Of a stretch of 64,000 nt of DNA, positions 1-64,000 are shown one piece after another. Both the position numbers and the translations under genes were made by a program. Below the pieces are notes generated by a model, which saw only the letters and a program-made list of their open reading frames with translations, made no database searches and was not told where the DNA came from. The stretch's first letter is position 1. Every line of letters starts with the position of its first letter. Source of the DNA: an uncultured Chloroflexia bacterium (GTDB lineage: Bacteria > Chloroflexota > Limnocylindria > Limnocylindrales > CSP1-4); NCBI GenBank assembly GCA_963734535.1, contig CAVTHS010000008.1:489155-553154 (forward strand). Direction: 5' to 3'.

Positions 1-22
1 CACGACCGGCCTCAAGGGCTGA
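1..22 (+). CDS. 3' end of probable carbohydrate ABC transporter permease (partial)
   Basis: Reads ...TTGLKG* at the window edge, a typical MalG-type permease C-terminus, directly upstream of glycosidase genes. Confidence 0.5.
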
Positions 23-84
23 ACGCGGCGACGGCGGCGAACGCCCGCGGTGAGAACCGCGACGACCGACAACGGAGGTTTCTG

Positions 85-1650
85 ATGCCCATCCGTCGGC
101 GCGTGCCCCGGCCAGTCGCGTTCATCGTCGGTCTCATCGCGGTCGTGCTGGTCCTGCCCAACATCTCGCTGGCCGCGACTCCCGTCCCGAGACCGGCGAG
201 GTCCGCCGTCTTCAGCGTGACCGGGCAGGCGCGGGATCAGCAGACCCTGCTCCGGTACGCCCGCGCAACCTGGGCGTCATTCGTCGCAATGACAGATCCG
301 AAGAGCGGCCTGCCGGCCGACAGCCTCTCGTCGGACGGCACGACCAGCGTCCAGACGTCCACGACGAACATCGGCGCCTACCTGTGGAGCACCGTTGTCG
401 CCGACAGGCTCGGGATCATCACCCACGCCGACGCGGTGAAGCGTCTCAGGCGAACGCTCGCCTCGCTCGAGACGATGGAGCGCTACTGGCCCGGCGGCCA
501 GTACTACAACTGGTACGACCACACGACGGGTGCCAAGCTCACACTCTGGCCGCCGACCGGCCTGCCGATCAACCCGCCGAATGGCCCGATCCTGTCGTCC
601 GTCGACAACGGCTGGCTCGCCACCGGCCTGCAGGTCGTGGCGAACAGCGTCCCGGAGGTCGCGGCGCGCGCCGGGGCGCTCTTCGACAGCATGGACTTCG
701 GCTTCTACTACCGGCCGGCCGTCAACCGGATTGCCTTCTTCTATGCGCCCGGCAACGGTGCATCGGACTGCTGCTACGACACGATCGTGAGCGAGAGCCG
801 GATCTCGAGCTACATCGGGATCGCCACGGGGAAGATCCCCCCGAAGGAGTACTACGGCTCCTGGCGGACGTTCCCGGACACCTGTGACTGGAGCTGGCAG
901 GAGACGAAGCCGATCGGCGTCACGCGGACGTATCTCGGCGTGAGCGTCTTCGAGGGGGCCTACCCGTACGACGGGATGCGCATCGTCCCGGGCTGGGGCG
1001 GCAGCATGTTCGAGGCGCTCATGCCGGACCTCTTCGTGCCCGAGGACCAATGGGGGCCGAAGAGCTGGGCGATCAACCATCCCCTCACCGTGGCCGCCCA
1101 GATCCACCACGGGCTCGTGGACGCCGGCTACGGCTACTGGGGCTTCTCCCCTGCCAACATCCCCGAGGGCGGCTATCACGAGTACGGCGTCGATGCGCTC
1201 GGACTGAACCCCAGCGGCTATCCCTCGAACGAGGACGGCACGTTCGTCGATCCGGGCTTCGCAGGCTGTCCCGGTCGCGACCCGGCGCCGGACCCGAAAC
1301 CGAAGGCCTACACCAACGGCGTGGTCACCCCTCACGCATCGTTCCTCGCCCTGCGCTTCGCGCCAGCCGCCGCGATCGCGAACCTGGCCAGGCTCGAGCG
1401 CAACTTCGCGATCTACGACAAATGGGGCTTCCACGACTCGGTGAACGTGGGGACGGGGAGGGTCTCGGACTCGTACCTGTCGCTCGACCAGGGCATCATC
1501 ATGGCTGCGATCGGTAACGCGCTTGGTGGCGACATGCTGCGCCGCGCGTTCGCGACCCGGCAGTTCCAGCGGGCGCTGGAGCCGGTGATCTCCATCGAGC
1601 AGTTCAACGCCAGCGCGGGCGACCGCGTCACCCAGCTCGTCCTCCCGTAG
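85..1650 (+). CDS. Secreted glucoamylase-like/DUF3131 glycoside hydrolase (GH144-like, putative endo-beta-1,2-glucanase)
   Basis: SD GGAGG; signal peptide; motifs TSTTNIG, SSVDNGWL, SESRI, WGGSMFEALMP, WGFS, LSLDQG. Confidence 0.8.
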   Translation: MPIRRRVPRPVAFIVGLIAVVLVLPNISLAATPVPRPARSAVFSVTGQARDQQTLLRYARATWASFVAMTDPKSGLPADSLSSDGTTSVQTSTTNIGAYLWSTVVADRLGIITHADAVKRLRRTLASLETMERYWPGGQYYNWYDHTTGAKLTLWPPTGLPINPPNGPILSSVDNGWLATGLQVVANSVPEVAARAGALFDSMDFGFYYRPAVNRIAFFYAPGNGASDCCYDTIVSESRISSYIGIATGKIPPKEYYGSWRTFPDTCDWSWQETKPIGVTRTYLGVSVFEGAYPYDGMRIVPGWGGSMFEALMPDLFVPEDQWGPKSWAINHPLTVAAQIHHGLVDAGYGYWGFSPANIPEGGYHEYGVDALGLNPSGYPSNEDGTFVDPGFAGCPGRDPAPDPKPKAYTNGVVTPHASFLALRFAPAAAIANLARLERNFAIYDKWGFHDSVNVGTGRVSDSYLSLDQGIIMAAIGNALGGDMLRRAFATRQFQRALEPVISIEQFNASAGDRVTQLVLP

Positions 1651-1662
1651 CGCCTCGCTCAG

Positions 1663-3633
1663 ATGCCGAGGCACCGTCTCCCTCGCCGGCCGGAGGGCAA
1701 CACCGCCCCGGGCCCGGATTCCGCGACTGGCGCGCTTCCCGAGGGCCTGGGGCCATCGGCCAGCTCGGCCCGCATCGCCTGGTTCGCCACGCTCGGGGCA
1801 CGAACCGAGCGCGACCGGCCGGCGCCGCCCATCTCGCTTCCGCCGCCTGGGCACGTTCGGGCCGTGCGCGGGCGCGGCCAGGTGACGATCGACTGGTCGC
1901 CGGTGGCGGGCGCGGCCGGCTACCTGGTCCACTTCGGCTCGTCGGCCGACGGCCCGTTCGAGCCGATCGACCAGGGCGGCGGCGACGTCCTCGCCGTCCC
2001 CCACGGACCGTACCTCGACACGACGCGCCGGCCGCACGGGAAGGCAAAGGCGCGGGGACGGGCGTGGTATGCCGTCTCGAGCCTGCCGACGATCGAGGCG
2101 GAGGGAGGCGCGCTCTCGACGCCCGTCCGACCCCGAAAGGGCCCGGCCGACGCGGCCGTCACGATCCGCGTGAACGCGAGCCAGGCCATCGGGCCCGTCG
2201 CGAAACCCTGGCGCCCGATCATCGGCTCGGAGCACCTCGCCATGCTGCTCCGGGGGCCGGGACCTGGCGGCCACGACGTCGGCGCAGAGCTGGCCGAGGC
2301 GTTCCGGATCGCTCGTCGCGAGCTCGGCACGGAGGCCGTGCGGGCGCACGCCATCCTCGACGACTCGCTCGCGGTCTACCGAGACGCGGGCGACCGGGCC
2401 GACCACGACTTCTCGACGGTTGACCAGGTCCTGGACCGGCTGCTCGAGACCGGCGTCCGGCCGATCGTCGAGCTCTCGTTCATGCCGCGCGACCTCGCGG
2501 CCGAGCCCGGGAAGACCGTGTTCGACTACGGCGCGATCATCTCGCAGCCGCACGACCTCGGTCGGTGGGCCGCCCTCGTGCGCGACCTCGCCGCCCACCT
2601 GGCCGATCGATACGGCCACGAGGAGGTGCGCCGCTGGGCATTCGAAGTCTGGAACGAGCCGAACCTCTGCGTCTTCTGGGCCGGCGCCGAGTCCGACTAC
2701 CTCCAGCTCTACGACGCGAGCGTCCGGGCCGTGAAGTCCGTTGACCAGGGATTCCGCGTCGGCGGCCCGGCGACCGCGGCCGCGGGCTGGATCGACGATC
2801 TGCTCGAGCATTGTCGGGCGAACGACGTCCCCATCGACTTCATCTCCACCCACACGTACGGCCTTCCGCCGCTGGATCTCCGGCCGGTCACCGCCCGCTT
2901 CGGAACGCCCGACATGCCGCTGTGGTGGACGGAGTGGGGCGTCAGCCCGCGAGATGGCGCTGCGATCAACGACAGCGCCTGGGCCGCGCCGCTCGTCGCG
3001 CGGGGCATGCGTTCGGCCGCCGGCCGGCTCGAGGCGCTCGCCTACTGGGTCGCGTCGGACCACTTCGTCGAGGGCGGCGACGCACCGAGGCTCTTCCACG
3101 GCGGGTTCGGCCTGCTCACGATCGGCAACCTCCGCAAGCCCCGATTCTGGGCGATCGCGATGCTCGACCGGCTCGGCCAGGACGAGCTTGCGTGCGACCT
3201 CGAGGGGGACGGCGCGGGCTCGCTGGTGGAAGCGTGGGCCTCCCGCGACCCCGACGGCAGGATCGCGATCGCCCTCTGGAACGGGACGCTCGACCAGTCC
3301 CGGGGCGCGGTGGTGCGGACGCTCCGTCGGTCGGTCACCCTCCGGGTCGACGGGCTGCGACCGGGCCGGTACGAGCTCCGGCACCGCCGGGTTGACGCCC
3401 GGCACTCGAACATCGCCCGGACCTGGAAGCGACTCGGGCGGCCCGACTGGCCCGACGACGCGGGCTGGGCGCGTCTCCGCGCGGCCGACCATCTCGAGAC
3501 CATCGGGAAGAAGCACACCGTTCGCGCCAAGCGGGGACGCCTGACCCTGGAGCTCGAGCTGCCGATGCCGGCGATCTCGCTCGTCGAGCTCGTCCCGATC
3601 AAGCGCTGGAGCGACCGTGTCGCTGGTCGCTGA
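1663..3633 (+). CDS. GH39 glycoside hydrolase (beta-xylosidase-like) with N-terminal FN3-like segment
   Basis: Motifs VELSFMP, FEVWNEPN (acid/base), DFISTHTY, WTEW (nucleophile), FHGGFGL. Confidence 0.85.
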   Translation: MPRHRLPRRPEGNTAPGPDSATGALPEGLGPSASSARIAWFATLGARTERDRPAPPISLPPPGHVRAVRGRGQVTIDWSPVAGAAGYLVHFGSSADGPFEPIDQGGGDVLAVPHGPYLDTTRRPHGKAKARGRAWYAVSSLPTIEAEGGALSTPVRPRKGPADAAVTIRVNASQAIGPVAKPWRPIIGSEHLAMLLRGPGPGGHDVGAELAEAFRIARRELGTEAVRAHAILDDSLAVYRDAGDRADHDFSTVDQVLDRLLETGVRPIVELSFMPRDLAAEPGKTVFDYGAIISQPHDLGRWAALVRDLAAHLADRYGHEEVRRWAFEVWNEPNLCVFWAGAESDYLQLYDASVRAVKSVDQGFRVGGPATAAAGWIDDLLEHCRANDVPIDFISTHTYGLPPLDLRPVTARFGTPDMPLWWTEWGVSPRDGAAINDSAWAAPLVARGMRSAAGRLEALAYWVASDHFVEGGDAPRLFHGGFGLLTIGNLRKPRFWAIAMLDRLGQDELACDLEGDGAGSLVEAWASRDPDGRIAIALWNGTLDQSRGAVVRTLRRSVTLRVDGLRPGRYELRHRRVDARHSNIARTWKRLGRPDWPDDAGWARLRAADHLETIGKKHTVRAKRGRLTLELELPMPAISLVELVPIKRWSDRVAGR

Positions 3634-6600
3634 GCCGCGAGCACCGGTTGCCGAGGCGCGACCGAGGGTCGCCGACCGACGGCGCACGGGGGACCCGCGC
3701 CCGCCCATGGCCGCCGAGCTGCGAAATCGGTCGGGCCTCTCCATCGAGCTCCTCGAGAACGGCGCGGTCTTCGCGATCCGCCACCGCGAGATCCTGGTCA
3801 GCCAGGTGCTCGGGAGCCCCGTCGAGGGCGGCCTCGGCAACATCTACCTCCGTCGCCGGACACCCGACGGCATCACCGCCTTCCCGTTGCTGGGGCCCGC
3901 AGCGCCGGGCAGCTTCCGGGCGTCCCGCCACGGCGCGGTCTGGGCGGGATCGGTGGACGGGCTCGACTACTCGTGCACGCTGCGTCTCGCAGCGCACCAG
4001 CCGACATGGTTCTGGACCCTGCGGCTCGCCAACGCCACCACCCGGCGCCTGCGCCTCGACGCCGTGCTCGCCCAGGACCTGGGGATCGCGAACAAGGCCG
4101 CGGTTCGGAGCAGCGAGCTGTACACCAGCCAGTACATCGATCACACGATCCTCGAGGACGAGGGCCTCGGGTTCCTGGTCTGCTCGCGACAGAACCTTCC
4201 CCAGGGCGACGCGTATCCGTGGATCATGCACGGCTGCCTCGATGGCGCGGTCGGGTACCTGACCGACGGGTTCCAGCTCTACGGCCTCGGCTACCGGGCA
4301 ACGAACGTTCCGGCTGCCCTCGTCCGCCCGAAGCTGCCGAACCGGAACTACCAGCACGAGTTCGCGCTGCCGACGCTCCAGTCGGCGAGGCTGTCGCTCG
4401 CGCCCGGGGGGATCGGCGAGATCACGTTCTTCGCTGCCTTCGAACCGGACCACCCGGACGCCACGAGCGCCGCAGACGCGGGACGCGTCATCGCGGCCCG
4501 GGCCGCGTTTGCGAGCCGTCGCTCCGGCACGATCCCCCGGACACCGCGTCCCCGCCCGGCCGGCCTCTTCGATTCTCCGGTCATGTTCGAGAGCGAGGAT
4601 CTCGGGGAGGCCGATCTCGAACGCTACTTCGGGCCGGAGTGGCGTCACGTGGAGAAGCGCGACGGGACGCTCCTCTCGTTCTTCCACGGACGCCAGCAGC
4701 ACGTCGTGCTCAGGGCGAAGGAGCTCCTCGTGGAGCGACCGACCGGGCACATCATGCAGTCCGGGCGGAACCTGTTCCCGAGCGATGACATCCTGTCCGC
4801 CACGGCCTGGATGTGCGGCGTCTTCGGCTCCCAGGTCACGATCGGCAACACGTCGTTCAACAAGCTCCTGGGCGCGTGTCGCAATCCGCTCAACGTGCTC
4901 AAGACCAGCGGCCAGCGCATCTTCGTGAAGGCCGAGCGGGGCTGGGAGCTGCTGGGCCTCCCGTCGGCATTCGAGATGGGACCGACGAGCGCACGCTGGA
5001 TCTACCGGGGCGGGCGGACGACCATCTCCATCCGCGTCGCCGTCGCGCTCGACGCGCCTGCCTGCCGCCTGGCCGTGGAGGTCGAGCGCGGCGGCCCGCT
5101 CGAGCTTCTCATCAGCCACGACGTGGTCCTCGGCTCGAACGAGCACGACGCGAAGGGACAGGTGATCACGGACGCGGCCGCCGGATTCGTCGAGCTGCGA
5201 CCCGCGCCCGACGGGCAGCTCAGCCGGCACTATCCCGCGGCGACCTTCTTCATCGTCTCTCCGGACGCGGAGCAGATCGAGGTGATGGGCGGGGACGAGC
5301 TCCTCCGAGATGGCGAGGTTGATCGCGGCGGATCACACGTCGTCGTGAAGACCAGGCCCGTCTCGCGCTTCTCGCTCGTCCTCACCGGCAGCATCCTGGG
5401 CCGGGAGCGGGCCGCCGAGCTGGCGACGGAGTACGGCCACGAACCGGACCCAGGACCGGACCTGGACGGCGACGCGAACGACTCCTCGTCGGTCGTGGGG
5501 CGGCGGGCGGTGCTCGGAGGCGCAACCGGGCGGTGCGCCGACGACCTGGCGCGCCTCGACGACGTGCTGCGCTGGTACGTCCACGACGCGATGATCCACT
5601 ACACCACTCCGCACGGGCTCGAGCAGTCGAACGGGGCGGCGATGGGCCTGCGCGACGTCTGCCAGGGCCCCGTGGAGCTCCTGGTCGCGACGCGAAACCT
5701 GCGACCGCTGCGCGACCTGATCCGGCTCATCTACGAGCACCAGGACAGGCGGACCGGCGACTGGCCGCAGTGGTTCATGTTCGACCGGTACCGCGAGGTG
5801 CGGGCCGACGGCAGCCACGCCGACATCATCCACTGGCCGATCAAGGCGCTGTGCGATTACGTGGAGGCGTCGGGCGACCTCTCGATCCTCGACGAGCAGG
5901 TCGCCTGGACGGATGCCCGGACGAAGACGGTATCAGCCGAGACCGAGACGATCCTCGCCCACACGGAGCGGCAGATCGCCCGGATCGAGGACGACTGCAT
6001 CCCGGGCACGGCGCTCCCGGTCTTCGCCGGGGGCGACTGGGAGGACACGCTCCAGCCGGCCGACCCGGCGATGGCCCTGCGGCTGGTCAGTGCCTGGACC
6101 GTCGAGCTCGCCTACCAGACGCTCGGCCGGTATCGAGCGGTCTGCGCCCGGGCGGGACGGGGTGCAGTCGTGGAACGTCTTGCCGGCATCTGCGGGCGGA
6201 TGCGGTCGGACTTCAACCGCCACCTCGTCCCCGGCGGCGTGGTCGCCGGGCTGGCCTGGTTCGGCCCGGACGGCGTCGAGTACTTCCTCCACCCGCGCGA
6301 TCGCAGGACCGGCGTTTCGTATCGGCTGCTGCCGATGACGCGGGGAATCATCAGCGGGATGTTCAGCCCAGAGCAGGCCCGCCGGCATGTCGCGCTGATC
6401 GAGCGCCATCTCTCGTTCCCGGACGGCGTGCGGCTGATGAACCGGCCGATGGACTATCACGGCGGCACGTCGCGCATCTTCAAGCGCGCCGAGAGCGCGG
6501 CGTGCTTCGGGCGGGAGGTCGGGCTCCAGTATGTCCACGCCCACATTCGCTACGTCGAGGCGATGGCGCGGATCGGCCGGCCCGACGAGGCGTTCCGGGG

Positions 6601-7108
6601 CCTCCTGGCCGTCTGCCCGATCCTGCCCGACCTCGACGTGCCAGCGGCCCTCCCCCGCCAGGGCAACGCCTACTTCAGCAGCTCCGATGCCGCGTTCATG
6701 GACCGCCGCCAGGCGAGCCGCCAGTTCGGCCGCATCCGGACCGGGCGGGTGGGAGTCCGGGGTGGGTGGCGCGTCTACTCCAGTGGACCCGGCATCTGGA
6801 TCAACCAGGTGATCTCGAATGTGCTGGGCGTGCGAACCTCGTTCGACGACGTGGTGCTCGACCCGGTGCTTCCCCGGCGAGCCGACGGGTTGACCTTCGA
6901 CTTCGAGTACGAAGGCCGCCCGGTCCGCTACCTCTACCACGTCGCCGGAGATGGGTTCTCGCCCCGGGAGGTCCGCGTCAACGGCCGGCCAGTGCAAGGC
7001 GGCCGGTACGCGGAGAATCCCTATCGACCGGGCGGCATGCTCATCGCGAAATCCTCCTTCGGGGCGGGGCTCGATCGCCACGAGAACCTGGTCGAGATCT
7101 TCGTCTGA
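3617..7108 (+). CDS. GH94 phosphorylase, 1,2-beta-oligoglucan phosphorylase-like (alternative start 3707)
   Basis: About 1130 aa; motifs SQYIDH, PHGLEQ..G..GLRDVCQGP, GDWEDTLQP, REVGLQYVHAH, GWRVYSSGPG. Confidence 0.85.
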   Translation: MSLVAEPRAPVAEARPRVADRRRTGDPRPPMAAELRNRSGLSIELLENGAVFAIRHREILVSQVLGSPVEGGLGNIYLRRRTPDGITAFPLLGPAAPGSFRASRHGAVWAGSVDGLDYSCTLRLAAHQPTWFWTLRLANATTRRLRLDAVLAQDLGIANKAAVRSSELYTSQYIDHTILEDEGLGFLVCSRQNLPQGDAYPWIMHGCLDGAVGYLTDGFQLYGLGYRATNVPAALVRPKLPNRNYQHEFALPTLQSARLSLAPGGIGEITFFAAFEPDHPDATSAADAGRVIAARAAFASRRSGTIPRTPRPRPAGLFDSPVMFESEDLGEADLERYFGPEWRHVEKRDGTLLSFFHGRQQHVVLRAKELLVERPTGHIMQSGRNLFPSDDILSATAWMCGVFGSQVTIGNTSFNKLLGACRNPLNVLKTSGQRIFVKAERGWELLGLPSAFEMGPTSARWIYRGGRTTISIRVAVALDAPACRLAVEVERGGPLELLISHDVVLGSNEHDAKGQVITDAAAGFVELRPAPDGQLSRHYPAATFFIVSPDAEQIEVMGGDELLRDGEVDRGGSHVVVKTRPVSRFSLVLTGSILGRERAAELATEYGHEPDPGPDLDGDANDSSSVVGRRAVLGGATGRCADDLARLDDVLRWYVHDAMIHYTTPHGLEQSNGAAMGLRDVCQGPVELLVATRNLRPLRDLIRLIYEHQDRRTGDWPQWFMFDRYREVRADGSHADIIHWPIKALCDYVEASGDLSILDEQVAWTDARTKTVSAETETILAHTERQIARIEDDCIPGTALPVFAGGDWEDTLQPADPAMALRLVSAWTVELAYQTLGRYRAVCARAGRGAVVERLAGICGRMRSDFNRHLVPGGVVAGLAWFGPDGVEYFLHPRDRRTGVSYRLLPMTRGIISGMFSPEQARRHVALIERHLSFPDGVRLMNRPMDYHGGTSRIFKRAESAACFGREVGLQYVHAHIRYVEAMARIGRPDEAFRGLLAVCPILPDLDVPAALPRQGNAYFSSSDAAFMDRRQASRQFGRIRTGRVGVRGGWRVYSSGPGIWINQVISNVLGVRTSFDDVVLDPVLPRRADGLTFDFEYEGRPVRYLYHVAGDGFSPREVRVNGRPVQGGRYAENPYRPGGMLIAKSSFGAGLDRHENLVEIFV

Positions 7109-7300
7109 ACGCGGGGGCTGCAGCGCGGCCGCGCGGCCGTCCTCGGTCCACGACGAATCCCCCAGTTGGGGCATGCCGCATCCCCCGGGCAGGGTCTTCA
7201 CGCCACGCGCGATCCCTGCGGAAATAGGCGCAGCCGCCGACGATCCGGGCGCCCGGGCGACCGGGGCCGTCAGGCACCTGGCAACGGGGAGGCACCCCCC

Positions 7301-7507
7301 ATGGTCACGCCATTCGAGCCGATCCCGAACCCCGCCCTGCGCCGTCGCGCAGCGTCCGCATTCGGCATTCCCGTCGTCTGCACGGATTGCCGCCGACCCT
7401 TCGACCCGGCCGATCCGCACCGCCGCCTGCAGACCCTCCAGGACCAGCTCGCGCTGTGCAGTCAGTGCACCTGGCACCTGGAGCACCCGGACGAGGCGCG
7501 CGGCTGA
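7301..7507 (+). CDS. Small hypothetical zinc-ribbon-like protein (68 aa)
   Basis: SD GGGGAGG before ATG 7301; CTDC...CSQC pair. Confidence 0.6.
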   Translation: MVTPFEPIPNPALRRRAASAFGIPVVCTDCRRPFDPADPHRRLQTLQDQLALCSQCTWHLEHPDEARG

Positions 7508-7628
7508 CGTCCTCCGCGGTCTTCCCGGTTGAGCCTCTGGCGCGGGTTGCCCGCGGATCTCCGACGCACGCACCCGCCCTGTCGTCGACGACGATCGCCG
7601 ACGACCGGGGACGAGGTCGCCCGGGTCC

Positions 7629-7919
7629 TCAGTAGGTCCTGCTCTCGACGACGTCGACGATGCGCGCCCGCGGCGTGCCGCCCAGGACCAGTGCTGCCTG
7701 GGGCGACCGCCAGAGGTCCTCGAGCCCGACCTTGAACGCTTCGGCCTCACCGCGGCTGTCGAACTCCAGGTCCACCCCGATGAACCTCGCGTCGTCGACC
7801 GGCCGGTAGACCTGGTACCGCTGGACCCCGCCGGCGTCCCGGCGCGCCGCTTCGCGGTCGAAGGCAGCCTTCCAGGCCTCGAAATCGCGGACGGGATGTT
7901 CGATCTGCAGGACGGGCAT
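7629..7919 (-). CDS. Small dimeric alpha/beta-barrel (ABM/cyclase-like) protein
   Basis: IEHPVRDFEAWKAAFD motif; divergent from a TetR gene. Confidence 0.7.
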   Translation of the reverse strand: MPVLQIEHPVRDFEAWKAAFDREAARRDAGGVQRYQVYRPVDDARFIGVDLEFDSRGEAEAFKVGLEDLWRSPQAALVLGGTPRARIVDVVESRTY

Positions 7920-7948
7920 GGCGGTTCCCCCGGTTGGTGGACTGGTGA

Positions 7949-7984
7949 ATACAGTGAGACTGTATCAATACTGTGATACTGTAC
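7949..7984. promoter_or_regulatory. Tandem TetR operator boxes in divergent promoter
   Basis: Palindrome ATACAGT-GAG-ACTGTAT (7949-7965) and degenerate copy ATACTGTGATACTGTAC (7968-7984) in an AT-rich spacer. Confidence 0.7.
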
Positions 7985-7988
7985 TTAC

Positions 7989-8726
7989 ATGACAGATCCT
8001 GTCAAGCCACCGCGCCCCGTCGACTTTCCGCGGCGTCGCGAACGGGCGCGGGCGACCCGCCTTCGCGTGCTCGAGGCCGCCCGTGCGCTCTTCGTGGAGC
8101 GCGGCTACGTCGCGACGACGATCGATGCGATCGCCGAGCGCGCGGACGTGTCTCCCGAGACGGTCTACTCGAGGTTCGGCAACAAGCGAACGATCCTCTC
8201 GGACCTCGTGGACGTCTCGATCGCCGGCGACGATGTCGCGGCGCCGGTCCTCGAGCGGGAATGGGTGCGGGAGATGCGCGACCAGCCCGATCCCCACCAC
8301 CGCCTCCGGATGCTCGCCGGGGGCGGGAGTTCGATCCTCGAGCGCCGCGCGGCCGTGGACGAGGTCGTCAGCGGCGCCGCAGCGGCCGATCCGGACATCG
8401 CCGCGCTCCGCCGGGCCGGCAAGACCCAGCGCCACGCGGGCCAGCGGGAGCTGCTGCGGATGGTGGTCGGTGCCGGCGGCCTGCGGGAGGGCCTGGACCT
8501 GGAGACCGCGGCCGACATCCTGTATGCCATTGGGAGCCCCGAGACGTATCAGCTCCTGGTCACGGACCGCGGCTGGAGCCCCGCCCGGTTCGAGGCCTGG
8601 TACGGCGAGACGCTGGACCGCCTGCTGCTATCGCCGGAAGATCACCCCGATCAGGCCCCTCAGGAATCCGAGCGCGGCAGCCAGCGCCACCAGGACGACA
8701 AGGCCCACGACCAGCAGCGGCCATAG
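7989..8726 (+). CDS. TetR/AcrR family transcriptional regulator
   Basis: N-terminal HTH RVLEAARALFVERGY..TTIDAIAERADVSPETVYSRFGNK. Confidence 0.9.
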   Translation: MTDPVKPPRPVDFPRRRERARATRLRVLEAARALFVERGYVATTIDAIAERADVSPETVYSRFGNKRTILSDLVDVSIAGDDVAAPVLEREWVREMRDQPDPHHRLRMLAGGGSSILERRAAVDEVVSGAAAADPDIAALRRAGKTQRHAGQRELLRMVVGAGGLREGLDLETAADILYAIGSPETYQLLVTDRGWSPARFEAWYGETLDRLLLSPEDHPDQAPQESERGSQRHQDDKAHDQQRP

Positions 8727-8789
8727 CGGGAGCGGAACCAGGACGAACAGCAGGACGACGAGGAGCCCGACGATCAGGCAACCGCACAT
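8628..8789 (-). CDS. Small membrane protein (53 aa, absent from ORF track)
   Basis: MCGCLIVGLLVVLLFVLVPLPLWPLLVVGLVVLVALAAALGFLRGLIGVIFRR; two hydrophobic helices, GC3-rich codons. Confidence 0.6.
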   Translation of the reverse strand: MCGCLIVGLLVVLLFVLVPLPLWPLLVVGLVVLVALAAALGFLRGLIGVIFRR

Positions 8790-8953
8790 GGCTACGTGCT
8801 CCGGTCCAGTGCCGGTCGTCGGATCATCGCATCACGCTCGCCGGTCATCATGCCGCGCCACTTGGCGGCGAACTCGGTCGGGGTCATGCGTCGAAATGTA
8901 CGGCAGTGCAGGTCCGGCACCGAGTGGCGGGCCGCGTCGCCGGCACCGGGGAG

Positions 8954-9271
8954 TCAGGGGCGGACGGTGAGGCAGCGACAGCCGAGCGTTGCCAGGTCTC
9001 CCGCCGCGAGGGCGGCCCGATATGCCTGGATCGTGGTCGCGGCGCAGTAGTGCTCCCGGATCTCGATGAGCAGGTTCCTTACCGTCGCCGCGGCGATGCC
9101 GGTGGTCGCGGCGGTGAGCTCGTAGGTGCCTGCTTCCGAGTAGGCATCGAGGACGGCAAGCTGTCGCATCGTCGGCTCGTTCGGTCGGATGGTCGCCGCG
9201 GCCGGGGCGCACGCGATGAGACGGGGTTGCTTTCGCATTGCCGCGCCACGGTAGACCTGTCCGGATGGCAT
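8954..9271 (-). CDS. Small LuxR-type HTH-like protein
   Basis: PTMRQLAVL...TAATTGIAAATVRNLLIEIR resembles a LuxR C-terminal HTH; start uncertain (9271 or 9238). Confidence 0.5.
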   Translation of the reverse strand: MPSGQVYRGAAMRKQPRLIACAPAAATIRPNEPTMRQLAVLDAYSEAGTYELTAATTGIAAATVRNLLIEIREHYCAATTIQAYRAALAAGDLATLGCRCLTVRP

Positions 9272-9370
9272 GTCATGACGGCCCTTCATCACGGCGCTGA
9301 TGGGGCCCGGTCATCGGCCGGACCCGCCATAATGGCAAGACCCTCGCTCGCAACGTGGAGGTGAGTCGCG

Positions 9371-10150
9371 ATGGACGGACGCGTGAAATCACCCCCTATC
9401 GAAGCCCGCCGAGCCCTGCTGCTCCACGATCGCCCGCTGATGGTGAATCTCATCACCCTGACGCTGAACCACGGCGTGTTCGACGTCCGGGCCGCGAGCA
9501 GTTTCGCCGAGGCGAAGGCGATCATGGCGGAGTGGCGCCCGAACATCTCCCTGATCGACATGGACCACGACGACAGCACGGCGCTCCTCAAGCTCCTGGG
9601 CGCCTCCAACGCGATGCGGAGAATCGGGACGCCGGTCCTCGGGCTGACCACGAGGGGCGACCTCAGGACGAAGCTCGCAGCGTTCGACCTCGGCGTCGAC
9701 GACATCCTGGCAATACCCTTCTCGCCCGAAGAGCTGCTCGCGCGCACCATCGTGATCACGAGGAGGTCGTTGGGCGTCGACCTGCCGCTCATTCCCGTCA
9801 TCCGGCTCGGCGAGATCGACGTCGACATCGTCAACCGCGAGGTGCGCGCGGGCACCTCGGTCGTGCAGCTGACACCGATCGAGCAGAGCCTGCTCTACCT
9901 CCTGGCCAGCTGCGGTGGTCGCGTCGTGACGCACGAGGAGATCCTCGACGCGATCTGGGGCACCGACTTCGTGGCCGAGAGCAACATCGTCGACCGCCAC
10001 GTCCGGAGCCTGCGCGTCAAGCTCCATGACGACTACAGGCATCCGCGCTTCATCGCGACGGTCCAGAACAAGGGCTACCGCTTCATCCCAACGTTTTCCG
10101 ACGCCGGGTCGGGTGAGGCGCCGCACGCGAGCGGGCACGCCCGCAACTGA
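9371..10150 (+). CDS. OmpR/PhoB family response regulator (atypical receiver)
   Basis: Receiver plus winged helix (LTPIEQSLL..IWG..SNIVDRHVRSLRVKL..FIATV..GYRF). Confidence 0.9.
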   Translation: MDGRVKSPPIEARRALLLHDRPLMVNLITLTLNHGVFDVRAASSFAEAKAIMAEWRPNISLIDMDHDDSTALLKLLGASNAMRRIGTPVLGLTTRGDLRTKLAAFDLGVDDILAIPFSPEELLARTIVITRRSLGVDLPLIPVIRLGEIDVDIVNREVRAGTSVVQLTPIEQSLLYLLASCGGRVVTHEEILDAIWGTDFVAESNIVDRHVRSLRVKLHDDYRHPRFIATVQNKGYRFIPTFSDAGSGEAPHASGHARN

Positions 10151-10219
10151 GCACCGCCCGCGCCGCGAACCGCCGCCCGGGACCTGCCGCGCGCGTGCGC
10201 TGCCCGGCGGACGAGCCGG

Positions 10220-10783
10220 CTACCTCGCCACGCGGTAGCGGAGGTAGACGACGCTCGAGCCGAAGGTGCGGGTCTCGACGAGCTCGAGATCCACCCGGCG
10301 CTCGCGCTGCGGAAAGAACGGAATGCCACCGCCAACCAGCACCGGGTAGACCATTGCCCGGTACTCGTCGATCAGACCCAACGCGGCAGCCTCGGCGGCC
10401 AGCGTCGCGCCGCCGATCGCGATGTCGCCCTCCCCCGGCTCGGCTCGCAACCGCTCGATCTCCTCCGCCAGGCCGCCGGAGGCCAGGCGGGCATTGCCCT
10501 GCACCGCCGACAGCGTGGTGGAGAACACCACCTTGGGGAGCGGCTTCCAGAGCGCGGCCCACTCGACCTCTGCGTCGTCGAGCGATTGATCCTCGTCGGC
10601 GGTCTCCCAGTACAGCATCGTCTCGTACAGCCGTCGTCCCATCAGGTGGACGCCGACCTCTCGAATCTCGTCGATCCAGAAGCGAAAGACCTCCCCGTCG
10701 GGCACGGTCCAGTCGAAGCCGCCGTCCGGCCCGACGATGTAACCGTCAAGCGAGACGCCCATCGAGTAGGTCACGCTGCGCAT
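10220..10783 (-). CDS. Dihydrofolate reductase/RibD C-terminal family protein
   Basis: Motifs SLDGYI, LMGRRLYE, IGGATLA, IDEYR..YPVLVGGG; SD AAGGAGG. Confidence 0.9.
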   Translation of the reverse strand: MRSVTYSMGVSLDGYIVGPDGGFDWTVPDGEVFRFWIDEIREVGVHLMGRRLYETMLYWETADEDQSLDDAEVEWAALWKPLPKVVFSTTLSAVQGNARLASGGLAEEIERLRAEPGEGDIAIGGATLAAEAAALGLIDEYRAMVYPVLVGGGIPFFPQRERRVDLELVETRTFGSSVVYLRYRVAR

Positions 10784-10938
10784 CGGAGTCCTCCTTGGTG
10801 AGGGTTCGACAATACGACCGCCCGACGCCGCAGCTATGCGGCGGCCGCCTGAGAATCCGGCCGATCTGACCCCACCGGCGGGGCATCCCGTGGCTGAATC
10901 TGCGCAGGCCATTGCCGCGATGGCGCTTGTGCTCGACG

Positions 10939-11262
10939 CTACGGGCCGGCGGTGGGCGCGGGAAGAGTCGTGTCGCGGCGTCCGTCGCTGAACTCGATGA
11001 GCAACCATGCCAGGTCTGCGGGGATGAGATACCAGCCTCCGATGAAGCCGAGCAGGAGCAGGACAGGCAGCAGGAAGGCTGGGAGTCTCATCCGCTCACG
11101 TCGGCCTGCAGGGTGATGCTCTCGCGTGACGATCCACGGGACGATCAGCAGGACGCCCCACAGGACCACGTAGGGCCAGCCAACGAAATTGCCCGCGAGC
11201 ATGGGAAGGCCAAGTCCCGCGACCGCGAGGATCCAGGGAACGGATCGAATGCCAGGTCGCAT
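10939..11262 (-). CDS. Hypothetical membrane protein
   Basis: Several hydrophobic segments; SD-like GAGGTGG. Confidence 0.55.
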   Translation of the reverse strand: MRPGIRSVPWILAVAGLGLPMLAGNFVGWPYVVLWGVLLIVPWIVTREHHPAGRRERMRLPAFLLPVLLLLGFIGGWYLIPADLAWLLIEFSDGRRDTTLPAPTAGP

Positions 11263-11401
11263 AGCCCCACCTCGTCGGCGGTGATCAAACGCGGTCAGTC
11301 AGTCCGGCAGCAGGCAGAGATGTTGGGTGCTGAAGCCAGCATCATTCCGGAGGGTGTCGTCACTCGGATCGAGGCGGTCGATCGCCTGACGGGGAGTCTC
11401 G

Positions 11402-11635
11402 TCAGGGCAGGTGTCGGTTGAACGGGGATCCCGGCCCGACCTCGCGGGCGTTCGGATCAAGCCGATGTGTGTACTCGCGGCTGTAACGCTCGGAGATCGG
11501 CCAACCCGCCGCGCCGATCAGGGCGAGGACCGCGAGATACCAGAACCCCGCGATGACCAGGGCCAGGGCGAACACCACGAGCGTGAGCCCGAACACCCAC
11601 TTCACGCGGACCTTGATCGCAGCCTCCTGGCGCAC
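11402..11635 (-). CDS. Small hypothetical membrane protein
   Basis: Two hydrophobic helices; start uncertain. Confidence 0.5.
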   Translation of the reverse strand: MRQEAAIKVRVKWVFGLTLVVFALALVIAGFWYLAVLALIGAAGWPISERYSREYTHRLDPNAREVGPGSPFNRHLP

Positions 11636-11864
11636 CTGCGCCGTTCGAGCCCATCGATGAGATTCTCGGTCTCCGCTGGCGCGAAGGCAAGCGAAACCGG
11701 CCGCACGGCGAGCGGTTCGGCGGCTGTCCCGGTTCGTTCCTCCAACGCGGTTCCCTCGAGCACTCTACCCCGACTCGTTTGCCGTCAAGGTCAGGGACGT
11801 ACCAACCGGCTCAGACGCAAGAGACGCTTGACATGTGACTATTTCATCACGTATTGTGACGGGC

Positions 11865-12620
11865 ATGGACCCGGTGTTCAAGGCGCTTGCCGATCCCACG
11901 CGGCGGAGCCTGCTCGACGAGCTCTTCCGTGAGGATGGGCAGACCCTGAGCGCGCTCGAAGGGCGCTTCTCGATGTCGCGCTTCGGCGTGATGCGGCACC
12001 TGCGATTGCTCGAGGAGGCGGGCCTGATCGTCACCCGGCGACGCGGCCGCGAGAAGCTTCACTTCCTGAACCCGGTCCCGATCCGGCTCGTCCACGACCG
12101 GTGGGTGAGCAAGTACGCCGAGCCCTGGGCGAGTGCGCTCAGCGACCTCAAGAGCAGATTGGAGCGTCCCATGGAAAAGGTGTTCGAGATCTACATCAAG
12201 ACGACCCCGGAGCGCCTCTGGGAGGCGATCACCGATCCCGAGATCCGGAGCAAGTACAACTTCGGCGCGCGGATCGAGTCCGACTTCACGGTCGGGTCGA
12301 CCATGCGGCAGCTCACGCCGATCGGTGCCGTGCTCGGCGAGGGCGTGAATCTCGAGGTGGACCCGCCGCGCCGGCTCGTCCAGAGCATGGTCGCGCTGTG
12401 GGGCGAGGACGTGAAAGCCGAAGGCACATCACGGATCACGTGGGAGATCCAGCCGATCGCGCCCGACTCGTGCCGGCTGACCGTAACCCATGACCAGCTG
12501 CGCGAGGGCGCCAACGAGCAGCTCTACGGCGGCTGGCCGATGATCCTCTCGGGCCTGAAGACGTGGCTCGAGTCCGGCGAGCTTCTCACCACGCCGGGGT
12601 CGCTTCTGTACGCCGGCTGA
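11865..12620 (+). CDS. ArsR/SmtB HTH fused to SRPBCC (AHSA1-like) domain
   Basis: VFKALADPTRRSLLD HTH; IYIKTTPERLWEAITDP and GWPMILSGLKT SRPBCC motifs; AT-rich imperfect palindrome upstream. Confidence 0.9.
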   Translation: MDPVFKALADPTRRSLLDELFREDGQTLSALEGRFSMSRFGVMRHLRLLEEAGLIVTRRRGREKLHFLNPVPIRLVHDRWVSKYAEPWASALSDLKSRLERPMEKVFEIYIKTTPERLWEAITDPEIRSKYNFGARIESDFTVGSTMRQLTPIGAVLGEGVNLEVDPPRRLVQSMVALWGEDVKAEGTSRITWEIQPIAPDSCRLTVTHDQLREGANEQLYGGWPMILSGLKTWLESGELLTTPGSLLYAG

Positions 12621-12675
12621 GCCGGCAACCGCCGCGGGCGCGCCGTTCGGCACCGCCGCGTAGTGCAGACGTGGC

Positions 12676-13299
12676 TCAGCTGCCCGCCGGCGGTGCCGTC
12701 CCGGGTTCCACCATGACGAGGTCATACGAACCATCGGCGTACTGCCGGACGATCGTGACCCGCGCCGAGCCGGTCACCTTCGGACCGTGGTCGTCCCACT
12801 CCACCGATTGCTCGCCGGCATCGGCGAGGATCCTCCGGCAGTCCGCAGCGGTGATCGTCCCCTCGACCTTCCCGCGCCGCCCCATCCACGAGCGGACCGC
12901 GCGGACTGCCTGGATCGCCCCGATGACCTGGATCACGAACTGGACCGGGTCGGACCGGAGGACCTGCTCGGTGGCCCCGATCGCCTGGACCAGGAGGTCG
13001 AGCGAGCCCGGGCTCGCGTCCACCACGCGGAATCCCGCCTCGCCGATCCGGAGCGGCCGCGGGCGGTCGTCCGCCTGGTCGGCGCCACGCCCCGTCTCGC
13101 GCCGCGCCTCCCGGTCGAACTCGATCAGCCGGTAGCCCACCTCCGAGAGCAGCGGCGGATCGAACTCCCAGAACAGGTACGTCTCCGCCGGGCCCTGATC
13201 ACGCATCGCGCGATCGAGCTGCGCCGCCCGGGCGAGCAGGGCGTCGGCAACGCGGCTCGGCTGCCGCGGCCGCTCGTCGCCGGTCACCGCTTCGCCCAA
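12676..13299 (-). CDS. Hypothetical protein
   Basis: Coding-like composition; probable GTG start near 13287. Confidence 0.55.
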   Translation of the reverse strand: MGEAVTGDERPRQPSRVADALLARAAQLDRAMRDQGPAETYLFWEFDPPLLSEVGYRLIEFDREARRETGRGADQADDRPRPLRIGEAGFRVVDASPGSLDLLVQAIGATEQVLRSDPVQFVIQVIGAIQAVRAVRSWMGRRGKVEGTITAADCRRILADAGEQSVEWDDHGPKVTGSARVTIVRQYADGSYDLVMVEPGTAPPAGS

Positions 13300-13430
13300 T
13301 TGTCATCGCGCGCGGTGCTGGCCGCGAGCGCCGCCGCGATCTCGAGTCCCGGCGCCACCGACCCGCTGTCACCCGCGAGCACCTGGTGGTGCCCCGGTGC
13401 GACGTAGCTGATCCGCTGCTTGCCCGTCAC
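13284..13430 (-). CDS. Possible small protein (48 aa)
   Basis: SD GGGGAGG before GTG; stop overlaps the start of the next gene (GTGA). Confidence 0.3.
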   Translation of the reverse strand: MTGKQRISYVAPGHHQVLAGDSGSVAPGLEIAAALAASTARDDNWAKR

Positions 13431-13508
13431 TGGTGCCTCCCCGATTCGCCTGGTCGCGGCGTGGGCGCCATCGTAAGATCGTCGGGCCCGGGGAGCGAGG
13501 AGGAATTC

Positions 13509-14372
13509 ATCGCACGCATCGCCGTCGTCACCGATTCCACTGCCGACCTGGCGCCCGCTGCCGCTGCGGCCGCCGGGATCCGGGTGGTGCCGCTGTTCGT
13601 GCGCTTCGGGACCGACGAGCTCCGGGTCGGGGTGGACATCACCACGGAGCAGTTCTGGGCACGGATGCTCGCGCCCGGAGCTCCCTTCCCGGCGACCGCG
13701 GCGCCGTCCCCGGGCACCTTCGGGGAGACGTTCGAAGCGTGCTTCGCGGAGGGCGCCGAGGCGATCATCTGCCCCACGATCGGCTCGAAGCTGTCGGCCA
13801 CGTTCCAGAGCGCAACGCTGGCCGCCCAGGCGCTTCCGGATCGCGAGATCCACGTCATCGACACCGGATCGACGTCGATGTCCACCGGGATCCCGGCGCT
13901 GCTCGCGGTCGAGATGGCGGCGGCCGGCGCGTCGGGAGCCGAGATCGCAGCGCGCGTCCGCGACCGCCTTCCCGATGTCGACCTCTACGTCGCCGTCGAC
14001 ACGCTCGACTATCTCCGGAAGGGCGGCCGTCTCTCGCCGGCACGCGCCGCCATCGGCACGCTCCTTTCGGTCAAGCCGATCATCACCGTGATCGACGGGC
14101 TCGTGGTGATGGCCGAGCGGCCGCGGACCCGGGCCAGGGCCCGCGAACGCGTCGTGGAGCTCATCACCGCAGCGCCGATCGAGCGGATCGCCTTCCTCCA
14201 CACGTCGACCAGCACGCCGGACGAGATCCGGGCGTTCTGCGACCGGGTCCTCGCGCGGATTCCCGGCGGCGTCGACCCGGACCGCATCTCCGCCGGCCTG
14301 ATCGGGGCGTCAACCGGTCCGCATCTCGGGCCGGACCTCATGGGCGCCGCGTTCCTTCGTCGGCGAACGTAG
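13509..14372 (+). CDS. DegV family fatty-acid-binding protein
   Basis: Motifs IAVVTDSTADL, SKLSATFQSA, VIDT.S, TLDYLRKGGR, KPII, HLGP; SD GAGGAGG precedes an ATC codon. Confidence 0.9.
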   Translation: MARIAVVTDSTADLAPAAAAAAGIRVVPLFVRFGTDELRVGVDITTEQFWARMLAPGAPFPATAAPSPGTFGETFEACFAEGAEAIICPTIGSKLSATFQSATLAAQALPDREIHVIDTGSTSMSTGIPALLAVEMAAAGASGAEIAARVRDRLPDVDLYVAVDTLDYLRKGGRLSPARAAIGTLLSVKPIITVIDGLVVMAERPRTRARARERVVELITAAPIERIAFLHTSTSTPDEIRAFCDRVLARIPGGVDPDRISAGLIGASTGPHLGPDLMGAAFLRRRT

Positions 14373-14414
14373 CCGTCCGGGGGCGCCGCCGCGAAGGAAG
14401 CAGGGGAGGTGATG

Positions 14415-14460
14415 CGTCCGGGTCGGCGAAACGTCCGGGGTCGGCGAAACGTCCGGGGTC
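14415..14460. repeat. Short tandem repeat (about 18 nt, 2.5 copies)
   Basis: CGTCCGGGGTCGGCGAAA repeated between convergent genes. Confidence 0.7.
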
Positions 14461-14463
14461 TGC

Positions 14464-14856
14464 CTAGCCGGCGCCGGGAACCGGTCCCTCGCGGAGGCCG
14501 AACACATTGCCGTCCGGGTCCGCGAACCAGGCTCCGCGAGCCGGACCGATCTGGGCGATGAAGTTGACCGTCTTCGGCGTCTCGTATTCCTCGAAGGTGA
14601 CGCCGCGCGAGGTCAGGTCGCCGATGATCGCCTCGAGGTCGTCGACCTCGAAGTGGGCCACCGTCTGGCCGGCGTTCGGCTGGCCGCGCCTGACGCCGAT
14701 CTGCGACCCCTTCCCTGCGCCAAGGCGGAAGGAGAACGGCGTGTCCTCGAGCAGAGGCAGGCCCACCTGCTCCGTGAAGAATTGCTTCGCGCGGTCAAGG
14801 TCGGTCACGGCGACGGTTGGAACCACGAGTGAGTCGGTAAGCACGGTGTCTTTCAC
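14464..14856 (-). CDS. VOC/glyoxalase family protein
   Basis: Motifs VTDLDRAKQFF, FEVDDL, AWFADPDGN. Confidence 0.9.
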   Translation of the reverse strand: MKDTVLTDSLVVPTVAVTDLDRAKQFFTEQVGLPLLEDTPFSFRLGAGKGSQIGVRRGQPNAGQTVAHFEVDDLEAIIGDLTSRGVTFEEYETPKTVNFIAQIGPARGAWFADPDGNVFGLREGPVPGAG

Positions 14857-14901
14857 CTCGGGAAGATGCGAGCCTTCAGCAGGCGGCGTGGGTCTCGCGG
14901 C

Positions 14902-15195
14902 CTAGCCTGTCCGGGCCACGATCGACGCCATCGCGTCTGCGTCGAAGGCGCGCATCGTGGTCGTCCGGAGGTTGCCGGCCGAGCCGAGCGCGAGCGCGAA
15001 CGCCGTCGCCGATTCCTCGTCCGGGAACTCCGTGACGGAGACCAGGTCGTACGGCCCGATGGTCCACCAGATCGACTCGATGCGGCCGCCGAACTTCGCG
15101 GCCAGCCCGTTTGCTGCGCTGGCCCTCGCGACCGTGTCCTTGTAGTCCTTGATCCCCTTCTCGGTCCAGTTGATCAGCGAGACATACCTGGCCAT
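14902..15195 (-). CDS. GYD domain protein
   Basis: Motifs WTEKGIKD, TIGPYDLV, GNLRTTTMRAF. Confidence 0.9.
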   Translation of the reverse strand: MARYVSLINWTEKGIKDYKDTVARASAANGLAAKFGGRIESIWWTIGPYDLVSVTEFPDEESATAFALALGSAGNLRTTTMRAFDADAMASIVARTG

Positions 15196-15310
15196 GATCG
15201 GGACCCCCCACTGGCGCCGTCAGAGGGACGCGGCGCGCTCGCGAGATCCTGCGCGAACGCGACCCCGAAGTCCAGCGGGTGATCCACCACGCGCTGTCGC
15301 TCGATCGGCG

Positions 15311-16981
15311 TCAGCGCTTCGATTGCCCGCCCCAGTGGGACCCGCCCGTCGTGTCGAGCCGCACGACCCACGTCGCGTTCGCGACGTCGTGGAGGAGCGG
15401 CACCAGGAGGACCGTCCCGGCCACCGAGGGGGTGTCGATCTCGTATCCGGCGAACGACGATGCCGGGAGGTCGCCGCCGCTGTGAAGGACGACCTGGCCG
15501 ACGGGGGGCCCACTCTGCCCGGGATCGAACCGCGTCGGGTCGGTCGCGACGAGCCGCGTCAGGGGCACATCGAGGTCGAGGGCGAGCCGCGCACGGATGT
15601 TGCCGGGCACCGAGAAGATGTCCGGTCGCTCGCGGTCGCCGAGCGGCGCGGTCCCCGGCCAATCGCGCGCCGAGAGGAAGCCCGCGAGCTCGTGCCGCAG
15701 CACCGGCTCCGCGATGTCCGCCGATCGGGCCAGTGCCTGGAACCGCGCGAGCGTCGCCTGGGTCGGCGCGTCGAGGGGGCCGAGCGTCGGTGACCCGATG
15801 AGGGCCGCGCCGGCACCGACCACCACCAGGGCGCACGCTGCGATGACCCGGGCCGTGAAGCCCCGGCCCGGGACGAGCGCCGCTCGGTGTGCCCGGGCGT
15901 CCGTGCGCCCCCGACGGTCCCACCATCGCCGCAGCCCAGCACCGGCGAGCGACGCGAGCGAGCCGATCCCGATGGCCGCCGCGACGAGGATGACGGCCTG
16001 GATCGGAAGGAGGTAGCGCGGATCCGCGAATCGCCCGCTCGCGGCGATGGCGATGAGGAACACCCCCATGCCCGGGCCGAGCGCGACGAGCGCGACGAGG
16101 ATCGGCCACGCCCGTCGACGGATGAGAGCGACGACGCCGACCACGGCGAGGACGGACAGGATGGGCAGCCCCAGCGGGACGCCGATCACCTGCCGCGCGG
16201 CGCTCCACGCATCCGGGAGCGCGCCGGCTCGCGCCAGCGCATCGCCATAGGCCGCCGAGACACGCGCCCAGTAGAGCGGGTCGCCGGTCAGCAGGGCGTC
16301 GTGGACGAGCATCACGGGCAGCGCGAAGAGGCCGATCCCGATCCGCCAGGATCCGGGTGGAACGGCTGCGCGCAGCCGGGCTCGACCGGCGGACCAATTC
16401 CGAGGCCAGCCCAGGCCGTCGCGGCTGGCCAGCCAGCGAACGAGGACCGCGCCCAGGGCGAGCCCGATGAGCAGCACCGTCTCGAGCCGGGCGAGGGTGG
16501 CGAGGCCGAGCAGGAGCCCGGCGAGGCCCCAGCGCGGTCGGGGTGCGAGCACCGCGAGCGCCGCCGCGAACCAGAGGCCGAGCGCCCACGGGCTCGCGAG
16601 GCCCCACGCCGTCTCGAGGAGGAGCGCGGGCGACGTGACGAGGAGGGCGCCCATGGCGGCACCACCCGCGATCCCGGCGAAGCGCGCTGCGAGCGCGGTC
16701 CCCAGCCCGACTGCGCTCGCCCAGGCGAGGATCGAGACGATGGATACCAGCAGCCACCCGCCGGCCGCGTGGGCGAGGCCGAGCGCGAGCGTCAGGAGCG
16801 GCTTCGGTGTCGTACCGAGGCCTCCCTCGAGATGGCGTCCGCTGACGAGGCGATCGAAATGGAGCACGGATGCGAACGTGTCATAGGCGAGCGGCGGCCC
16901 GAGCGTCGGCCGGATAGCGGCCAGCGCGACGACGACGGCGACGCCCGCTGCGCCGATCGCGAGCAGGTGGCTCGTCCGCAT
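15311..16981 (-). CDS. Polytopic membrane protein, possibly GT-C fold glycosyltransferase-like
   Basis: About 12 hydrophobic segments; YD, TPKPL, RLE, RYLLP motifs. Confidence 0.6.
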   Translation of the reverse strand: MRTSHLLAIGAAGVAVVVALAAIRPTLGPPLAYDTFASVLHFDRLVSGRHLEGGLGTTPKPLLTLALGLAHAAGGWLLVSIVSILAWASAVGLGTALAARFAGIAGGAAMGALLVTSPALLLETAWGLASPWALGLWFAAALAVLAPRPRWGLAGLLLGLATLARLETVLLIGLALGAVLVRWLASRDGLGWPRNWSAGRARLRAAVPPGSWRIGIGLFALPVMLVHDALLTGDPLYWARVSAAYGDALARAGALPDAWSAARQVIGVPLGLPILSVLAVVGVVALIRRRAWPILVALVALGPGMGVFLIAIAASGRFADPRYLLPIQAVILVAAAIGIGSLASLAGAGLRRWWDRRGRTDARAHRAALVPGRGFTARVIAACALVVVGAGAALIGSPTLGPLDAPTQATLARFQALARSADIAEPVLRHELAGFLSARDWPGTAPLGDRERPDIFSVPGNIRARLALDLDVPLTRLVATDPTRFDPGQSGPPVGQVVLHSGGDLPASSFAGYEIDTPSVAGTVLLVPLLHDVANATWVVRLDTTGGSHWGGQSKR

Positions 16982-17394
16982 GACGCTCGGGACGGCAATC
17001 CCGAAGCCGACGCGGAATGGGGCGAAGCGGCGCTCGAAGCTCGACAGGACGATCACCCGCGCTGAGGTTGGAGGAGGTGCAGGGGCGGACCTCGGGCCGC
17101 CAGCCGCTCTGACCGGCTCCTCCCCGCCAATCGGCCCGGCGCAGTTCCGGCGGTCCCGGCAGGCCGCGTCAAAGCCTACCGCGTGGCGACTCCGGTCGTG
17201 CGACTGGCGGTCTCACGATCGGAACCGCGTCGGCAGCTCGGCGCTGGACCGGGCAACCCGGGCCGTGCGAAGCACGGGCGTCATGGTGAAGGCGCGAGCG
17301 CTTCGCCAGGCTCAGCGCACGCCTGGAACCCCGGCCTGACAGCAATGGGGCGCGGAATGGGCCCTGCGCCGGCTGCCGCGCCCGACAGTGAGCA

Positions 17395-17814
17395 TCAGCC
17401 GGCCCGCGTCACATCCTCCTTCAGCTCCAGGACCAGCTGCATCAGTCGATCCACGGATGGGTCGAGGAGGTCGTGGAGCACGGGGTCGACGTCGCCGAGC
17501 CCCCCCAGTCGCTCGACACGGACATCGCCGAGGCCTTCCCAGGTGATGCCCAGCAGCCCGCTGATCCTTCGCGCCGCGTCCTGCTCCTCGCTCTGGAGGT
17601 GGAACGTGTCGGCCACTCGGGCGATTTCCGCCCGAATCTCGTCGATCAACGCCTCCATCCGGACCCGCTGCTCGGCAGAGAACGGCGCGCGATCGCGACG
17701 ATAGAGACGCCCGAAAGCGTCTTCATCCATCAGGCGGCGCACCGTCGCAAGGCGCTCCTCGAGCAGCCGCAACCTGATCGTTACGGCCCGCTCCTGGCCG
17801 GGGTTGAGGTTCAT
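17395..17814 (-). CDS. Helical hypothetical protein resembling the N-terminal domain of some bacterial dynamin-like proteins
   Basis: MNLNPGQER...AEQR..IDEIRAEI...ERLGGLGDV; last gene of the MutS-like operon. Confidence 0.6.
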   Translation of the reverse strand: MNLNPGQERAVTIRLRLLEERLATVRRLMDEDAFGRLYRRDRAPFSAEQRVRMEALIDEIRAEIARVADTFHLQSEEQDAARRISGLLGITWEGLGDVRVERLGGLGDVDPVLHDLLDPSVDRLMQLVLELKEDVTRAG

Positions 17815-17872
17815 GCGACGCCAATGGTCGCGGGCGCAAGGCCGTGGCCCGGGCCTGCATCTCGCAACGCGC

Positions 17873-19401
17873 TCACGCGGCCTCGCCGGAGTCGGCGCTG
17901 TCAAGTCCGTCGTGGCCGAAGACCCGGCGGTAGACGTCCCGCCCGAAGCTCGTCGGCAGCGGCGGCGCTTCGCGGAGCAGGAACGGCCGCTCGCCGTCCG
18001 TCCCTCGTTCCGCCCGGAGGAAGAGAGCGTCGGGCATCCCGAGTTGATGGAAGGTCTCGGCGAGGTCGTAGAGGTGGGTGACATAGGCGACCTTCACCCC
18101 GTGCTCGAGGAGCGCGAGCACGATTCCTCGGGCGATCTGCGAGCCTTCGCGCTCGTTTGTCGCCGAGAGCGACTCGTTGAGGAGGACGAGGCTCCGGCCG
18201 CTCACGTGATCGATGACCTCGCTCATCCGCGCGAGCTCCTCGTCGAGCTTGCCTCGCTCCAGCGTCGGGTCCTCCTCCCGCCGGAAGTGGGTCAGCACCG
18301 CGTCCCGGACATCCGCGCGATACGCGTCGGCGGCAACGAACATCCCCGCCTGCATCATGAGCTGCGCGATCCCGATGGCGCGCAGGAGCGTGGACTTTCC
18401 TCCCCCATTGGCGCCCGTGATGACCAGGAGTGCCTTGCCATCCCCAGCAACGTCGTTCCCGATCGCACGTCCGTCGATCCTGAGGCTGAGGGCCGGGTCG
18501 TAGAGCCCGCGGGCTGTGAGCGTCGCCGACCCCACGGCGGGCGGGCCAGGGAAGCACAGGGGCTCACCCTTCGCGGCGAGCACTGCGTGGAGGTTGAGAC
18601 AGCCAACGTAGAAGGCGAGCTCGGTCCGAAGCTGCTCGAAGAACCTGTGGACGTGCTCGGTCGACTCGGCGAGCGCCGCCGCTGCCGATGCGAGCCCCGC
18701 ATCGCGGATCTCGCTGAGCGTGTGCATCCCGGCGTCGTCGCGCGCGACCGACCTCGTAGGCGAAGCTGCGCCGCTCCTCGAGCCCGATCCACTCGCGCCA
18801 GGTCCGGCCGTCGCGGTGCCGCCGCCGCAGCACGAGGTCGGCCGCCCGCCCTTCCGGTCCGAGACGTGCGCTCACGAGCACCCCGCGTTCGATCGCTGAG
18901 CCGTTTCACGTGCTGCTCGACGGATCGAAGGTACGTGTCGTCAAGCTCTGCTTCGACGGTCTCGAAGAAGCGGCGGAACCCCTCCGACGAGAATCGGGCG
19001 GCATGCGCCGCGGAGATCGCGCGCAGCCGTCGAAACGACCCGAGGTAGACGACGAGGGCCGCCACGGACCGGTGGACCACGGCGTCCGGGGAGCGCAGCC
19101 CGTAGCCCCAGACCTTGCGACGCTCGCCTTCCTGCGTCTCGAGCGTGAGCTGGTAGAGCTCCCGGATGACCGCCTCCTCGGCGAGCGCGTCGCGGAGCAC
19201 GTCCTGCCGGTACGCGATCGAGGCGGGATCACCGGGCGCGGCGAGCAGGATGTCCCGCGCCACTTCCGCCAGGAGGCCGTCGCGCCCCGCCATCGCGCCG
19301 ATGACCGTCTCGAGCTCGAGGTCGGCAATGACGGATGCGAGATGGGCGGCCGGCCGCGCGAGGACGAGGTCGCCGTCGCGGGCGGTCAGGTGCGGCCTCA
19401 C
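17873..19401 (-). pseudogene. MutS-like ATPase B (domain V only), two frameshifts near 18890 and 18745
   Basis: Three consecutive frames join into one protein; Walker A GANGGGKST, THFRREED, GKLDEEL, LNESLSAT, VTHLY; start overlaps stop of gene A (GTGA). Confidence 0.8.
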
Positions 19402-20957
19402 GCGGCGACCCGCCCCTTCACGAGCTCGTACGTCAGCCCGTGCTTGCGAGCGATCGCCTCCGCATACGCAAGGCCGTCGGCGGGCCGGCGTTCGAGCTTG
19501 AACGTCCGCCGACCAGGATCGGCGGGGTCCACCGCGGCAACGAGGCTTACGGTGGTGGCCGTCAGGGACGCGAGCTCGTCGAGGAAGGTGACGACGACCG
19601 CGAGCAGGTCGAGCCGGACGGCCGCGCCGAGGATCGCCTCGTTGAGGAAGAGCGCGTCGCTCACCGTCGTCGAGCTGAAGCTCTCGTTCATCACCAGGAG
19701 GGTCCGCGGCGTTGCCGCACCGAGGATCCGGCGGATCCGCTGCAGATCATCCTCGAGCTTGCCGGCCAGGTTCCCCAGGTCTTCCGAGCGCTCGAAGTGC
19801 GTGTGGATCGCATCGACGAGGAAGACCCGTGCCTCCGTGCCGGGCACGGGGCAGCCGAGCCGGGCGAGGTGATGGAGCTGGCCGACCGCCCGCGCGAATG
19901 TCGTCTTGCCGCCCTGGTTCGGGCCGGTGACGACGACGATCCGATCTGTCCCCGCGAGATCGAGGTCGTTCGTGATGATGGCGCGGCCGGGGACCGCGAG
20001 CTTCGCGGCGAGTGCGAGGTCGAACACCTCGCGCACGCACGTCGCCTTCGAGTCGGCCGACACCTCCGGATAGCAGAACTCGAGCCCGTGGGGCCGGAGG
20101 TCGTCGATCCGCTCGCGGTACGCAAGGTAGAACTGGATCTCGCGGTCGAACCCAGCCAGGGTCGGGTCCATGAAGCCGCCGTGGTCGGCGGCGAACGCGA
20201 TCAGTGCCGCGAAGGCGTCGGGATGCATCCGGGCGACGCCCTCGAGCACGGCTGCCTCCACGTGATCGAGGGCTCCCTTCGACGGCATCGAGAACTCGGG
20301 TGGCGCCACATCGGCTGCCCGGAAGCGCGCGAACGTGGCGCGCAGCTCCACGCCGTAGTCGGGCTCGGCCTCGTAGGAGCTGACGACGACCCGGCGTCCG
20401 GAGATCCGGAGCCGAACGTCGAGCGCGTCCAGCGCGGCGAGGACACGTCGGGCATCCGAGCCGAGCGTCGCGAAGGCATCCGAACCAACGTAGCCCCGCA
20501 GATGGTCGGCGATCTGCCTGAGGCCGCGCGAGCGCGGGCCGGCCGCGTCGAGCGTGTCGGCGAGGGCGACGATCGTCGGGACGTAGACCCGCACGGCCTC
20601 CAGGAGCCAGCGCTCCCGTTCGTATCGATGGCGGCTGGCTGACGAACGCGCCATCCTGCCGCGGACGAGCCGCATCGCGTCCGCGAACGACCGGAGCGAG
20701 GCCGTCAATTCGCTGGACTCGAGGTCCCGGAAGACCTCGTGCCGAAAGGCGACCGCTTCGACATCAGGACACGGCGCGAAGAAGAACCCCCGCAGGTCGT
20801 ACTCGTCGCGCCGCCACGTGAGCCACGATGCGATCTCGTCGAGGTGGAGATCAACGACGAAGTCGCCGGACTGGGCCGCCGGCCAGCGGTCGGGAGCGCG
20901 GTCGAAGAGGACGCTCACGGCGCCCGGACCTGCCGCCGGGCGTGGATCCTCGGTCAT
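19398..20957 (-). CDS. MutS-like ATPase A (domain V only, MutS4-type pair)
   Basis: Walker A GPNQGGKTT, THFERSED, GKLEDDL, MNESFSST, VTFLDEL, ADGLAYA; no mismatch-binding domain. Confidence 0.85.
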   Translation of the reverse strand: MTEDPRPAAGPGAVSVLFDRAPDRWPAAQSGDFVVDLHLDEIASWLTWRRDEYDLRGFFFAPCPDVEAVAFRHEVFRDLESSELTASLRSFADAMRLVRGRMARSSASRHRYERERWLLEAVRVYVPTIVALADTLDAAGPRSRGLRQIADHLRGYVGSDAFATLGSDARRVLAALDALDVRLRISGRRVVVSSYEAEPDYGVELRATFARFRAADVAPPEFSMPSKGALDHVEAAVLEGVARMHPDAFAALIAFAADHGGFMDPTLAGFDREIQFYLAYRERIDDLRPHGLEFCYPEVSADSKATCVREVFDLALAAKLAVPGRAIITNDLDLAGTDRIVVVTGPNQGGKTTFARAVGQLHHLARLGCPVPGTEARVFLVDAIHTHFERSEDLGNLAGKLEDDLQRIRRILGAATPRTLLVMNESFSSTTVSDALFLNEAILGAAVRLDLLAVVVTFLDELASLTATTVSLVAAVDPADPGRRTFKLERRPADGLAYAEAIARKHGLTYELVKGRVAA

Positions 20958-21072
20958 GGCTCGTTCTCACCTGCGACCAGCCGGTCGGTCCCGCGACCGG
21001 AGGGTCAACGCTGCGCTCGACTCGGCGCGATCGGAGGTGGTGCTCCCGACCCTCTTGCTCCCGGATACACGA

Positions 21073-21102
21073 ATGGCTCCTGGAACTGGGTCCAGAAGCC
21101 AT
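21073..21102 (-). terminator. Attenuator hairpin of the leftward fluoride riboswitch
   Basis: ATGGCTTCTGGA-cccagt-TCCAGGAGCCAT 12-bp stem sequesters the 3' pseudoknot strand; weak U-tract. Confidence 0.6.
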
Positions 21103-21140
21103 CACCCGCGAACGGGATACGGCGCGAGCTTCATCGCGCG
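21091..21140 (-). ncRNA. Fluoride riboswitch (crcB motif)
   Basis: Reverse complement GCGCGA-TGAAGC-TCGCGC cgtat CCCG-TTCG-CGGG TGATGGCTTCTG: P1 stem, hairpin, GAAGC/GCTTC pseudoknot, conserved GAUG and UGAUG. Confidence 0.85.
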
Positions 21141-21155
21141 ATCGGTTGTCACCCA

Positions 21156-21184
21156 AGCATGGGCCCAAGCGTGAAGCCCGTCAA
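21156..21184 (-). promoter_or_regulatory. Sigma70-type promoter for leftward riboswitch/MutS-like operon
   Basis: TTGACG-17 nt-CATGCT on the minus strand just upstream of the aptamer. Confidence 0.65.
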
Positions 21185-21207
21185 ACAACCGTCTTGCGGG
21201 CCGCGCG

Positions 21208-21236
21208 TTGACGGTCGGGCAGGGAGGTCCTACGCT
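21208..21236 (+). promoter_or_regulatory. Sigma70-type promoter for rightward riboswitch
   Basis: TTGACG-17 nt-TACGCT, ending 7 nt before the aptamer. Confidence 0.7.
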
Positions 21237-21243
21237 CGCGCCA

Positions 21244-21308
21244 CGGCGATGGTGTCCGCCGAGACGCTGGTGCGTCTGAACCGCCCGGTATGGGCTGATG
21301 GCCCCTCG
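21244..21308 (+). ncRNA. Fluoride riboswitch (crcB motif)
   Basis: CGGCGATGGTGTCCGCCG, extra hairpin, GAACCGCCC-GGTAT-GGGCTGATGGCCCCT matches the GGCGAUGGNGUUCGCC...GCUGAUGRCNCCU consensus (one pseudoknot mismatch). Confidence 0.85.
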
Positions 21309-21338
21309 ACTGCATCGGCAGACGTGGGGCTTCTTCTT
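21301..21338 (+). terminator. Intrinsic terminator/attenuator of the rightward fluoride riboswitch
   Basis: GCCCC...CTGC-atcg-GCAG...GGGGC followed by TTCTTCTT; overlaps the aptamer 3' strand. Confidence 0.7.
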
Positions 21339-21355
21339 GCCCCGGACGGAGGCAC

Positions 21356-22735
21356 ATGACGGCCGACGCCGCGACCCTCGGGCCAGACTCGGGGCATGCT
21401 CCGGCACGGCTCCGTATCGAGGTCGTCGAGGCGCTCGGCCCGGGCCTCGAGCTCGCACACGACCAACGCACGGGTGGCCTCGTTGCTGCGCGCGCCCGGT
21501 CCGGCGGCCTGTGGCTCGGGTTCGATCGCGGGGCCCTGGTGGACTCCGACGACGGGTCCGGCCGCTCAGTGCCCGTCATCGTCGCGGTTCCCGGCTCGAC
21601 ATGGCCAGGCTGCCAGGTCGACGCGGAGATCGTGGGCGCCCTGGCGGCTGGCGGTCGGACGATCCTCGTCGCGAGGATCAGTGGAGTCCCCGAACCGCTG
21701 CCGGCGGTCGCACGCGTCGTCGCCCAGGTGCCCGAAGGGGCGTGGCTCGACGCGGCAACGGCAGCCGGGATCGCAGCCGCTGCCCGTCGCGAACACCGGC
21801 GGCGCCAGGCGATGGACCGGATCGTCGGTGGCCGGGCGTGGGAGGCGTCGGGGGCAACGCCCGAGGCCGCCCGCTTCACGACCCCGCACTCGCTCGCCGA
21901 GTACTCCCTCGGACGGCTACCGCCGCGGTTCCTCCGTGGCCTTCGGGATCTGCTCGACCCAGGCGAGCGGATCCTCTACTCGATCGAGCGCCCCGGGATC
22001 ACCGCTACGGGCTTCATCGGGCAGGTCCCACGGCAGGACCGGCGGAGCGCACTCCTGGTCCTGACCGATCGCCAGGTCGCCTGGCTCGTCGACCACGCGG
22101 ACCCTGACCGCTACCTCTCGGACTGGGGCATCGATGCCGAGACGATCCCGATCGAGCTCGTGACCGCCGCCCGCGTGGTCGAGTCGGGTCGCTGGTGTCG
22201 ACTCGTCATTGCCACCGACCGTGGCCAGACCGAGGCGCGGCTTCCGGCCGAGCTCTCATCCGAAGTGGGGGTCGCCGCCCAGCTGATCGAGCGGTTCATC
22301 CCGGCCGCGGACGTGCGCCTCCCGCGCCGGCGGTACGTCGTCGAGCGCCGCAACATCGACTGGTCTCGGCTCGATGCGTTCAGCGGGGGAACGGACGTCC
22401 GTTCGCTGACGAGGCAGCTCGATGCCGATGCGGTCGCATGGCTCCTCGGCCCAGCGCGCCAGGGCCACCCTCGCGCCGAGGCGTGCGCGCTCACCCCCGA
22501 CTCGATCGCCTTCATCTCCGGTCGCCGCCGTCACGATGTTCCGCTCGGTGCTGTCCATGCCTTCCGGATCGCCCTCTCGCCTCTCGTCGGGAGGTTCGAG
22601 GTCGTCGGGTCGCGGGTGCTGGGCGCGATGACGTTCCCGGCGCCGTTCGGCGACCTTGCGGGTACGTTCGTCCGCTCGGCGGGCCGCCTGACCGCCACCG
22701 TGCCGGGCGTGAGGCACCAGCCATCGCCGACCTGA
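21356..22735 (+). CDS. Degenerate family I inorganic pyrophosphatase-like domain fused to PH-like domains
   Basis: N-terminus is colinear with Ppa (DQRTGGL..R, FDRG, G..V.VIV, PGC, VGAL) but lacks DGDPxD; later ERILY...LLVLTDRQV...IP PH-like segments; SD GGAGG. Confidence 0.65.
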   Translation: MTADAATLGPDSGHAPARLRIEVVEALGPGLELAHDQRTGGLVAARARSGGLWLGFDRGALVDSDDGSGRSVPVIVAVPGSTWPGCQVDAEIVGALAAGGRTILVARISGVPEPLPAVARVVAQVPEGAWLDAATAAGIAAAARREHRRRQAMDRIVGGRAWEASGATPEAARFTTPHSLAEYSLGRLPPRFLRGLRDLLDPGERILYSIERPGITATGFIGQVPRQDRRSALLVLTDRQVAWLVDHADPDRYLSDWGIDAETIPIELVTAARVVESGRWCRLVIATDRGQTEARLPAELSSEVGVAAQLIERFIPAADVRLPRRRYVVERRNIDWSRLDAFSGGTDVRSLTRQLDADAVAWLLGPARQGHPRAEACALTPDSIAFISGRRRHDVPLGAVHAFRIALSPLVGRFEVVGSRVLGAMTFPAPFGDLAGTFVRSAGRLTATVPGVRHQPSPT

Positions 22736-23082
22736 GCCGATGTGCCTGGCGGCCATCGAATGCGCCGGGGTGGGCGGAGCGCGGCCGTCACGACGCTATC
22801 GGCTCTTGACGGGCGTGCGGCTGATCAACGACTGTCCGACGAGCAGCCGTGCGGACCCGAGCGCAGCGCGTATCCGGGGTCAGATGCCCGCCCCTGTCTT
22901 CCCCTCTCCCGCGCCACTCCGGGTCAGCGGCGTTTCGCCCTTGCTCTACCTCTCTCCCGCGCCACGTTTGACAGGCACCCGGCACGCTCCGACACTTCTC
23001 GGAGCGGCTGCGGCCGCCGGTGGCGGCCCCGTGGTCAGGGTCCCGGGCCCACCGTCCCGGATACGCGAAGCGAGGAAGTCCC

Positions 23083-23502
23083 ATGTCCCGTCTTACCAGC
23101 TGGCTGCGCCCGTCGACGGTCGCACACGCGCACTGCGACATCCCATGCGGCATCTACGACCCGGCCGAGGCCGTCCAGGCGGCGCGGACCGTCGCCCGGA
23201 TGGTGGAGCTGATCGGCAAGCTCCCCGAGGGCTCGACCGCCGTCGCCGATCGGAACACGTTCGTCCGCTGTGTGGCCGTCAAGGAGCAGCACGCCGAGAA
23301 GGTGAAGCACGAGGTCCAGGTCATCTGGTCCGACTACTTCAAGCCGGAGCATCTCGCGGCGTTCCCCGAGCTCCACACCAAGGTCTGGAACCTGCTCAAG
23401 CTCGCGGGCAAGAACAAGCAGGGCATCGACGCGCAGGCGGCTGCCGATCTCGAGGCGGCCACCAAGGAGTTCGCGGAGATGTTCTGGGCGACCAAGAAGT
23501 AG
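23083..23502 (+). CDS. sodN: Nickel superoxide dismutase
   Basis: Ni-hook AHCDIPCGIYDP; WSDYFKPEH; FWATK. Confidence 0.95.
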   Translation: MSRLTSWLRPSTVAHAHCDIPCGIYDPAEAVQAARTVARMVELIGKLPEGSTAVADRNTFVRCVAVKEQHAEKVKHEVQVIWSDYFKPEHLAAFPELHTKVWNLLKLAGKNKQGIDAQAAADLEAATKEFAEMFWATKK

Positions 23503-23598
23503 CCGACGCGGCGAGCCGGCAGGACCCGGCGTGCCGGCGTCGCGCACGACGTCACCGCGGCGCCGCGCAGCGGTGATCGGCCAGGCCGGCCTGTCGAC

Positions 23599-24078
23599 GT
23601 GACGGGCCGGCGACGATCGGGGCGCGCCGGTCGACCCTGGCGGCTTCGCCTGTTCCTGCTCGCGTCCGCGGTCCTCGCGCTGGCCTGGGACGCGGGCGCT
23701 CTCGCGCGCCGTGCGCGCCGCGGACCGTGGCGCGCCGAGGTCGTCGGCGAGAGCATGGTCCCGGCACTCCGAAACGGCGACTGGCTGCTGGTCGACCCGA
23801 CACCGGCCCGATGGCCGCGGCGGGGTTCGGTCGTGGTCGTCCGCGAGCCGGAGGGCGACCTCGTCGTCGTGAAGCGCATCGCCGCGCGCCCGGGTGACCG
23901 GGTTGTCCGGGCGGATGGGTCGGTCACCGTGCTCGGCGCAACGGAGGCGTGGCTCCTCAGCGACGCGCCGGACGAAGCGATCGATTCGCGGCGATATGGA
24001 CCGGTTGACGCCGAGCTGCTGCTGGGCCGCGTCGCGTGGCGATACGGACCCATCCGGAGATTTGGACCCGTGCGCTGA
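23599..24078 (+). CDS. sodX: NiSOD maturation protease (S26-type)
   Basis: Motifs VVGESMVPAL, VKRI, DSRRYGPV; follows sodN. Confidence 0.85.
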   Translation: MTGRRRSGRAGRPWRLRLFLLASAVLALAWDAGALARRARRGPWRAEVVGESMVPALRNGDWLLVDPTPARWPRRGSVVVVREPEGDLVVVKRIAARPGDRVVRADGSVTVLGATEAWLLSDAPDEAIDSRRYGPVDAELLLGRVAWRYGPIRRFGPVR

Positions 24079-24109
24079 GCCGGCCGCGCCGGCGCGCGAG
24101 CGCGCGACG

Positions 24110-25018
24110 CTACCCGGCAGCGACGCCCAGCGCCTGGCCCGCGAGCGGCACGTGGGCGGCGCGCACGTCAGCCGCGAAGGACGCAAGCCCCTCGTCGCTG
24201 GTATCCCACCGGGACGGGAACATGATGATCCGGTCGAGGCCCAGCGCGGCGTAGCTGCCCAGGCGGTCGACGCGCGCCTGCCCGTCGGCACGGGAATCGT
24301 TGTCGCGGCTGTAGAGGGAGATGCGCAGGGTCGAGGGATCCCGGCCCTCCTCCTCGCAGCGCTGGCGCGCGACGGGGAGCGCTTCGCGGATCTCGTCGGG
24401 TCCCAGGAAGACCAGGTTCAGCTCGTCCGCGTAGCGGGCCGCGTACCGGAAGGTCACGTTCTGCCCGTTGCCGCCGACCACGATCGGGATGTGCCCCTGG
24501 ATCCCCTTCGGCACGTTGATTGCCTCTTCGACGCGCGCATAGGCGCCCTCGAACGTGGCCTTGCCCGGGCCGAGCATCCGCCGGATCACCTCGAGATGGT
24601 CACCGAGCGCGCCGAGGCGCTCCCGCAGCGTTGGGAAGCCGTAGCCGTACGCAAGCCACTCGTCTTCCTTCCAGCCGGCACCGATCCCGAGCTCGAAGCG
24701 GCCGCCCGAGATCACGTCGATCGTCGAGGCCATCTTCGCGGTGAGGGCGGGGTTGCGGAAGCCGGTGCAGACCACCATGTGGCCAATTCGCGCGCGTGAC
24801 GTCGCCTGCGCCAGCGCCGCGAGCATCGTGAACGACTCGAAGGTGATCTCCTCGGTCGGGTTGGGCACCGTCGTGAAATGGTCGAAGACCCAGAGGGACT
24901 CGAAGCCCAGCGCCTCGGCCTGCTGCGCCCGCGCGATCGAGTTCGCCCACGCGTCCGCGGGACTCCAGCCGTCGAACTCCCCTTTCCAGCCCTGGGGAAC
25001 CATCACCCCGACATCCAC
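24110..25018 (-). CDS. LLM class (F420-dependent-type) oxidoreductase
   Basis: Motifs WVFDHF, RNPALTAKMASTIDVISGGRFELGIGAGW. Confidence 0.9.
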   Translation of the reverse strand: MDVGVMVPQGWKGEFDGWSPADAWANSIARAQQAEALGFESLWVFDHFTTVPNPTEEITFESFTMLAALAQATSRARIGHMVVCTGFRNPALTAKMASTIDVISGGRFELGIGAGWKEDEWLAYGYGFPTLRERLGALGDHLEVIRRMLGPGKATFEGAYARVEEAINVPKGIQGHIPIVVGGNGQNVTFRYAARYADELNLVFLGPDEIREALPVARQRCEEEGRDPSTLRISLYSRDNDSRADGQARVDRLGSYAALGLDRIIMFPSRWDTSDEGLASFAADVRAAHVPLAGQALGVAAG

Positions 25019-25128
25019 GTGTGCCCACTTCCTCCGACATCGACCGATCGGTCGCGATCCGGCCCGCGCGACCACGCGCGAGCGTCCAGTCCACCATCCC
25101 CACCGGCGTCGAGCCTATCATCGGCGGC

Positions 25129-26418
25129 ATGGAGCTGCCGCCGCCGTTCGACCCGACCGTCCTCGCCCACCCGGACCCGGAGGCCACCTTGTCCGGCCCG
25201 CCGACACCGTGGGCGTCCCTGCCGGCGCCCGCGCGTCGAGACGGCCCCCCGTGGTGGATGACCGAGATGATCGATGCGGAACCGGCGCTCGCCGGCCGCC
25301 TGCTCCGGCGCCTGGGCATCGTCCGGCGCAGCTCGGGCGTCCCGGGCGTGCCCGCGAAGCTCGAGGCGCCCGGTCGTGACACCTCGGCCGGACGCCTCGC
25401 GGCGGCGATCCGCACCGCGCTGGAGGCCGGCGACCCGGTGGTGGTCACCGGGTGTGGCACCAGCGAGCACGGTGCGATGGCGTTCGCCGCGATCGTCGCC
25501 GATGCGGCCGAGCGTGGAGGCATCCGCGGCTCCGGGAAGCCCGGCAGCGTGCTGGCACGCCAGGCGTTCGAGGCCTCGCTGGCACCCCAGCGCGGCGGGC
25601 TGATCATCGGCATCAGCCACGAGGGCGGCACGGGGGCGACGCTGGCCGCGTTGACCGCCGCCGCGGCCCTCCGCGCGAAGGTCGCGGCGGTCACCGTGAG
25701 CCGGCTGGCCCCGATCGGCGGCCTGAGCCCCTTGATCCTCGAGACCGCAGAGATCGACCGGAGCTGGTGCCACACCATCGGCTACCTCTCCCCGATCCTG
25801 GCCGGCGTCGCCGTGGGGGCCGCGCTGACCGGCGAGGCGGGCGATGCAGACCCGGGCGTCATCCGGCCGCTCCTCGCGGCGGGTCTCGAGCAGGCCACCT
25901 CCGCCGAACGCATCGCCGCCGAGCTGGCCGGCTGCCGCGAGATCATCGTGCTGGCGTCCGGCGCCGACACGACGGCCGGCCGCGAGCTCGCGCTCAAGGT
26001 GGAAGAGGCAACCTGGCTGCCCGCGGCGTTCCGCGAGACCGAGACGTTCCTCCACGGCCACCTCCCGGCGATGGACGGGGCGACCGGCCTCGTGCTCATC
26101 CTCGCCGACCGCGCGGGACGGGAGGCGCGCTCGGCCCGGGCGCAGCAGGCGCTCGCGGCGGCAGCCCGGATCGGGATGCGGCCGGGCGCGATCCTGGCCG
26201 CGGACCTGGACCGCGAGTGGCCGGCATTCCTTGCGCCGGCCGGCAGGCTCCTCGTCCCGGAGGCACCGGCGCTGCCGGGCCCCGTCGCCGCGCTCATCGG
26301 GACGGCCACGCCGCTCCAGCTCCTGACCGAGCGGCTTGCGCGCGCCCGCGGGACGGACCCGGACCCGATCCGGCGCGACCAGCTCGCCTACCGCGAGGCC
26401 GCCGCGCTCGCGGAGTAG
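25129..26418 (+). CDS. Double SIS-domain sugar-phosphate isomerase/deglycase-like protein
   Basis: Motifs TGCGTSEH, ISHEGGT, ELALKVEE, ETFLHGH. Confidence 0.85.
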   Translation: MELPPPFDPTVLAHPDPEATLSGPPTPWASLPAPARRDGPPWWMTEMIDAEPALAGRLLRRLGIVRRSSGVPGVPAKLEAPGRDTSAGRLAAAIRTALEAGDPVVVTGCGTSEHGAMAFAAIVADAAERGGIRGSGKPGSVLARQAFEASLAPQRGGLIIGISHEGGTGATLAALTAAAALRAKVAAVTVSRLAPIGGLSPLILETAEIDRSWCHTIGYLSPILAGVAVGAALTGEAGDADPGVIRPLLAAGLEQATSAERIAAELAGCREIIVLASGADTTAGRELALKVEEATWLPAAFRETETFLHGHLPAMDGATGLVLILADRAGREARSARAQQALAAAARIGMRPGAILAADLDREWPAFLAPAGRLLVPEAPALPGPVAALIGTATPLQLLTERLARARGTDPDPIRRDQLAYREAAALAE

Positions 26419-26424
26419 CCGGAC

Positions 26425-27372
26425 TCAGCCGCGGACCAGGACCTCGCCGAGCAGGTCCACGTGGGCGAGGTCCCAGGGCAGGAAGTCCTGGAGCATGAGC
26501 CGCTCGCACCCGGCCGCCTCGAACCGGGCGGCCATCGCGCGGGCCTCGTCCGGAGTGCCGTAGATCCAGCGCGGCCGGCGCGTCTCGAACCAGGCAGTTC
26601 CCTCCGCGGCCATCCCGAACGCGTCGAGGAGCGCCCGTGACCGGCGCTCCACCTCGGCAGCGTCGCGACCGATCAGGGCGCCCGCCATCGCCGAGTGGCG
26701 AATCGTGGAGGGATCCCGGCCGGCCTCCCGGGCGATCGTGTCGAGCATCGCGAAGCGCTCGACCACGCGTTCCGGGGACGCGCTGGAGAGGTTGAACTCG
26801 TCGGCGAAGCGAACCGCGATCCGCATCGAGCGCGGGCTCCCCTCGCCACCCACGATGAGCGGCGGCGCCGGCTGCTGGACCGGCCGCGGCCGGAGCAGCC
26901 CGGCCGGGACCTGGTAGTGGCGGCCGCTGAAGGACCACCCGTCCGGGCCCTGCCACAGGCCGCGAAGCACCTCCAGCTGCTCCTCCAGCATCTCGGCGCG
27001 CACCTCGATCGGCGGGAACGGGAAGCCGTGGTGCTCGTGCTCGGCCTGGTTCCAGCCGGCCCCGAGGCCGACGTCCAGTCGCCCGCCTGACATCTCATCG
27101 ACGGTCGTGGCCAGCTTGGCAAGGTTGCCCGGGTGCCGGAACGTCACCGGGGAGACCAGGGCGCCGATCCGGATGGTGGTGGTCTCGCGGGCGAGCCCCG
27201 CGAGGACGGCCCACGCGTCGGTCGTCGGCCGCCCCGATGCGCCCGGGAAGCTGTCGTAGTGGTCCGAACGCAGGAAGGTCTCGAACCCCGCCGCCTCGGC
27301 GTGCCGGGCAACCGCCAGCTGGTCCGCGTAGGAGCAGCCCTGCTGGGGCTCGATCATCAGCGCATATCGCAT
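26425..27372 (-). CDS. LLM class F420-dependent oxidoreductase
   Basis: Motifs EPQQG, RSDHY, PTTDAW, TFRHPG, GLGAGW. Confidence 0.9.
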   Translation of the reverse strand: MRYALMIEPQQGCSYADQLAVARHAEAAGFETFLRSDHYDSFPGASGRPTTDAWAVLAGLARETTTIRIGALVSPVTFRHPGNLAKLATTVDEMSGGRLDVGLGAGWNQAEHEHHGFPFPPIEVRAEMLEEQLEVLRGLWQGPDGWSFSGRHYQVPAGLLRPRPVQQPAPPLIVGGEGSPRSMRIAVRFADEFNLSSASPERVVERFAMLDTIAREAGRDPSTIRHSAMAGALIGRDAAEVERRSRALLDAFGMAAEGTAWFETRRPRWIYGTPDEARAMAARFEAAGCERLMLQDFLPWDLAHVDLLGEVLVRG

Positions 27373-27437
27373 TCGGCTTCTCCGTGTTTCTGGCCGCCTG
27401 GGTGGATCCTCTGTCGGGCCCCGGGATATTCGCGCGT

Positions 27438-27512
27438 CGATACTTCCCGTGATCGAAATGGTTGCCGTTGACGAAGTGATCTTGGTTCAGATATATTATT
27501 GACGTGATCGTA
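27438..27512. promoter_or_regulatory. AT-rich divergent promoter with degenerate MarR-type boxes
   Basis: AT-rich island with repeated CGTGATCG and TTGACG elements directly before marR. Confidence 0.45.
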
Positions 27513-28064
27513 ACAACAACGCCGGCCCTGGCGGCCGACCCGGCCACGGCCGTCGAACCGACCCGTTCGCCCGAACGCCGGGCGCTGATCGAGGAGATCC
27601 TCGCCGGGACTGCCGTGATCGCCGGCCATCAGCGCTGCGCGGTCGCCCGAAGGCTGCACCGGCAGGGCATCAGCATGGCGCACCTGCAGACGCTGTGGAT
27701 TCTGCAGGAACACGGCCCCCAGCCGATGACCCACCTGGCGGACCTGCTGGGCGTCGCGGTCCCGAACGCGACCGGCATCATCGACCGGATGGAGCAGCGC
27801 GGGCTCGTCGAGCGTCTCCGGGACGGCGCGGACCGCCGTGTCGTGATCGTCCGGCAGACGCCGGACGGAGCGCGCGCGGTCGAGGAGGTCGATGGCTGGC
27901 GGAGCGAGATGCTCCAGGCGCTCCTGCTGCGGCTCGACACCGACCAGCTCGTGCGCCTCGTGGGCGGCATCGAGGAGCTTCGCGCGGCAATCCTGACACA
28001 CGGGACCGACCTGCCACTGGACGCGGCAGGACCAGGTCCGGGAGAGGAGACAGCACGACCATGA
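27504..28064 (+). CDS. MarR family transcriptional regulator
   Basis: LADLLGVAVPNATGIIDRMEQRGLVER..DRRVV. Confidence 0.9.
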   Translation: MIVTTTPALAADPATAVEPTRSPERRALIEEILAGTAVIAGHQRCAVARRLHRQGISMAHLQTLWILQEHGPQPMTHLADLLGVAVPNATGIIDRMEQRGLVERLRDGADRRVVIVRQTPDGARAVEEVDGWRSEMLQALLLRLDTDQLVRLVGGIEELRAAILTHGTDLPLDAAGPGPGEETARP

Positions 28065-29785
28065 TGGAAGGGGCACCGGTCGCGGAGGGCGCGGGGGGCG
28101 CGCCCGTCGGCGCACCCCACCCGGCCGTCGAGATCTCACCGCGAGCGCGGTTCGAGGTCCTCGGCGCAATCCTGCTCGCGCTCCTTCTCGGCGCGCTCGA
28201 CCAGACGATCGTCGGGACGGCGCTGCCGCGCATCGTCACCGATCTGCACGGCAACGACCTCTACACGTGGGCCGTCACGATCTACCTGCTGACCTCCACG
28301 ATCAGCGTCCCGTTCTACGGCAAGCTGTCCGACTACTACGGCCGGAAGCCCCTCCTCATCTTCGGGATCACGGTCTTCCTGGTCGGCTCTGCGCTCTCGG
28401 GCCTGAGCGGCGAGATGTGGCAGCTGATCCTCTTCCGTGGCATCCAGGGCATCGGGGCCGGCTCGCTCTTCCCGATCTCGCTGGCGGTCATCGGCGACCT
28501 GTTCACGCCCGCCGAACGGGGCAAGTACCAGGGCCTGTTCGGGGCCGTGTTCGGGCTCTCGGCCCTCGTGGGTCCGGCGCTGGGCGGGATCATCACGGAC
28601 ACCGTCGGCTGGCACTGGATCTTCTACATCAACCTGCCCATCGGCCTCTTCTCGCTTCTCGTGGTCAGCCGCGTGCTGCCGAGCGTGAAGCGCCCCTATC
28701 ACTCCCTCGACCTGGACCTCGTCGGCGCGTTCGTCTTCGTGGCCGCGATGATCCCGCTCCTGGTCGGCCTCACGAACAAGCAGACCGCCGACTGGGCGAC
28801 TCCCGAGGTTGGCGGGCTCCTGCTGATCGCTGCGGTGCTCATCCCGGTCTTCCTGTTCATCGAGTCGCGGGTGAAGCAGCCGATCGTCCCGCTCGACCTC
28901 TGGCGCAGCCGCACGTACGCGGGCTCGCAGATCGCGACGTTCTTCGCGGCCTTCGGCTTCTTCTCGGCCACGATCTTCCTGCCGCGCTTCTACCAGGTGG
29001 TCAGGGGCGACAGCGCGACGATCTCGGGCTACGAGCTCTTCCCGCTCCTGGTGGGCGTCATCGTCTCGAGCATCGTCAGCGGCCAGATCGTGGCCCGGAC
29101 GGGCAGGTACAAGGCGCTCCTGCTCGCCTCGGTCGTGTTCGTGGGCGTCGGCTCGCTCCTGTTCACGAACCTCGCCGCGACGTCCGACCCGTGGGTGATC
29201 CGCTTCTGGCAGTTCGTCCTGGGCGCGGGGATCGGCCCCACGCTGGCGGTCTTCACGATCGTGATCCAGAACGCGGTGCCGTTCAGCAAGCTCGGCGTGG
29301 CGACCTCGAACCTCACGTTCTTCCGCCAGATCGGCGGCACCGTGGGCCTCTCGATCGCGGGGTCCCTGTTCGGCACCCAGATCGCCAGCCAGATCCCGGC
29401 CCGCCTCCTCGCGAACGGCATTCCGCAGCAGGCCGTGGCCCAGTTCCAGGGTGGTGGCTTCGATCTCAACAACCTGGTCGGCGTCGGGGGCACGCTGGGC
29501 CAGCAGATCCTTGCGGGTGTCCCGGCCCAGGTCCGGCCGGTCGTGGAACCCTTGATCCCGAAGATCGTGACCTCGATCTACGAGGCGATGTCGCTCGCGA
29601 TCGGGTCCGTCTTCTGGCTGGGGCTGGGAGCCTCCGTGCTCGCATTCCTTGCCGTGCTCGTCATCCGGGAGCTGCCGCTGCGCTCCTCGCTCGGGCCTGC
29701 CCGCGCGCAAACGCCGGGAGCTGCTGCGCCGAACCGGCCCGGCACCGACGGCGTTGGGCACACCCCAGCGCTCGCCGGGGAGTAG
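28061..29785 (+). CDS. MFS DHA2 (EmrB/QacA-like) efflux transporter
   Basis: Motifs LDQTIVGTALP, GKLSDYYGRK, WHWIFYINLP; about 14 TM segments; ATGA overlap with marR. Confidence 0.92.
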   Translation: MMEGAPVAEGAGGAPVGAPHPAVEISPRARFEVLGAILLALLLGALDQTIVGTALPRIVTDLHGNDLYTWAVTIYLLTSTISVPFYGKLSDYYGRKPLLIFGITVFLVGSALSGLSGEMWQLILFRGIQGIGAGSLFPISLAVIGDLFTPAERGKYQGLFGAVFGLSALVGPALGGIITDTVGWHWIFYINLPIGLFSLLVVSRVLPSVKRPYHSLDLDLVGAFVFVAAMIPLLVGLTNKQTADWATPEVGGLLLIAAVLIPVFLFIESRVKQPIVPLDLWRSRTYAGSQIATFFAAFGFFSATIFLPRFYQVVRGDSATISGYELFPLLVGVIVSSIVSGQIVARTGRYKALLLASVVFVGVGSLLFTNLAATSDPWVIRFWQFVLGAGIGPTLAVFTIVIQNAVPFSKLGVATSNLTFFRQIGGTVGLSIAGSLFGTQIASQIPARLLANGIPQQAVAQFQGGGFDLNNLVGVGGTLGQQILAGVPAQVRPVVEPLIPKIVTSIYEAMSLAIGSVFWLGLGASVLAFLAVLVIRELPLRSSLGPARAQTPGAAAPNRPGTDGVGHTPALAGE

Positions 29786-29791
29786 CGGCCG

Positions 29792-30316
29792 GTGGCAGGA
29801 GAGCGCGTCTCGCCGGGGCGCGAGCCCGGGCCCGCGACGCCGCGGATCGTGGCCACCCCGCCGGGGCTGGCCGCACCCGGAACGGCCGGCGCGGCATTCG
29901 TGGCCGTGCTCGCGGTCGCTGACCTGGCGCCGGGCGCAATGGTTCGCGTCACCAATGGCGACCTGGACGTGCTCCTTGCCAACGTCCCCGGCGGCCTGCT
30001 GGCCACCGACGACCGCTGCCCGCACATGGCCGCGCCGCTCTCGCTGGGGCGCCTGGACGGCTGCATCGTGGACTGCCCGCTTCACAACGGGCGCTTCGAC
30101 CTGTGCAGCGGCGAGACGATCCAGATGCCGACGACGGGCGGCCTGGATGCCGACGGCGCTCCGCACCTGCCATGGTCCCCTCCCGGGACCGAGCCGAAGC
30201 CCGAACCCCCCGGCCGAAAGGCCGAGGCACGCCGCCTCACCCGCGTCCGACGCCTCCGCCACTACCCGGTCCGGGTGGTGAACGGGTTCATCGAGGTCGC
30301 CTTCCCGCACACCTGA
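29792..30316 (+). CDS. Rieske [2Fe-2S] ferredoxin-like protein
   Basis: CPH...CPLHNGRFD. Confidence 0.85.
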   Translation: MAGERVSPGREPGPATPRIVATPPGLAAPGTAGAAFVAVLAVADLAPGAMVRVTNGDLDVLLANVPGGLLATDDRCPHMAAPLSLGRLDGCIVDCPLHNGRFDLCSGETIQMPTTGGLDADGAPHLPWSPPGTEPKPEPPGRKAEARRLTRVRRLRHYPVRVVNGFIEVAFPHT

Positions 30317-30405
30317 TCTCGCCCGAGCGACGCTCGGGCGTGCGCCTTCCCTGAACGGTCCCGACGTTGACGGATGCGGGATGGGCCGGTAGGATCGCCA
30401 AGCCC

Positions 30406-32115
30406 ATGAAACACCGGCTCATCAGGGCCGTGGCCGCAATGGCGATCGCCCTGGGGGCGTTCGCGGTCCCCAGCGGCACCGGTCCCACCTTCGCCGGGTC
30501 GACGTGCACGGGCTGGACGAGCACCCTCGTCCCGCCCACGACGATCCGGGTCTACCGATCGACGCTCCGGCGGACCGTCAAGGTTCCGTTCCGGTCCTAC
30601 GTCGAGACGGTGATGGCGTCCGAGTGGGGCCCTTCGAACCCACCCGCAGCCCTCCAGGCCGGCGCGCTCGCCGTGAAGCAGTACGCCTGGTACTACGCCC
30701 GCGTGTGGCGCGGCGGCAGGGATCCGGCTGGCGCCTGCTACGACGTTCGCGACAACGGGTTCGACCAGGTGTACAACCCGTCGCGGGCTCCGGCCCCGGC
30801 CCACCGCGCGGCGGTCGCCGCCACGTGGCCGCTCACGCTGCGCCGCTCGGGCAGCTTCTTCCCCACCGGGTACTGGTCCGGATCCAGCGCGTGCGGGATC
30901 GCAGCCTGGAACGGCCGGCTGCTGCAGCGCGATGCCGCGGATTGCGCCCGCCGCCTGGGCGAGACGTCGGAGCAGATCCTGCGCCGCTTCTACGGCACCA
31001 TCGAGTGGGTCTGGCCCGGCATCAACGACATGACCGGGGATGGCCGGGGCGACGTGGCCACCGTGCAGAGCGCGACGGATGGGACGGTGACGGCGCGCCT
31101 GGTCACCACGGACCCGGCAGCGGTTGCCGCCGATGGCGCCGCCGCCACGACCGCCCTCGACGCGATCCCGCCGGGCGCGAAGCTCCTCGGCCGCGTGGCC
31201 GCCGACGTCAACGGCGATGGGCGACGGGACATCGTCAGCCTGGTGGCAGGCGCGGATGGCGTCGCCGTCCTGCGCGTCATGCTCGCCACCGGGACCGGGT
31301 TCGTGCCGGCCTCCACGTGGTGGTCGAGCGCGGGCGAGCCACAGCCCTTCGACACGACCGGCCTGCGGCTCGTGGGGGGCGACTTCAACGCCGACCGATT
31401 CGCGGACGCGGCCCTGATCCGGGTCGTCCCGGGCGATGCGCCGCGAACCGACGTGCTCGTCGCGACCTCCAACGGGAGCTCGTTCGACCCGGCGGGCGTC
31501 ATGCTGAGCATGCCCGAGGATCTCTCGACGAGCCAATTCCTCGCGGGGGACACGACCGGGGACGGCCGCGCCGACCTCGTGATCCTCCGGCCGACGAGCC
31601 CGGACGTCGCGCCGCCCGTCGACGGCAGCCCGCCGCCCAGCGCCCCTCCCGCCCCGACGGGCACCGCCGTCCAGGTCGCGGTGATGTCGGCGGGAGCGAC
31701 CCTTGGCGCGCCGGCAACCTGGTTGCAGGCGCCCGTGCCGCCCGACGCCATCAAGGCCGTCGTGGGCGACGCCACCCGCGACGGACGCGACGACCTGCTC
31801 GTCGCCGAGCGACAGCCCGATGGGTCGGCCGTCCTCGCCGTCTACGACTCGAGCGCAAAGGCCACCATGAGCCGCGACGTGTATCCGGTCTCGCCCGACC
31901 TGCCGCTCGCCTTCGACGACATCCGCCTCGCGACCGCGGACTTCACCGGCGACGGGATGACGGACCTGCTCGTCTTCAGGAAGCTGCCGGTGGCCGCGGA
32001 CGGCACGGTCCAGGGCGTCGAGATCCAGCGCTACTGGACCACGCCGAACGGGTTCAGCCGGTTCCCCTTGCGGGCCGACCCCACCCTGGACTGGGCGACG
32101 CTCGACCCACTCTGA
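30406..32115 (+). CDS. Secreted SpoIID/LytB-like domain plus FG-GAP/VCBS repeats
   Basis: Signal peptide; YVETVMASEW..ALQAGALAVKQYAW, DQVY; repeated GD.NGDGR.D. Confidence 0.8.
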   Translation: MKHRLIRAVAAMAIALGAFAVPSGTGPTFAGSTCTGWTSTLVPPTTIRVYRSTLRRTVKVPFRSYVETVMASEWGPSNPPAALQAGALAVKQYAWYYARVWRGGRDPAGACYDVRDNGFDQVYNPSRAPAPAHRAAVAATWPLTLRRSGSFFPTGYWSGSSACGIAAWNGRLLQRDAADCARRLGETSEQILRRFYGTIEWVWPGINDMTGDGRGDVATVQSATDGTVTARLVTTDPAAVAADGAAATTALDAIPPGAKLLGRVAADVNGDGRRDIVSLVAGADGVAVLRVMLATGTGFVPASTWWSSAGEPQPFDTTGLRLVGGDFNADRFADAALIRVVPGDAPRTDVLVATSNGSSFDPAGVMLSMPEDLSTSQFLAGDTTGDGRADLVILRPTSPDVAPPVDGSPPPSAPPAPTGTAVQVAVMSAGATLGAPATWLQAPVPPDAIKAVVGDATRDGRDDLLVAERQPDGSAVLAVYDSSAKATMSRDVYPVSPDLPLAFDDIRLATADFTGDGMTDLLVFRKLPVAADGTVQGVEIQRYWTTPNGFSRFPLRADPTLDWATLDPL

Positions 32116-32118
32116 TCC

Positions 32119-33003
32119 TCAGGCGTCCTCGGTCGCGCGGAGGGGGAGGTTCGTCTCCACGAAACGTCGGAGACCGTCCACGACCTCGGCGAGGTCGTCG
32201 GTGACCGTGAAGAGATCCAGGTCGGCCTCCGCGATCGTGCCCTCGGCGAGGAGCGTCCCCCGGAACCACGCGAGCAGGCCCGACCAGTAGGCCGTCCCGA
32301 CCAGGAACACCGGGAAGTGCTTGATCTTGCCGGTCTGGATCAGGGTGAGCGACTCGAACAGCTCGTCCAGCGTCCCGAAGCCGCCGGGGAAGATCACGAA
32401 CCCCTCCGCGTACTTCACGAACATCGTCTTGCGGACGAAGAAGTAGCGGAACTCGACGCCCAGGTCCACCCACGGGTTCAGCCACTGCTCGTGGGGCAGC
32501 TCGATGTTGCAGCCCACGGAGAATCCCCCGGCCTCGAAGCAGCCCCGGTTCGCGGCGGCCATGACGCCGGGCCCGCCGCCCGTGATGACCGTCAGGCCGG
32601 CCTCGGCCAGGAGGCCGCCGAGCTCGCGCGCCTGCTCGTAGACCGGGTCGTCCTCGGCCACCCGCGCGGACCCGAAGACCGTCACGGCGGGCCCGATGCC
32701 CGCCAGCGCGTCGAACCCCTCCACGAACTCGGCCTGGATCCGGAGCGTCCGCCACGGGTCCGAATCGAGGAACGCGGTTCGGCTCCGCCGGAGGAGCCGC
32801 TCGTCGGCGGTACCGGCCCGCGACGGGACCTGGCGGTCCACCGCTTCCCGCCGGACAACGAGCCGGCCCGCCCGCCGGAGCTTGTCGCGCCCGGTCGTGA
32901 TCGGCTCGCCCTCCACGCCGCGGGCGCGAAGGTCCTCCGGCTCGTCGGATCGGGAGGGGGGCGGCGCATCCCGGGACGGGGGCGGCGCGTCGGTGTCTGG
33001 CAT
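32119..33003 (-). CDS. LOG family (TIGR00730) Rossmann-fold protein
   Basis: Motifs TVFGSAR, TGGGPGVM, FRYFFVRK, PGGFGTLDE. Confidence 0.92.
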   Translation of the reverse strand: MPDTDAPPPSRDAPPPSRSDEPEDLRARGVEGEPITTGRDKLRRAGRLVVRREAVDRQVPSRAGTADERLLRRSRTAFLDSDPWRTLRIQAEFVEGFDALAGIGPAVTVFGSARVAEDDPVYEQARELGGLLAEAGLTVITGGGPGVMAAANRGCFEAGGFSVGCNIELPHEQWLNPWVDLGVEFRYFFVRKTMFVKYAEGFVIFPGGFGTLDELFESLTLIQTGKIKHFPVFLVGTAYWSGLLAWFRGTLLAEGTIAEADLDLFTVTDDLAEVVDGLRRFVETNLPLRATEDA

Positions 33004-33031
33004 CGGGACCTCCGGGCGATGGACGGCCGGG

Positions 33032-33406
33032 TCAGGGACCCGGGACGGTGAACCAGGTCTTCCAGGTGGCATCGGCCGGGCCGGCCGTGACCGCATTGCC
33101 GTTCCGGACGAGCGGCAGGCGCAGCAGCCGCGCGTCGCCCAGGAGCCGCGCCGCCAGCTCCGCGTCGTCCATCCGCAGGTAGCCCAGCCCGGCGTCCAGC
33201 CACGGTCGCGCGGTCGTGTCGGCCAGCGCGGCGGCGCCGAGCTTCGCCACGAACCGCTGCAGCTCCCCGGGCGCGATCGGCTTGCGCCGCAGGTCCACGA
33301 AGTGCACCGTGATCCGGCGCTCCTTGAAGAAGCGGAGCGCGGCCCGGGTCGGCTGGCTGTCCTCGCGACCGAAGACCTGGACGCTTGGCGCTGGCGCGGC
33401 AGGCAT
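33032..33406 (-). CDS. ArsC/Spx/YffB-like protein
   Basis: Motifs RFFKERR, GELQRF, LLRLPLVR. Confidence 0.8.
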   Translation of the reverse strand: MPAAPAPSVQVFGREDSQPTRAALRFFKERRITVHFVDLRRKPIAPGELQRFVAKLGAAALADTTARPWLDAGLGYLRMDDAELAARLLGDARLLRLPLVRNGNAVTAGPADATWKTWFTVPGP

Positions 33407-33531
33407 GTCGCGATCGTAGCGCGCCGCCGGCGCGTCGGGGACTCGAGCCGTCCGCAAGGGGGCTCGACCAGCCCGCGGGCACGAGCAGCCCGCGGGGCCC
33501 GGCGCTACCATCGGCGTGGAGGTGATCGAAG

Positions 33532-33810
33532 GTGTCCGTCTGGTTCACGGTCCGGCTCGACGACGCGCCGGGTTCCCTTGCCCGGGCCGCGGCGGCCCTG
33601 GCCGAGCGCGGCGTCAACATCACGGGCATCGTCGGCGTTGCCGAGGACACGGACGGGGAGCTGATGCTCACCACCAGCGACGCGGTCGCGACGCGCGAGG
33701 CGCTGACGGCTCTGGGCGTGGCGTTCGACGAGCACGACCCCACCGACCCGCACGGGCTTGCCGGCCCCGGAGCCCTGGCCGACCTGGCCCGCGGCCTCGC
33801 GGACCGCTGA
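33532..33810 (+). CDS. ACT domain protein
   Basis: LDDAPGSLARAAAALAERGVNI; SD GGAGGT. Confidence 0.75.
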   Translation: MSVWFTVRLDDAPGSLARAAAALAERGVNITGIVGVAEDTDGELMLTTSDAVATREALTALGVAFDEHDPTDPHGLAGPGALADLARGLADR

Positions 33811-33863
33811 GCCCCCGCCGTGCCGCGCCTCGCAGTGCTGCACCCTGACGGTCGCGTGCGCTC

Positions 33864-34556
33864 GTGAGCCCGCGCCGGGGAGCCGCGACCCCGCCGACCG
33901 TCGCCATCCGCGTCATCCATGACGACACGCCCGCGGCGCTCCCGGCGATCCTCGCCACGCTCGCACGGGCCGGCGCGACGCTCCGCACGCTGAGCACGGT
34001 CCGGCGGCTGGACGACACCGGCACCGGGCCGGCCGTCGAGACCGAGATCGAGGTTGAAGGCGTCGACGAGGCGGGCCTCGACGCTGCCACGGCCAACGCG
34101 CCGGGCGTGCGCGAACGGCGGGCGACCCGGACCATGGACCGGATCTTCGGCAAGCGGATCATCGTCGTCGGCGGCGGCGCGCAGGTCGCCCAGGTCGCGC
34201 TCGGCGCCGTCTCGGAGGCCGACCGCCACAACCTGCGCGGCGAACGCATCTCGGTCGACACGATCGCCCTGGTCGGCGAAGCGAACATCGCCGGCGCGGT
34301 CCGGGCAGTGGCGGACCTGCCCCGCGCGCGATGCCTGGTCCTGGCGGGCTCGATCATGGGCGGTGATATCAGCCGGGCCGCGGACGAGCTGCGTGCGGTC
34401 GGCATCCCGATCATCGCCCTCAACATGGTCGGATCCATCACCGACCACGTGGACCTCGTCGTGACCGATCCGGTCCAGGCCGGAACGATGGCGGTCATGG
34501 CGGTCGCCGACACCGCGACCTTCGACCTTGCCCGGCAGCGCGGCCGGCGGTACTGA
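33864..34556 (+). CDS. ACT-like plus DUF5612 (COG1707-like) protein
   Basis: [54 protein letters not shown]. Confidence 0.8.
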
Positions 34557-34569
34557 GGGGTCCTGCGCC

Positions 34570-35475
34570 GTGCGAATCGCGACCTGGAACGTCAACTCCC
34601 TCAAGGCGCGCCTGGAGAAGGTCGAATGGTGGCTGGAGCGCGCAGCGCCCGACGTGCTGCTGCTCCAGGAGACGAAGCTCTCCGACGACGCCGCTCCCCT
34701 GCTCCCCTTCTCCATGGCCGGCTACGAGCTGCTCCATCACGGCGAGGGGCGCTGGAATGGCGTCGCGATCGCGAGCCGGGTCGGGCTCTCGGACGTGGTC
34801 ACGAACTTCGGGGACGGACCGGTGCGCTCGTCGGCGGCCGGCACCGTCGACGAGGAGGCGTTCGACCCACTCGGCGAGGCCCGGATGGTGAGCGCGGTCT
34901 GCGGCGGGGTCCGGGTGGTCTCCATCTACGCGCCGAACGGCCGCGTGGTCGGGTCGTCGTTCTACGCGGGCAAGCTCGCCTGGTTCGCGCGACTCCGCCG
35001 CTGGCTCGACGCGACCCAGCAGCCTGGGGCCCCGCTCCTGGTCGGCGGCGACTTCAACGTGGCGCCCGCGGACCTCGACGTGTGGGACCCCGCCGCGGCG
35101 CACGGGGGCACGCACGTCTCCGAGCCGGAGCGGGCGGCGTTCCGGACCCTTCTGGACTGGGGGCTGGAGGACACGTGGCGCTCGCGGAACCCGGGCCTCC
35201 GGCGATTCACGTGGTGGGACTACCGGGCCGGGAACTTCCAGCGCGACGAGGGGATGCGAATCGACCACCTCCTGGCGACCGGCCCCGTGACGGCGCGCAT
35301 CGTCGCCGTCGAGGTCGACCGCGAGGCGCGCAAGGGCAAGCCGGTCCCATCCGACCACGCGCCGCTCGTCCTCGACCTCGACGAGCCGGGCCGGCCGTTC
35401 GACGCGGGCTGGTCCGACGCGGCGGCGCGCATCGCCGATCGGGTGGCCGCCCGGCGGAGTGCTGCCGGCGCCTGA
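34570..35475 (+). CDS. xth: Exodeoxyribonuclease III (AP endonuclease)
   Basis: Motifs ATWNVNS, LQETK, GDFNVAP, FTWWDYR, RIDH, SDHAP. Confidence 0.92.
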   Translation: MRIATWNVNSLKARLEKVEWWLERAAPDVLLLQETKLSDDAAPLLPFSMAGYELLHHGEGRWNGVAIASRVGLSDVVTNFGDGPVRSSAAGTVDEEAFDPLGEARMVSAVCGGVRVVSIYAPNGRVVGSSFYAGKLAWFARLRRWLDATQQPGAPLLVGGDFNVAPADLDVWDPAAAHGGTHVSEPERAAFRTLLDWGLEDTWRSRNPGLRRFTWWDYRAGNFQRDEGMRIDHLLATGPVTARIVAVEVDREARKGKPVPSDHAPLVLDLDEPGRPFDAGWSDAAARIADRVAARRSAAGA

Positions 35476-35521
35476 CATCCACCGGCTCGACGCGGCCGTA
35501 TCACCGGGAAACGGAGGTTCG

Positions 35522-36250
35522 ATGACACCCGACGCAGACCAGGCGATCGCGCTGCAGGCCGGACATCCCGGCCCAACGGGCCACCATTCGCACCACGCGA
35601 GCGAGGATGAGGACGCGGACTTCGGCCCGCGGTTCAGGCCCGACGAGCCGCGGACCGTCTCGGACGCGGACCGGCTCCGCTATGAGGGCTACCTCGCCGA
35701 GATCCTCACCGCCCTCGGCCTCGACCTCGACACGCCGGGGACGAGCGCCACGCCGCGCCGGCTCCTGCAGGCGCTCTTCGACACGACGGCCGGGTACGAG
35801 GGAGATCCCAAGCTCCTCACGGCCTTCCCCACCGAGTGCCGGGGCGGCGCGAACTGCGAGATCGCGCAGGTCGTCGAAGGCCCCATCCCGTTCTTCGCGC
35901 TGTGCGAGCACCACGCCCTGCCGTTCTTCGGCAACGTCTACGTCGGATATGTCGCCCACGAGGGGATCATCGGCATCAGCAAGCTGACCCGCCTCGTCCA
36001 CGTGGTGACCCGCCGCTTCGGCGTGCAGGAGCGGATGACCTACCAGATCGCCGACGAGCTCGACCGGATGATGTCGCCGCATGGCGTGGCCGTCTACGCC
36101 GAGGCCCACCACCTCTGCACGCAGATGCGCGGCGTCCGGGAGCTCCACCCGAAGACGCGAACCACCTCGTATCGCGGCGCGTACGTGGAGAGCCCGCAGC
36201 TGCGCGGTGAGTTCTTCGACGTGAGCGGCCTTCGTCGGGCGGAGTCTTGA
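35522..36250 (+). CDS. folE: GTP cyclohydrolase I
   Basis: Motifs TPRR, CEHHALPF, GISKL, VQER, HLCTQMRG. Confidence 0.9.
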   Translation: MTPDADQAIALQAGHPGPTGHHSHHASEDEDADFGPRFRPDEPRTVSDADRLRYEGYLAEILTALGLDLDTPGTSATPRRLLQALFDTTAGYEGDPKLLTAFPTECRGGANCEIAQVVEGPIPFFALCEHHALPFFGNVYVGYVAHEGIIGISKLTRLVHVVTRRFGVQERMTYQIADELDRMMSPHGVAVYAEAHHLCTQMRGVRELHPKTRTTSYRGAYVESPQLRGEFFDVSGLRRAES

Positions 36251-37182
36251 CCGGGTCCGATCCCGCGCTGGCGCCGGGCCACCGGGGAGATTCCCGGCTC
36301 GAACGCCTGTGGGACCGGGCGTCCGACCCCGCGGCGCCGGCGCCATCGCGGCCGGACGTCCGAGGTGGCCGGCTGCCCTCCGGCCTCGGCGATCGCTACG
36401 ACGGCGAGCTGCGCGTCGCCCTGCGCCCCGATCGACCGACCGTGATCGCCAACTTCGTGTCGACGATCGACGGCGTGGTCGCGTTCGACACGGACGGAAG
36501 CACCGGCGGCGGTGAGGTCAGCGGGTTCGCGGACGCGGATCGCTTCGTCATGGGACTGCTCCGGGCGATGGCCGATGTCGTCCTCGTCGGGGCGGGCACG
36601 GTCCGCGCCGCGCCGACGCACGAATGGACGCCGCGGCGCGTCCAGCCGGGGTCGGCCGGGCTGTACGCGTCGTGGCGCGACACGATGGGAATCGCCAGCC
36701 CGCAGCCGACGACGATCGTCGCGACCGCGAGCGGTTCGCTCGATCCGAAGCACCCTGGCCTGTCCGCTCCCGACGTGCCGGTGATCCTGGCCACGACGGA
36801 ATCCGGGGCCGCGCGCCTTCGGGCCGCCGGTCCGGCATCGAACGCGCGGATCGAGGTCGCCGGATCCGGCGGGCCGATTGCGGCGACGGCGCTGGTCGAG
36901 ATTGCCGCCAGGTCCGGCGCACGGGTCGTCCTCTGCGAGGGCGGCCCGCACCTCATCGGCGACCTGCTCGCCGCCGGGCTGCTCGACGAGCTCTTCCTGA
37001 CCCTCGCGCCCCAGCTCGCAGGTCGAGATGACTTGACGCACCGGCTCGCGCTGGTGGAAGGCACCGCGTTCGAGATCGCGAAGGCGCCGTGGGCGCAGCT
37101 CGGGTCCGTACGCAGGTCCGGCGACCATCTCTTCCTTCGCTACCACGTCGGCGGCCCCGCATCGAGGCCGGGAGCCGGGTAG
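36247..37182 (+). CDS. RibD C-terminal-like pyrimidine/dihydrofolate reductase
   Basis: Motifs NFVSTIDG, LRA.ADVVLVGAGT, CEGGP, DELFLTLAP. Confidence 0.85.
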   Translation: MTGSDPALAPGHRGDSRLERLWDRASDPAAPAPSRPDVRGGRLPSGLGDRYDGELRVALRPDRPTVIANFVSTIDGVVAFDTDGSTGGGEVSGFADADRFVMGLLRAMADVVLVGAGTVRAAPTHEWTPRRVQPGSAGLYASWRDTMGIASPQPTTIVATASGSLDPKHPGLSAPDVPVILATTESGAARLRAAGPASNARIEVAGSGGPIAATALVEIAARSGARVVLCEGGPHLIGDLLAAGLLDELFLTLAPQLAGRDDLTHRLALVEGTAFEIAKAPWAQLGSVRRSGDHLFLRYHVGGPASRPGAG

Positions 37183-37359
37183 CGGCCCGCGCGTTGATGG
37201 CCGGGTAGCGGGCCCGCGCGTGCTGGGCCGGGTACCCGGCCCAGTTCTCCGGGCCGGTTCTCCAGGCCCGGTTCTCCACGGCGACGCGGCCTAGACTGGA
37301 GGCTGGCGATCCCCAATTCGGTGATCGCCCGTCGGAAGGACGGGATTTCGGGACCGCGG

Positions 37360-38742
37360 ATGAGCCTGTTCGACATCTTCGTCACCGTGGACCAGCCGGA
37401 CCTGTGGGCGGCGCGCGCCCAGATGGCCCTCTCGCTTGCCTGGCACATCGTGATCGCCTGTTTCGGCGTGGGCCTGCCCCTCCTGATCCTGGTCGTGGAG
37501 TTCCGCGGGCACCGGGGCGGCGGGCCTGTCTACGACGAGCTTGCCCACCGCTGGGCGAAGGTCCTCGGCGTGCTGTTCGCCGTCGGCGCCGTGTCGGGCA
37601 CGATCCTCTCGTTCGAGATGGGGATCCTCTGGCCGCGGCTGATCGAGACGTTCGGCTCGGTCATGGGACTGCCCTTCGCGATCGAAGGGGTTGCCTTCTT
37701 CATCGAGGCGATCTTCATCGGGATCTACCTGTACGGCTGGGACCGCCTGTCGCCGCGGGTCCACCTGCTGAGCGGCGTCCCGATCGTGATCAGCGGCGTC
37801 GCCTCCGCCTGGTTCGTCGTGACCGCGAATGCGTGGCTCAACCAGCCGGTCGGCTTCGTGCTCACCGACGGCGTGGTCACCGGCGTGGACCCGTGGGCCG
37901 CGATCTTCAACCCGGCGACCCCGATCGAGACGACGCACATGATCCTCGCCGCGCTGATGGTGACCGGCTTCGGGATCGCCGCCGGCCATGCCTGGGGCCT
38001 GCGCCGCGACCGCGGATCGCGCCTGCATCGGACGGGCTTCCTCGTGGCCTTCACGCTGGGTGCCCTCGTGACCCCGGCCCAGATCGTGGCGGGCGATGCG
38101 GCCGCCCAGTTCCTGGCCACGAACCAGCCGATCAAGCTCGCCGCCATCGAGGGCCTCTACCAGTCGGAGCGCGGGGCGCCGCTCTCGATCGGCGGCATCC
38201 CGATCGACGGCCAGATGCGCTTCGCCCTCCAGATCCCCGACGGCCTTTCCCTGCTCGCGTTCCGCGACCCGAACGCCCTCGTCCAGGGGCTCGACACCGT
38301 CCCGGCTGACCAGCAGCCGCCGGTCCTTCCCGTGCACATCGCGTTCCAGGTCATGGTGGCGATCGGGTTCGCCCTGCTCGGCCTCGGCGCCTGGCTCCTC
38401 TGGGCCTGGTGGCGCCGGCGCGGCCTGCCCGGGTCGCGCATCTTCCTGCTGGGGGCCGTCGCCGCAGGCCCGGCCGCGGCGATCGCGATGGAGGCGGGCT
38501 GGGTCGTGACCGAGCTCGGCCGCCAGCCCTGGATCGTCTACCGCATCATGCGGGTCGACGAGGCGGTTACCGCGGCGCGCGGCCTCCCGATCGGGCTCTT
38601 CACCCTGCTCGCGGTCTACGTCGTCCTGACGGTCGCCACCGTGTTCGTGGTCCGGCGGACCCTTGCGCCCGGCCCGGCCGGGCTCGACCCGCCCGGCGCG
38701 TCCGGCCCGCCCGAACCCGACCCGGCGGGGTCGCGATCGTGA
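37360..38742 (+). CDS. cydA: Cytochrome bd ubiquinol oxidase subunit I
   Basis: Motifs ARAQMA...HI, GAVSGT..SFE, EG.AFF.E, QPIKLAAIEG, GW..TELGRQPW. Confidence 0.95.
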   Translation: MSLFDIFVTVDQPDLWAARAQMALSLAWHIVIACFGVGLPLLILVVEFRGHRGGGPVYDELAHRWAKVLGVLFAVGAVSGTILSFEMGILWPRLIETFGSVMGLPFAIEGVAFFIEAIFIGIYLYGWDRLSPRVHLLSGVPIVISGVASAWFVVTANAWLNQPVGFVLTDGVVTGVDPWAAIFNPATPIETTHMILAALMVTGFGIAAGHAWGLRRDRGSRLHRTGFLVAFTLGALVTPAQIVAGDAAAQFLATNQPIKLAAIEGLYQSERGAPLSIGGIPIDGQMRFALQIPDGLSLLAFRDPNALVQGLDTVPADQQPPVLPVHIAFQVMVAIGFALLGLGAWLLWAWWRRRGLPGSRIFLLGAVAAGPAAAIAMEAGWVVTELGRQPWIVYRIMRVDEAVTAARGLPIGLFTLLAVYVVLTVATVFVVRRTLAPGPAGLDPPGASGPPEPDPAGSRS

Positions 38743-39731
38743 CGATCGCCGACGCGATCCTCGTCCTGCTCTGGGCGGGGCTGACCGCCTATGCGCTCTT
38801 CGGCGGCGCCGATTTCGGCGCCGGGTTCTGGGACCTCGTCCGCGGCGGCCGGCGAAACGATGCGATCGGGTCGCTCATCGAGGAGACGATCGGCCCGGTC
38901 TGGGAGGCCAACCACGTCTGGCTGATCTTCGCGCTCGTGGTGGTCTGGACCGCCTTCCCCATGGTCTTCGCCGCGGTCGCGTCGACGCTCTACATCCCGC
39001 TCACGGCGGTCGCGATCGGCGTGATCCTGCGCGGTTCGGCATTCGCCTTCCGCAAGTCCGTGCGGGAGCCGCGACTGGAGCGGTGGTTCGGGCTGCTCTT
39101 CGGGCTGTCGTCCATCATCACGCCGTTCTTCCTGGGCGCCATCGCCGGTGCCATCGCGTCCGGCCGCGTGCCGCCCGGGAACGCTGCCGGCGACGCGATC
39201 GGGAGCTGGCTCAACCCGACGTCGGTCCTGGGAGGGACGCTTGCGGTCGGCATCTGCGCATACCTCGCGGCGGTCTACCTGACCTCGGACGCACGCCGGG
39301 CGAGAGACCCGGGGCTTGCCGATGCCTTCCGTGGGCGAGCGCTCGTCATGGGCGTCGCGGTCGGGATGGTGGCGATGCTCGGGATCGTCGTGCTCGGCGC
39401 GGACGCCCCGATCCTGTACGACGGGCTCGTCTCGCGGGCCCTGCCGCTTGTCGTCCTGTCCGCAGTGGCCGGGCTGGGATCGCTGGTGCTCCTCTACCGC
39501 CGGAGGTTCGGCGCCGCCCGGATCAGCGCCGCCCTCGCGGTTGGGGGCGTCATGTGGGGATGGGCCGTGGCCCAGTACCCGAACCTCCTCGTCGGTTCCC
39601 TGACGATCGGCCAGGCGTCGGCTGCAGAGACAACCATGGTCGCGTTGCTGGCCAGCCTCCTGGTCGGGGCGATCCTCGTGGTCCCGTCGATGGCCGCGCT
39701 GTTCCTCCTCTCACAGCGGCCCCGCACCTGA
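38739..39731 (+). CDS. cydB: Cytochrome bd ubiquinol oxidase subunit II
   Basis: Motifs GADFGAG, PVWEANHVWLIF, LRG.AF.FR. Confidence 0.95.
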   Translation: MTIADAILVLLWAGLTAYALFGGADFGAGFWDLVRGGRRNDAIGSLIEETIGPVWEANHVWLIFALVVVWTAFPMVFAAVASTLYIPLTAVAIGVILRGSAFAFRKSVREPRLERWFGLLFGLSSIITPFFLGAIAGAIASGRVPPGNAAGDAIGSWLNPTSVLGGTLAVGICAYLAAVYLTSDARRARDPGLADAFRGRALVMGVAVGMVAMLGIVVLGADAPILYDGLVSRALPLVVLSAVAGLGSLVLLYRRRFGAARISAALAVGGVMWGWAVAQYPNLLVGSLTIGQASAAETTMVALLASLLVGAILVVPSMAALFLLSQRPRT

Positions 39732-39778
39732 GCCGCGCGTCGACCGCGGACGAGGGCGCCCGCGGTCCGCTCGATCGG

Positions 39779-40270
39779 TCAGGGCTTGACGGCTGACCAG
39801 CCGGTGTAGATGCCGTTCGAATCGCCGGCGGCCTTGTCGCCCGCGAAGAAGTAGAGCGGCTTCCCGTTGTACGTCACCTGGAGCGTGCCGTCGTCTGCCC
39901 GCGTGATCGTCCCGAGCTTCCCGGTGACCCCGCTGGCGCCGGTCGGAGTGGAGCCGGCCGGGACCGTGAGCGCGGGCCACTTCGTGATGCACCCGCCGGT
40001 GCAGGCGCTGGTGCCGCTGTTGGCGACATCCTTGTCGAACGTGTAGACCGTCATCCCGTTCGAGCTGGCCACGACGAGCGTGCCGACCGTGCCGACCGTC
40101 GCGGTCATCACCACGGGTCCACCGGCCGCGGCCGGGGCCGATGCCGCGGCGGAGGCGGCCGGCGCCGCCGAAGGGCTCGCGGCCGGCGCGGCCGTTGCCG
40201 CCCCGCTACAGGCTGCCGCGACCCCGGCGATGAGAATGATGGCTCCAGCCATCGTGTTGCGTGCGTTCAT
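39779..40270 (-). CDS. Lipoprotein with COG4315 (Lipoprotein_15) repeats
   Basis: Lipobox AAAC; GMTVYTFDKD, C...C..KWP, QVTYNGKPLY.F..D. Confidence 0.85.
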   Translation of the reverse strand: MNARNTMAGAIILIAGVAAACSGAATAAPAASPSAAPAASAAASAPAAAGGPVVMTATVGTVGTLVVASSNGMTVYTFDKDVANSGTSACTGGCITKWPALTVPAGSTPTGASGVTGKLGTITRADDGTLQVTYNGKPLYFFAGDKAAGDSNGIYTGWSAVKP

Positions 40271-40330
40271 CGGTCACCCCGTTGCATGGTCCATGTCGGT
40301 TCGGGGAACGAAGGCGCCCCCCACACCCGT

Positions 40331-40359
40331 CTTACGGCCACGGTCGGTGGGTGGTTTTC
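40331..40359 (-). promoter_or_regulatory. Putative ECF sigma promoter
   Basis: GAAAAC-17 nt-CGTAAG upstream of the lipoprotein gene. Confidence 0.45.
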
Positions 40360-40476
40360 GGGGGCGACATCGCAACCCTCGGACGAGGTCCGACGGCGGC
40401 GGGCTGCGACGATGTGAGCGCGTGATCGGCGGTGCGGCAGGGGCCGGCTCCGCCGCGCCAGGATCGAGGGGCCGGG

Positions 40477-41781
40477 TCAGCCGTCCGCCGTGGAACGGGA
40501 GGGCGTGCTCGCCGCGCCGGCCCGCGACCGCGCCGCCAGCCGCTTCTCGGCGTTCGCCACGGCGGTCCGGGCCTCGCGCTCCGTGCGGCTGCCGTCCATC
40601 GCGTAGCGGTCCGCGCACATCAGGTCGAACGCGTGGACCGCCGCCTCCTGGTTCGAGTACCGCCCCGCCTCCCAGCTTCGCGAGCGCGTGCCCTGCTGCT
40701 GGAGCTCCACGACGTGGTAGTCCTCGCGGTTCGTGATGTCCCAGAACTCCACGGCGCCGGACACGTCCGCCGATCCAACCTGGTCCGCGTCCACGTACAG
40801 CTCGCAGACGACCTTCGAGCGGCCGGGGCCGTCCGGCCATGCCTGGTGGGTCAGCACGTAGTCCGGGTGGACCGAGACGATCAGGTTCGGCCAGAGGATG
40901 TAGTAGTAGATCCGGCCGGCCTCGATCTCGTCGCGGGCGTAGAGCAGCGGGCGCCCGTGGCGCTGGCCGTCGAGCGACATCGTCTCGCAGCCGTTCGCGA
41001 ACACCATCCAGCCGCCCTTCCACGGGCCGCTCGGGAAGAAGTCCTCGCCCAGGTCGTACGGGGTCAGCCGGTTGAGCAGCGGGTGGACTCCCGGGCAGTG
41101 GTAGCACTCCGAGTAGTTCTCGGCGACGATCTTCCAGTTCGCCGCGACGTCGTACTCGAGCCGGGCGGCGCGCCGGAGCCGCGCGAAGTCACGCCCGAAG
41201 CCGGCGTGGTGGGCGAACCAGTCGCCGAGGTACGCCTCGAGGCCGGGGGTCGCGTCGTCGAAGCAGAGGAAGATCCAGCCGCCCCAGGCTTCCGCCCGGA
41301 TCGACGCGAGGCCGAACGTCTCGAGGCTGAAGTCCTCGAGGTCCTCCGTGTGCCTGGCCCGGGCGAGGCGTCCGTCGAGGTCATAGATCCAGGCGTGGTA
41401 CGGGCACTGGAAGCGGACGGCGGTGCCGCATTCGCGCTCCTCCACGGCCGTTCCGCGATGCCGGCAGACGTTGTAGAAGGCACGGACCACGTCGTCGCCA
41501 GCGCGGACCAGCAGGATGCTCTCGCCGAAGTAGTCGCGCAGGACGAAGCTCCCGGGGTCGGGCAGCTCCTCCGCGCGCGCCACCGCGACCCAGTCGCGGA
41601 AGAACCACTCGTCACGCTCGAAGTCCAGGAACGCCTCGTCGTGGTAGGCACGGCCGGGGAGGAGGCGCGCGCCGCGGAACGGGCGTCGGATGGAGGCAAG
41701 CTCGTCCGGCGTCAGCGGCGACGCGCGATGCGACGGCGGCGTGGCGGTCGTGTGGCGGGGCTCCTGCGGCGTGGCGGTCAT
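40477..41781 (-). CDS. Rieske non-heme iron oxygenase alpha subunit (betaine demethylase/choline monooxygenase-like)
   Basis: Motifs NVCRHRG, CPYHAW, NWK...ENYSECYHC..VHP. Confidence 0.9.
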   Translation of the reverse strand: MTATPQEPRHTTATPPSHRASPLTPDELASIRRPFRGARLLPGRAYHDEAFLDFERDEWFFRDWVAVARAEELPDPGSFVLRDYFGESILLVRAGDDVVRAFYNVCRHRGTAVEERECGTAVRFQCPYHAWIYDLDGRLARARHTEDLEDFSLETFGLASIRAEAWGGWIFLCFDDATPGLEAYLGDWFAHHAGFGRDFARLRRAARLEYDVAANWKIVAENYSECYHCPGVHPLLNRLTPYDLGEDFFPSGPWKGGWMVFANGCETMSLDGQRHGRPLLYARDEIEAGRIYYYILWPNLIVSVHPDYVLTHQAWPDGPGRSKVVCELYVDADQVGSADVSGAVEFWDITNREDYHVVELQQQGTRSRSWEAGRYSNQEAAVHAFDLMCADRYAMDGSRTEREARTAVANAEKRLAARSRAGAASTPSRSTADG

Positions 41782-41930
41782 GCGGGGCGGCTCCTGCGGC
41801 GTAACTCCTGCGGCGCGAGCCCGGATCGTAGCGGATGGCGACGAAAGCCCGGTCGAATCGACACGCTCCTGATCGTCGCGAGCCCAATGGCTCGACCAAG
41901 ATCGCCACGGCCCATATCGTTCACGGGGAC

Positions 41931-43715
41931 TCAGTCGAGCGTGACCACCTCGTGCCAGCGCGGGACGTGCACGTCGAAGCCGAGCGCGGCGACCTTCGGG
42001 GCGAGCTCCGCCTGCGGCCCCGGATCGCCGTGGACCAGGAAGACGCGCCGCGGGAAGCCGGGGTCGCCGGCGGCCTTCCCATGGCCGAATCCCGCCAGCC
42101 AGGCGAGCAGCCCCGGCTCGTCCGCGTGAGCGGAGAAGCCGCTGATCGACGCGATCCGGCAGCGGACGTCGCGAACCTGCCCGTCCAGGCGGACCGTCCG
42201 GGCGCCCTCCTGGAGGTGGCGGCCCAGCGTCCCCTCGCCCTGGTAGCCCACGAACAGGATCGTGGCAGCGGGGTCGTCGATCAGGTTCCGGAGGTGCCCG
42301 ACCACCCGTCCGCCGGTGAGCATGCCGTTGGACGCCACGATCATGTAGGGCCGGCGCGCCCTGGCGATCGCCTGCGACTGCGCCATGTCGTTGACCACGA
42401 TCTGCTTCGGGTAGTCGAGCGGCGTGTCGCCTGTTTCGAAGAGCGCCCGCGTCTCTTCGTCGAAGTACTCCGTGTGGCGCCGGTAGATGTCGCTCGCCTT
42501 CGAGGCCATCGGCGAGTCCAGGTAGAGCGGGAGGGCCGGGATCTCGCCGGCCGACACCAGGCGATCCAGCTCCCAGACGATCTCCTGGGTCCGCCCGATC
42601 GCGAACGACGGCACGAGCAGGACGCCATCGTGCTCCGCGACGAGACGGACGGTCTCGGCCAGGATCCGGTGCGCCTCGGCCGTCGGCTCGTGCTCCCGGC
42701 CGCCGTAGGTGGACTCGCAGAGGACGTAGTCGGCGTCGCTCATGGGCGTCGGGTCGGCGATGATCGGCGCCCCGGCCCGGCCCAGGTCGCCGGAGAAGAC
42801 GAGGATCCGCTCCGGCCCGCCGGGCACGTCCTGCACGCGGAGCCGGATGATCGAGGAGCCCAGGATGTGACCCGCGTCGAGGTAGGTCGCGTGGATCCCG
42901 GGCGCGACCTCCTCCTCCACGCCGTAGCGGACGGGGCGGAAGCCGCGGAGGCTCTCCACCGCGTCCCGTTCCGTGTAGAGCGGCGCGTCCAGGTCGGGCG
43001 TCAGTTCCGCGCCGGTCGCCCGAAGGTCGCGCTCGTGGTCCGGTCGCCCGGGTCCTCCGACCGGCTCGATCGACGTGGCGACGTGCGCGCCTTCGGCGTG
43101 CGCCGCCTCCTGGGCATGGCGAATGGTCCCCGGGGCGGCGGCGAGGCTGGCGGGTGCGGGCACCGCCGGCGTCGACGCGAGCGACGCTGGCGTGGGTGCG
43201 GTCGAACCGGACGTTGGCGCGTCATCGACCGTCTCGTGGCTCCGGGCTGCGAAGCTCGCCGCGGCGCTGGTCGGCTGCGTGCCGTGCTCACCAGCCTCGG
43301 CGAGCTCGATCGCGGCGTCGAGCGCCGCCTGTTCCTTCGCGTCGTCGGCCTCCGCCCGGTCCGGGTGGCGCCGCTCCCAGCGATCCTCGCGCTTGCTGAA
43401 CTCCTCCTGGAGCCGCCCCGAGTCGAGCAGGACGAGGCGCGCGAGCTCGATTGTCCCTGCGGTCGCGCGAATCGGGCCACGGAAGCCTTCCCGGACGACA
43501 TGCGGGATCAGCCCGCAGTGGTCCAGGTGGGCGTGCGTGAGGAGGATCGCGTCGAGGGTGGCGGGGTCGAATGCGAGCGGGATCCGGTTGCGGATCGCCT
43601 CGTTGGGCCCTCCCTGGAACATCCCGCAATCCACGAGGATGCGTGCCTGGCCGGTCTCGAGGAGGAACTGGCTGCCCGTGACGGTGGTCGCGGCGCCGAG
43701 GAAGTGAAGGTCCAT
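41931..43715 (-). CDS. MBL-fold beta-CASP ribonuclease with long insertion
   Basis: Motifs LGAATTVTGS, THAHLDHCG, AGHILGS, FSGDLG, ESTYG, FSAHAD, LVHGD. Confidence 0.9.
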   Translation of the reverse strand: MDLHFLGAATTVTGSQFLLETGQARILVDCGMFQGGPNEAIRNRIPLAFDPATLDAILLTHAHLDHCGLIPHVVREGFRGPIRATAGTIELARLVLLDSGRLQEEFSKREDRWERRHPDRAEADDAKEQAALDAAIELAEAGEHGTQPTSAAASFAARSHETVDDAPTSGSTAPTPASLASTPAVPAPASLAAAPGTIRHAQEAAHAEGAHVATSIEPVGGPGRPDHERDLRATGAELTPDLDAPLYTERDAVESLRGFRPVRYGVEEEVAPGIHATYLDAGHILGSSIIRLRVQDVPGGPERILVFSGDLGRAGAPIIADPTPMSDADYVLCESTYGGREHEPTAEAHRILAETVRLVAEHDGVLLVPSFAIGRTQEIVWELDRLVSAGEIPALPLYLDSPMASKASDIYRRHTEYFDEETRALFETGDTPLDYPKQIVVNDMAQSQAIARARRPYMIVASNGMLTGGRVVGHLRNLIDDPAATILFVGYQGEGTLGRHLQEGARTVRLDGQVRDVRCRIASISGFSAHADEPGLLAWLAGFGHGKAAGDPGFPRRVFLVHGDPGPQAELAPKVAALGFDVHVPRWHEVVTLD

Positions 43716-43828
43716 GACGCGGATGGTGCCACCGGCGCGGGGCTGCGTCACGTCGCGGGCCGTGCCACGGCGCACGCGCGCGCCGGCCCGACCGGGCCAG
43801 GCGCGGAGGGTGCCAGCCGGAGCCGCGC

Positions 43829-44631
43829 TCATGCGTGCCCGGCGTCGCGCAGCCGGCGCAACAGATCCGCGTAGTCGCGGTGCCGCGGTCGAAGGGTCGC
43901 AAGGAGATCGAGGGACGTCCAGGCGGGACTGCGGGGCCGTTCGACCGGGTCGAAGATGACCACCGTCGAGGTGACACCAGGCGAGCGCAGGCCGGCCGCC
44001 GTCCCACCACCGGGCGAAAGCGTCGGGCGCGTCCGGGCCAAGGCTCCTGATGGTGGCTTCCCGAAGGCGGACGACGTGCAGGCAATCGGCCGTCCAGGCG
44101 ATCGTGAGCACGTGCGTCACCGAGCGGAAGCCGCCCCGGATCGCGTGCCGGTCTGCGAGCGCTCCCGCCAGGTACTGCCGCTTCACGTTCCACGCTCCGG
44201 CCATCTCACCGACGTTCGGGATCGCGGTCTTCACCTCGTGGTGGAGGAGATCCGGGCCCGTCCGGGTCGACCGCCGTCACGTCGGCGCGCCCGGCGAACT
44301 GGAAGTGCTGGAAGGGTTCATCGACTCCGACGCGGCGACCCTGGGCACCGTACCGTGCCGCGAGGGCTTCGACGATCGCTGCGTGGACGGGATCCTGGGC
44401 GCGACCTGCGGACGCCTTCACGCGGGGTCGTCGAGGGAGACTTCGAGCCGAAGGCCGAGCGCGAGCCCGAGCCTCGAGCGTACGTCTCCAGGCTGGTCTG
44501 GTCACCGCGCTCCACGAGGTAGACCAGGGTCCGCGAGACGCCCGCCTCGAGGGCCAGACGCCCGGTCGTCCAGCGGCGCCGCACGCGGGCCGCGCGGACC
44601 TGCGCCCCGAGCGCGGCGCAGATGACGGTCA
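43829..44631 (-). pseudogene. XRE-type HTH fused to PD-(D/E)XK nuclease-like domain, at least four frameshifts
   Basis: Joined frames read VRAARVRRRWT..RLA.EAGVSR..VYLVERG / DPVHA / FAGRADV / DLLHHEVKT / RHRDYAD. Confidence 0.7.
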
Positions 44632-44682
44632 CGCGGGCGAGCGACGGCGGGAGTCGCAGGCTGGACCGTTCGAAACGGCGAC

Positions 44683-44923
44683 ATTGCACGTGAAGTGAAC
44701 ACCCCGCCCCTCACTCGACGCGTATCTCGCTCGCCCCGTGAGCCGGTGCGAACGCTCGCCGCCGGCGCTGACGAGTCGTGAGCGTGGCGAGCCGCGAACG
44801 CGTCGCTGAGCGTGACGAACGGTCACCCTGCGGTCACCGGAGCGGGATTGACGGATCGCGCGAACGCTACCCGAGGCTGCCCGGGGCCGGCATCAGGCCG
44901 CCGGTGTTGACTTCACGTGCGAT
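44683..44923. repeat. Inverted doublet of a 20-bp motif (REPIN/MITE-like), copy 1
   Basis: ATTGCACGTGAAGTGAACAC at 44683-44702 (+) and ATCGCACGTGAAGTCAACAC at 44904-44923 (-). Confidence 0.75.
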
Positions 44924-44980
44924 TCTGCGCTGCCTGGTCGCGGAACTCTGGAGAGCGCTCGGCCCGGGCGGCTGATCGGG

Positions 44981-45043
44981 CACGACACGCTGCCCGGCTC
45001 GACCCGCGGCCCAGCGCGACACGACACGCTCCCCGGCTCGACC
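44981..45043. repeat. Direct repeat, 24-nt unit with 39-nt period
   Basis: CACGACACGCT(G/C)CCCGGCTCGACC twice. Confidence 0.65.
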
Positions 45044-45144
45044 GGCCGCGCGCCAGGCGCACAGCGACCCGTCCCCGCCGCATTCCGGCCCAGACCCCAC
45101 GACCCCGAATGCCGGACCCGCCGCGTCCCGTTACGATCGAGCAC

Positions 45145-45813
45145 ATGCACGATCGCTGGTTCGGGTGGAGCGTCGCGCGGCGCCTGCCCGGGCTCATCGC
45201 GGGGCTGCTCCTGTTCGGCCTCGGGATCGCCGCGATGGCGGACGCCGGGCTCGGCCTCGGGCCGTGGGAGGTGCTCCACCAGGGAATCGGGCGCCACATC
45301 GGCGTGGATCTCGGCACCGTGAGCATCCTCGTGGGGATCCCGATCCTGTTCCTCTGGTGGCCGCTCGGGGAGCGGCCGGGGATCGGCACGATCCTCAACG
45401 TCGTGCTGATCGGGACTGCGACGAACGTCGCGCTGCCCCTCCTGCCCCAGCCATCCCAGCCGGTCCTGCAGCTGGCGATGACCGCCGCGGGAGTCCTCGT
45501 GATCGGGATCGCGACCGGCCTGTACCTCGCGGCCGACCTTGGAGCCGGCCCGCGCGATGGCGTCATGACCGGCATGCACCATCGGTACGGCTGGTCGATC
45601 CGGCGGGCGCGAACGGCGATCGAGCTGAGCGCCCTGGTGGCCGGGTTCCTGCTGGGCGGCACCGTCGGGATCGGGACGATGCTCTTCGCGTTCGGAATCG
45701 GGCCGATCGTCCAGGTCGCGCTCGGCGTGTTCGACCGCGAGGGGCGAGTCGCGCGGGCGCGCCGCCCGGATCTGGCCGAGGCGCTCGACTCCCCGGGCAC
45801 CGTGGGCGAGTAG
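45145..45813 (+). CDS. YczE/YyaS/YitT family membrane protein
   Basis: Motifs GLGPWEVLHQG, PGIGT, LGAGPRDG, GTVGIGT. Confidence 0.88.
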   Translation: MHDRWFGWSVARRLPGLIAGLLLFGLGIAAMADAGLGLGPWEVLHQGIGRHIGVDLGTVSILVGIPILFLWWPLGERPGIGTILNVVLIGTATNVALPLLPQPSQPVLQLAMTAAGVLVIGIATGLYLAADLGAGPRDGVMTGMHHRYGWSIRRARTAIELSALVAGFLLGGTVGIGTMLFAFGIGPIVQVALGVFDREGRVARARRPDLAEALDSPGTVGE

Positions 45814-46012
45814 CGCGAGGCAAGCCTGGCATCACCCCCCGGGCGAGCCCGGCGTCACCCCCGGGCAGCCCGGGCCGCCCGCCCCGGCTCGAGCAATTCG
45901 CCCGGCAGCGCCCAGCCCGGCCAGGCCCCGGGGCAGCCCGGCAGCCCGCCCCGGCTCGAGCAACCGGCCCGGCTCCGGCCAGGGCACCCAGCCCGACCGG
46001 GGCCGCGCCGGC

Positions 46013-48064
46013 CTAGGCGACCCGGACCGCGACGAGGGCGTCGACGGCGACCGCCAGGAAGAGCAGCGTCAGGTACGTGATCGAGAACTTGTAGAGCCGG
46101 ATCGCGCCGGCGGTCGTGCCCTCGACCGTGCCCTCCCGGGCGAGCCTCCCGGACTGCCAGAGGAAGATCGCGCCGAGCACGAGCGCCGCGACCAGGTAGA
46201 CCAGGCCCATCCTCGCCACCGCGAAGAAGACGAGGCTGACGGCGACCAGCAGCACCGTGTACAGGAAGATCTGGCGGGTCGTCTCGGCCGTGCCGCGAAC
46301 CACGGGCAGCATCGGCACCCCGGCCGCCGCGTAGTCCTTGGCGAGCCGAAGGCTGAGTGCCCAGAAATGGGGCGGCGTCCAGTAGAAGACGAGCGCGAAC
46401 AGCATGATCGCTGGCAGCTCGACGTTCCCGGTCACCGCCGCCCATCCGATCACCGGGGGGAGCGCGCCGGCCGCACCGCCGATGACGATGTTCTGGGGCG
46501 TCGTCCGCTTCAGGAGCATCGTGTACACGAAGACGTAGAAGCCGATGGCCAGCAGGGTCAGGAACGCCGCGACGAGGTTGACGAAGACAGCGAGCAGCCC
46601 GACCGAGAAGATCCCCAGCAGGATCCCGAAGACGAGGGCCTGATCCGGCTCCACGGCATGCGCGGGCAGTGGCCGTCGACGCGTCCGGGTCATCAGCAGG
46701 TCGATGTCGCGGTCGAGGTACTGGTTGATCGCGTTCGCTGCCCCGGCCGCGAGCGTCCCGCCGACGAGCGTCCAGAAGACGATGATCCCCCAGTTCGCCC
46801 AGTTCACGCCCGGCAGGTCACGGGTGGCCAGGACCATGGCAGGGATCGTCGTGATGAGCAGGAGCTCGATGATTCGCGGCTTCGTGAGCGCGACGTAGGC
46901 GCCCAGGGTCGCGCGGAACGGGCGCCGCGCGGCAGGGGCCGCCGGGGCGGCAGGGACGGCAGGGCCCGCATGGGCCGCGAGGCCCACAGCGGCCGCGGGG
47001 AACGGCGGATCGGGCCGATCCTGCGGGGCCGCCACCACGACCACCGCGACCGCCTCCGCGTGCACGATCGACGCTCCCGCGGTGGTCGACGGACCCGCAC
47101 CCGCGTCGGGGATGCCCGTCGGAACGCCGGAGCCCGGGCTTGCCGCGCCCTCGCGGACGCCCACCCGGGCGCCGTAGTAGCTGACGAAGACGGCCGCGAC
47201 CGCCGCCACCCAGATGAACGTGGCCAGCGCCACGTGCAGGGTCTGCGTCCATGGCGCGAGCTGGGTCCAGATCTGGAATGCGCCGACGACCGCCTGCACG
47301 GGGTAGAGCACGGCTGCGATCGTCACGAGCCGGAAGAGCGTTCGATTGCCGCGCTGGCCGCGCCACGCCGCGAGCCACGTCGCCGCGAGCAGAAGCCCGA
47401 CGATCACCGCCACGTACCGGTGGAGCGCATTCGTGACCGCCAGCAGCTGCGTCGCGGGCTGCATGTCCCCGAACGGCGGAATGATCGCGCCGCCCATGAG
47501 CGGCCAGTCCGGGAAGATGAGCGCGGCGTCGACGGAGGTGACGTTGCTTCCGAACAGGAGGAGCGCGTAGGCCGCGGCGGCCGTGAAGACCGCGAGCAGC
47601 GTGAAGCGCTGGCTGGCGCCGCGGCTCGCCATGCGCGCCGGATACGCGGCACGGACCAGCAGGAAGGCGAGCAGGCCGACCACGGCGAGCGCCGTCGCGA
47701 GGTGCGCCGTGACCGACGGACCGGAGTTGCCGAGGCGAACCGTCTCCCGCCCCAGCCACGCCTGGAACCCCACCAGGGCAACGGCGCCGATCGAGGGCAG
47801 CAGCAGGCTCAGCCGATCGCGGTGGTCGAGCACCGCGAGGACCGCGATCCCGAGCACGAGGACCCCGATCACCGCGGCGACGAGGCGGTGGACCCACTCG
47901 GCCCACGCCTTGAAGTCGCCGAGCGGCGGGATCACCTGGCCGTAGCAGAACGGCCAGTCCGGGCAGCCCATGCCGCTGCCGGTCGCGCGAACCACGACCC
48001 CCACGATGACGAGCGCGAGCGTCGTGGCGAGCGTCACGCCCACGAGCTTCTGGAACCGGGTCAC
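46013..48064 (-). CDS. ctaB: Heme A synthase-heme O synthase fusion (CtaA-CtaB)
   Basis: N-terminal GMGCPDWPFC, EWVHR; C-terminal LTKPRI, DRDID..M.RT..RP, YT..LKR.T.QNIVIGG, WTPPHF. Confidence 0.9.
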   Translation of the reverse strand: MTRFQKLVGVTLATTLALVIVGVVVRATGSGMGCPDWPFCYGQVIPPLGDFKAWAEWVHRLVAAVIGVLVLGIAVLAVLDHRDRLSLLLPSIGAVALVGFQAWLGRETVRLGNSGPSVTAHLATALAVVGLLAFLLVRAAYPARMASRGASQRFTLLAVFTAAAAYALLLFGSNVTSVDAALIFPDWPLMGGAIIPPFGDMQPATQLLAVTNALHRYVAVIVGLLLAATWLAAWRGQRGNRTLFRLVTIAAVLYPVQAVVGAFQIWTQLAPWTQTLHVALATFIWVAAVAAVFVSYYGARVGVREGAASPGSGVPTGIPDAGAGPSTTAGASIVHAEAVAVVVVAAPQDRPDPPFPAAAVGLAAHAGPAVPAAPAAPAARRPFRATLGAYVALTKPRIIELLLITTIPAMVLATRDLPGVNWANWGIIVFWTLVGGTLAAGAANAINQYLDRDIDLLMTRTRRRPLPAHAVEPDQALVFGILLGIFSVGLLAVFVNLVAAFLTLLAIGFYVFVYTMLLKRTTPQNIVIGGAAGALPPVIGWAAVTGNVELPAIMLFALVFYWTPPHFWALSLRLAKDYAAAGVPMLPVVRGTAETTRQIFLYTVLLVAVSLVFFAVARMGLVYLVAALVLGAIFLWQSGRLAREGTVEGTTAGAIRLYKFSITYLTLLFLAVAVDALVAVRVA

Positions 48065-48274
48065 CCAACCTCCGCCGTGCTCCCGGCGCGCGATCTGCGC
48101 TGCGGCGAGCACGCCTGCCTGGACGCCGGCGGATTGTAGCGTGACTCGCTCGCGGCGGCCCTCGAGCGCCCCGCTGGGCGATACGTGGCGGCGCGAAAGG
48201 CGCGCCCGTGGCGTCCCGCGCAACCGGCCATCGCCGCCGGAGCGATGTCGGGCCGGGAAGCGTACCCTCCGCGC

Positions 48275-49264
48275 GTGCATCCATCGGTCCGCCTCTCCAT
48301 TTCCGCATTGCTCGTCGCCGGGCTCCTCGCCGCCTGTGCAGGGAGCGTCGCCACCAGCCCGACACCGGGGACGGCGGACGCGTCGGCGGTTGCTCCCGCC
48401 GGCAGCGCGTGCAACACCGACGCGCTGCCGGGCTGGCCGAAGGCCGGCCAGGTGACCACCAGCGGCATCATCCCGGTCCTCGCCAGCTCCGAGAAGGTCG
48501 TGGGCAAGGGCCGGCTCGTGTTCTCGCTGATCGACCAGGCCAACAAGCCGGTGGCGTCGCCCGACATCCACCTGCAGATGGCGTTCTTCGACCTCTGCGC
48601 CAGCGCGACCACGCCGACCGAGACGGTGGCGCCGATCTTCGCCTGGGGGATCGTCGGCCAGCGCGGCTTCTACATCGCGACCCCGACGTTCACGACCGCC
48701 GGCACGTGGGGCGTCGCGATCAGCGCCACGGACGCGGCCGGGAAGCAGACCACCGCGCGGATGCAGTTCTCGGTCGATGCGAGCGGCACCACGCCCGCGA
48801 TCGGGGCCGCCGCCCCATCGGTGAAGACGCCCACGCTCGCCGACGTCGGTGGCGACGTGACGAAGATCAGCTCCGACCCCAGCCCTGACCCATCGCTCTA
48901 CACCGAATCGGTCGACCAGGCGCTCAAGGCTCGGGAGCCGTTCGTCCTGGCATTCGCGACGCCGGCGTTCTGCAAGAGCGCCGAGTGCGGCCCGACGCTC
49001 GACACCGTGAAGGCCGTGGTCAAGGCGAACCCGATCCGGGCCATCAACGTGGAGCCGTACCAGCTCACCTGGACGAATGGTCGCCTCCAGCCCGTGCTGG
49101 CCAACGGGGACTTCGTGACGGTCGAGGCAACGAACGTCTACGGCATCCCGACGGAGCCCTGGATCTTCGTCATCGGCGCGTCGGGCAAGGTCGTGGCCTC
49201 GTTCGAGGCGGTCGTCGCGCCCGACGAGCTGGCCGCGGCGATCAAGGCCGCGAAGTCCGGCTGA
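48275..49264 (+). CDS. Lipoprotein with thioredoxin-like C-terminal domain
   Basis: Lipobox LAAC; FATPAFCKSAECGP; TEPWIFV. Confidence 0.75.
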   Translation: MHPSVRLSISALLVAGLLAACAGSVATSPTPGTADASAVAPAGSACNTDALPGWPKAGQVTTSGIIPVLASSEKVVGKGRLVFSLIDQANKPVASPDIHLQMAFFDLCASATTPTETVAPIFAWGIVGQRGFYIATPTFTTAGTWGVAISATDAAGKQTTARMQFSVDASGTTPAIGAAAPSVKTPTLADVGGDVTKISSDPSPDPSLYTESVDQALKAREPFVLAFATPAFCKSAECGPTLDTVKAVVKANPIRAINVEPYQLTWTNGRLQPVLANGDFVTVEATNVYGIPTEPWIFVIGASGKVVASFEAVVAPDELAAAIKAAKSG

Positions 49265-49379
49265 GCGCGGCCCGGGCGGTCGCGGCCGGCGAGCGCGACC
49301 GGGCGGGCGCGGCCGGCCGACGGCCCCCGGACGTGACCGGCGGCCTCCAAGGCCCGGCACGCGCCGGTCGCCCGGCCCG

Positions 49380-50939
49380 CTACTCGGGGTAGCCCGTGAT
49401 CGCCCGGATCTCCTCGTAGAGCGGCCGAAGGCGCGCGTACATCGGCAGGTAGACGCGCCGGTAGAGCGCGTCGTAGCGAGCCTGGGCGGTCGGGTCGGGG
49501 TCGCGAACCTCGGCCAGGCGCGTCATCGCGGCCACCGCCGCGTCGAACGAGGGATGGATCCCGAGGCCGACGGCAGCATCGATCGCGGCACCGAGACCGG
49601 ACGTCTCGAACGTGTGCGGCCGTCCCACGGGCAGTCCGAAGACGTCGGCCGTGATCTGGACGACGCGATCCGAGCGCGCCCCGCCCCCCGAGACGCGCAG
49701 CGCAGTGATGGGGACCTTCGTGCGCCGCTCGGTCCGTTCCTTCGCCTCGCGAAGCGCGTACGCCAGCCCTTCGACGACAGCCCGATAGAGGTGCGCGCGG
49801 CCGTGGACATCGCCGAATCCGATCGCGGCGCCCTTCGCCTCGGGCCCCGGGAGCCGGACGCCCGGCGAGAAGGTCGGCTGGAGGATGAGGCCCATCGCGC
49901 CGGGCGGAGTGGTCGCGAGGAGCTCGTCGAGGACGTCGACCGGGTCGATCCCACGGGCCAGCGCGGCCGCTTCCTCGGCTGCCCCGAACTCGCGGCGGAA
50001 CCACTCCACGAGCCAGAAGCCGCGGTAGACCTGGATCTCCAGGCTCCATGCCCCCGGGACCGCCGCGGGGTACGGCGGGACGAGCGGCACGGCCTCCACG
50101 TAGCGCCGGTGCGTGGAGTTGAAGGTGGCCGTCGTCCCGAACGAGAGCGCGCCCAGGTTCGGGGCAAGGCAGCCGGAGCCCAGGACCTCGCAGGCCTTGT
50201 CGGCGCCCGCCGCGATGACGGGCGTGCCGGCAGGCAGGCCGAGGTGCGCGGCCGCGCCCGGCGTGAGCGCGCCCAGCTCCGCTCCGGACGTGACGAGGTC
50301 CGGCAGCATCGCCGGGTCGAGCGGGGCGACGCGCCACTTCCAGTCGCCGCGACCGGCCCAACGGCGGCGCCTGAAGTCGAACGGGAGATAGCCCACCTGG
50401 GCGGCGTCCGCGTCGACATAGCGGCCCACCAGCCGGTGGACCAGGAACCCCGAGAGGAGCAGGAACTTCGCCGTGCGCGCCCAGGTGTCGGGCTCGTTGA
50501 CGCGCAGCCAGTTCGCCTCGGCGTCGGCCTGGAACGCGGCCACCGTGTCCCGCACGCCGAGCACGCGGAACGCGAGGCCGTTGATCCCGCCGACCTGCGG
50601 CAGGCCGGGGGTCCGGCGCTGGTCGAGCCAGACGATCGCCGGCCGAAGGGGCGCGCCGTCCCGATCGACGACCACGACCGTGCCGCGCTGGGTCGTGAGC
50701 GCCACGCCGGCCACCGCGTCGCGCCGGGCGGCGGGATCCGCCCAGAGAGCCGTGCAGGCCTGGCCGATCGCGGTCCAGTACACCTCCGGGTCCTGCTCCG
50801 CCCACCCCGGGTGGGGCGAGACGTACGGCTCGATCGCGATCTTCGCCTTCGCGGCGAGCGATCCATCCGGCCCGAACAGGAGCGCGCGGACGCTCTGCGT
50901 CCCGACGTCGATCGCCAGGACGTGATCGGCGGCGGTCAT
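49380..50939 (-). CDS. FGGY family carbohydrate kinase
   Basis: Motifs [32 protein letters not shown]. Confidence 0.9.
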
Positions 50940-51032
50940 CGCACCGTCGTCGCGGGCGAACCGGCATCGATGCCCGCGGGGGAGCATCGCCGTCGGCATC
51001 GAGGCCCGCGGGCGGAGGACCGCCGCCCGCAT

Positions 51033-52675
51033 CTACCGGGCCGGGAGGCGCGTAGTCGCTCCCCCAGAGCGCTCGATAGGCGGCTTCCTCCGCGTCCCAG
51101 CGCGCGTCGCTCCAGCGCAGCTCGGGCTGCGCGATCTCCCGTACGCGACCCAGGACCGCGGCCCCGCCCCCCGGGAGGGTGAGCCCCAGGCGGACCCGGC
51201 GCAGGAGGAGGTCCTCGAGGCGCACCACACCCTCGGCGCGCGCCGCCCAGCGGACCTCCGCCCAGGCGGAGGCGGTGCCGGGGATCCGCGCGAAGTCGTC
51301 GAGCGCGCCCCGCTCCGCCGCTGCCGCAAGGAGCAGGGAGGTCGCCCGGCCGTGACGGCCCGCGAGGCGCCGCAGGTCGTCGGCGGGCAGGTCGTGCGCG
51401 CCGGGGCCGAGGTCACTGCCACGCGGCGCGGGCACCGGATCGACCGGGGGGTCCGCCGCGGGGAGGCCCACCGTCACGCGCCCCGCGAAGCGCGGCCGGA
51501 GCGCCCGCAGGGCCTCGCGGGCCAGCACGTCGAACGTCGTGAGCTTGCCGCCCGTCAGCGTGAGGAGGCCGTGCTCATCCCAGGCCGCGTGGTCGCGCGA
51601 TTCCTTCGACGGGTCGGCGCGACCGGTTCCGATCACCGGCCGGACCCCCGCGAACGACGCGATCGCGTCCTCCGGGCCGAGGTCGAGGGCCGGGAACGCG
51701 GCGGCCATCGCGTCGGCCAGGTAGGCGGCCTCGTCGAGCGAGATGCGAGGCTCGACGTCGAGATCGCCGTGGTGATCGACGTCGGTGGTCCCGACGAGCG
51801 TGACGCCCTCCCAGGGGAACGCGAAGACGGGCCGCCCATCGGCGGGGTGGCTGACGCTCACCGCCTGCGCAACCGGGAATCGCCACGCCGGGAAGACCAG
51901 GTGCGAGCCGCGCAGGGGCCGGATTCGCGGCGCCGCTCCAATCTTGCCGCGCAGCCGGTCCGCCCACGCGCCCGTGGCGCTCACGGTGGCGGTCGCGCGG
52001 ACGTCGACGGAGCGACCCGCGTCGAGCGCGTCGCGGACGCGGGCACCGACGACCATGCCGCCGCCCGCATCGCGCAGCACGTCCTCCGCCGTGGCGTAGG
52101 TGAGGATCGTCGCGCCGGCCGCCACCGCGTCGAGGGCGACCCGGAACGTCAGGCGCGCGTCGTCCGTCTGCGCGTCGGCGTACCGGAAGCCGCCGGTCAG
52201 CCCGGCCAGGCCGGAGGCGGGGCGCGAGCAGCTCCAGCTCGGATCGCCGCAGGCGGCGGTGCGTCCGACGGCCGGCGAGGACGTCGTACATCTCGAGGCC
52301 TGCCGTGTAGGTCCAGCGGCCAGGCGACGTGCCCCGATAGGTGGGCATGAGGAAGCCGAGCTCGTCGACGAGCCCCGGGGCGGCCCGCAGGAGACGCTCA
52401 CGCTCGCGGACGGAGTCGCGCACGACGCCGACCTGGCCCTCCCGCAGGTATCGCAGGCCGCCGTGCACGAGCTTCGACGAGCGCGAGCTGGTGCCCCAGG
52501 CGAGATCGCGCTGCTCGACGAGGAGGACGTGGAGGCCGGCCCGGGCAGCCCGCCGCGCAATTCCCGCGCCGCTGATCCCGCCGCCGACGACGAGCACGTC
52601 CCACGGCCCCGCGAGCCGCTCCCACGCCTCGTCGCGCCAGCCCGGCCGGAGCATTGGGACGGCGGGCGGGATCAT
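51033..52675 (-). CDS. glpD: Glycerol-3-phosphate dehydrogenase/oxidase family (frameshift near 52210; 3' end uncertain)
   Basis: VVGGGISGAG, GTSSRSSKLVHGGLRYL in one frame; DAQTDDARL, GTTD, GVRP, GGKLTT in another. Confidence 0.75.
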
Positions 52676-54273
52676 GATGCGTCCCCGAGGAGGACCCCGG
52701 GATGCATCCGGCCGGCAGGGTCGAAACGGTGGGCAACCTCGGCGAGGACGGCCATCCCGAGGATTCCCTTCTCGGCGGGGAGGTACGGGGCGTGGTCAGT
52801 TCCGACGCCGTGCTGGTGGCTGATGGTGCCGCCTCGCCGAACGATCGCGCTGGATGCGAGCGCCTTGAGGCGCCGCCATCGGGCGAGCGTCACGTCCGGG
52901 TCGCCGGCCAGCCGGAAGAGGAACGTCGTGTAGAGGCTGCTGCCGGTCGGGTAGACGTGCGAGAGGTGGGTGAAGGCGTGGACCCGCTCGCCGTCCGCGG
53001 CCAGCCCGGCACGGAGCGCCGGGGCCAGCTCCCGCGCGAGCACGTCGACCGACGACCACGGGACGGCCGTCTCCAGGGTGTCGACGGCATAGCCGGCGTC
53101 CCACAGCGCGTTGCGCAGGTACGGCGTGCGGAACCTGCCGGCCTGCCACTGGCGCCCGAGACGTCCGGGAGCACGCACCGCCCCGAGATCGCGAGCGATC
53201 TCCGTGACGCCGGCCAGGGTGGCCCGGACCAGCCGGCGGGGCCCGGCCAGGCCCAGCAGGACCATGCACCGTCCGGGACCGGCGCCGCGTGCCGCCAGGT
53301 AGCGCCGCAGCGCCCGCAGCACCGCCTCGTGCCCGGCCAGGGCGAGGTTCGTATAGGTCTCGGCCGGGGTGGAGGTGCGGATCATCGTGATCGGGAGCCG
53401 GGCCCGCGCCAGTGCGCGGGTGAACGCGAGGGCGCGCTCCCAGTCCGGCAGGAAGAAGGTCGGGAAGACCTCGACGTCGGGAAGCGGTGCGACCCGCAGC
53501 ACGGCTTCCGTGACGATCCCGAGCCGGCCCTCCGAGCCGAGCACCAGCTGGCGGAGGTCCGGGCCGGCCGCCGATGCCGGGTGCGGCGGCATCTCCAGCG
53601 TGCCGGCCGGCGCCTCCAGCGTCCCGCCGGCGAACAGCGCCTCGATCCGGCCGAAGCCGACCGACTGCTGGCCGGAGCTCCGCGTGGCGACCCAGCCGCC
53701 CACGGTCGAGTACTCGAAGCTCTGGGGGAAGTGCCCAAGCGTCAGGCCGCGCGCACGGAGAACCGCCTCCACGTCGGGACCGACCGTGCCCGCCCCGAAC
53801 GTCGCGAGGAGGCCGTCCGCGTCGAGGCGTCGCAGGCCGGCGAGCCGCGCGAGCGAGATGGTCAGCCACGGGGCACCGTCGTCGCCCGGGGTCACGCCGC
53901 CCACCACGCTCGTGCCCCCGCCGTAGGGAATCACCCGTGCCCCGGCCGCCTCCGCGTACGCGAGGAGGTCGCGCACCTCGGCACCGTCCGCCGGGAACGC
54001 GACGCCGTCGGGGACCGCGCCCGGGCGGCCGCTCCGGAGCGCGAGCCAGTCCGGGAGGCTCTGGCCGCGTGCGTGACGCAGCCGCGTCTCCGCGTCGACG
54101 ACGACCGACGGATGCGCGGGAAGCCGGCCGGGCGGGATCGCGGCGACCACGTCGGCGAGCGCCGCGGCCGGCGGCGGGGTCCCCTCACCCACCAGGCGCG
54201 CGAGGGTGGCGGCCCCGGCGGCTGGAACGGCATCGGCGATGGAGTCGTCGCCCCAGCCGTTCCAGCGTCGCAT
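52672..54273 (-). CDS. FAD-binding oxidoreductase, alkylglycerone-phosphate synthase-like
   Basis: Motifs WNGWG, PYGGGTSVVGG, HFPQSFEYST, GSEG, TLET, HLSHVY, SHQHGVG. Confidence 0.88.
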   Translation of the reverse strand: MRRWNGWGDDSIADAVPAAGAATLARLVGEGTPPPAAALADVVAAIPPGRLPAHPSVVVDAETRLRHARGQSLPDWLALRSGRPGAVPDGVAFPADGAEVRDLLAYAEAAGARVIPYGGGTSVVGGVTPGDDGAPWLTISLARLAGLRRLDADGLLATFGAGTVGPDVEAVLRARGLTLGHFPQSFEYSTVGGWVATRSSGQQSVGFGRIEALFAGGTLEAPAGTLEMPPHPASAAGPDLRQLVLGSEGRLGIVTEAVLRVAPLPDVEVFPTFFLPDWERALAFTRALARARLPITMIRTSTPAETYTNLALAGHEAVLRALRRYLAARGAGPGRCMVLLGLAGPRRLVRATLAGVTEIARDLGAVRAPGRLGRQWQAGRFRTPYLRNALWDAGYAVDTLETAVPWSSVDVLARELAPALRAGLAADGERVHAFTHLSHVYPTGSSLYTTFLFRLAGDPDVTLARWRRLKALASSAIVRRGGTISHQHGVGTDHAPYLPAEKGILGMAVLAEVAHRFDPAGRMHPGVLLGDAS

Positions 54274-54398
54274 GCGGAGATGATGCGCTCGTGCGCGCCG
54301 GCGCGTCACCGTCCTCCGACGGGCGCCCTGCGGAGCGAGTCGTCCACGTCGCTCCCGCGGCCCTATCCTTGCGGGAGCAACCCGGGAGGAGATGGAAC

Positions 54399-55382
54399 GT
54401 GGAGCTTCGACGTCTCGGCAGGACCGGGCGCATGGTCAGCACGATCGGCTTCGGCGCATGGGCGATCGGTGGCGACTGGGGCAGCGTCGACGATGCCGGC
54501 AGCCTTCGCGCGCTCCACGCGGCCGCCGATGCGGGCGTGACCCTCTTCGACACCGCCGACGTCTACGGCGACGGGCGCAGCGAGCGGCTGGTCGGGCAGC
54601 TCCTCCGGGAGCGGAGCGGCGAGTCGCTCTTCGTCGCGACGAAGATGGGCCGTCGGGCGCCCCTCGACATGGCCCTCTACACGCCCGAGGCATTCCGCGG
54701 CTGGGTCGACCGGAGCCGCGACAACCTGGGCGTCGACCGCCTGGACCTCGTGCAGCTCCACTGCCTCCCGACGGCGATCTACTACCGCCCGGAGATCTTC
54801 GCGGCACTCGACGATTTGGTGGCCGCGAACGCGATCGCCGCCTACGGGGTGAGCGTGGAACGCGTCGAGGAGGCGCTCAAGGCCATCGAGTTCCCCGGCG
54901 TCGCCTCGGTCCAGATCATCTACAACATCGTTCGTCAGCGACCCGCCGAGCGCTTCCTTGCCGAGGCGGCACGTCGCGACGTCGGCGTCCTGGCCAGGGT
55001 GCCCCTCGCCTCCGGGCTCCTCACCGGCAAGCTGTCGAGGGCGACCGTCTTCGACGAGTCAGACCATCGTCGCTTCAATCGGCACGGCGAGTCGTTCGAC
55101 GTGGGCGAGACGTTCGCGGGCGTCGACTACGAGACGGGCCTCGCCGTCGTCGAGGAGCTCCGTTCGCTGGTGCCGACGGACGCCACGCTGGCGCAGATGT
55201 CGCTCCGCTGGATCCTCATGTCGGAAGCGGTCACGGCCGCGATCCCAGGAGCGAAGACGCCCGAGCAGGCACGCGCGAATGCCGCGGCGGCGGACCTGGC
55301 CCCGCTCCCGGCCGCTACGATGGAGCAGATCGCGCGCCTCTACCGGGAACGCATCAGGCCGCTCGTCCACCAGCGCTGGTAG
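54399..55382 (+). CDS. Aldo/keto reductase
   Basis: Motifs GFGAW, FDTADVYG, ATK, DLVQLH, PLASGLL, IPGAK. Confidence 0.92.
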   Translation: MELRRLGRTGRMVSTIGFGAWAIGGDWGSVDDAGSLRALHAAADAGVTLFDTADVYGDGRSERLVGQLLRERSGESLFVATKMGRRAPLDMALYTPEAFRGWVDRSRDNLGVDRLDLVQLHCLPTAIYYRPEIFAALDDLVAANAIAAYGVSVERVEEALKAIEFPGVASVQIIYNIVRQRPAERFLAEAARRDVGVLARVPLASGLLTGKLSRATVFDESDHRRFNRHGESFDVGETFAGVDYETGLAVVEELRSLVPTDATLAQMSLRWILMSEAVTAAIPGAKTPEQARANAAAADLAPLPAATMEQIARLYRERIRPLVHQRW

Positions 55383-55438
55383 CCTCGGGTTGGCAGCGTG
55401 GGGGCCCGCCCCGTACACTCGCGTGCAAGGAGGAACAC

Positions 55439-55510
55439 ATGGGCGACAAGACACCAAAGCGTCCGCCGAAGCCGAAGAAGCCGAAGACACCGACCGCCGC
55501 GACTCGCTAG
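55439..55510 (+). CDS. Tiny basic peptide (23 aa)
   Basis: Strong SD AAGGAGG before ATG; MGDKTPKRPPKPKKPKTPTAATR. Confidence 0.55.
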   Translation: MGDKTPKRPPKPKKPKTPTAATR

Positions 55511-55564
55511 ACGCGGGCGCACGGCGGCGTCCGGCTTACGTCGGGCGGCGTCCCGCGCCGAACC

Positions 55565-56242
55565 TCAGGCGCCCGCAGCGCCCGTGCTCCCCGGCGCGTG
55601 GAGCGGCGTGCCCGCGGCGCAGCCCGGGCAGGAGCCCTCGCCGGGTTCGAAGGTCGGGATCTCGAGCTGCCACAGGCCCTGGACGGGATAGCGTCGCCCG
55701 GTCTCCGGCGAGGCGAGGACAGCGGTTCCGCCCGAGCGGTCGGCCATCACGAAGCAGGCCACGATCTCGCCCCCGGCCGCCTCCACGGGCGGCAGCATGG
55801 CGAGCAGTGAGCCGCCCGTCGTGAGGATGTCGTCCACCAGCAGGACCTTCTCGCCCGGCTCGATCCGGAAGCCGCGCCGGAACTCGCGGCGTGTCGTCCC
55901 ATCGGCGCTGCGAACCTCCTCGGCGAAGATGCCGCGCACGCCGAGCTGGCGCGCCGTCTCGAACGCGAGGACGATCCCGCCCGTCGTCGGCCCGGCCACC
56001 ACGTCCACCATCGCCCGGCCGTCGGCGCCGCGCGCCGCAGCCGCCCAGAGCGAGCACAGCTCGCTCGTGATGGCCGGGTCCTGGAGGAGCAGGAACTTCT
56101 CCAGGTATCGCTCGCTGTGGCGGCCGGACTTGAGCAGGAAATGCCCGTCCTTCAGGGCGCCGGCGCGCTGGAACAGGGTTTCGGTGCGGGCGCCGATCGC
56201 GGCACGTGCGGCGGCGTCGAGGGCCGGGCGGATCGTGGTCAT
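55565..56242 (-). CDS. pyrE: Orotate phosphoribosyltransferase
   Basis: Motifs GHFLLKSGRHS, LLVDDILTTGGS. Confidence 0.92.
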   Translation of the reverse strand: MTTIRPALDAAARAAIGARTETLFQRAGALKDGHFLLKSGRHSERYLEKFLLLQDPAITSELCSLWAAAARGADGRAMVDVVAGPTTGGIVLAFETARQLGVRGIFAEEVRSADGTTRREFRRGFRIEPGEKVLLVDDILTTGGSLLAMLPPVEAAGGEIVACFVMADRSGGTAVLASPETGRRYPVQGLWQLEIPTFEPGEGSCPGCAAGTPLHAPGSTGAAGA

Positions 56243-56477
56243 GCGTTGATTCTAGCCAGGCTCGAGGGTGATCGGCGGATCCCGGGGCGCAGGCGTCCGG
56301 GGACACAGGCGCCCGGGGGCACTTCCCCTCGATGGGACAAATGCACCTCGGCGGGAGGGGTCACGCGGGACTGGGGGACCCTCCGCGGCCCATCGACGAG
56401 GAGCATCCGTCGTGAGGGAGCGCGTCATTACTGATCGTCATGACACCGGAAGGCAATCCATCTACCCTGCGTCTGCT

Positions 56478-56603
56478 ATGGATCTTCTCAGCGCCGGGGG
56501 CTGGACGACCCTCATGGCTGCCTTCATCTTCGTCTTTGGTCTGGCCGTGCTCGCCGGGGCCGGCGTGGGGTTCATCCTCGGGGACCGCGGGCAGCTCCCG
56601 TAG
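56478..56603 (+). CDS. Small single-TM peptide (41 aa)
   Basis: MDLLSAGGWTTLMAAFIFVFGLAVLAGAGVGFILGDRGQLP; possibly leaderless. Confidence 0.45.
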   Translation: MDLLSAGGWTTLMAAFIFVFGLAVLAGAGVGFILGDRGQLP

Positions 56604-56824
56604 CATCGGGCGCAGGTCCCCCGGCTCCGCAACGGGCGGCTCCGCTTCGGAGGATCGGGCACCAGTCGGGCGACTGCGTGCCGCCTGGGTTCCCGACCCT
56701 GGCGTAGATAGCGCGCGCCGTGGTCCAGGGTCCGATGCCGCGCCAAGGCTCGAAGCAGGCCCGCCTGACACAGGAGCGCCGATGGCACGGTCGCGGCACG
56801 CGACAGCGCGCTGCGCCGTCGGCC

Positions 56825-57994
56825 TTACGGCCGGTACTCGACGCCCTTCGCGGAGGCGGGGTTCGGGCGCCGCGGGAGGGCGGTCCCGACGAGCGCGTCG
56901 TACCGGGCCAGCCCTCGCCGCGCGCAGGCGGCCGCCAGCTCGTCCACCAGCCGGACCGGCAGCGTCGGGTCCGCGAAGATCGCCGTCCCGACCTGGACCG
57001 CGACGGCCCCGGCAGCGAGGAAGTCGAGCACGTCGTCGAGCCCGGTCACCCCGCCGATGGCGATGATGGGGATGCCCACCACCTGGGCGACTTCGTAGAC
57101 GATTCGGAGCGCAACCGGCTTGATGGCCGGTCCCGAGAGCCCGCCATACGTGTTGCCGAGGAACGGGCCCGTGCGGTCCGCCCGCAGCGCCATCCCCGAG
57201 AGCGTGTTGATCGCCGAGAGGGCGTCGGCGCCGGCCTCGGCGACCGCCGCCGCGATCGGCCGGATGTCGGCGACGTTGGGTGAGAGCTTGACGATGAGGG
57301 GCAGCTCGGTGGCACGCCGGACGGCGCGCGTCACGGCCGCCGCGGCCTCCTGGTCGATCGCGAACTGGAGCCCGCCCTTGCCGACGTTCGGGCAGCTGAT
57401 GTTGAGCTCGATTCCCGCGATCCCCGGCACCAGGTCGAGCTTCCTGACCACGCCGACGTAGTCCTCGATCGACTCGCCGGCGACGTTCACGATCACGGGG
57501 ACCTTCCAGCCCGCCCATTGCGCCGCGTACCGATCCAGCACCGCGTCCACGCCGGGGTTCTGGAGGCCGATGGAGTTCAGCATCCCGGCGGGCGTCTCGG
57601 TCACGCGGGGCGGGCGGTTGCCCTGGCGGGGTCGAAGCGTCGTTCCCTTGCAGCAGATCGCCCCGAGCCGCTCGACGTCGACGACGTCCGCGTACTCCAC
57701 GCCGTAGCCGAACGTCCCGGACGCCACGAGTATCGGGTTGCGCAGGACGAGGCCGCGCCCGAGATCCACCGAGAGGTCCACGGCGCTGGAGCGTGCCGCA
57801 TCCTCGACCGGCCGGCCGGTCGCCGCCGCGGGCGAGGCGGGCGCAGATCCGAACGCCGGCCTCGGCTCGAGGATCGCGCTCCTGAACGCACGGACGGTCG
57901 GCGTGCGCCGGATCTTCGGGGCGGGCGCGTTCGCGGCGCCGCGCGACGGGGGCCCGCCCTTGCCCTGGGTCACGACGCGCCGTCTCGCCTTCAT
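56825..57994 (-). CDS. pyrD: Dihydroorotate dehydrogenase 1B catalytic subunit
   Basis: Motifs ASGTFGYG, GMLNSIGLQNPG, ELNISCPN, KLSPN, GGLSG. Confidence 0.93.
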   Translation of the reverse strand: MKARRRVVTQGKGGPPSRGAANAPAPKIRRTPTVRAFRSAILEPRPAFGSAPASPAAATGRPVEDAARSSAVDLSVDLGRGLVLRNPILVASGTFGYGVEYADVVDVERLGAICCKGTTLRPRQGNRPPRVTETPAGMLNSIGLQNPGVDAVLDRYAAQWAGWKVPVIVNVAGESIEDYVGVVRKLDLVPGIAGIELNISCPNVGKGGLQFAIDQEAAAAVTRAVRRATELPLIVKLSPNVADIRPIAAAVAEAGADALSAINTLSGMALRADRTGPFLGNTYGGLSGPAIKPVALRIVYEVAQVVGIPIIAIGGVTGLDDVLDFLAAGAVAVQVGTAIFADPTLPVRLVDELAAACARRGLARYDALVGTALPRRPNPASAKGVEYRP

Positions 57995-58869
57995 CGCGCG
58001 CCCGACCCGGTCCCGGCCGTGGCGTCCCAGTCGATCTCGTCGAAGGCGAACACCGGGCCCTCGCGGCAGACGCGCTGCGGCCCGTCGACACCCCAGACCA
58101 CGCAGCCCAGGCAGGCGCCGACCGCGCAGCCCATGTGCTGCTCCATCGCGACCTGCAGGAAGGCCTTCTTCCGGGCCGCCGCCGACCCGGGCGGGACGGG
58201 CCGGCCACCGCCGCGCTTGCGCCCGAGCGTCGCGACGCCGAGCCGGCCCTTCCGCCCGGCGACCTGCGCCGCCAGCGTCCGCAGCATCGGCAGCGGGCCG
58301 CAGGCGAAGGCCTGGTCGGCCCAGGCCTCGTACTCGAGGACGAGATCCGTCACGAACCCGTGATGGCCAACCGACCCGTCATCCGTCGCGACCACGTATT
58401 CCAGCTCGTCCGGGAGGAGCGACGATGGATACACCTCCGACGTGTCGCGACACCCGTAGAGCAGGACCACCTGGCGCCCATCGCGGAGCGCCTCGTCGAT
58501 GAGCAGCCGGAGGTCGGCGATCCCCAGCCCGCCGGCGACCAGGAGCAGGTGCCGGCTCCGGGGATCGACCTGGAAGCCCTGCCCGAGCGGGCCAAGCATG
58601 TCGACGCGCTCGCCGGGCCGAAGGTTCGTCATCCAGGCGGTCCCGCGACCCACCTCCCGGAAGTGCAGCGAGATCGCGCCCGTCGCCGGGTCCGCGGTGT
58701 TGATCGTGAACGGCCGGCGCAGGACGAGCCCCGACCAGTCGCCCGTTCGAACGTGCACGAACTGCCCGGCCCGGGCCGCCGATGCCAGCGTCGGGGCGTG
58801 GTACTGCTGGAGCCACTGGCCCGGCAGGATCTGGCGGCTCTCCTGGAGCTCGGCGTCGACGAGCAGCAT
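57991..58869 (-). CDS. pyrK: Dihydroorotate dehydrogenase electron transfer subunit
   Basis: Motifs GQFV, LRRP, GPLG, AGGLG, ACGP, MGCAVGACLGC...VCREGPVF. Confidence 0.92.
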   Translation of the reverse strand: MLLVDAELQESRQILPGQWLQQYHAPTLASAARAGQFVHVRTGDWSGLVLRRPFTINTADPATGAISLHFREVGRGTAWMTNLRPGERVDMLGPLGQGFQVDPRSRHLLLVAGGLGIADLRLLIDEALRDGRQVVLLYGCRDTSEVYPSSLLPDELEYVVATDDGSVGHHGFVTDLVLEYEAWADQAFACGPLPMLRTLAAQVAGRKGRLGVATLGRKRGGGRPVPPGSAAARKKAFLQVAMEQHMGCAVGACLGCVVWGVDGPQRVCREGPVFAFDEIDWDATAGTGSGAR

Positions 58870-58932
58870 GCGGCGCGTTCGGTTCGGCGGCGTGCGGTGC
58901 GCGGCCGCGCGACGGCCGTCTCTGCCGGGCGG

Positions 58933-59877
58933 CTAGCGGTCGGCCTTGGGCTGCGCGCCGGCGTCGGCGGCCGGCTCGTCGTCCTCGGCGTCGTCGCCCT
59001 CGTCGTCCTCGTCGTCCTCGCCGGCCTCCTCCTCGTCGTCGTCCGCCTCGTCGAGCTCGGGGGCGACGGCCGGGTAGGCCTCCGCGATGGCGTCGGCGAT
59101 GTCGCCGAAGACGTCGGTCGGGTCGTAGAACTCGACGAGCTCCTCGGGCGTGGTGAGCTTGCGCCACTCGCCCTCCTCGCCCTCCGGCTCCACCTCGGCG
59201 TGGATCTGGCCGGTCCGCGACAGGGAGAGGCGCTCGTCGTCGTCGTCGATGACGATCATGTCGCCGACCTGCTCGGCGAGGCCGCCCGCGGCGACCTGGA
59301 ACTGCTCGATCAGGCGCGCCTCGGCGAGCTGGCTGCGCTCCTGGTAGGTGAGCGCGAGGTCGTACAGCTTGTGCGCGGCCGACGTCTCGTCGTCCGCGTC
59401 GAGCGGCTGCCCGGCGGCCCAGTCGTCGGCGGCCCCGGCGTAGGCGACATCGGCTTCCGGCGAGACCGACTCCTCCTGTGCGATCCCGGCCACGCTCAAG
59501 AGCTCGTCAGCCGCGGTCGGCTCGGGCTCCAGGCCCGCCGCCTCGCGGGCAGCCTCGGCGAACGCCGCGTAGACGTCGGCAGGGTTGTAGAGCTCGACCA
59601 GCTCGGCAGCGCTCTCGATCACCTCCGTCTCGCTGACCCACTCGCCCGTCGCCTCGTCCTGGAAGCGGGTCCGGCTGCGGAACGAGAGGTCCGGCGCGAC
59701 CGACAGGTAGTCGGGGTCGTCATCGATCAGCGTCATGCCGCCGATCTCCTTGATCCGCGCGGCATTCGCCTCCAGGAACCCCTGCAGCTGGTCCGCGGAT
59801 CGGACGAGGAAATCCGAGCGCTCGAGGGCGGCGTCGCGGGCGAGCTCGCCGAGCAGATCGGTGCGGTTCGCGTCCAT
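58933..59877 (-). CDS. Very acidic hypothetical protein with internally duplicated domain
   Basis: Two repeats ending ELVELYNPADV and ELVEFYDPTDV; D/E-rich tail; SD AAGGAGG. Confidence 0.8.
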   Translation of the reverse strand: MDANRTDLLGELARDAALERSDFLVRSADQLQGFLEANAARIKEIGGMTLIDDDPDYLSVAPDLSFRSRTRFQDEATGEWVSETEVIESAAELVELYNPADVYAAFAEAAREAAGLEPEPTAADELLSVAGIAQEESVSPEADVAYAGAADDWAAGQPLDADDETSAAHKLYDLALTYQERSQLAEARLIEQFQVAAGGLAEQVGDMIVIDDDDERLSLSRTGQIHAEVEPEGEEGEWRKLTTPEELVEFYDPTDVFGDIADAIAEAYPAVAPELDEADDDEEEAGEDDEDDEGDDAEDDEPAADAGAQPKADR

Positions 59878-59929
59878 GGCTGGCGCCTCCTTGTCGATTG
59901 ATTTCCCGGGCCGTCGTCGGCGCCCGGCG

Positions 59930-60265
59930 CTAGGGGTGGAAGACGAGATCGGTGCCCATCCGCTCGCGGAGGAACATCGAGTGATGCCGCTCGAAGATCC
60001 ACTCGCCGGCCCGGTGGCCGAGCACGCGGGAGGCCTCGTCGGCCTCGAGCTTGTCGAGCGTCGCGTAGTCGGGCAGGTCCAACAGGATCACGTTGTCGAA
60101 GTCCCAGCCGTGGGCGACGTTGTACCAGCCCATGAACCGGATACCGAACTTCTCCTCGTACTCCCGCACCTGCCGCGGAAAGATCGTGCGCATGAAGAAC
60201 TTGAAGAACGGGTCGCGCCCGCGCCGGACGGTGAAGTACGTCGCGAGCACCGGCACGGCCGTCAA
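59930..60265 (-). CDS. Hypothetical NIPSNAP/dabb-like protein
   Basis: SD AAGGAGG before TTG; GIRFMGWY..DLPDYA pattern. Confidence 0.7.
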   Translation of the reverse strand: MTAVPVLATYFTVRRGRDPFFKFFMRTIFPRQVREYEEKFGIRFMGWYNVAHGWDFDNVILLDLPDYATLDKLEADEASRVLGHRAGEWIFERHHSMFLRERMGTDLVFHP

Positions 60266-60338
60266 CCCTCCTTCTCACCGGCCCTCCCGGTGGTTCGGGG
60301 GCACGTGCCCCCAGCCTGGTCGCCGTTCGCGGCGAACG

Positions 60339-60902
60339 CTATTCTCGCACGCCCTCCGACCCGGGCTCGACCGTCGGCGAAGGGGGTGTCCCAGCGGGAT
60401 CGGCCGAAACCTCGCCGTCTGCATCGTCGTCGGGAGCGATCACGCCGTCGACCGCGGCGTCGTCGACGGCGGCGCCCACGGCTTCCGGCGCCCCGAGGAG
60501 CGCGTCCTCCAGCTGGCCCACGGTCGGCGTTGCGCTCGCCAGGGGCCGGCGACGTCCTGCGTCGCGGCGATCGGACGCGACGAGCCGGAGCAGGAAGATC
60601 AGCGTCTGTCCCACGAAGAGGAGAAGGCCCAGCGCCACGAAGAGGAGGGCAGCGAGGACCTCGAACGGCCAGTTCAGCTTCACCCCGATGGGGATGAGGG
60701 CCAGGAAGAAGACGAGGACCGCCGCCTGGAACCAGAAGCAGCCAAGGCCAGGGCCGCGCGCCGGATCCAGCTCCGCCCCCTTGTACGCGGGACGGCGCGA
60801 CGTCACGTCCGCGGAGCTGCGGCGCTCGCCGGCTGGCGCCGGCGCCTCGGGTCCGGGCGTGTCGTCGTCGAGAGCAGGCGCGGGCGTCACGTCGTCGGTC
60901 AT
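60339..60902 (-). CDS. Hypothetical membrane protein (two TM)
   Basis: YKGAELDPARGPGLGCFWFQ followed by two hydrophobic helices. Confidence 0.7.
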   Translation of the reverse strand: MTDDVTPAPALDDDTPGPEAPAPAGERRSSADVTSRRPAYKGAELDPARGPGLGCFWFQAAVLVFFLALIPIGVKLNWPFEVLAALLFVALGLLLFVGQTLIFLLRLVASDRRDAGRRRPLASATPTVGQLEDALLGAPEAVGAAVDDAAVDGVIAPDDDADGEVSADPAGTPPSPTVEPGSEGVRE

Positions 60903-61132
60903 GGAGTCGGAGATCCTCGGGGGCCCGGCAGGGCATTTGGTTGCGTCACCGTGACGATACGCCGCGACGATCCCGGCCGTCCGGGTCGCACGGCACCCGG
61001 CGCGACGGGCGGGCGGTTGCCGGACAGCCGGCGCCCGGCGCCCGCTGCCCGGCGCGAAGGGTGTCCGGCACCCGGCACGGCCCCGCGAATCGCGGGCCGG
61101 GAGCGCGAGCCGTCCGGTACGATCTCCCGACG

Positions 61133-62816
61133 ATGGACGACGCGATCCCCGGCCGCGGCCTCGCGGCGGCGCCCGACGACCCCCTGGCCCGCTTTCGCTG
61201 GCACCCGGAGCCGGAGCTGCTCGGGATCGGCGACGAGGCGGCCAGCCGGGCGGCCCTCGAGCGGCTGGGCGAGACGGCCTGGCGGACGAGCCTGGACTAT
61301 CTCTACAGGGAGGGCATCCGCCGCGGCACGGGCCCGGAGACGTACGCCGAGCTCCGCGCGCTCCACTTCGGCGCGACGAGGCCTGCCGGGCCACGCGCCG
61401 GCGTCCCCGACACGTGCCGCGGAGGTGCTGGCGGAGTTCACGGCACGGCTCGCGCCGTACCAGCTCAACCCATACCACCCCGGCGTCCTCTCGTACTTCA
61501 CGCCGCCGCCGCTCGCGCTCTCGATCGTGGGCGAGCTCCTCGGCCAGTGGATCAACCAGGGGATCGACGTCTACCAGGCCGGCCCGGTCGGCGCCTTCGT
61601 CGAGGAGGAGGTCAACCGCTGGCTGTGCGACCTCGTCGGCTACGGCCCGGCGAGCTGGGGCGTGCTGACCTCGGGCGGCACGATGGCCAACCTCATGGCG
61701 CTCACGGTCGTCCGCGACGTCCACCTCGCACGGCTTTCGGCGGCGACCGAGGCTGGGCTGCCGGCGGCGGCGGCGCTCGATCCGGCCCGCCTCGTCGCCG
61801 GCGGGGTGAACGCGTACCCGGCCGTGCCGCGCGGCGCGGCGCTCGACGGCGTTCGCGTCTATGCCAGCGACCAGGCCCACTTCTCGGTCGCGAAGGCGCT
61901 CGACATCCTGGGGTTCCCGGAAGCGACGCTGCACGTCGTGCCGTCGGATCCGCGCTTCCGGCTGCGCGGCGCGGACGTCGCAGCGGCGATCGAGGAGGAC
62001 TCCACGGCCGGCCTGCGGCCGCTCGCCATCGCGGCCGTCGCGGGGAGCACGAACACGGGCGCGGTGGATGCCACCGGCGAGCTGGCCGACGTGGCCGAAG
62101 CGAACGGGCTCTGGCTCCACGTCGACGCGGCCTACGGGGGCGCCGCGCTCCTCTCGGCGCGCGACGCCGGTCGAGTGCCGGACCTTGCCCGGGCGGATTC
62201 GATCACGATCGACCCGCACAAGTGGTTCTTCCAGGCCTACGACATCGGCGGCCTCCTGGTCCGCCGGCACGACGACCTGAAGCACACGTTCCACCGCGAG
62301 CCGGAGTACTACCGCCACGGCCACCCGGGCGAGGAGCCGATCCACTGGCACCAGTACAGCTTCGAGGGAACACGCCGCTTCCGCGCCCTCAAGCTCTGGG
62401 CGAGCTGGAAGCACCTCGGGACGGCGGGCTTCGGGCGGCTCGTGGAGATGAACGTCGACCTCGCGGCGCACCTTGCGGCGCGGATCGCTGAAAGCGACGA
62501 CCTCGACGGGATCCCGGACGGCGCGCCGGACCTGTCGGTCGTCTGCTTCCGCCACGTCCCGGGCGGGCGGGCCCGGGCGGCGGCGATCGATGCGGCCGAT
62601 CCCACGGCGCTCGACCGCTACACGGACGTCCTCTGCGCGGCGCTGAATCGCACCGGCGAAGGCTGGCTGTCGACCACGATCCTGCGCGGCCGGACGTACC
62701 TGCGGGCGGGGATCGTCAACTACCTGAGCACGGCCGCCGCTGTCGACGCCGTCCTCGCGACGCTCCGGCGGCTCTCGCCCGCGGCGGCCGATGCTGCGGG
62801 CATCCACGCGGCGTAG
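61133..62816 (+). CDS. PLP-dependent group II amino acid decarboxylase (frameshift near 61385)
   Basis: Motifs HP, TSGGTMAN, AHFSVAK, AGSTNTGAVD, HVDAAYGG, DPHKW. Confidence 0.85.
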
Positions 62817-62931
62817 GCAGGCACGAGCCGCGGGGGTTCCCGGGCGCTCCGATCAGGGTGCGGCGCGCCACGGCGCAGCGGTCCCTCACGGCGACCGGCC
62901 AGCACGGCCCGTACCCCCCGGCCAGGGCGCG

Positions 62932-62985
62932 GCGGTCCACGGCGCTGCGGTCCACGGCGCTGCGGTCCACGGCGCTGCGGTCCAC
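62932..62985. repeat. 15-nt tandem repeat, about 3.6 copies
   Basis: GCGGTCCACGGCGCT repeated. Confidence 0.8.
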
Positions 62986-63024
62986 CGGGCGGCGACCGGG
63001 AGTCACCGCCCCGGTACGCGCGGA

Positions 63025-63234
63025 ATCGCACGTGAAGTCCACACTCCGGGGGCCGCCGCAGCTGTCGCTCTCGCTGGCCGGCCGCGGTCGGGACCAGTGC
63101 GCCCGCGAGCGGCTCCGCGGCGAGCATCAGGGCCGTCCACACGGCGACCCGCGAGCCCTGAGTGGGCCGCCGCGGGACCGAAGCCTGCCGTCGTCGGTGC
63201 GCGCGCAGAGGGTCGTGTTCACTTCACGTGCAAT
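63025..63234. repeat. Inverted doublet of a 20-bp motif (REPIN/MITE-like), copy 2
   Basis: ATCGCACGTGAAGTCCACAC at 63025-63044 (+) and ATTGCACGTGAAGTGAACAC at 63215-63234 (-). Confidence 0.75.
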
Positions 63235-63294
63235 TCCACGGGTTCGCGGGCAGCCAGCAATGATTGGCAGTTCAGTCGACGTGCGACCAGGCAC

Positions 63295-63339
63295 GATTGG
63301 CAGCCGGGCGACGGGCAGCCGGGAGACGAGCAGCCAGGC
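63295..63339. repeat. Degenerate 15-nt tandem repeat, 3 copies
   Basis: GATTGGCAGCCGGGC / GACGGGCAGCCGGGA / GACGAGCAGCCAGGC. Confidence 0.55.
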
Positions 63340-63439
63340 GGCGATTGCACACAGGCGGCGACGAGCCCGGGATCGCCGGCAGCCCCGGCTCGAGCGGGTC
63401 GCCGGGCGGGTCACGGGACGCCGGAGAGGCGGCCGAGGA

Positions 63440-64000
63440 TCAGGGCAGCGATCGCTCCCGGCCCGCCCGCCAGTCCGCGAGGCGATACCACTCCCCCACC
63501 GCCGGCAGGAACCAGGGCCGGCCCTCGTACGGGGCCGGCACCAGCGGGAAGCGCAGCGACGCGAGGGCCGGGGCCGGCTCGCCGGCGAGGATCCAGCCTG
63601 CCGCGCGGTGACCGAGGTACGGGAGGATCGCGACGCCGCTCCCGCAGCAGCCGCTCGCGTACGTGATCCCTCCGAGCCGGCCCACGTGGGGCATGCGGTC
63701 GAACGTGAAGCCGACCTTGCCACCCCACGCGTACGCAACCCGCACGCCGGCGAGCTGCGGGTGCACCCGGAGCATGCCCCGGTGCAGGATCCGCGCCGTC
63801 TTCTCGACCGACGATGGCCAGAACGAGGCGCGCCCGCCGAAGAGCATCCGCCGGTCCGGTGTGAGGCGCCAGTAGTAGAGGAAGTTCTTCGAGTCGAAGA
63901 ACATCCGGCCGTTCGGGCTGATCTCGTGGGCAAGATCCTCGGACAGCGGCTCCGTGGCGATGATGTAGCTGCCGATCGGCATGACCCGCCGGCGGAGCTC
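63440..64000 (-). CDS. FAD-dependent oxidoreductase (DAO/PuuB-like), 5'-partial
   Basis: Motifs SYIIATEPL, YWRLTPD.RMLFGG, WGG...T.DRMPHVG, G.G. Confidence 0.85.
   Translation of the reverse strand, partial: ELRRRVMPIGSYIIATEPLSEDLAHEISPNGRMFFDSKNFLYYWRLTPDRRMLFGGRASFWPSSVEKTARILHRGMLRVHPQLAGVRVAYAWGGKVGFTFDRMPHVGRLGGITYASGCCGSGVAILPYLGHRAAGWILAGEPAPALASLRFPLVPAPYEGRPWFLPAVGEWYRLADWRAGRERSLP

Follow-up and report, generated by a model that had tools for sequence, protein, structure and literature searches.

The locus described here, taken as a whole, is probably the local form of a fluoride regulon module with a wide distribution, in which two divergent leaders, each bearing a switch, precede a pair of MutS-like ATPase genes and a small helical-protein gene (A-B-C) on one side and a pseudo-pyrophosphatase gene (D) on the other. 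It lies in a 64,000-nucleotide stretch of DNA from an uncultured Chloroflexia bacterium, which we call the window. The left switch is predicted to serve A-B-C on the minus strand and the right switch to serve D on the plus strand; the leaders are transcribed divergently. The features are as follows, with positions counted from the start of the window.

17395..17814, minus strand: gene C, a 139-aa helical protein of an unnamed family (local profile)
17873..19401, minus strand: gene B, a paralogous MutS-like ATPase, disrupted (PF00488, MutS_V, 1.4e-18, C-terminal piece)
19398..20957, minus strand: gene A, a MutS2-core-like ABC ATPase of 519 aa (PF00488, MutS_V, 8e-15)
21072..21103, minus strand: 13-bp hairpin competing with the A-side pseudoknot strand, a candidate expression platform (folding; U-poor tail)
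21092..21140, minus strand: fluoride-riboswitch-type aptamer upstream of A, with a variant linker (R1 and descriptor; below Rfam thresholds)
21243..21308, plus strand: fluoride riboswitch aptamer upstream of D, with the canonical linker (Rfam RF01734, R1 and descriptor)
21300..21339, plus strand: terminator-like hairpin with a U-rich tract, a candidate expression platform of the ON type (overlapping the 3' pseudoknot strand of the aptamer)
21356..22735, plus strand: gene D, 459 aa, comprising an N-terminal pseudo-pyrophosphatase domain, then a long helix and a pair of PH-like beta-sandwich domains (AlphaFold, Foldseek, hhalign)

Comparisons with other genomes draw on a census of 80 loci (L001, L002 and so on), sampled from species-level genomes, where the A-B pair was found in at least 595 candidate stretches.

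An earlier note, made from the sequence alone, had described two fluoride riboswitches back to back. Two divergent aptamers of this type are indeed there, and the Rfam covariance model, which that note had proposed as a check, recognises one of them. The D-side aptamer matches RF01734 at 21245-21306 (+); its 37.7 bits exceed the gathering score of 34, and no other Rfam match across the 64 kb is at gathering level. The A-side element fails the same model: cmscan returned no match at the gathering score, nor at E<=10 when 6.7 kb or 321 nt was searched. We also used a second model, R1, which is made from 40 canonical fluoride riboswitches from other loci and contains no rows from the window or from the loci carrying the variant, and a structural descriptor that specifies P1, P3, pseudoknot complementarity and the conserved loop and tail. 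The descriptor gave 83 matches in the window and the 80 loci, against none in the reversed sequences. In the window, R1 ranks the A-side aptamer first (38.5 bits, E 2.9e-10) and the D-side aptamer second (30.2 bits, E 1.1e-7), the third-ranked match scoring only 13.5 bits, and the descriptor finds both.

The descriptor places the A-side aptamer at 21138-21095 (-), where the P1 and P3 helices, the conserved P1 loop, the 3' tail and the loop-tail pseudoknot are all present; the pseudoknot pairs at five of five positions, and two of these pairs are compensatory when compared with the consensus. Over 127 distinct R1 matches, the pseudoknot is 98.7% paired and shows compensatory changes in four of its five pairs; the pseudoknot is not part of the R1 model. 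The A-side linker ends in UAU, where the canonical sequence is AAC, and the same variant aptamer occurs at the same site, with the same linker ending, upstream of the A orthologues of L001, L002, L004, L005 and L007. Because the element has no Rfam match and its linker lacks AAC, we assign its ligand by orthology. Further linkers without AAC occur among the descriptor matches. An alignment made with MAFFT that mixed compact and insert-bearing aptamers was dropped, as it misaligned P3. The D-side aptamer itself carries an extra hairpin between P1 and the linker, and orthologous aptamers lie upstream of D in four of the six D-bearing loci (L001, L002, L004 and L005); no riboswitch was detectable within about 600 nt of D in L006 and L007. 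More generally, an R1 match (E<=0.01) lies on the same strand within 450 nt upstream of A in 54 of the 75 A-anchored loci that have upstream sequence, and in 10 more at 0.45-2.6 kb.

Each aptamer is followed by a stable hairpin. The one on the D side (-28.5 kcal/mol, z -3.58) was equalled in stability by none of 200 shuffled sequences, and it is absent from the output of a simple terminator scan. The A-side hairpin (-29.2 kcal/mol, z -2.60) is likewise not a canonical terminator by simple scan; its arms, with differing loops, fold in the same way in L001, L002 and L004, while L007 retains the arm sequences but pairs them otherwise in its minimum-energy fold. Neither the intergenic region nor the sequence after C yielded a promoter or canonical terminator in simple scans, and the fold downstream of C is no better than that of shuffled sequences. 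The 3' pseudoknot strand of each aptamer can alternatively be taken up by the downstream hairpin. We suggest that fluoride binding would lock the pseudoknot, block the competing hairpin and allow transcription or translation to proceed, as in an ON switch.

The first two genes behind the A-side leader are translationally coupled, the GTG start of B overlapping the TGA stop of A in the motif GTGA. The model of A (pLDDT 84, pTM 0.82) has a clamp reduced to a beta-hairpin and a low-confidence loop. In Foldseek it matches MutS, MutSbeta and the MutS2 core (E 4e-18), aligns to the MutS fold of lever, clamp and ATPase over more than 530 columns, and reaches its best target-normalised TM score, 0.64, with the Thermus MutS2 core (7vuf_D). 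The pair has the architecture of a lever, a small clamp and an ABC ATPase, and consists of MutS2-core-like paralogues. In its fold, the pair is as close to MutS proteins that bind DNA or ribosomes as to any remodeller. In A (519 aa) and B (531 aa), Pfam finds only MutS_V and no mismatch-binding, connector, nuclease, Smr or KOW domain. Both proteins score 59.7-63.5 bits with the NCBIfam MutS1 models, below the cutoffs of 480-642, and 49.4 (A) and 73.9 bits (B) with mutS2, whose cutoff is 400; the latter is the best match of B. Walker A and the catalytic Glu are conserved, and the Walker B motif of A reads Asn-Glu. Counted from alignment columns, the position of E. coli MutS D693 in Walker B is Asn in all 72 B sequences and in all but two of the 73 A sequences, and that of H728 in the H-loop is Phe in 71 of 73 A but His in all 72 B. 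A and B are predicted, almost certainly, to form an asymmetric heterodimer.

The identities given to the genes in the earlier note hold, but it had missed that B in this assembly runs through three reading frames. Relative to the intact 531-aa B of L001, it carries two uncompensated 1-nt insertions, near 18892 and 18750, neither in an obvious homopolymer run, and a GC3 frame plot confirms that the coding signal switches frame twice. This may mean that the operon does not work here, or that the sequence has errors. If the left operon were a decaying remnant and B a true pseudogene, no A-B heterodimer would be made here and the locus would say little about function; we take this to be a serious possibility, though on balance a doubtful one, as the two leaders and the other three genes (A, C and D) are intact, and comparison of A and D with L001 reveals no indel that breaks the frame. 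GC3 is high in all three segments of B, so any inactivation would be recent, or else the indels are assembly errors. Decay might instead have touched the A-side RNA, which would then be constitutive, inactive or tuned to another ligand, leaving only D under fluoride control in this genome. Such a history would fit the lack of an Rfam match at E<=10, the replacement of AAC by UAU in all six variant loci and the absence of a U tract from the downstream hairpin. However, this element has the highest R1 score in the window and a perfect pseudoknot with two compensatory pairs against the consensus, and it is kept together with its competing hairpin although identity among the A proteins of the loci sharing them is only about 51%. 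In other phyla, canonical fluoride riboswitches are found at this site upstream of A, other linker variants exist among the matches, and a preprint reports divergent members of the class, beneath the RF01734 gathering score, beside crcB (bioRxiv 10.64898/2026.10.21.760802). Decay or retuning of the A-side element is therefore improbable.

The census showed that the conserved unit is the A-B pair. B directly follows A in all 80 loci, from more than 10 phyla, and was recovered as a single ORF in 72 of them, so that A and B are a universal and obligate pair of paralogues. The earlier note had proposed a single system of four proteins, but this is no fixed four-gene system, the D family occurring in six of the 80 loci and the C family in 12. 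Since C is missing from 68 and D from 74 of the A-B loci, A-B does not need either of them; both are accessories of particular lineages and not obligate partners. The layout of the window is repeated only in L001, whereas in L002, L004, L005, L006 and L007 D is convergent and lies downstream of B. All four protein families are also found under fluoride riboswitches in other genomes. Behind 151 R1 matches in the 80 loci, the first gene is A in 55 cases, D or a D-like gene in five and a C-family gene in four, two of the last being fused to dynamin GTPases; enolase, pyrophosphatase, phosphatases, antiporters, NuoH-like proteins and dynamin-like GTPases also directly follow these matches. Two loci combine several of these genes on one strand: L067 has a riboswitch, C, enolase, pyrophosphatase, a PH-PH protein, His_Phos_1, A and B, and L068 has a riboswitch, a D-like gene, A, B and crcB.

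C has no Pfam or NCBIfam match, and the ESM Atlas gives only unnamed clusters for it. The family numbers 414 clusters, all labelled 'hypothetical'. A tblastn search found the family in L001 only, and a local profile found it in the 12 loci given above, in seven of which it adjoins enolase on the same strand.

D has no Pfam match at E<=0.1 and so does not reach the gathering score of PF00719. In its AlphaFold model (pLDDT 79.3), however, residues ~18-150 have family I pyrophosphatases (PPases) as their top Foldseek matches (E 4.9e-8, probability 1.0, TMt ~0.55). In hhalign, D matched a six-sequence PPase alignment over 135 columns (probability 50%, E 1.6e-4) but E. coli PPase alone with a probability of only 0.23%, and its profile found nothing meaningful among PDB sequences (best E 0.22). 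With single positions uncertain because the alignments are at 15-20% identity, D lacks D67, D70, D97, D102, K104, K29, Y51 and Y55 (E. coli PPase numbering) and agrees with the catalytic set only at R43, and at D65 in one alignment. Among 30 more distant homologues of D, 20 reach the PF00719 gathering score, and none of 20 aligned fusion homologues keeps all six of D65, D67, D70, D97, D102 and K104. These alignments and the model suggest that the N-domain has the fold of a family I pyrophosphatase but is catalytically dead. The remainder of the model contains two strand-rich domains, each closed by a helix; the ESM Atlas lead from D to bPH_3 scores 0.82, all leads for D being below 0.9, and Pfam finds bPH_3 in three relatives at E 0.0045-0.0058, below the cutoff, and not in D. 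Elsewhere, this putative PH-PH module adjoins a pyrophosphatase or is fused to one. D is a decayed pyrophosphatase domain fused with a PH-like pair that other genomes encode as a gene of its own next to a real pyrophosphatase.

As the earlier note had stated, the window contains no Fluc/CrcB or CLC-F exporter: there is no CRCB or CLC Pfam match among the 45 ORFs scanned, and local crcB and CLC profiles, which found 18 crcB and seven CLC ORFs in the 80 loci, matched no six-frame ORF of at least 60 aa. To call the system non-export, however, was too strong. A gene of the CrcB or CLC family lies within 10 kb in 20 of the 80 loci (crcB in 14, a CLC-family gene in six), including four of the six D-bearing loci, and L068 carries crcB on the A-B strand. 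This suggests that the module accompanies export and does not replace it.

What A-B does under fluoride can only be proposed. A-B could be an ATP-driven clamp or remodeller that sustains machinery dependent on Mg and phosphate during fluoride poisoning, in which C would link A-B to enolase and the PH/pseudo-PPase protein would link it to pyrophosphatase; we offer this tentatively, as a reading that may well prove wrong. For an ATPase with adaptors acting on fluoride-trapped enzymes, as the earlier note had imagined, the linkage of the C gene with enolase and of the PH gene with pyrophosphatase is circumstantial evidence. In a stricter form, A-B would be a fluoride-proofed reactivase, an asymmetric MutS-type ATPase that spends ATP on freeing the classical targets of fluoride from dead-end Mg-fluoride-phosphate complexes; the Walker B Asn would weaken Mg coordination and thereby allow escape from trapping by ADP-Mg-fluoride, C would be the adaptor for enolase and PH-PH that for pyrophosphatase, and the dead subunit of D could co-assemble with the real enzyme. 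This version seems to us very unlikely. In the original reading of 2010, A-B would act on DNA, as a mismatch-independent MutS-type clamp in repair or in the control of recombination, and its induction would answer the DNA damage caused by fluoride or acid stress. The gene list of that study places 'mutS' (DNA repair) among the genes of the crcB motif and a DNA-damaging stress was suggested (Weinberg et al. 2010, PMC2864571), and the presence of PF00488 in both proteins and a fold that matches the core, clamp and ATPase of MutS and MutSbeta over its full length agree with it. However, domains I and II and the nuclease are absent, MutS_V being all that was found in 519 and 531 aa, the clamp has shrunk to a beta-hairpin and a low-confidence loop, and none of the 151 riboswitch matches has a DNA-repair gene as its first gene downstream, so that a role on DNA is unlikely. 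A role on the ribosome, where A-B would resemble MutS2 in sensing or splitting complexes stalled by fluoride-poisoned translational GTPases, draws on the MutS2 core as the closest architecture (7vuf_D, TMt 0.64), on a match to the Bacillus MutS2-collided-disome complex (7qv3, E 1.1e-16) and on mutS2 as the top NCBIfam match of B (73.9 bits). Yet that score is far under the 400-bit cutoff, Smr and KOW domains were not detected, and genes for ribosome rescue did not appear among the neighbours driven by riboswitches; we consider this role quite unlikely.

The A-B pair behind fluoride riboswitches is the 'mutS' association that was noted in the 2010 gene list (PMC2864571). Our literature search found no explanation for this link, and the word MutS is absent from the available text of a 2024 review of fluoride resistance, where the regulon is said to include pyrophosphatase, enolase, Na+/H+ antiporters and formate hydrogen lyase (PMC11139923). 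A loose association in print since 2010 has now become a set of defined, testable objects, namely the A/B pair, a family-wide Asp-to-Asn change in Walker B with one degenerate ATP site, and two accessory families, both unnamed, with gene neighbourhoods that point to enolase and pyrophosphatase. These two enzymes are textbook targets of fluoride. In addition, because the Rfam model misses a conserved variant of the fluoride riboswitch, regulon surveys based on RF01734 undercount.

Compared with the RF01734 class, both elements share P1, P3, the pseudoknot, the conserved loop and tail, the position in the 5' leader, a hairpin overlapping the 3' tail and downstream genes from the known set of this class. 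They differ in that the A-side linker departs from the canonical one and the element falls below every Rfam threshold, the D-side aptamer has an extra hairpin, and the window lacks an exporter gene. A parallel to the A-side element may be cluster #418,142, which the accessible description gives as 307 members, none over the RF01734 gathering score (maximum 28.9 bits) and recognised by context and core motifs (bioRxiv 10.64898/2026.10.21.760802). Both are fluoride-riboswitch-like RNAs below the gathering score, but, compared by that description, the RNAs of the cluster adjoin crcB and the variant here precedes a MutS-like pair. The N-domain of D resembles family I pyrophosphatase (PF00719) in its predicted fold and in a profile-profile match over 135 columns, whereas its catalytic residues appear to be lost and it is fused to two PH-like domains. 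A-B shares the fold, Walker A and the catalytic Glu with MutS and the MutS2 core. Unlike these proteins, it is an obligate pair of paralogues and not a homodimer, both members have Asn in place of the Mg-coordinating Asp of Walker B, and A has Phe at the site of the H-loop His. KamC, the lysine 5,6-aminomutase reactivase (NCBIfam NF052383), is also an ATPase with MutS domain V, and is named as an enzyme reactivase; A and B score 41.8 and 70.1 bits with its profile, far below the cutoff of 300. KamC is of use here only as a precedent for MutS-type ATPases that can serve proteins and not DNA.

Two fluoride riboswitches had been proposed to lie back to back between genes A and D, and a cmscan search of both strands with the Rfam fluoride riboswitch (crcB motif) model, RF01734, bore out one of them. 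The plus-strand, D-side element was matched at 21245-21306 with 37.7 bits against a gathering score of 34, 50 nt upstream of gene D (21356-22735, a 459-aa ORF), and this was the sole gathering-level Rfam match in the 64 kb, the G+C content of which is about 72%. The minus-strand motif upstream of gene A (the A-side motif), searched on 6.7 kb and again on 321 nt, was not matched by cmscan at E ≤ 10 and so fails the check named in the earlier note. According to a recent preprint, all members of another fluoride-riboswitch cluster fall below the RF01734 cutoff (bioRxiv 10.64898/2026.10.21.760802); on that account, divergent members are known to escape the Rfam model.

We also used a structural descriptor, which demanded a P1 of 4 bp, a loop pattern of 8 nt, a P3 no shorter than 3 bp, the conserved tail and four or more of the five loop-tail pseudoknot pairs. 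This descriptor gave 83 matches in the window and 80 related genome loci anchored on A homologues (L001-L080), and none in the same sequences reversed; the A-side motif (21138-21095, minus strand) was among the matches, with all five pseudoknot pairs. An independent covariance model, R1, was built from 40 compact canonical descriptor matches, leaving out the window and six variant-carrying loci. Its two best matches in the window were as follows.

Leading R1 matches in the window
21092-21140, minus strand: A-side motif, 38.5 bits, E 2.9e-10
D-side element, plus strand: 30.2 bits, E 1.1e-7

The third-ranked match (38356-38401, plus strand; 13.5 bits, E 0.015) lies inside a cytochrome bd subunit I gene, is without the conserved tail and is most likely due to chance. 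R1 does not model the pseudoknot, the covariation of which was measured on 127 distinct R1 matches. The pseudoknot was 98.7% paired in these, with compensatory changes in four of the five pairs, and none of its covariation measures was reached by any of 500 shuffles. At two of the pairs with compensatory changes, the window's A-side motif has the A-U and C-G alternatives. Its one real departure is the P1-P3 linker, which ends in UAU as opposed to AAC in the canonical matches, and the same variant is found upstream of A in L001 (the closest relative of the window locus), L002, L004, L005 and L007, where the A proteins are 83% to about 51% identical to that of the window. As far as the literature searched goes, this conserved sub-threshold aptamer variant upstream of A is new. 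In the D-side riboswitches of the window, L001, L002, L004 and L005 alike, P1 and the linker are separated by an additional hairpin (21262-21278 in the window). It varies in sequence and length from locus to locus and resembles an optional stem that has been conserved.

Folding of both leaders showed that the pseudoknot-forming 3' tail is able to pair instead with the sequence immediately downstream.

Competing hairpins in the two leaders
21072-21103, minus strand: A-side competing hairpin, 13 bp, z -2.6
21300-21331, plus strand: D-side hairpin with a U-rich tract after it, z -3.6, its stability reached by none of 200 shuffles

In L001, L002 and L004 the A-side hairpin is found again, folded from the same arms around differing loops; the arm sequences are present in L007 as well, where the minimum-energy fold pairs them otherwise. 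Simple scans of the leaders found no promoter or canonical terminator. The competing hairpins would represent the usual ON-switch logic, and both leaders may thus be switched ON by fluoride.

Next, we considered how widely A and B, the paralogous MutS-like ATPase genes, are linked to such riboswitches. A profile search of a species-level genome collection found A relatives in at least 595 of 603 candidate stretches, and the best 80 of these at least 595 loci, whose record titles name more than 10 phyla and one archaeal MAG, made up the locus set. Among the carriers, as possible culturable sources of the intact proteins, are Streptomyces sp. NPDC059398 (L078), Alicyclobacillus shizuokensis NBRC 103103 (L049) and Acidobacteriaceae bacterium TAA 166 (L053). 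A B-type match directly follows A in all 80. At E ≤ 0.01, R1 gave 151 matches in 71 of the 80 loci; in 75 loci the sequence extends upstream of A, and of these, 54 have a same-strand match within 450 nt of A, ten more have one at 0.45-2.6 kb, and 11 have none. This linkage is evidently the 'mutS' association of the crcB motif already noted in 2010 (PMC2864571). In the literature searched, no paper was found that explains a connection of the fluoride riboswitch with MutS or mismatch repair, or of the crcB motif with mutS. Two A-type genes occur in one locus in L025, where a riboswitch precedes both copies, and in L062, where it precedes the second.

First genes downstream of the 151 R1 matches in the 80 A-anchored loci (the remainder belong to other families)
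A family: 55 of 151
NuoH-like (NADHdh): 12 of 151
Dynamin-family GTPase: 11 of 151
Na+/H+ exchanger: 5 of 151
MFS transporter: 5 of 151
D or D-like: 5 of 151
Metallophosphoesterase: 4 of 151
Enolase: 3 of 151
His_Phos_1: 3 of 151
Pyrophosphatase: 3 of 151
crcB: 2 of 151

The NuoH/HyfC-like membrane subunits (Pfam NADHdh; L015, L020, L026, L033, L049, L051, L052, L054, L055, L061, L071 and L078), often divergent from A, probably correspond to the association that the literature gives as 'formate hydrogen lyase'. Dynamin-family GTPases occur in L015, L018, L020, L034, L037, L042, L060, L061 (4932-6755, plus strand), L069, L073 and L080. Riboswitch-driven DUF6062 proteins also recur (L027 2544-3305; L042 2854-3621, minus strand; L067 14222-14941, minus strand; L063 8456-9562), as do DUF211, DUF190, HEAT_2, His_Phos_1 and metallophosphoesterase proteins.

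MutS domain V is present in A (19398-20957, minus strand) and in the C-terminal part of B, whose GTG start overlaps the A stop codon. NCBIfam scores for both fall far under every equivalog cutoff. In a structure search, the AlphaFold model of A (pLDDT 84, pTM 0.82) was aligned over more than 530 columns with MutS, MutSbeta and MutS2 (E 4e-18), an engineered D693N MutS (3k0s) being among the matches; the best target-normalised TM score was 0.64, to the Thermus MutS2 core. These matches indicate that A consists of a lever, a small clamp and an ATPase. An alignment of E. coli MutS with 73 A and 72 B sequences then gave the motif columns below.

ATPase motif columns, numbered as in E. coli MutS
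K620 (Walker A Lys): Lys in 71 of 73 A, Lys in 72 of 72 B
D693 (Walker B Asp): Asn in 71 of 73 A, Asn in 72 of 72 B
E694 (catalytic Glu): Glu in 71 of 73 A, Glu in 71 of 72 B
H728 (H-loop His): Phe in 71 of 73 A, His in 72 of 72 B

Engineered D693N MutS reportedly shows altered Mg binding. As judged from these alignments, the pattern fits a heterodimer that is obligate, has one degenerate site and coordinates Mg in an unusual way, and A and B probably heterodimerise. The window's own B is not intact: its GC3 signal crosses three frames, and comparison with the intact 531-aa B of L001 places two single-base insertions near 18892 and 18750, while in A and D no difference from L001 breaks the frame. 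The breaks are either assembly errors or the mark of a recent pseudogene, and similar breaks in other long-contig MAGs hint at assembly indels (in L010 16974-18751, C and enolase are split over several frames; in L012 4022-5203, the first third of A is missing).

D had been called a dead pyrophosphatase-PH fusion, and the first part of this description was confirmed. Its model (pLDDT 79) falls into three parts, namely a beta domain at the N-terminus, a long helix and a pair of strand-rich domains, both of them helix-capped. Foldseek matched the N-terminal domain to family I pyrophosphatases (E 4.9e-8, TMt about 0.55), and profile-profile comparison with six real pyrophosphatases gave a probability of 50% and E 1.6e-4 over 135 columns. 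D has only 216 relatives at E ≤ 1e-3 among 1.84 billion representatives; because 20 of 30 more distant relatives scanned reach the Pfam pyrophosphatase gathering score, the family can be tied to pyrophosphatase by homology. The full set of D65, D67, D70, D97, D102 and K104 is kept by none of 20 aligned fusion homologues, nor by the window's clade. A set of polar residues, D57, D65, R48 and R70 among them, is invariant and proper to the D family, and D66 and R58 of D are conserved as well, so 'dead' here means without pyrophosphatase chemistry, not without ligand. The label 'PH-like' is a tentative one, reflecting a secondary-structure pattern in the model and sub-threshold bPH_3 matches. The PH-PH part is a separate gene in L014, L027 and L067, in the last directly after a real pyrophosphatase gene, and in L068 it lies within a 481-aa D-like gene.

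The remaining gene of the locus is as follows.

17395-17814, minus strand: gene C, 139 aa, helical protein

C had no match in Pfam or NCBIfam, and its profile search returned 414 clusters, every one unnamed. The family occurs in 12 of the 80 loci, following B as in the window only in L001. In seven of the 12 (L010, L020, L027, L045, L060, L061 and L067) it is directly beside a same-strand enolase gene, and in L056 beside an enolase fragment. The C family also supplies the N-terminal domain of riboswitch-driven dynamin-family GTPases in L018 (7444-9507, minus strand) and L020 (17018-19105, minus strand), the latter fusion having enolase on one side and crcB on the other. The window's module is flanked immediately on the left by the gene for a 581-aa membrane protein without Pfam match (15311-17056, minus strand), with no terminator detected in the stretch that separates it from C; on the right is a nickel superoxide dismutase gene (23020-23499, plus strand).

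The earlier note joined the four proteins into one, non-export system; comparison among loci did not bear out a single four-gene system, and showed 'non-export' to be too strong a word. D is present in only six of the 80, every one a Chloroflexia or Limnocylindrales record. L001 alone has D divergent from A, as in the window; in the remaining five, D lies downstream of B and converges with it. A riboswitch belonging to D itself is seen in the window and in four of these six loci, none being found for D of L006 or L007. Between window 17915-22739 and L001 8217-13041, nucleotide similarity is 83.6% and covers D, the intergenic region, A and B only, the flanks giving no blastn match, which suggests that the module is mobile or maintained as one unit. 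The four families do come together in larger fluoride operons. L067 (5896-13053, plus strand) has, on one strand, a riboswitch, a C-like gene, enolase, pyrophosphatase, PH-PH, His_Phos_1, A and B, an operon-like run whose riboswitch has a classical terminator; L068 has a riboswitch, a D-like gene, A, B and crcB, also on one strand. As had been stated, no exporter is found among the window ORFs. Within 10 kb, crcB occurs in 14 of the 80 loci and a CLC-family gene, of the fluoride type or other, in six; one or the other accompanies four of the six D-bearing loci (L002, L004, L005 and L007). The module thus goes along with export, and an exporter is probably encoded elsewhere in the genome from which the window comes.

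The architecture of the aptamers, the competing hairpins, the gene families and their riboswitch linkage, and the motif pattern of A and B are observed directly; fluoride-dependent ON switching, pairing of A with B, and any biochemical role of A and B, with or without C and D, are things we infer. The reading that we favour, while holding it more likely wrong than right, is that A-B would draw on ATP, as a clamp or a remodeller, to sustain Mg/phosphate-dependent machinery under fluoride; C and the PH/pseudo-pyrophosphatase protein would then connect A-B to enolase and pyrophosphatase. A role directed at DNA and one directed at the ribosome are both live alternatives to the remodeller.

The fluoride riboswitch class and its 'mutS' link are already known. 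As far as the literature searched goes, the pseudo-pyrophosphatase-PH-PH family and the enolase-linked C family are new, as is the anatomy of A and B, with Asn at Walker B in both and one degenerate site. A and B share with MutS2 and MutS the core of lever, clamp and ATPase, but differ from them in having no mismatch-binding, connector or nuclease domain, as seen for A in the model-based match to the MutS family.
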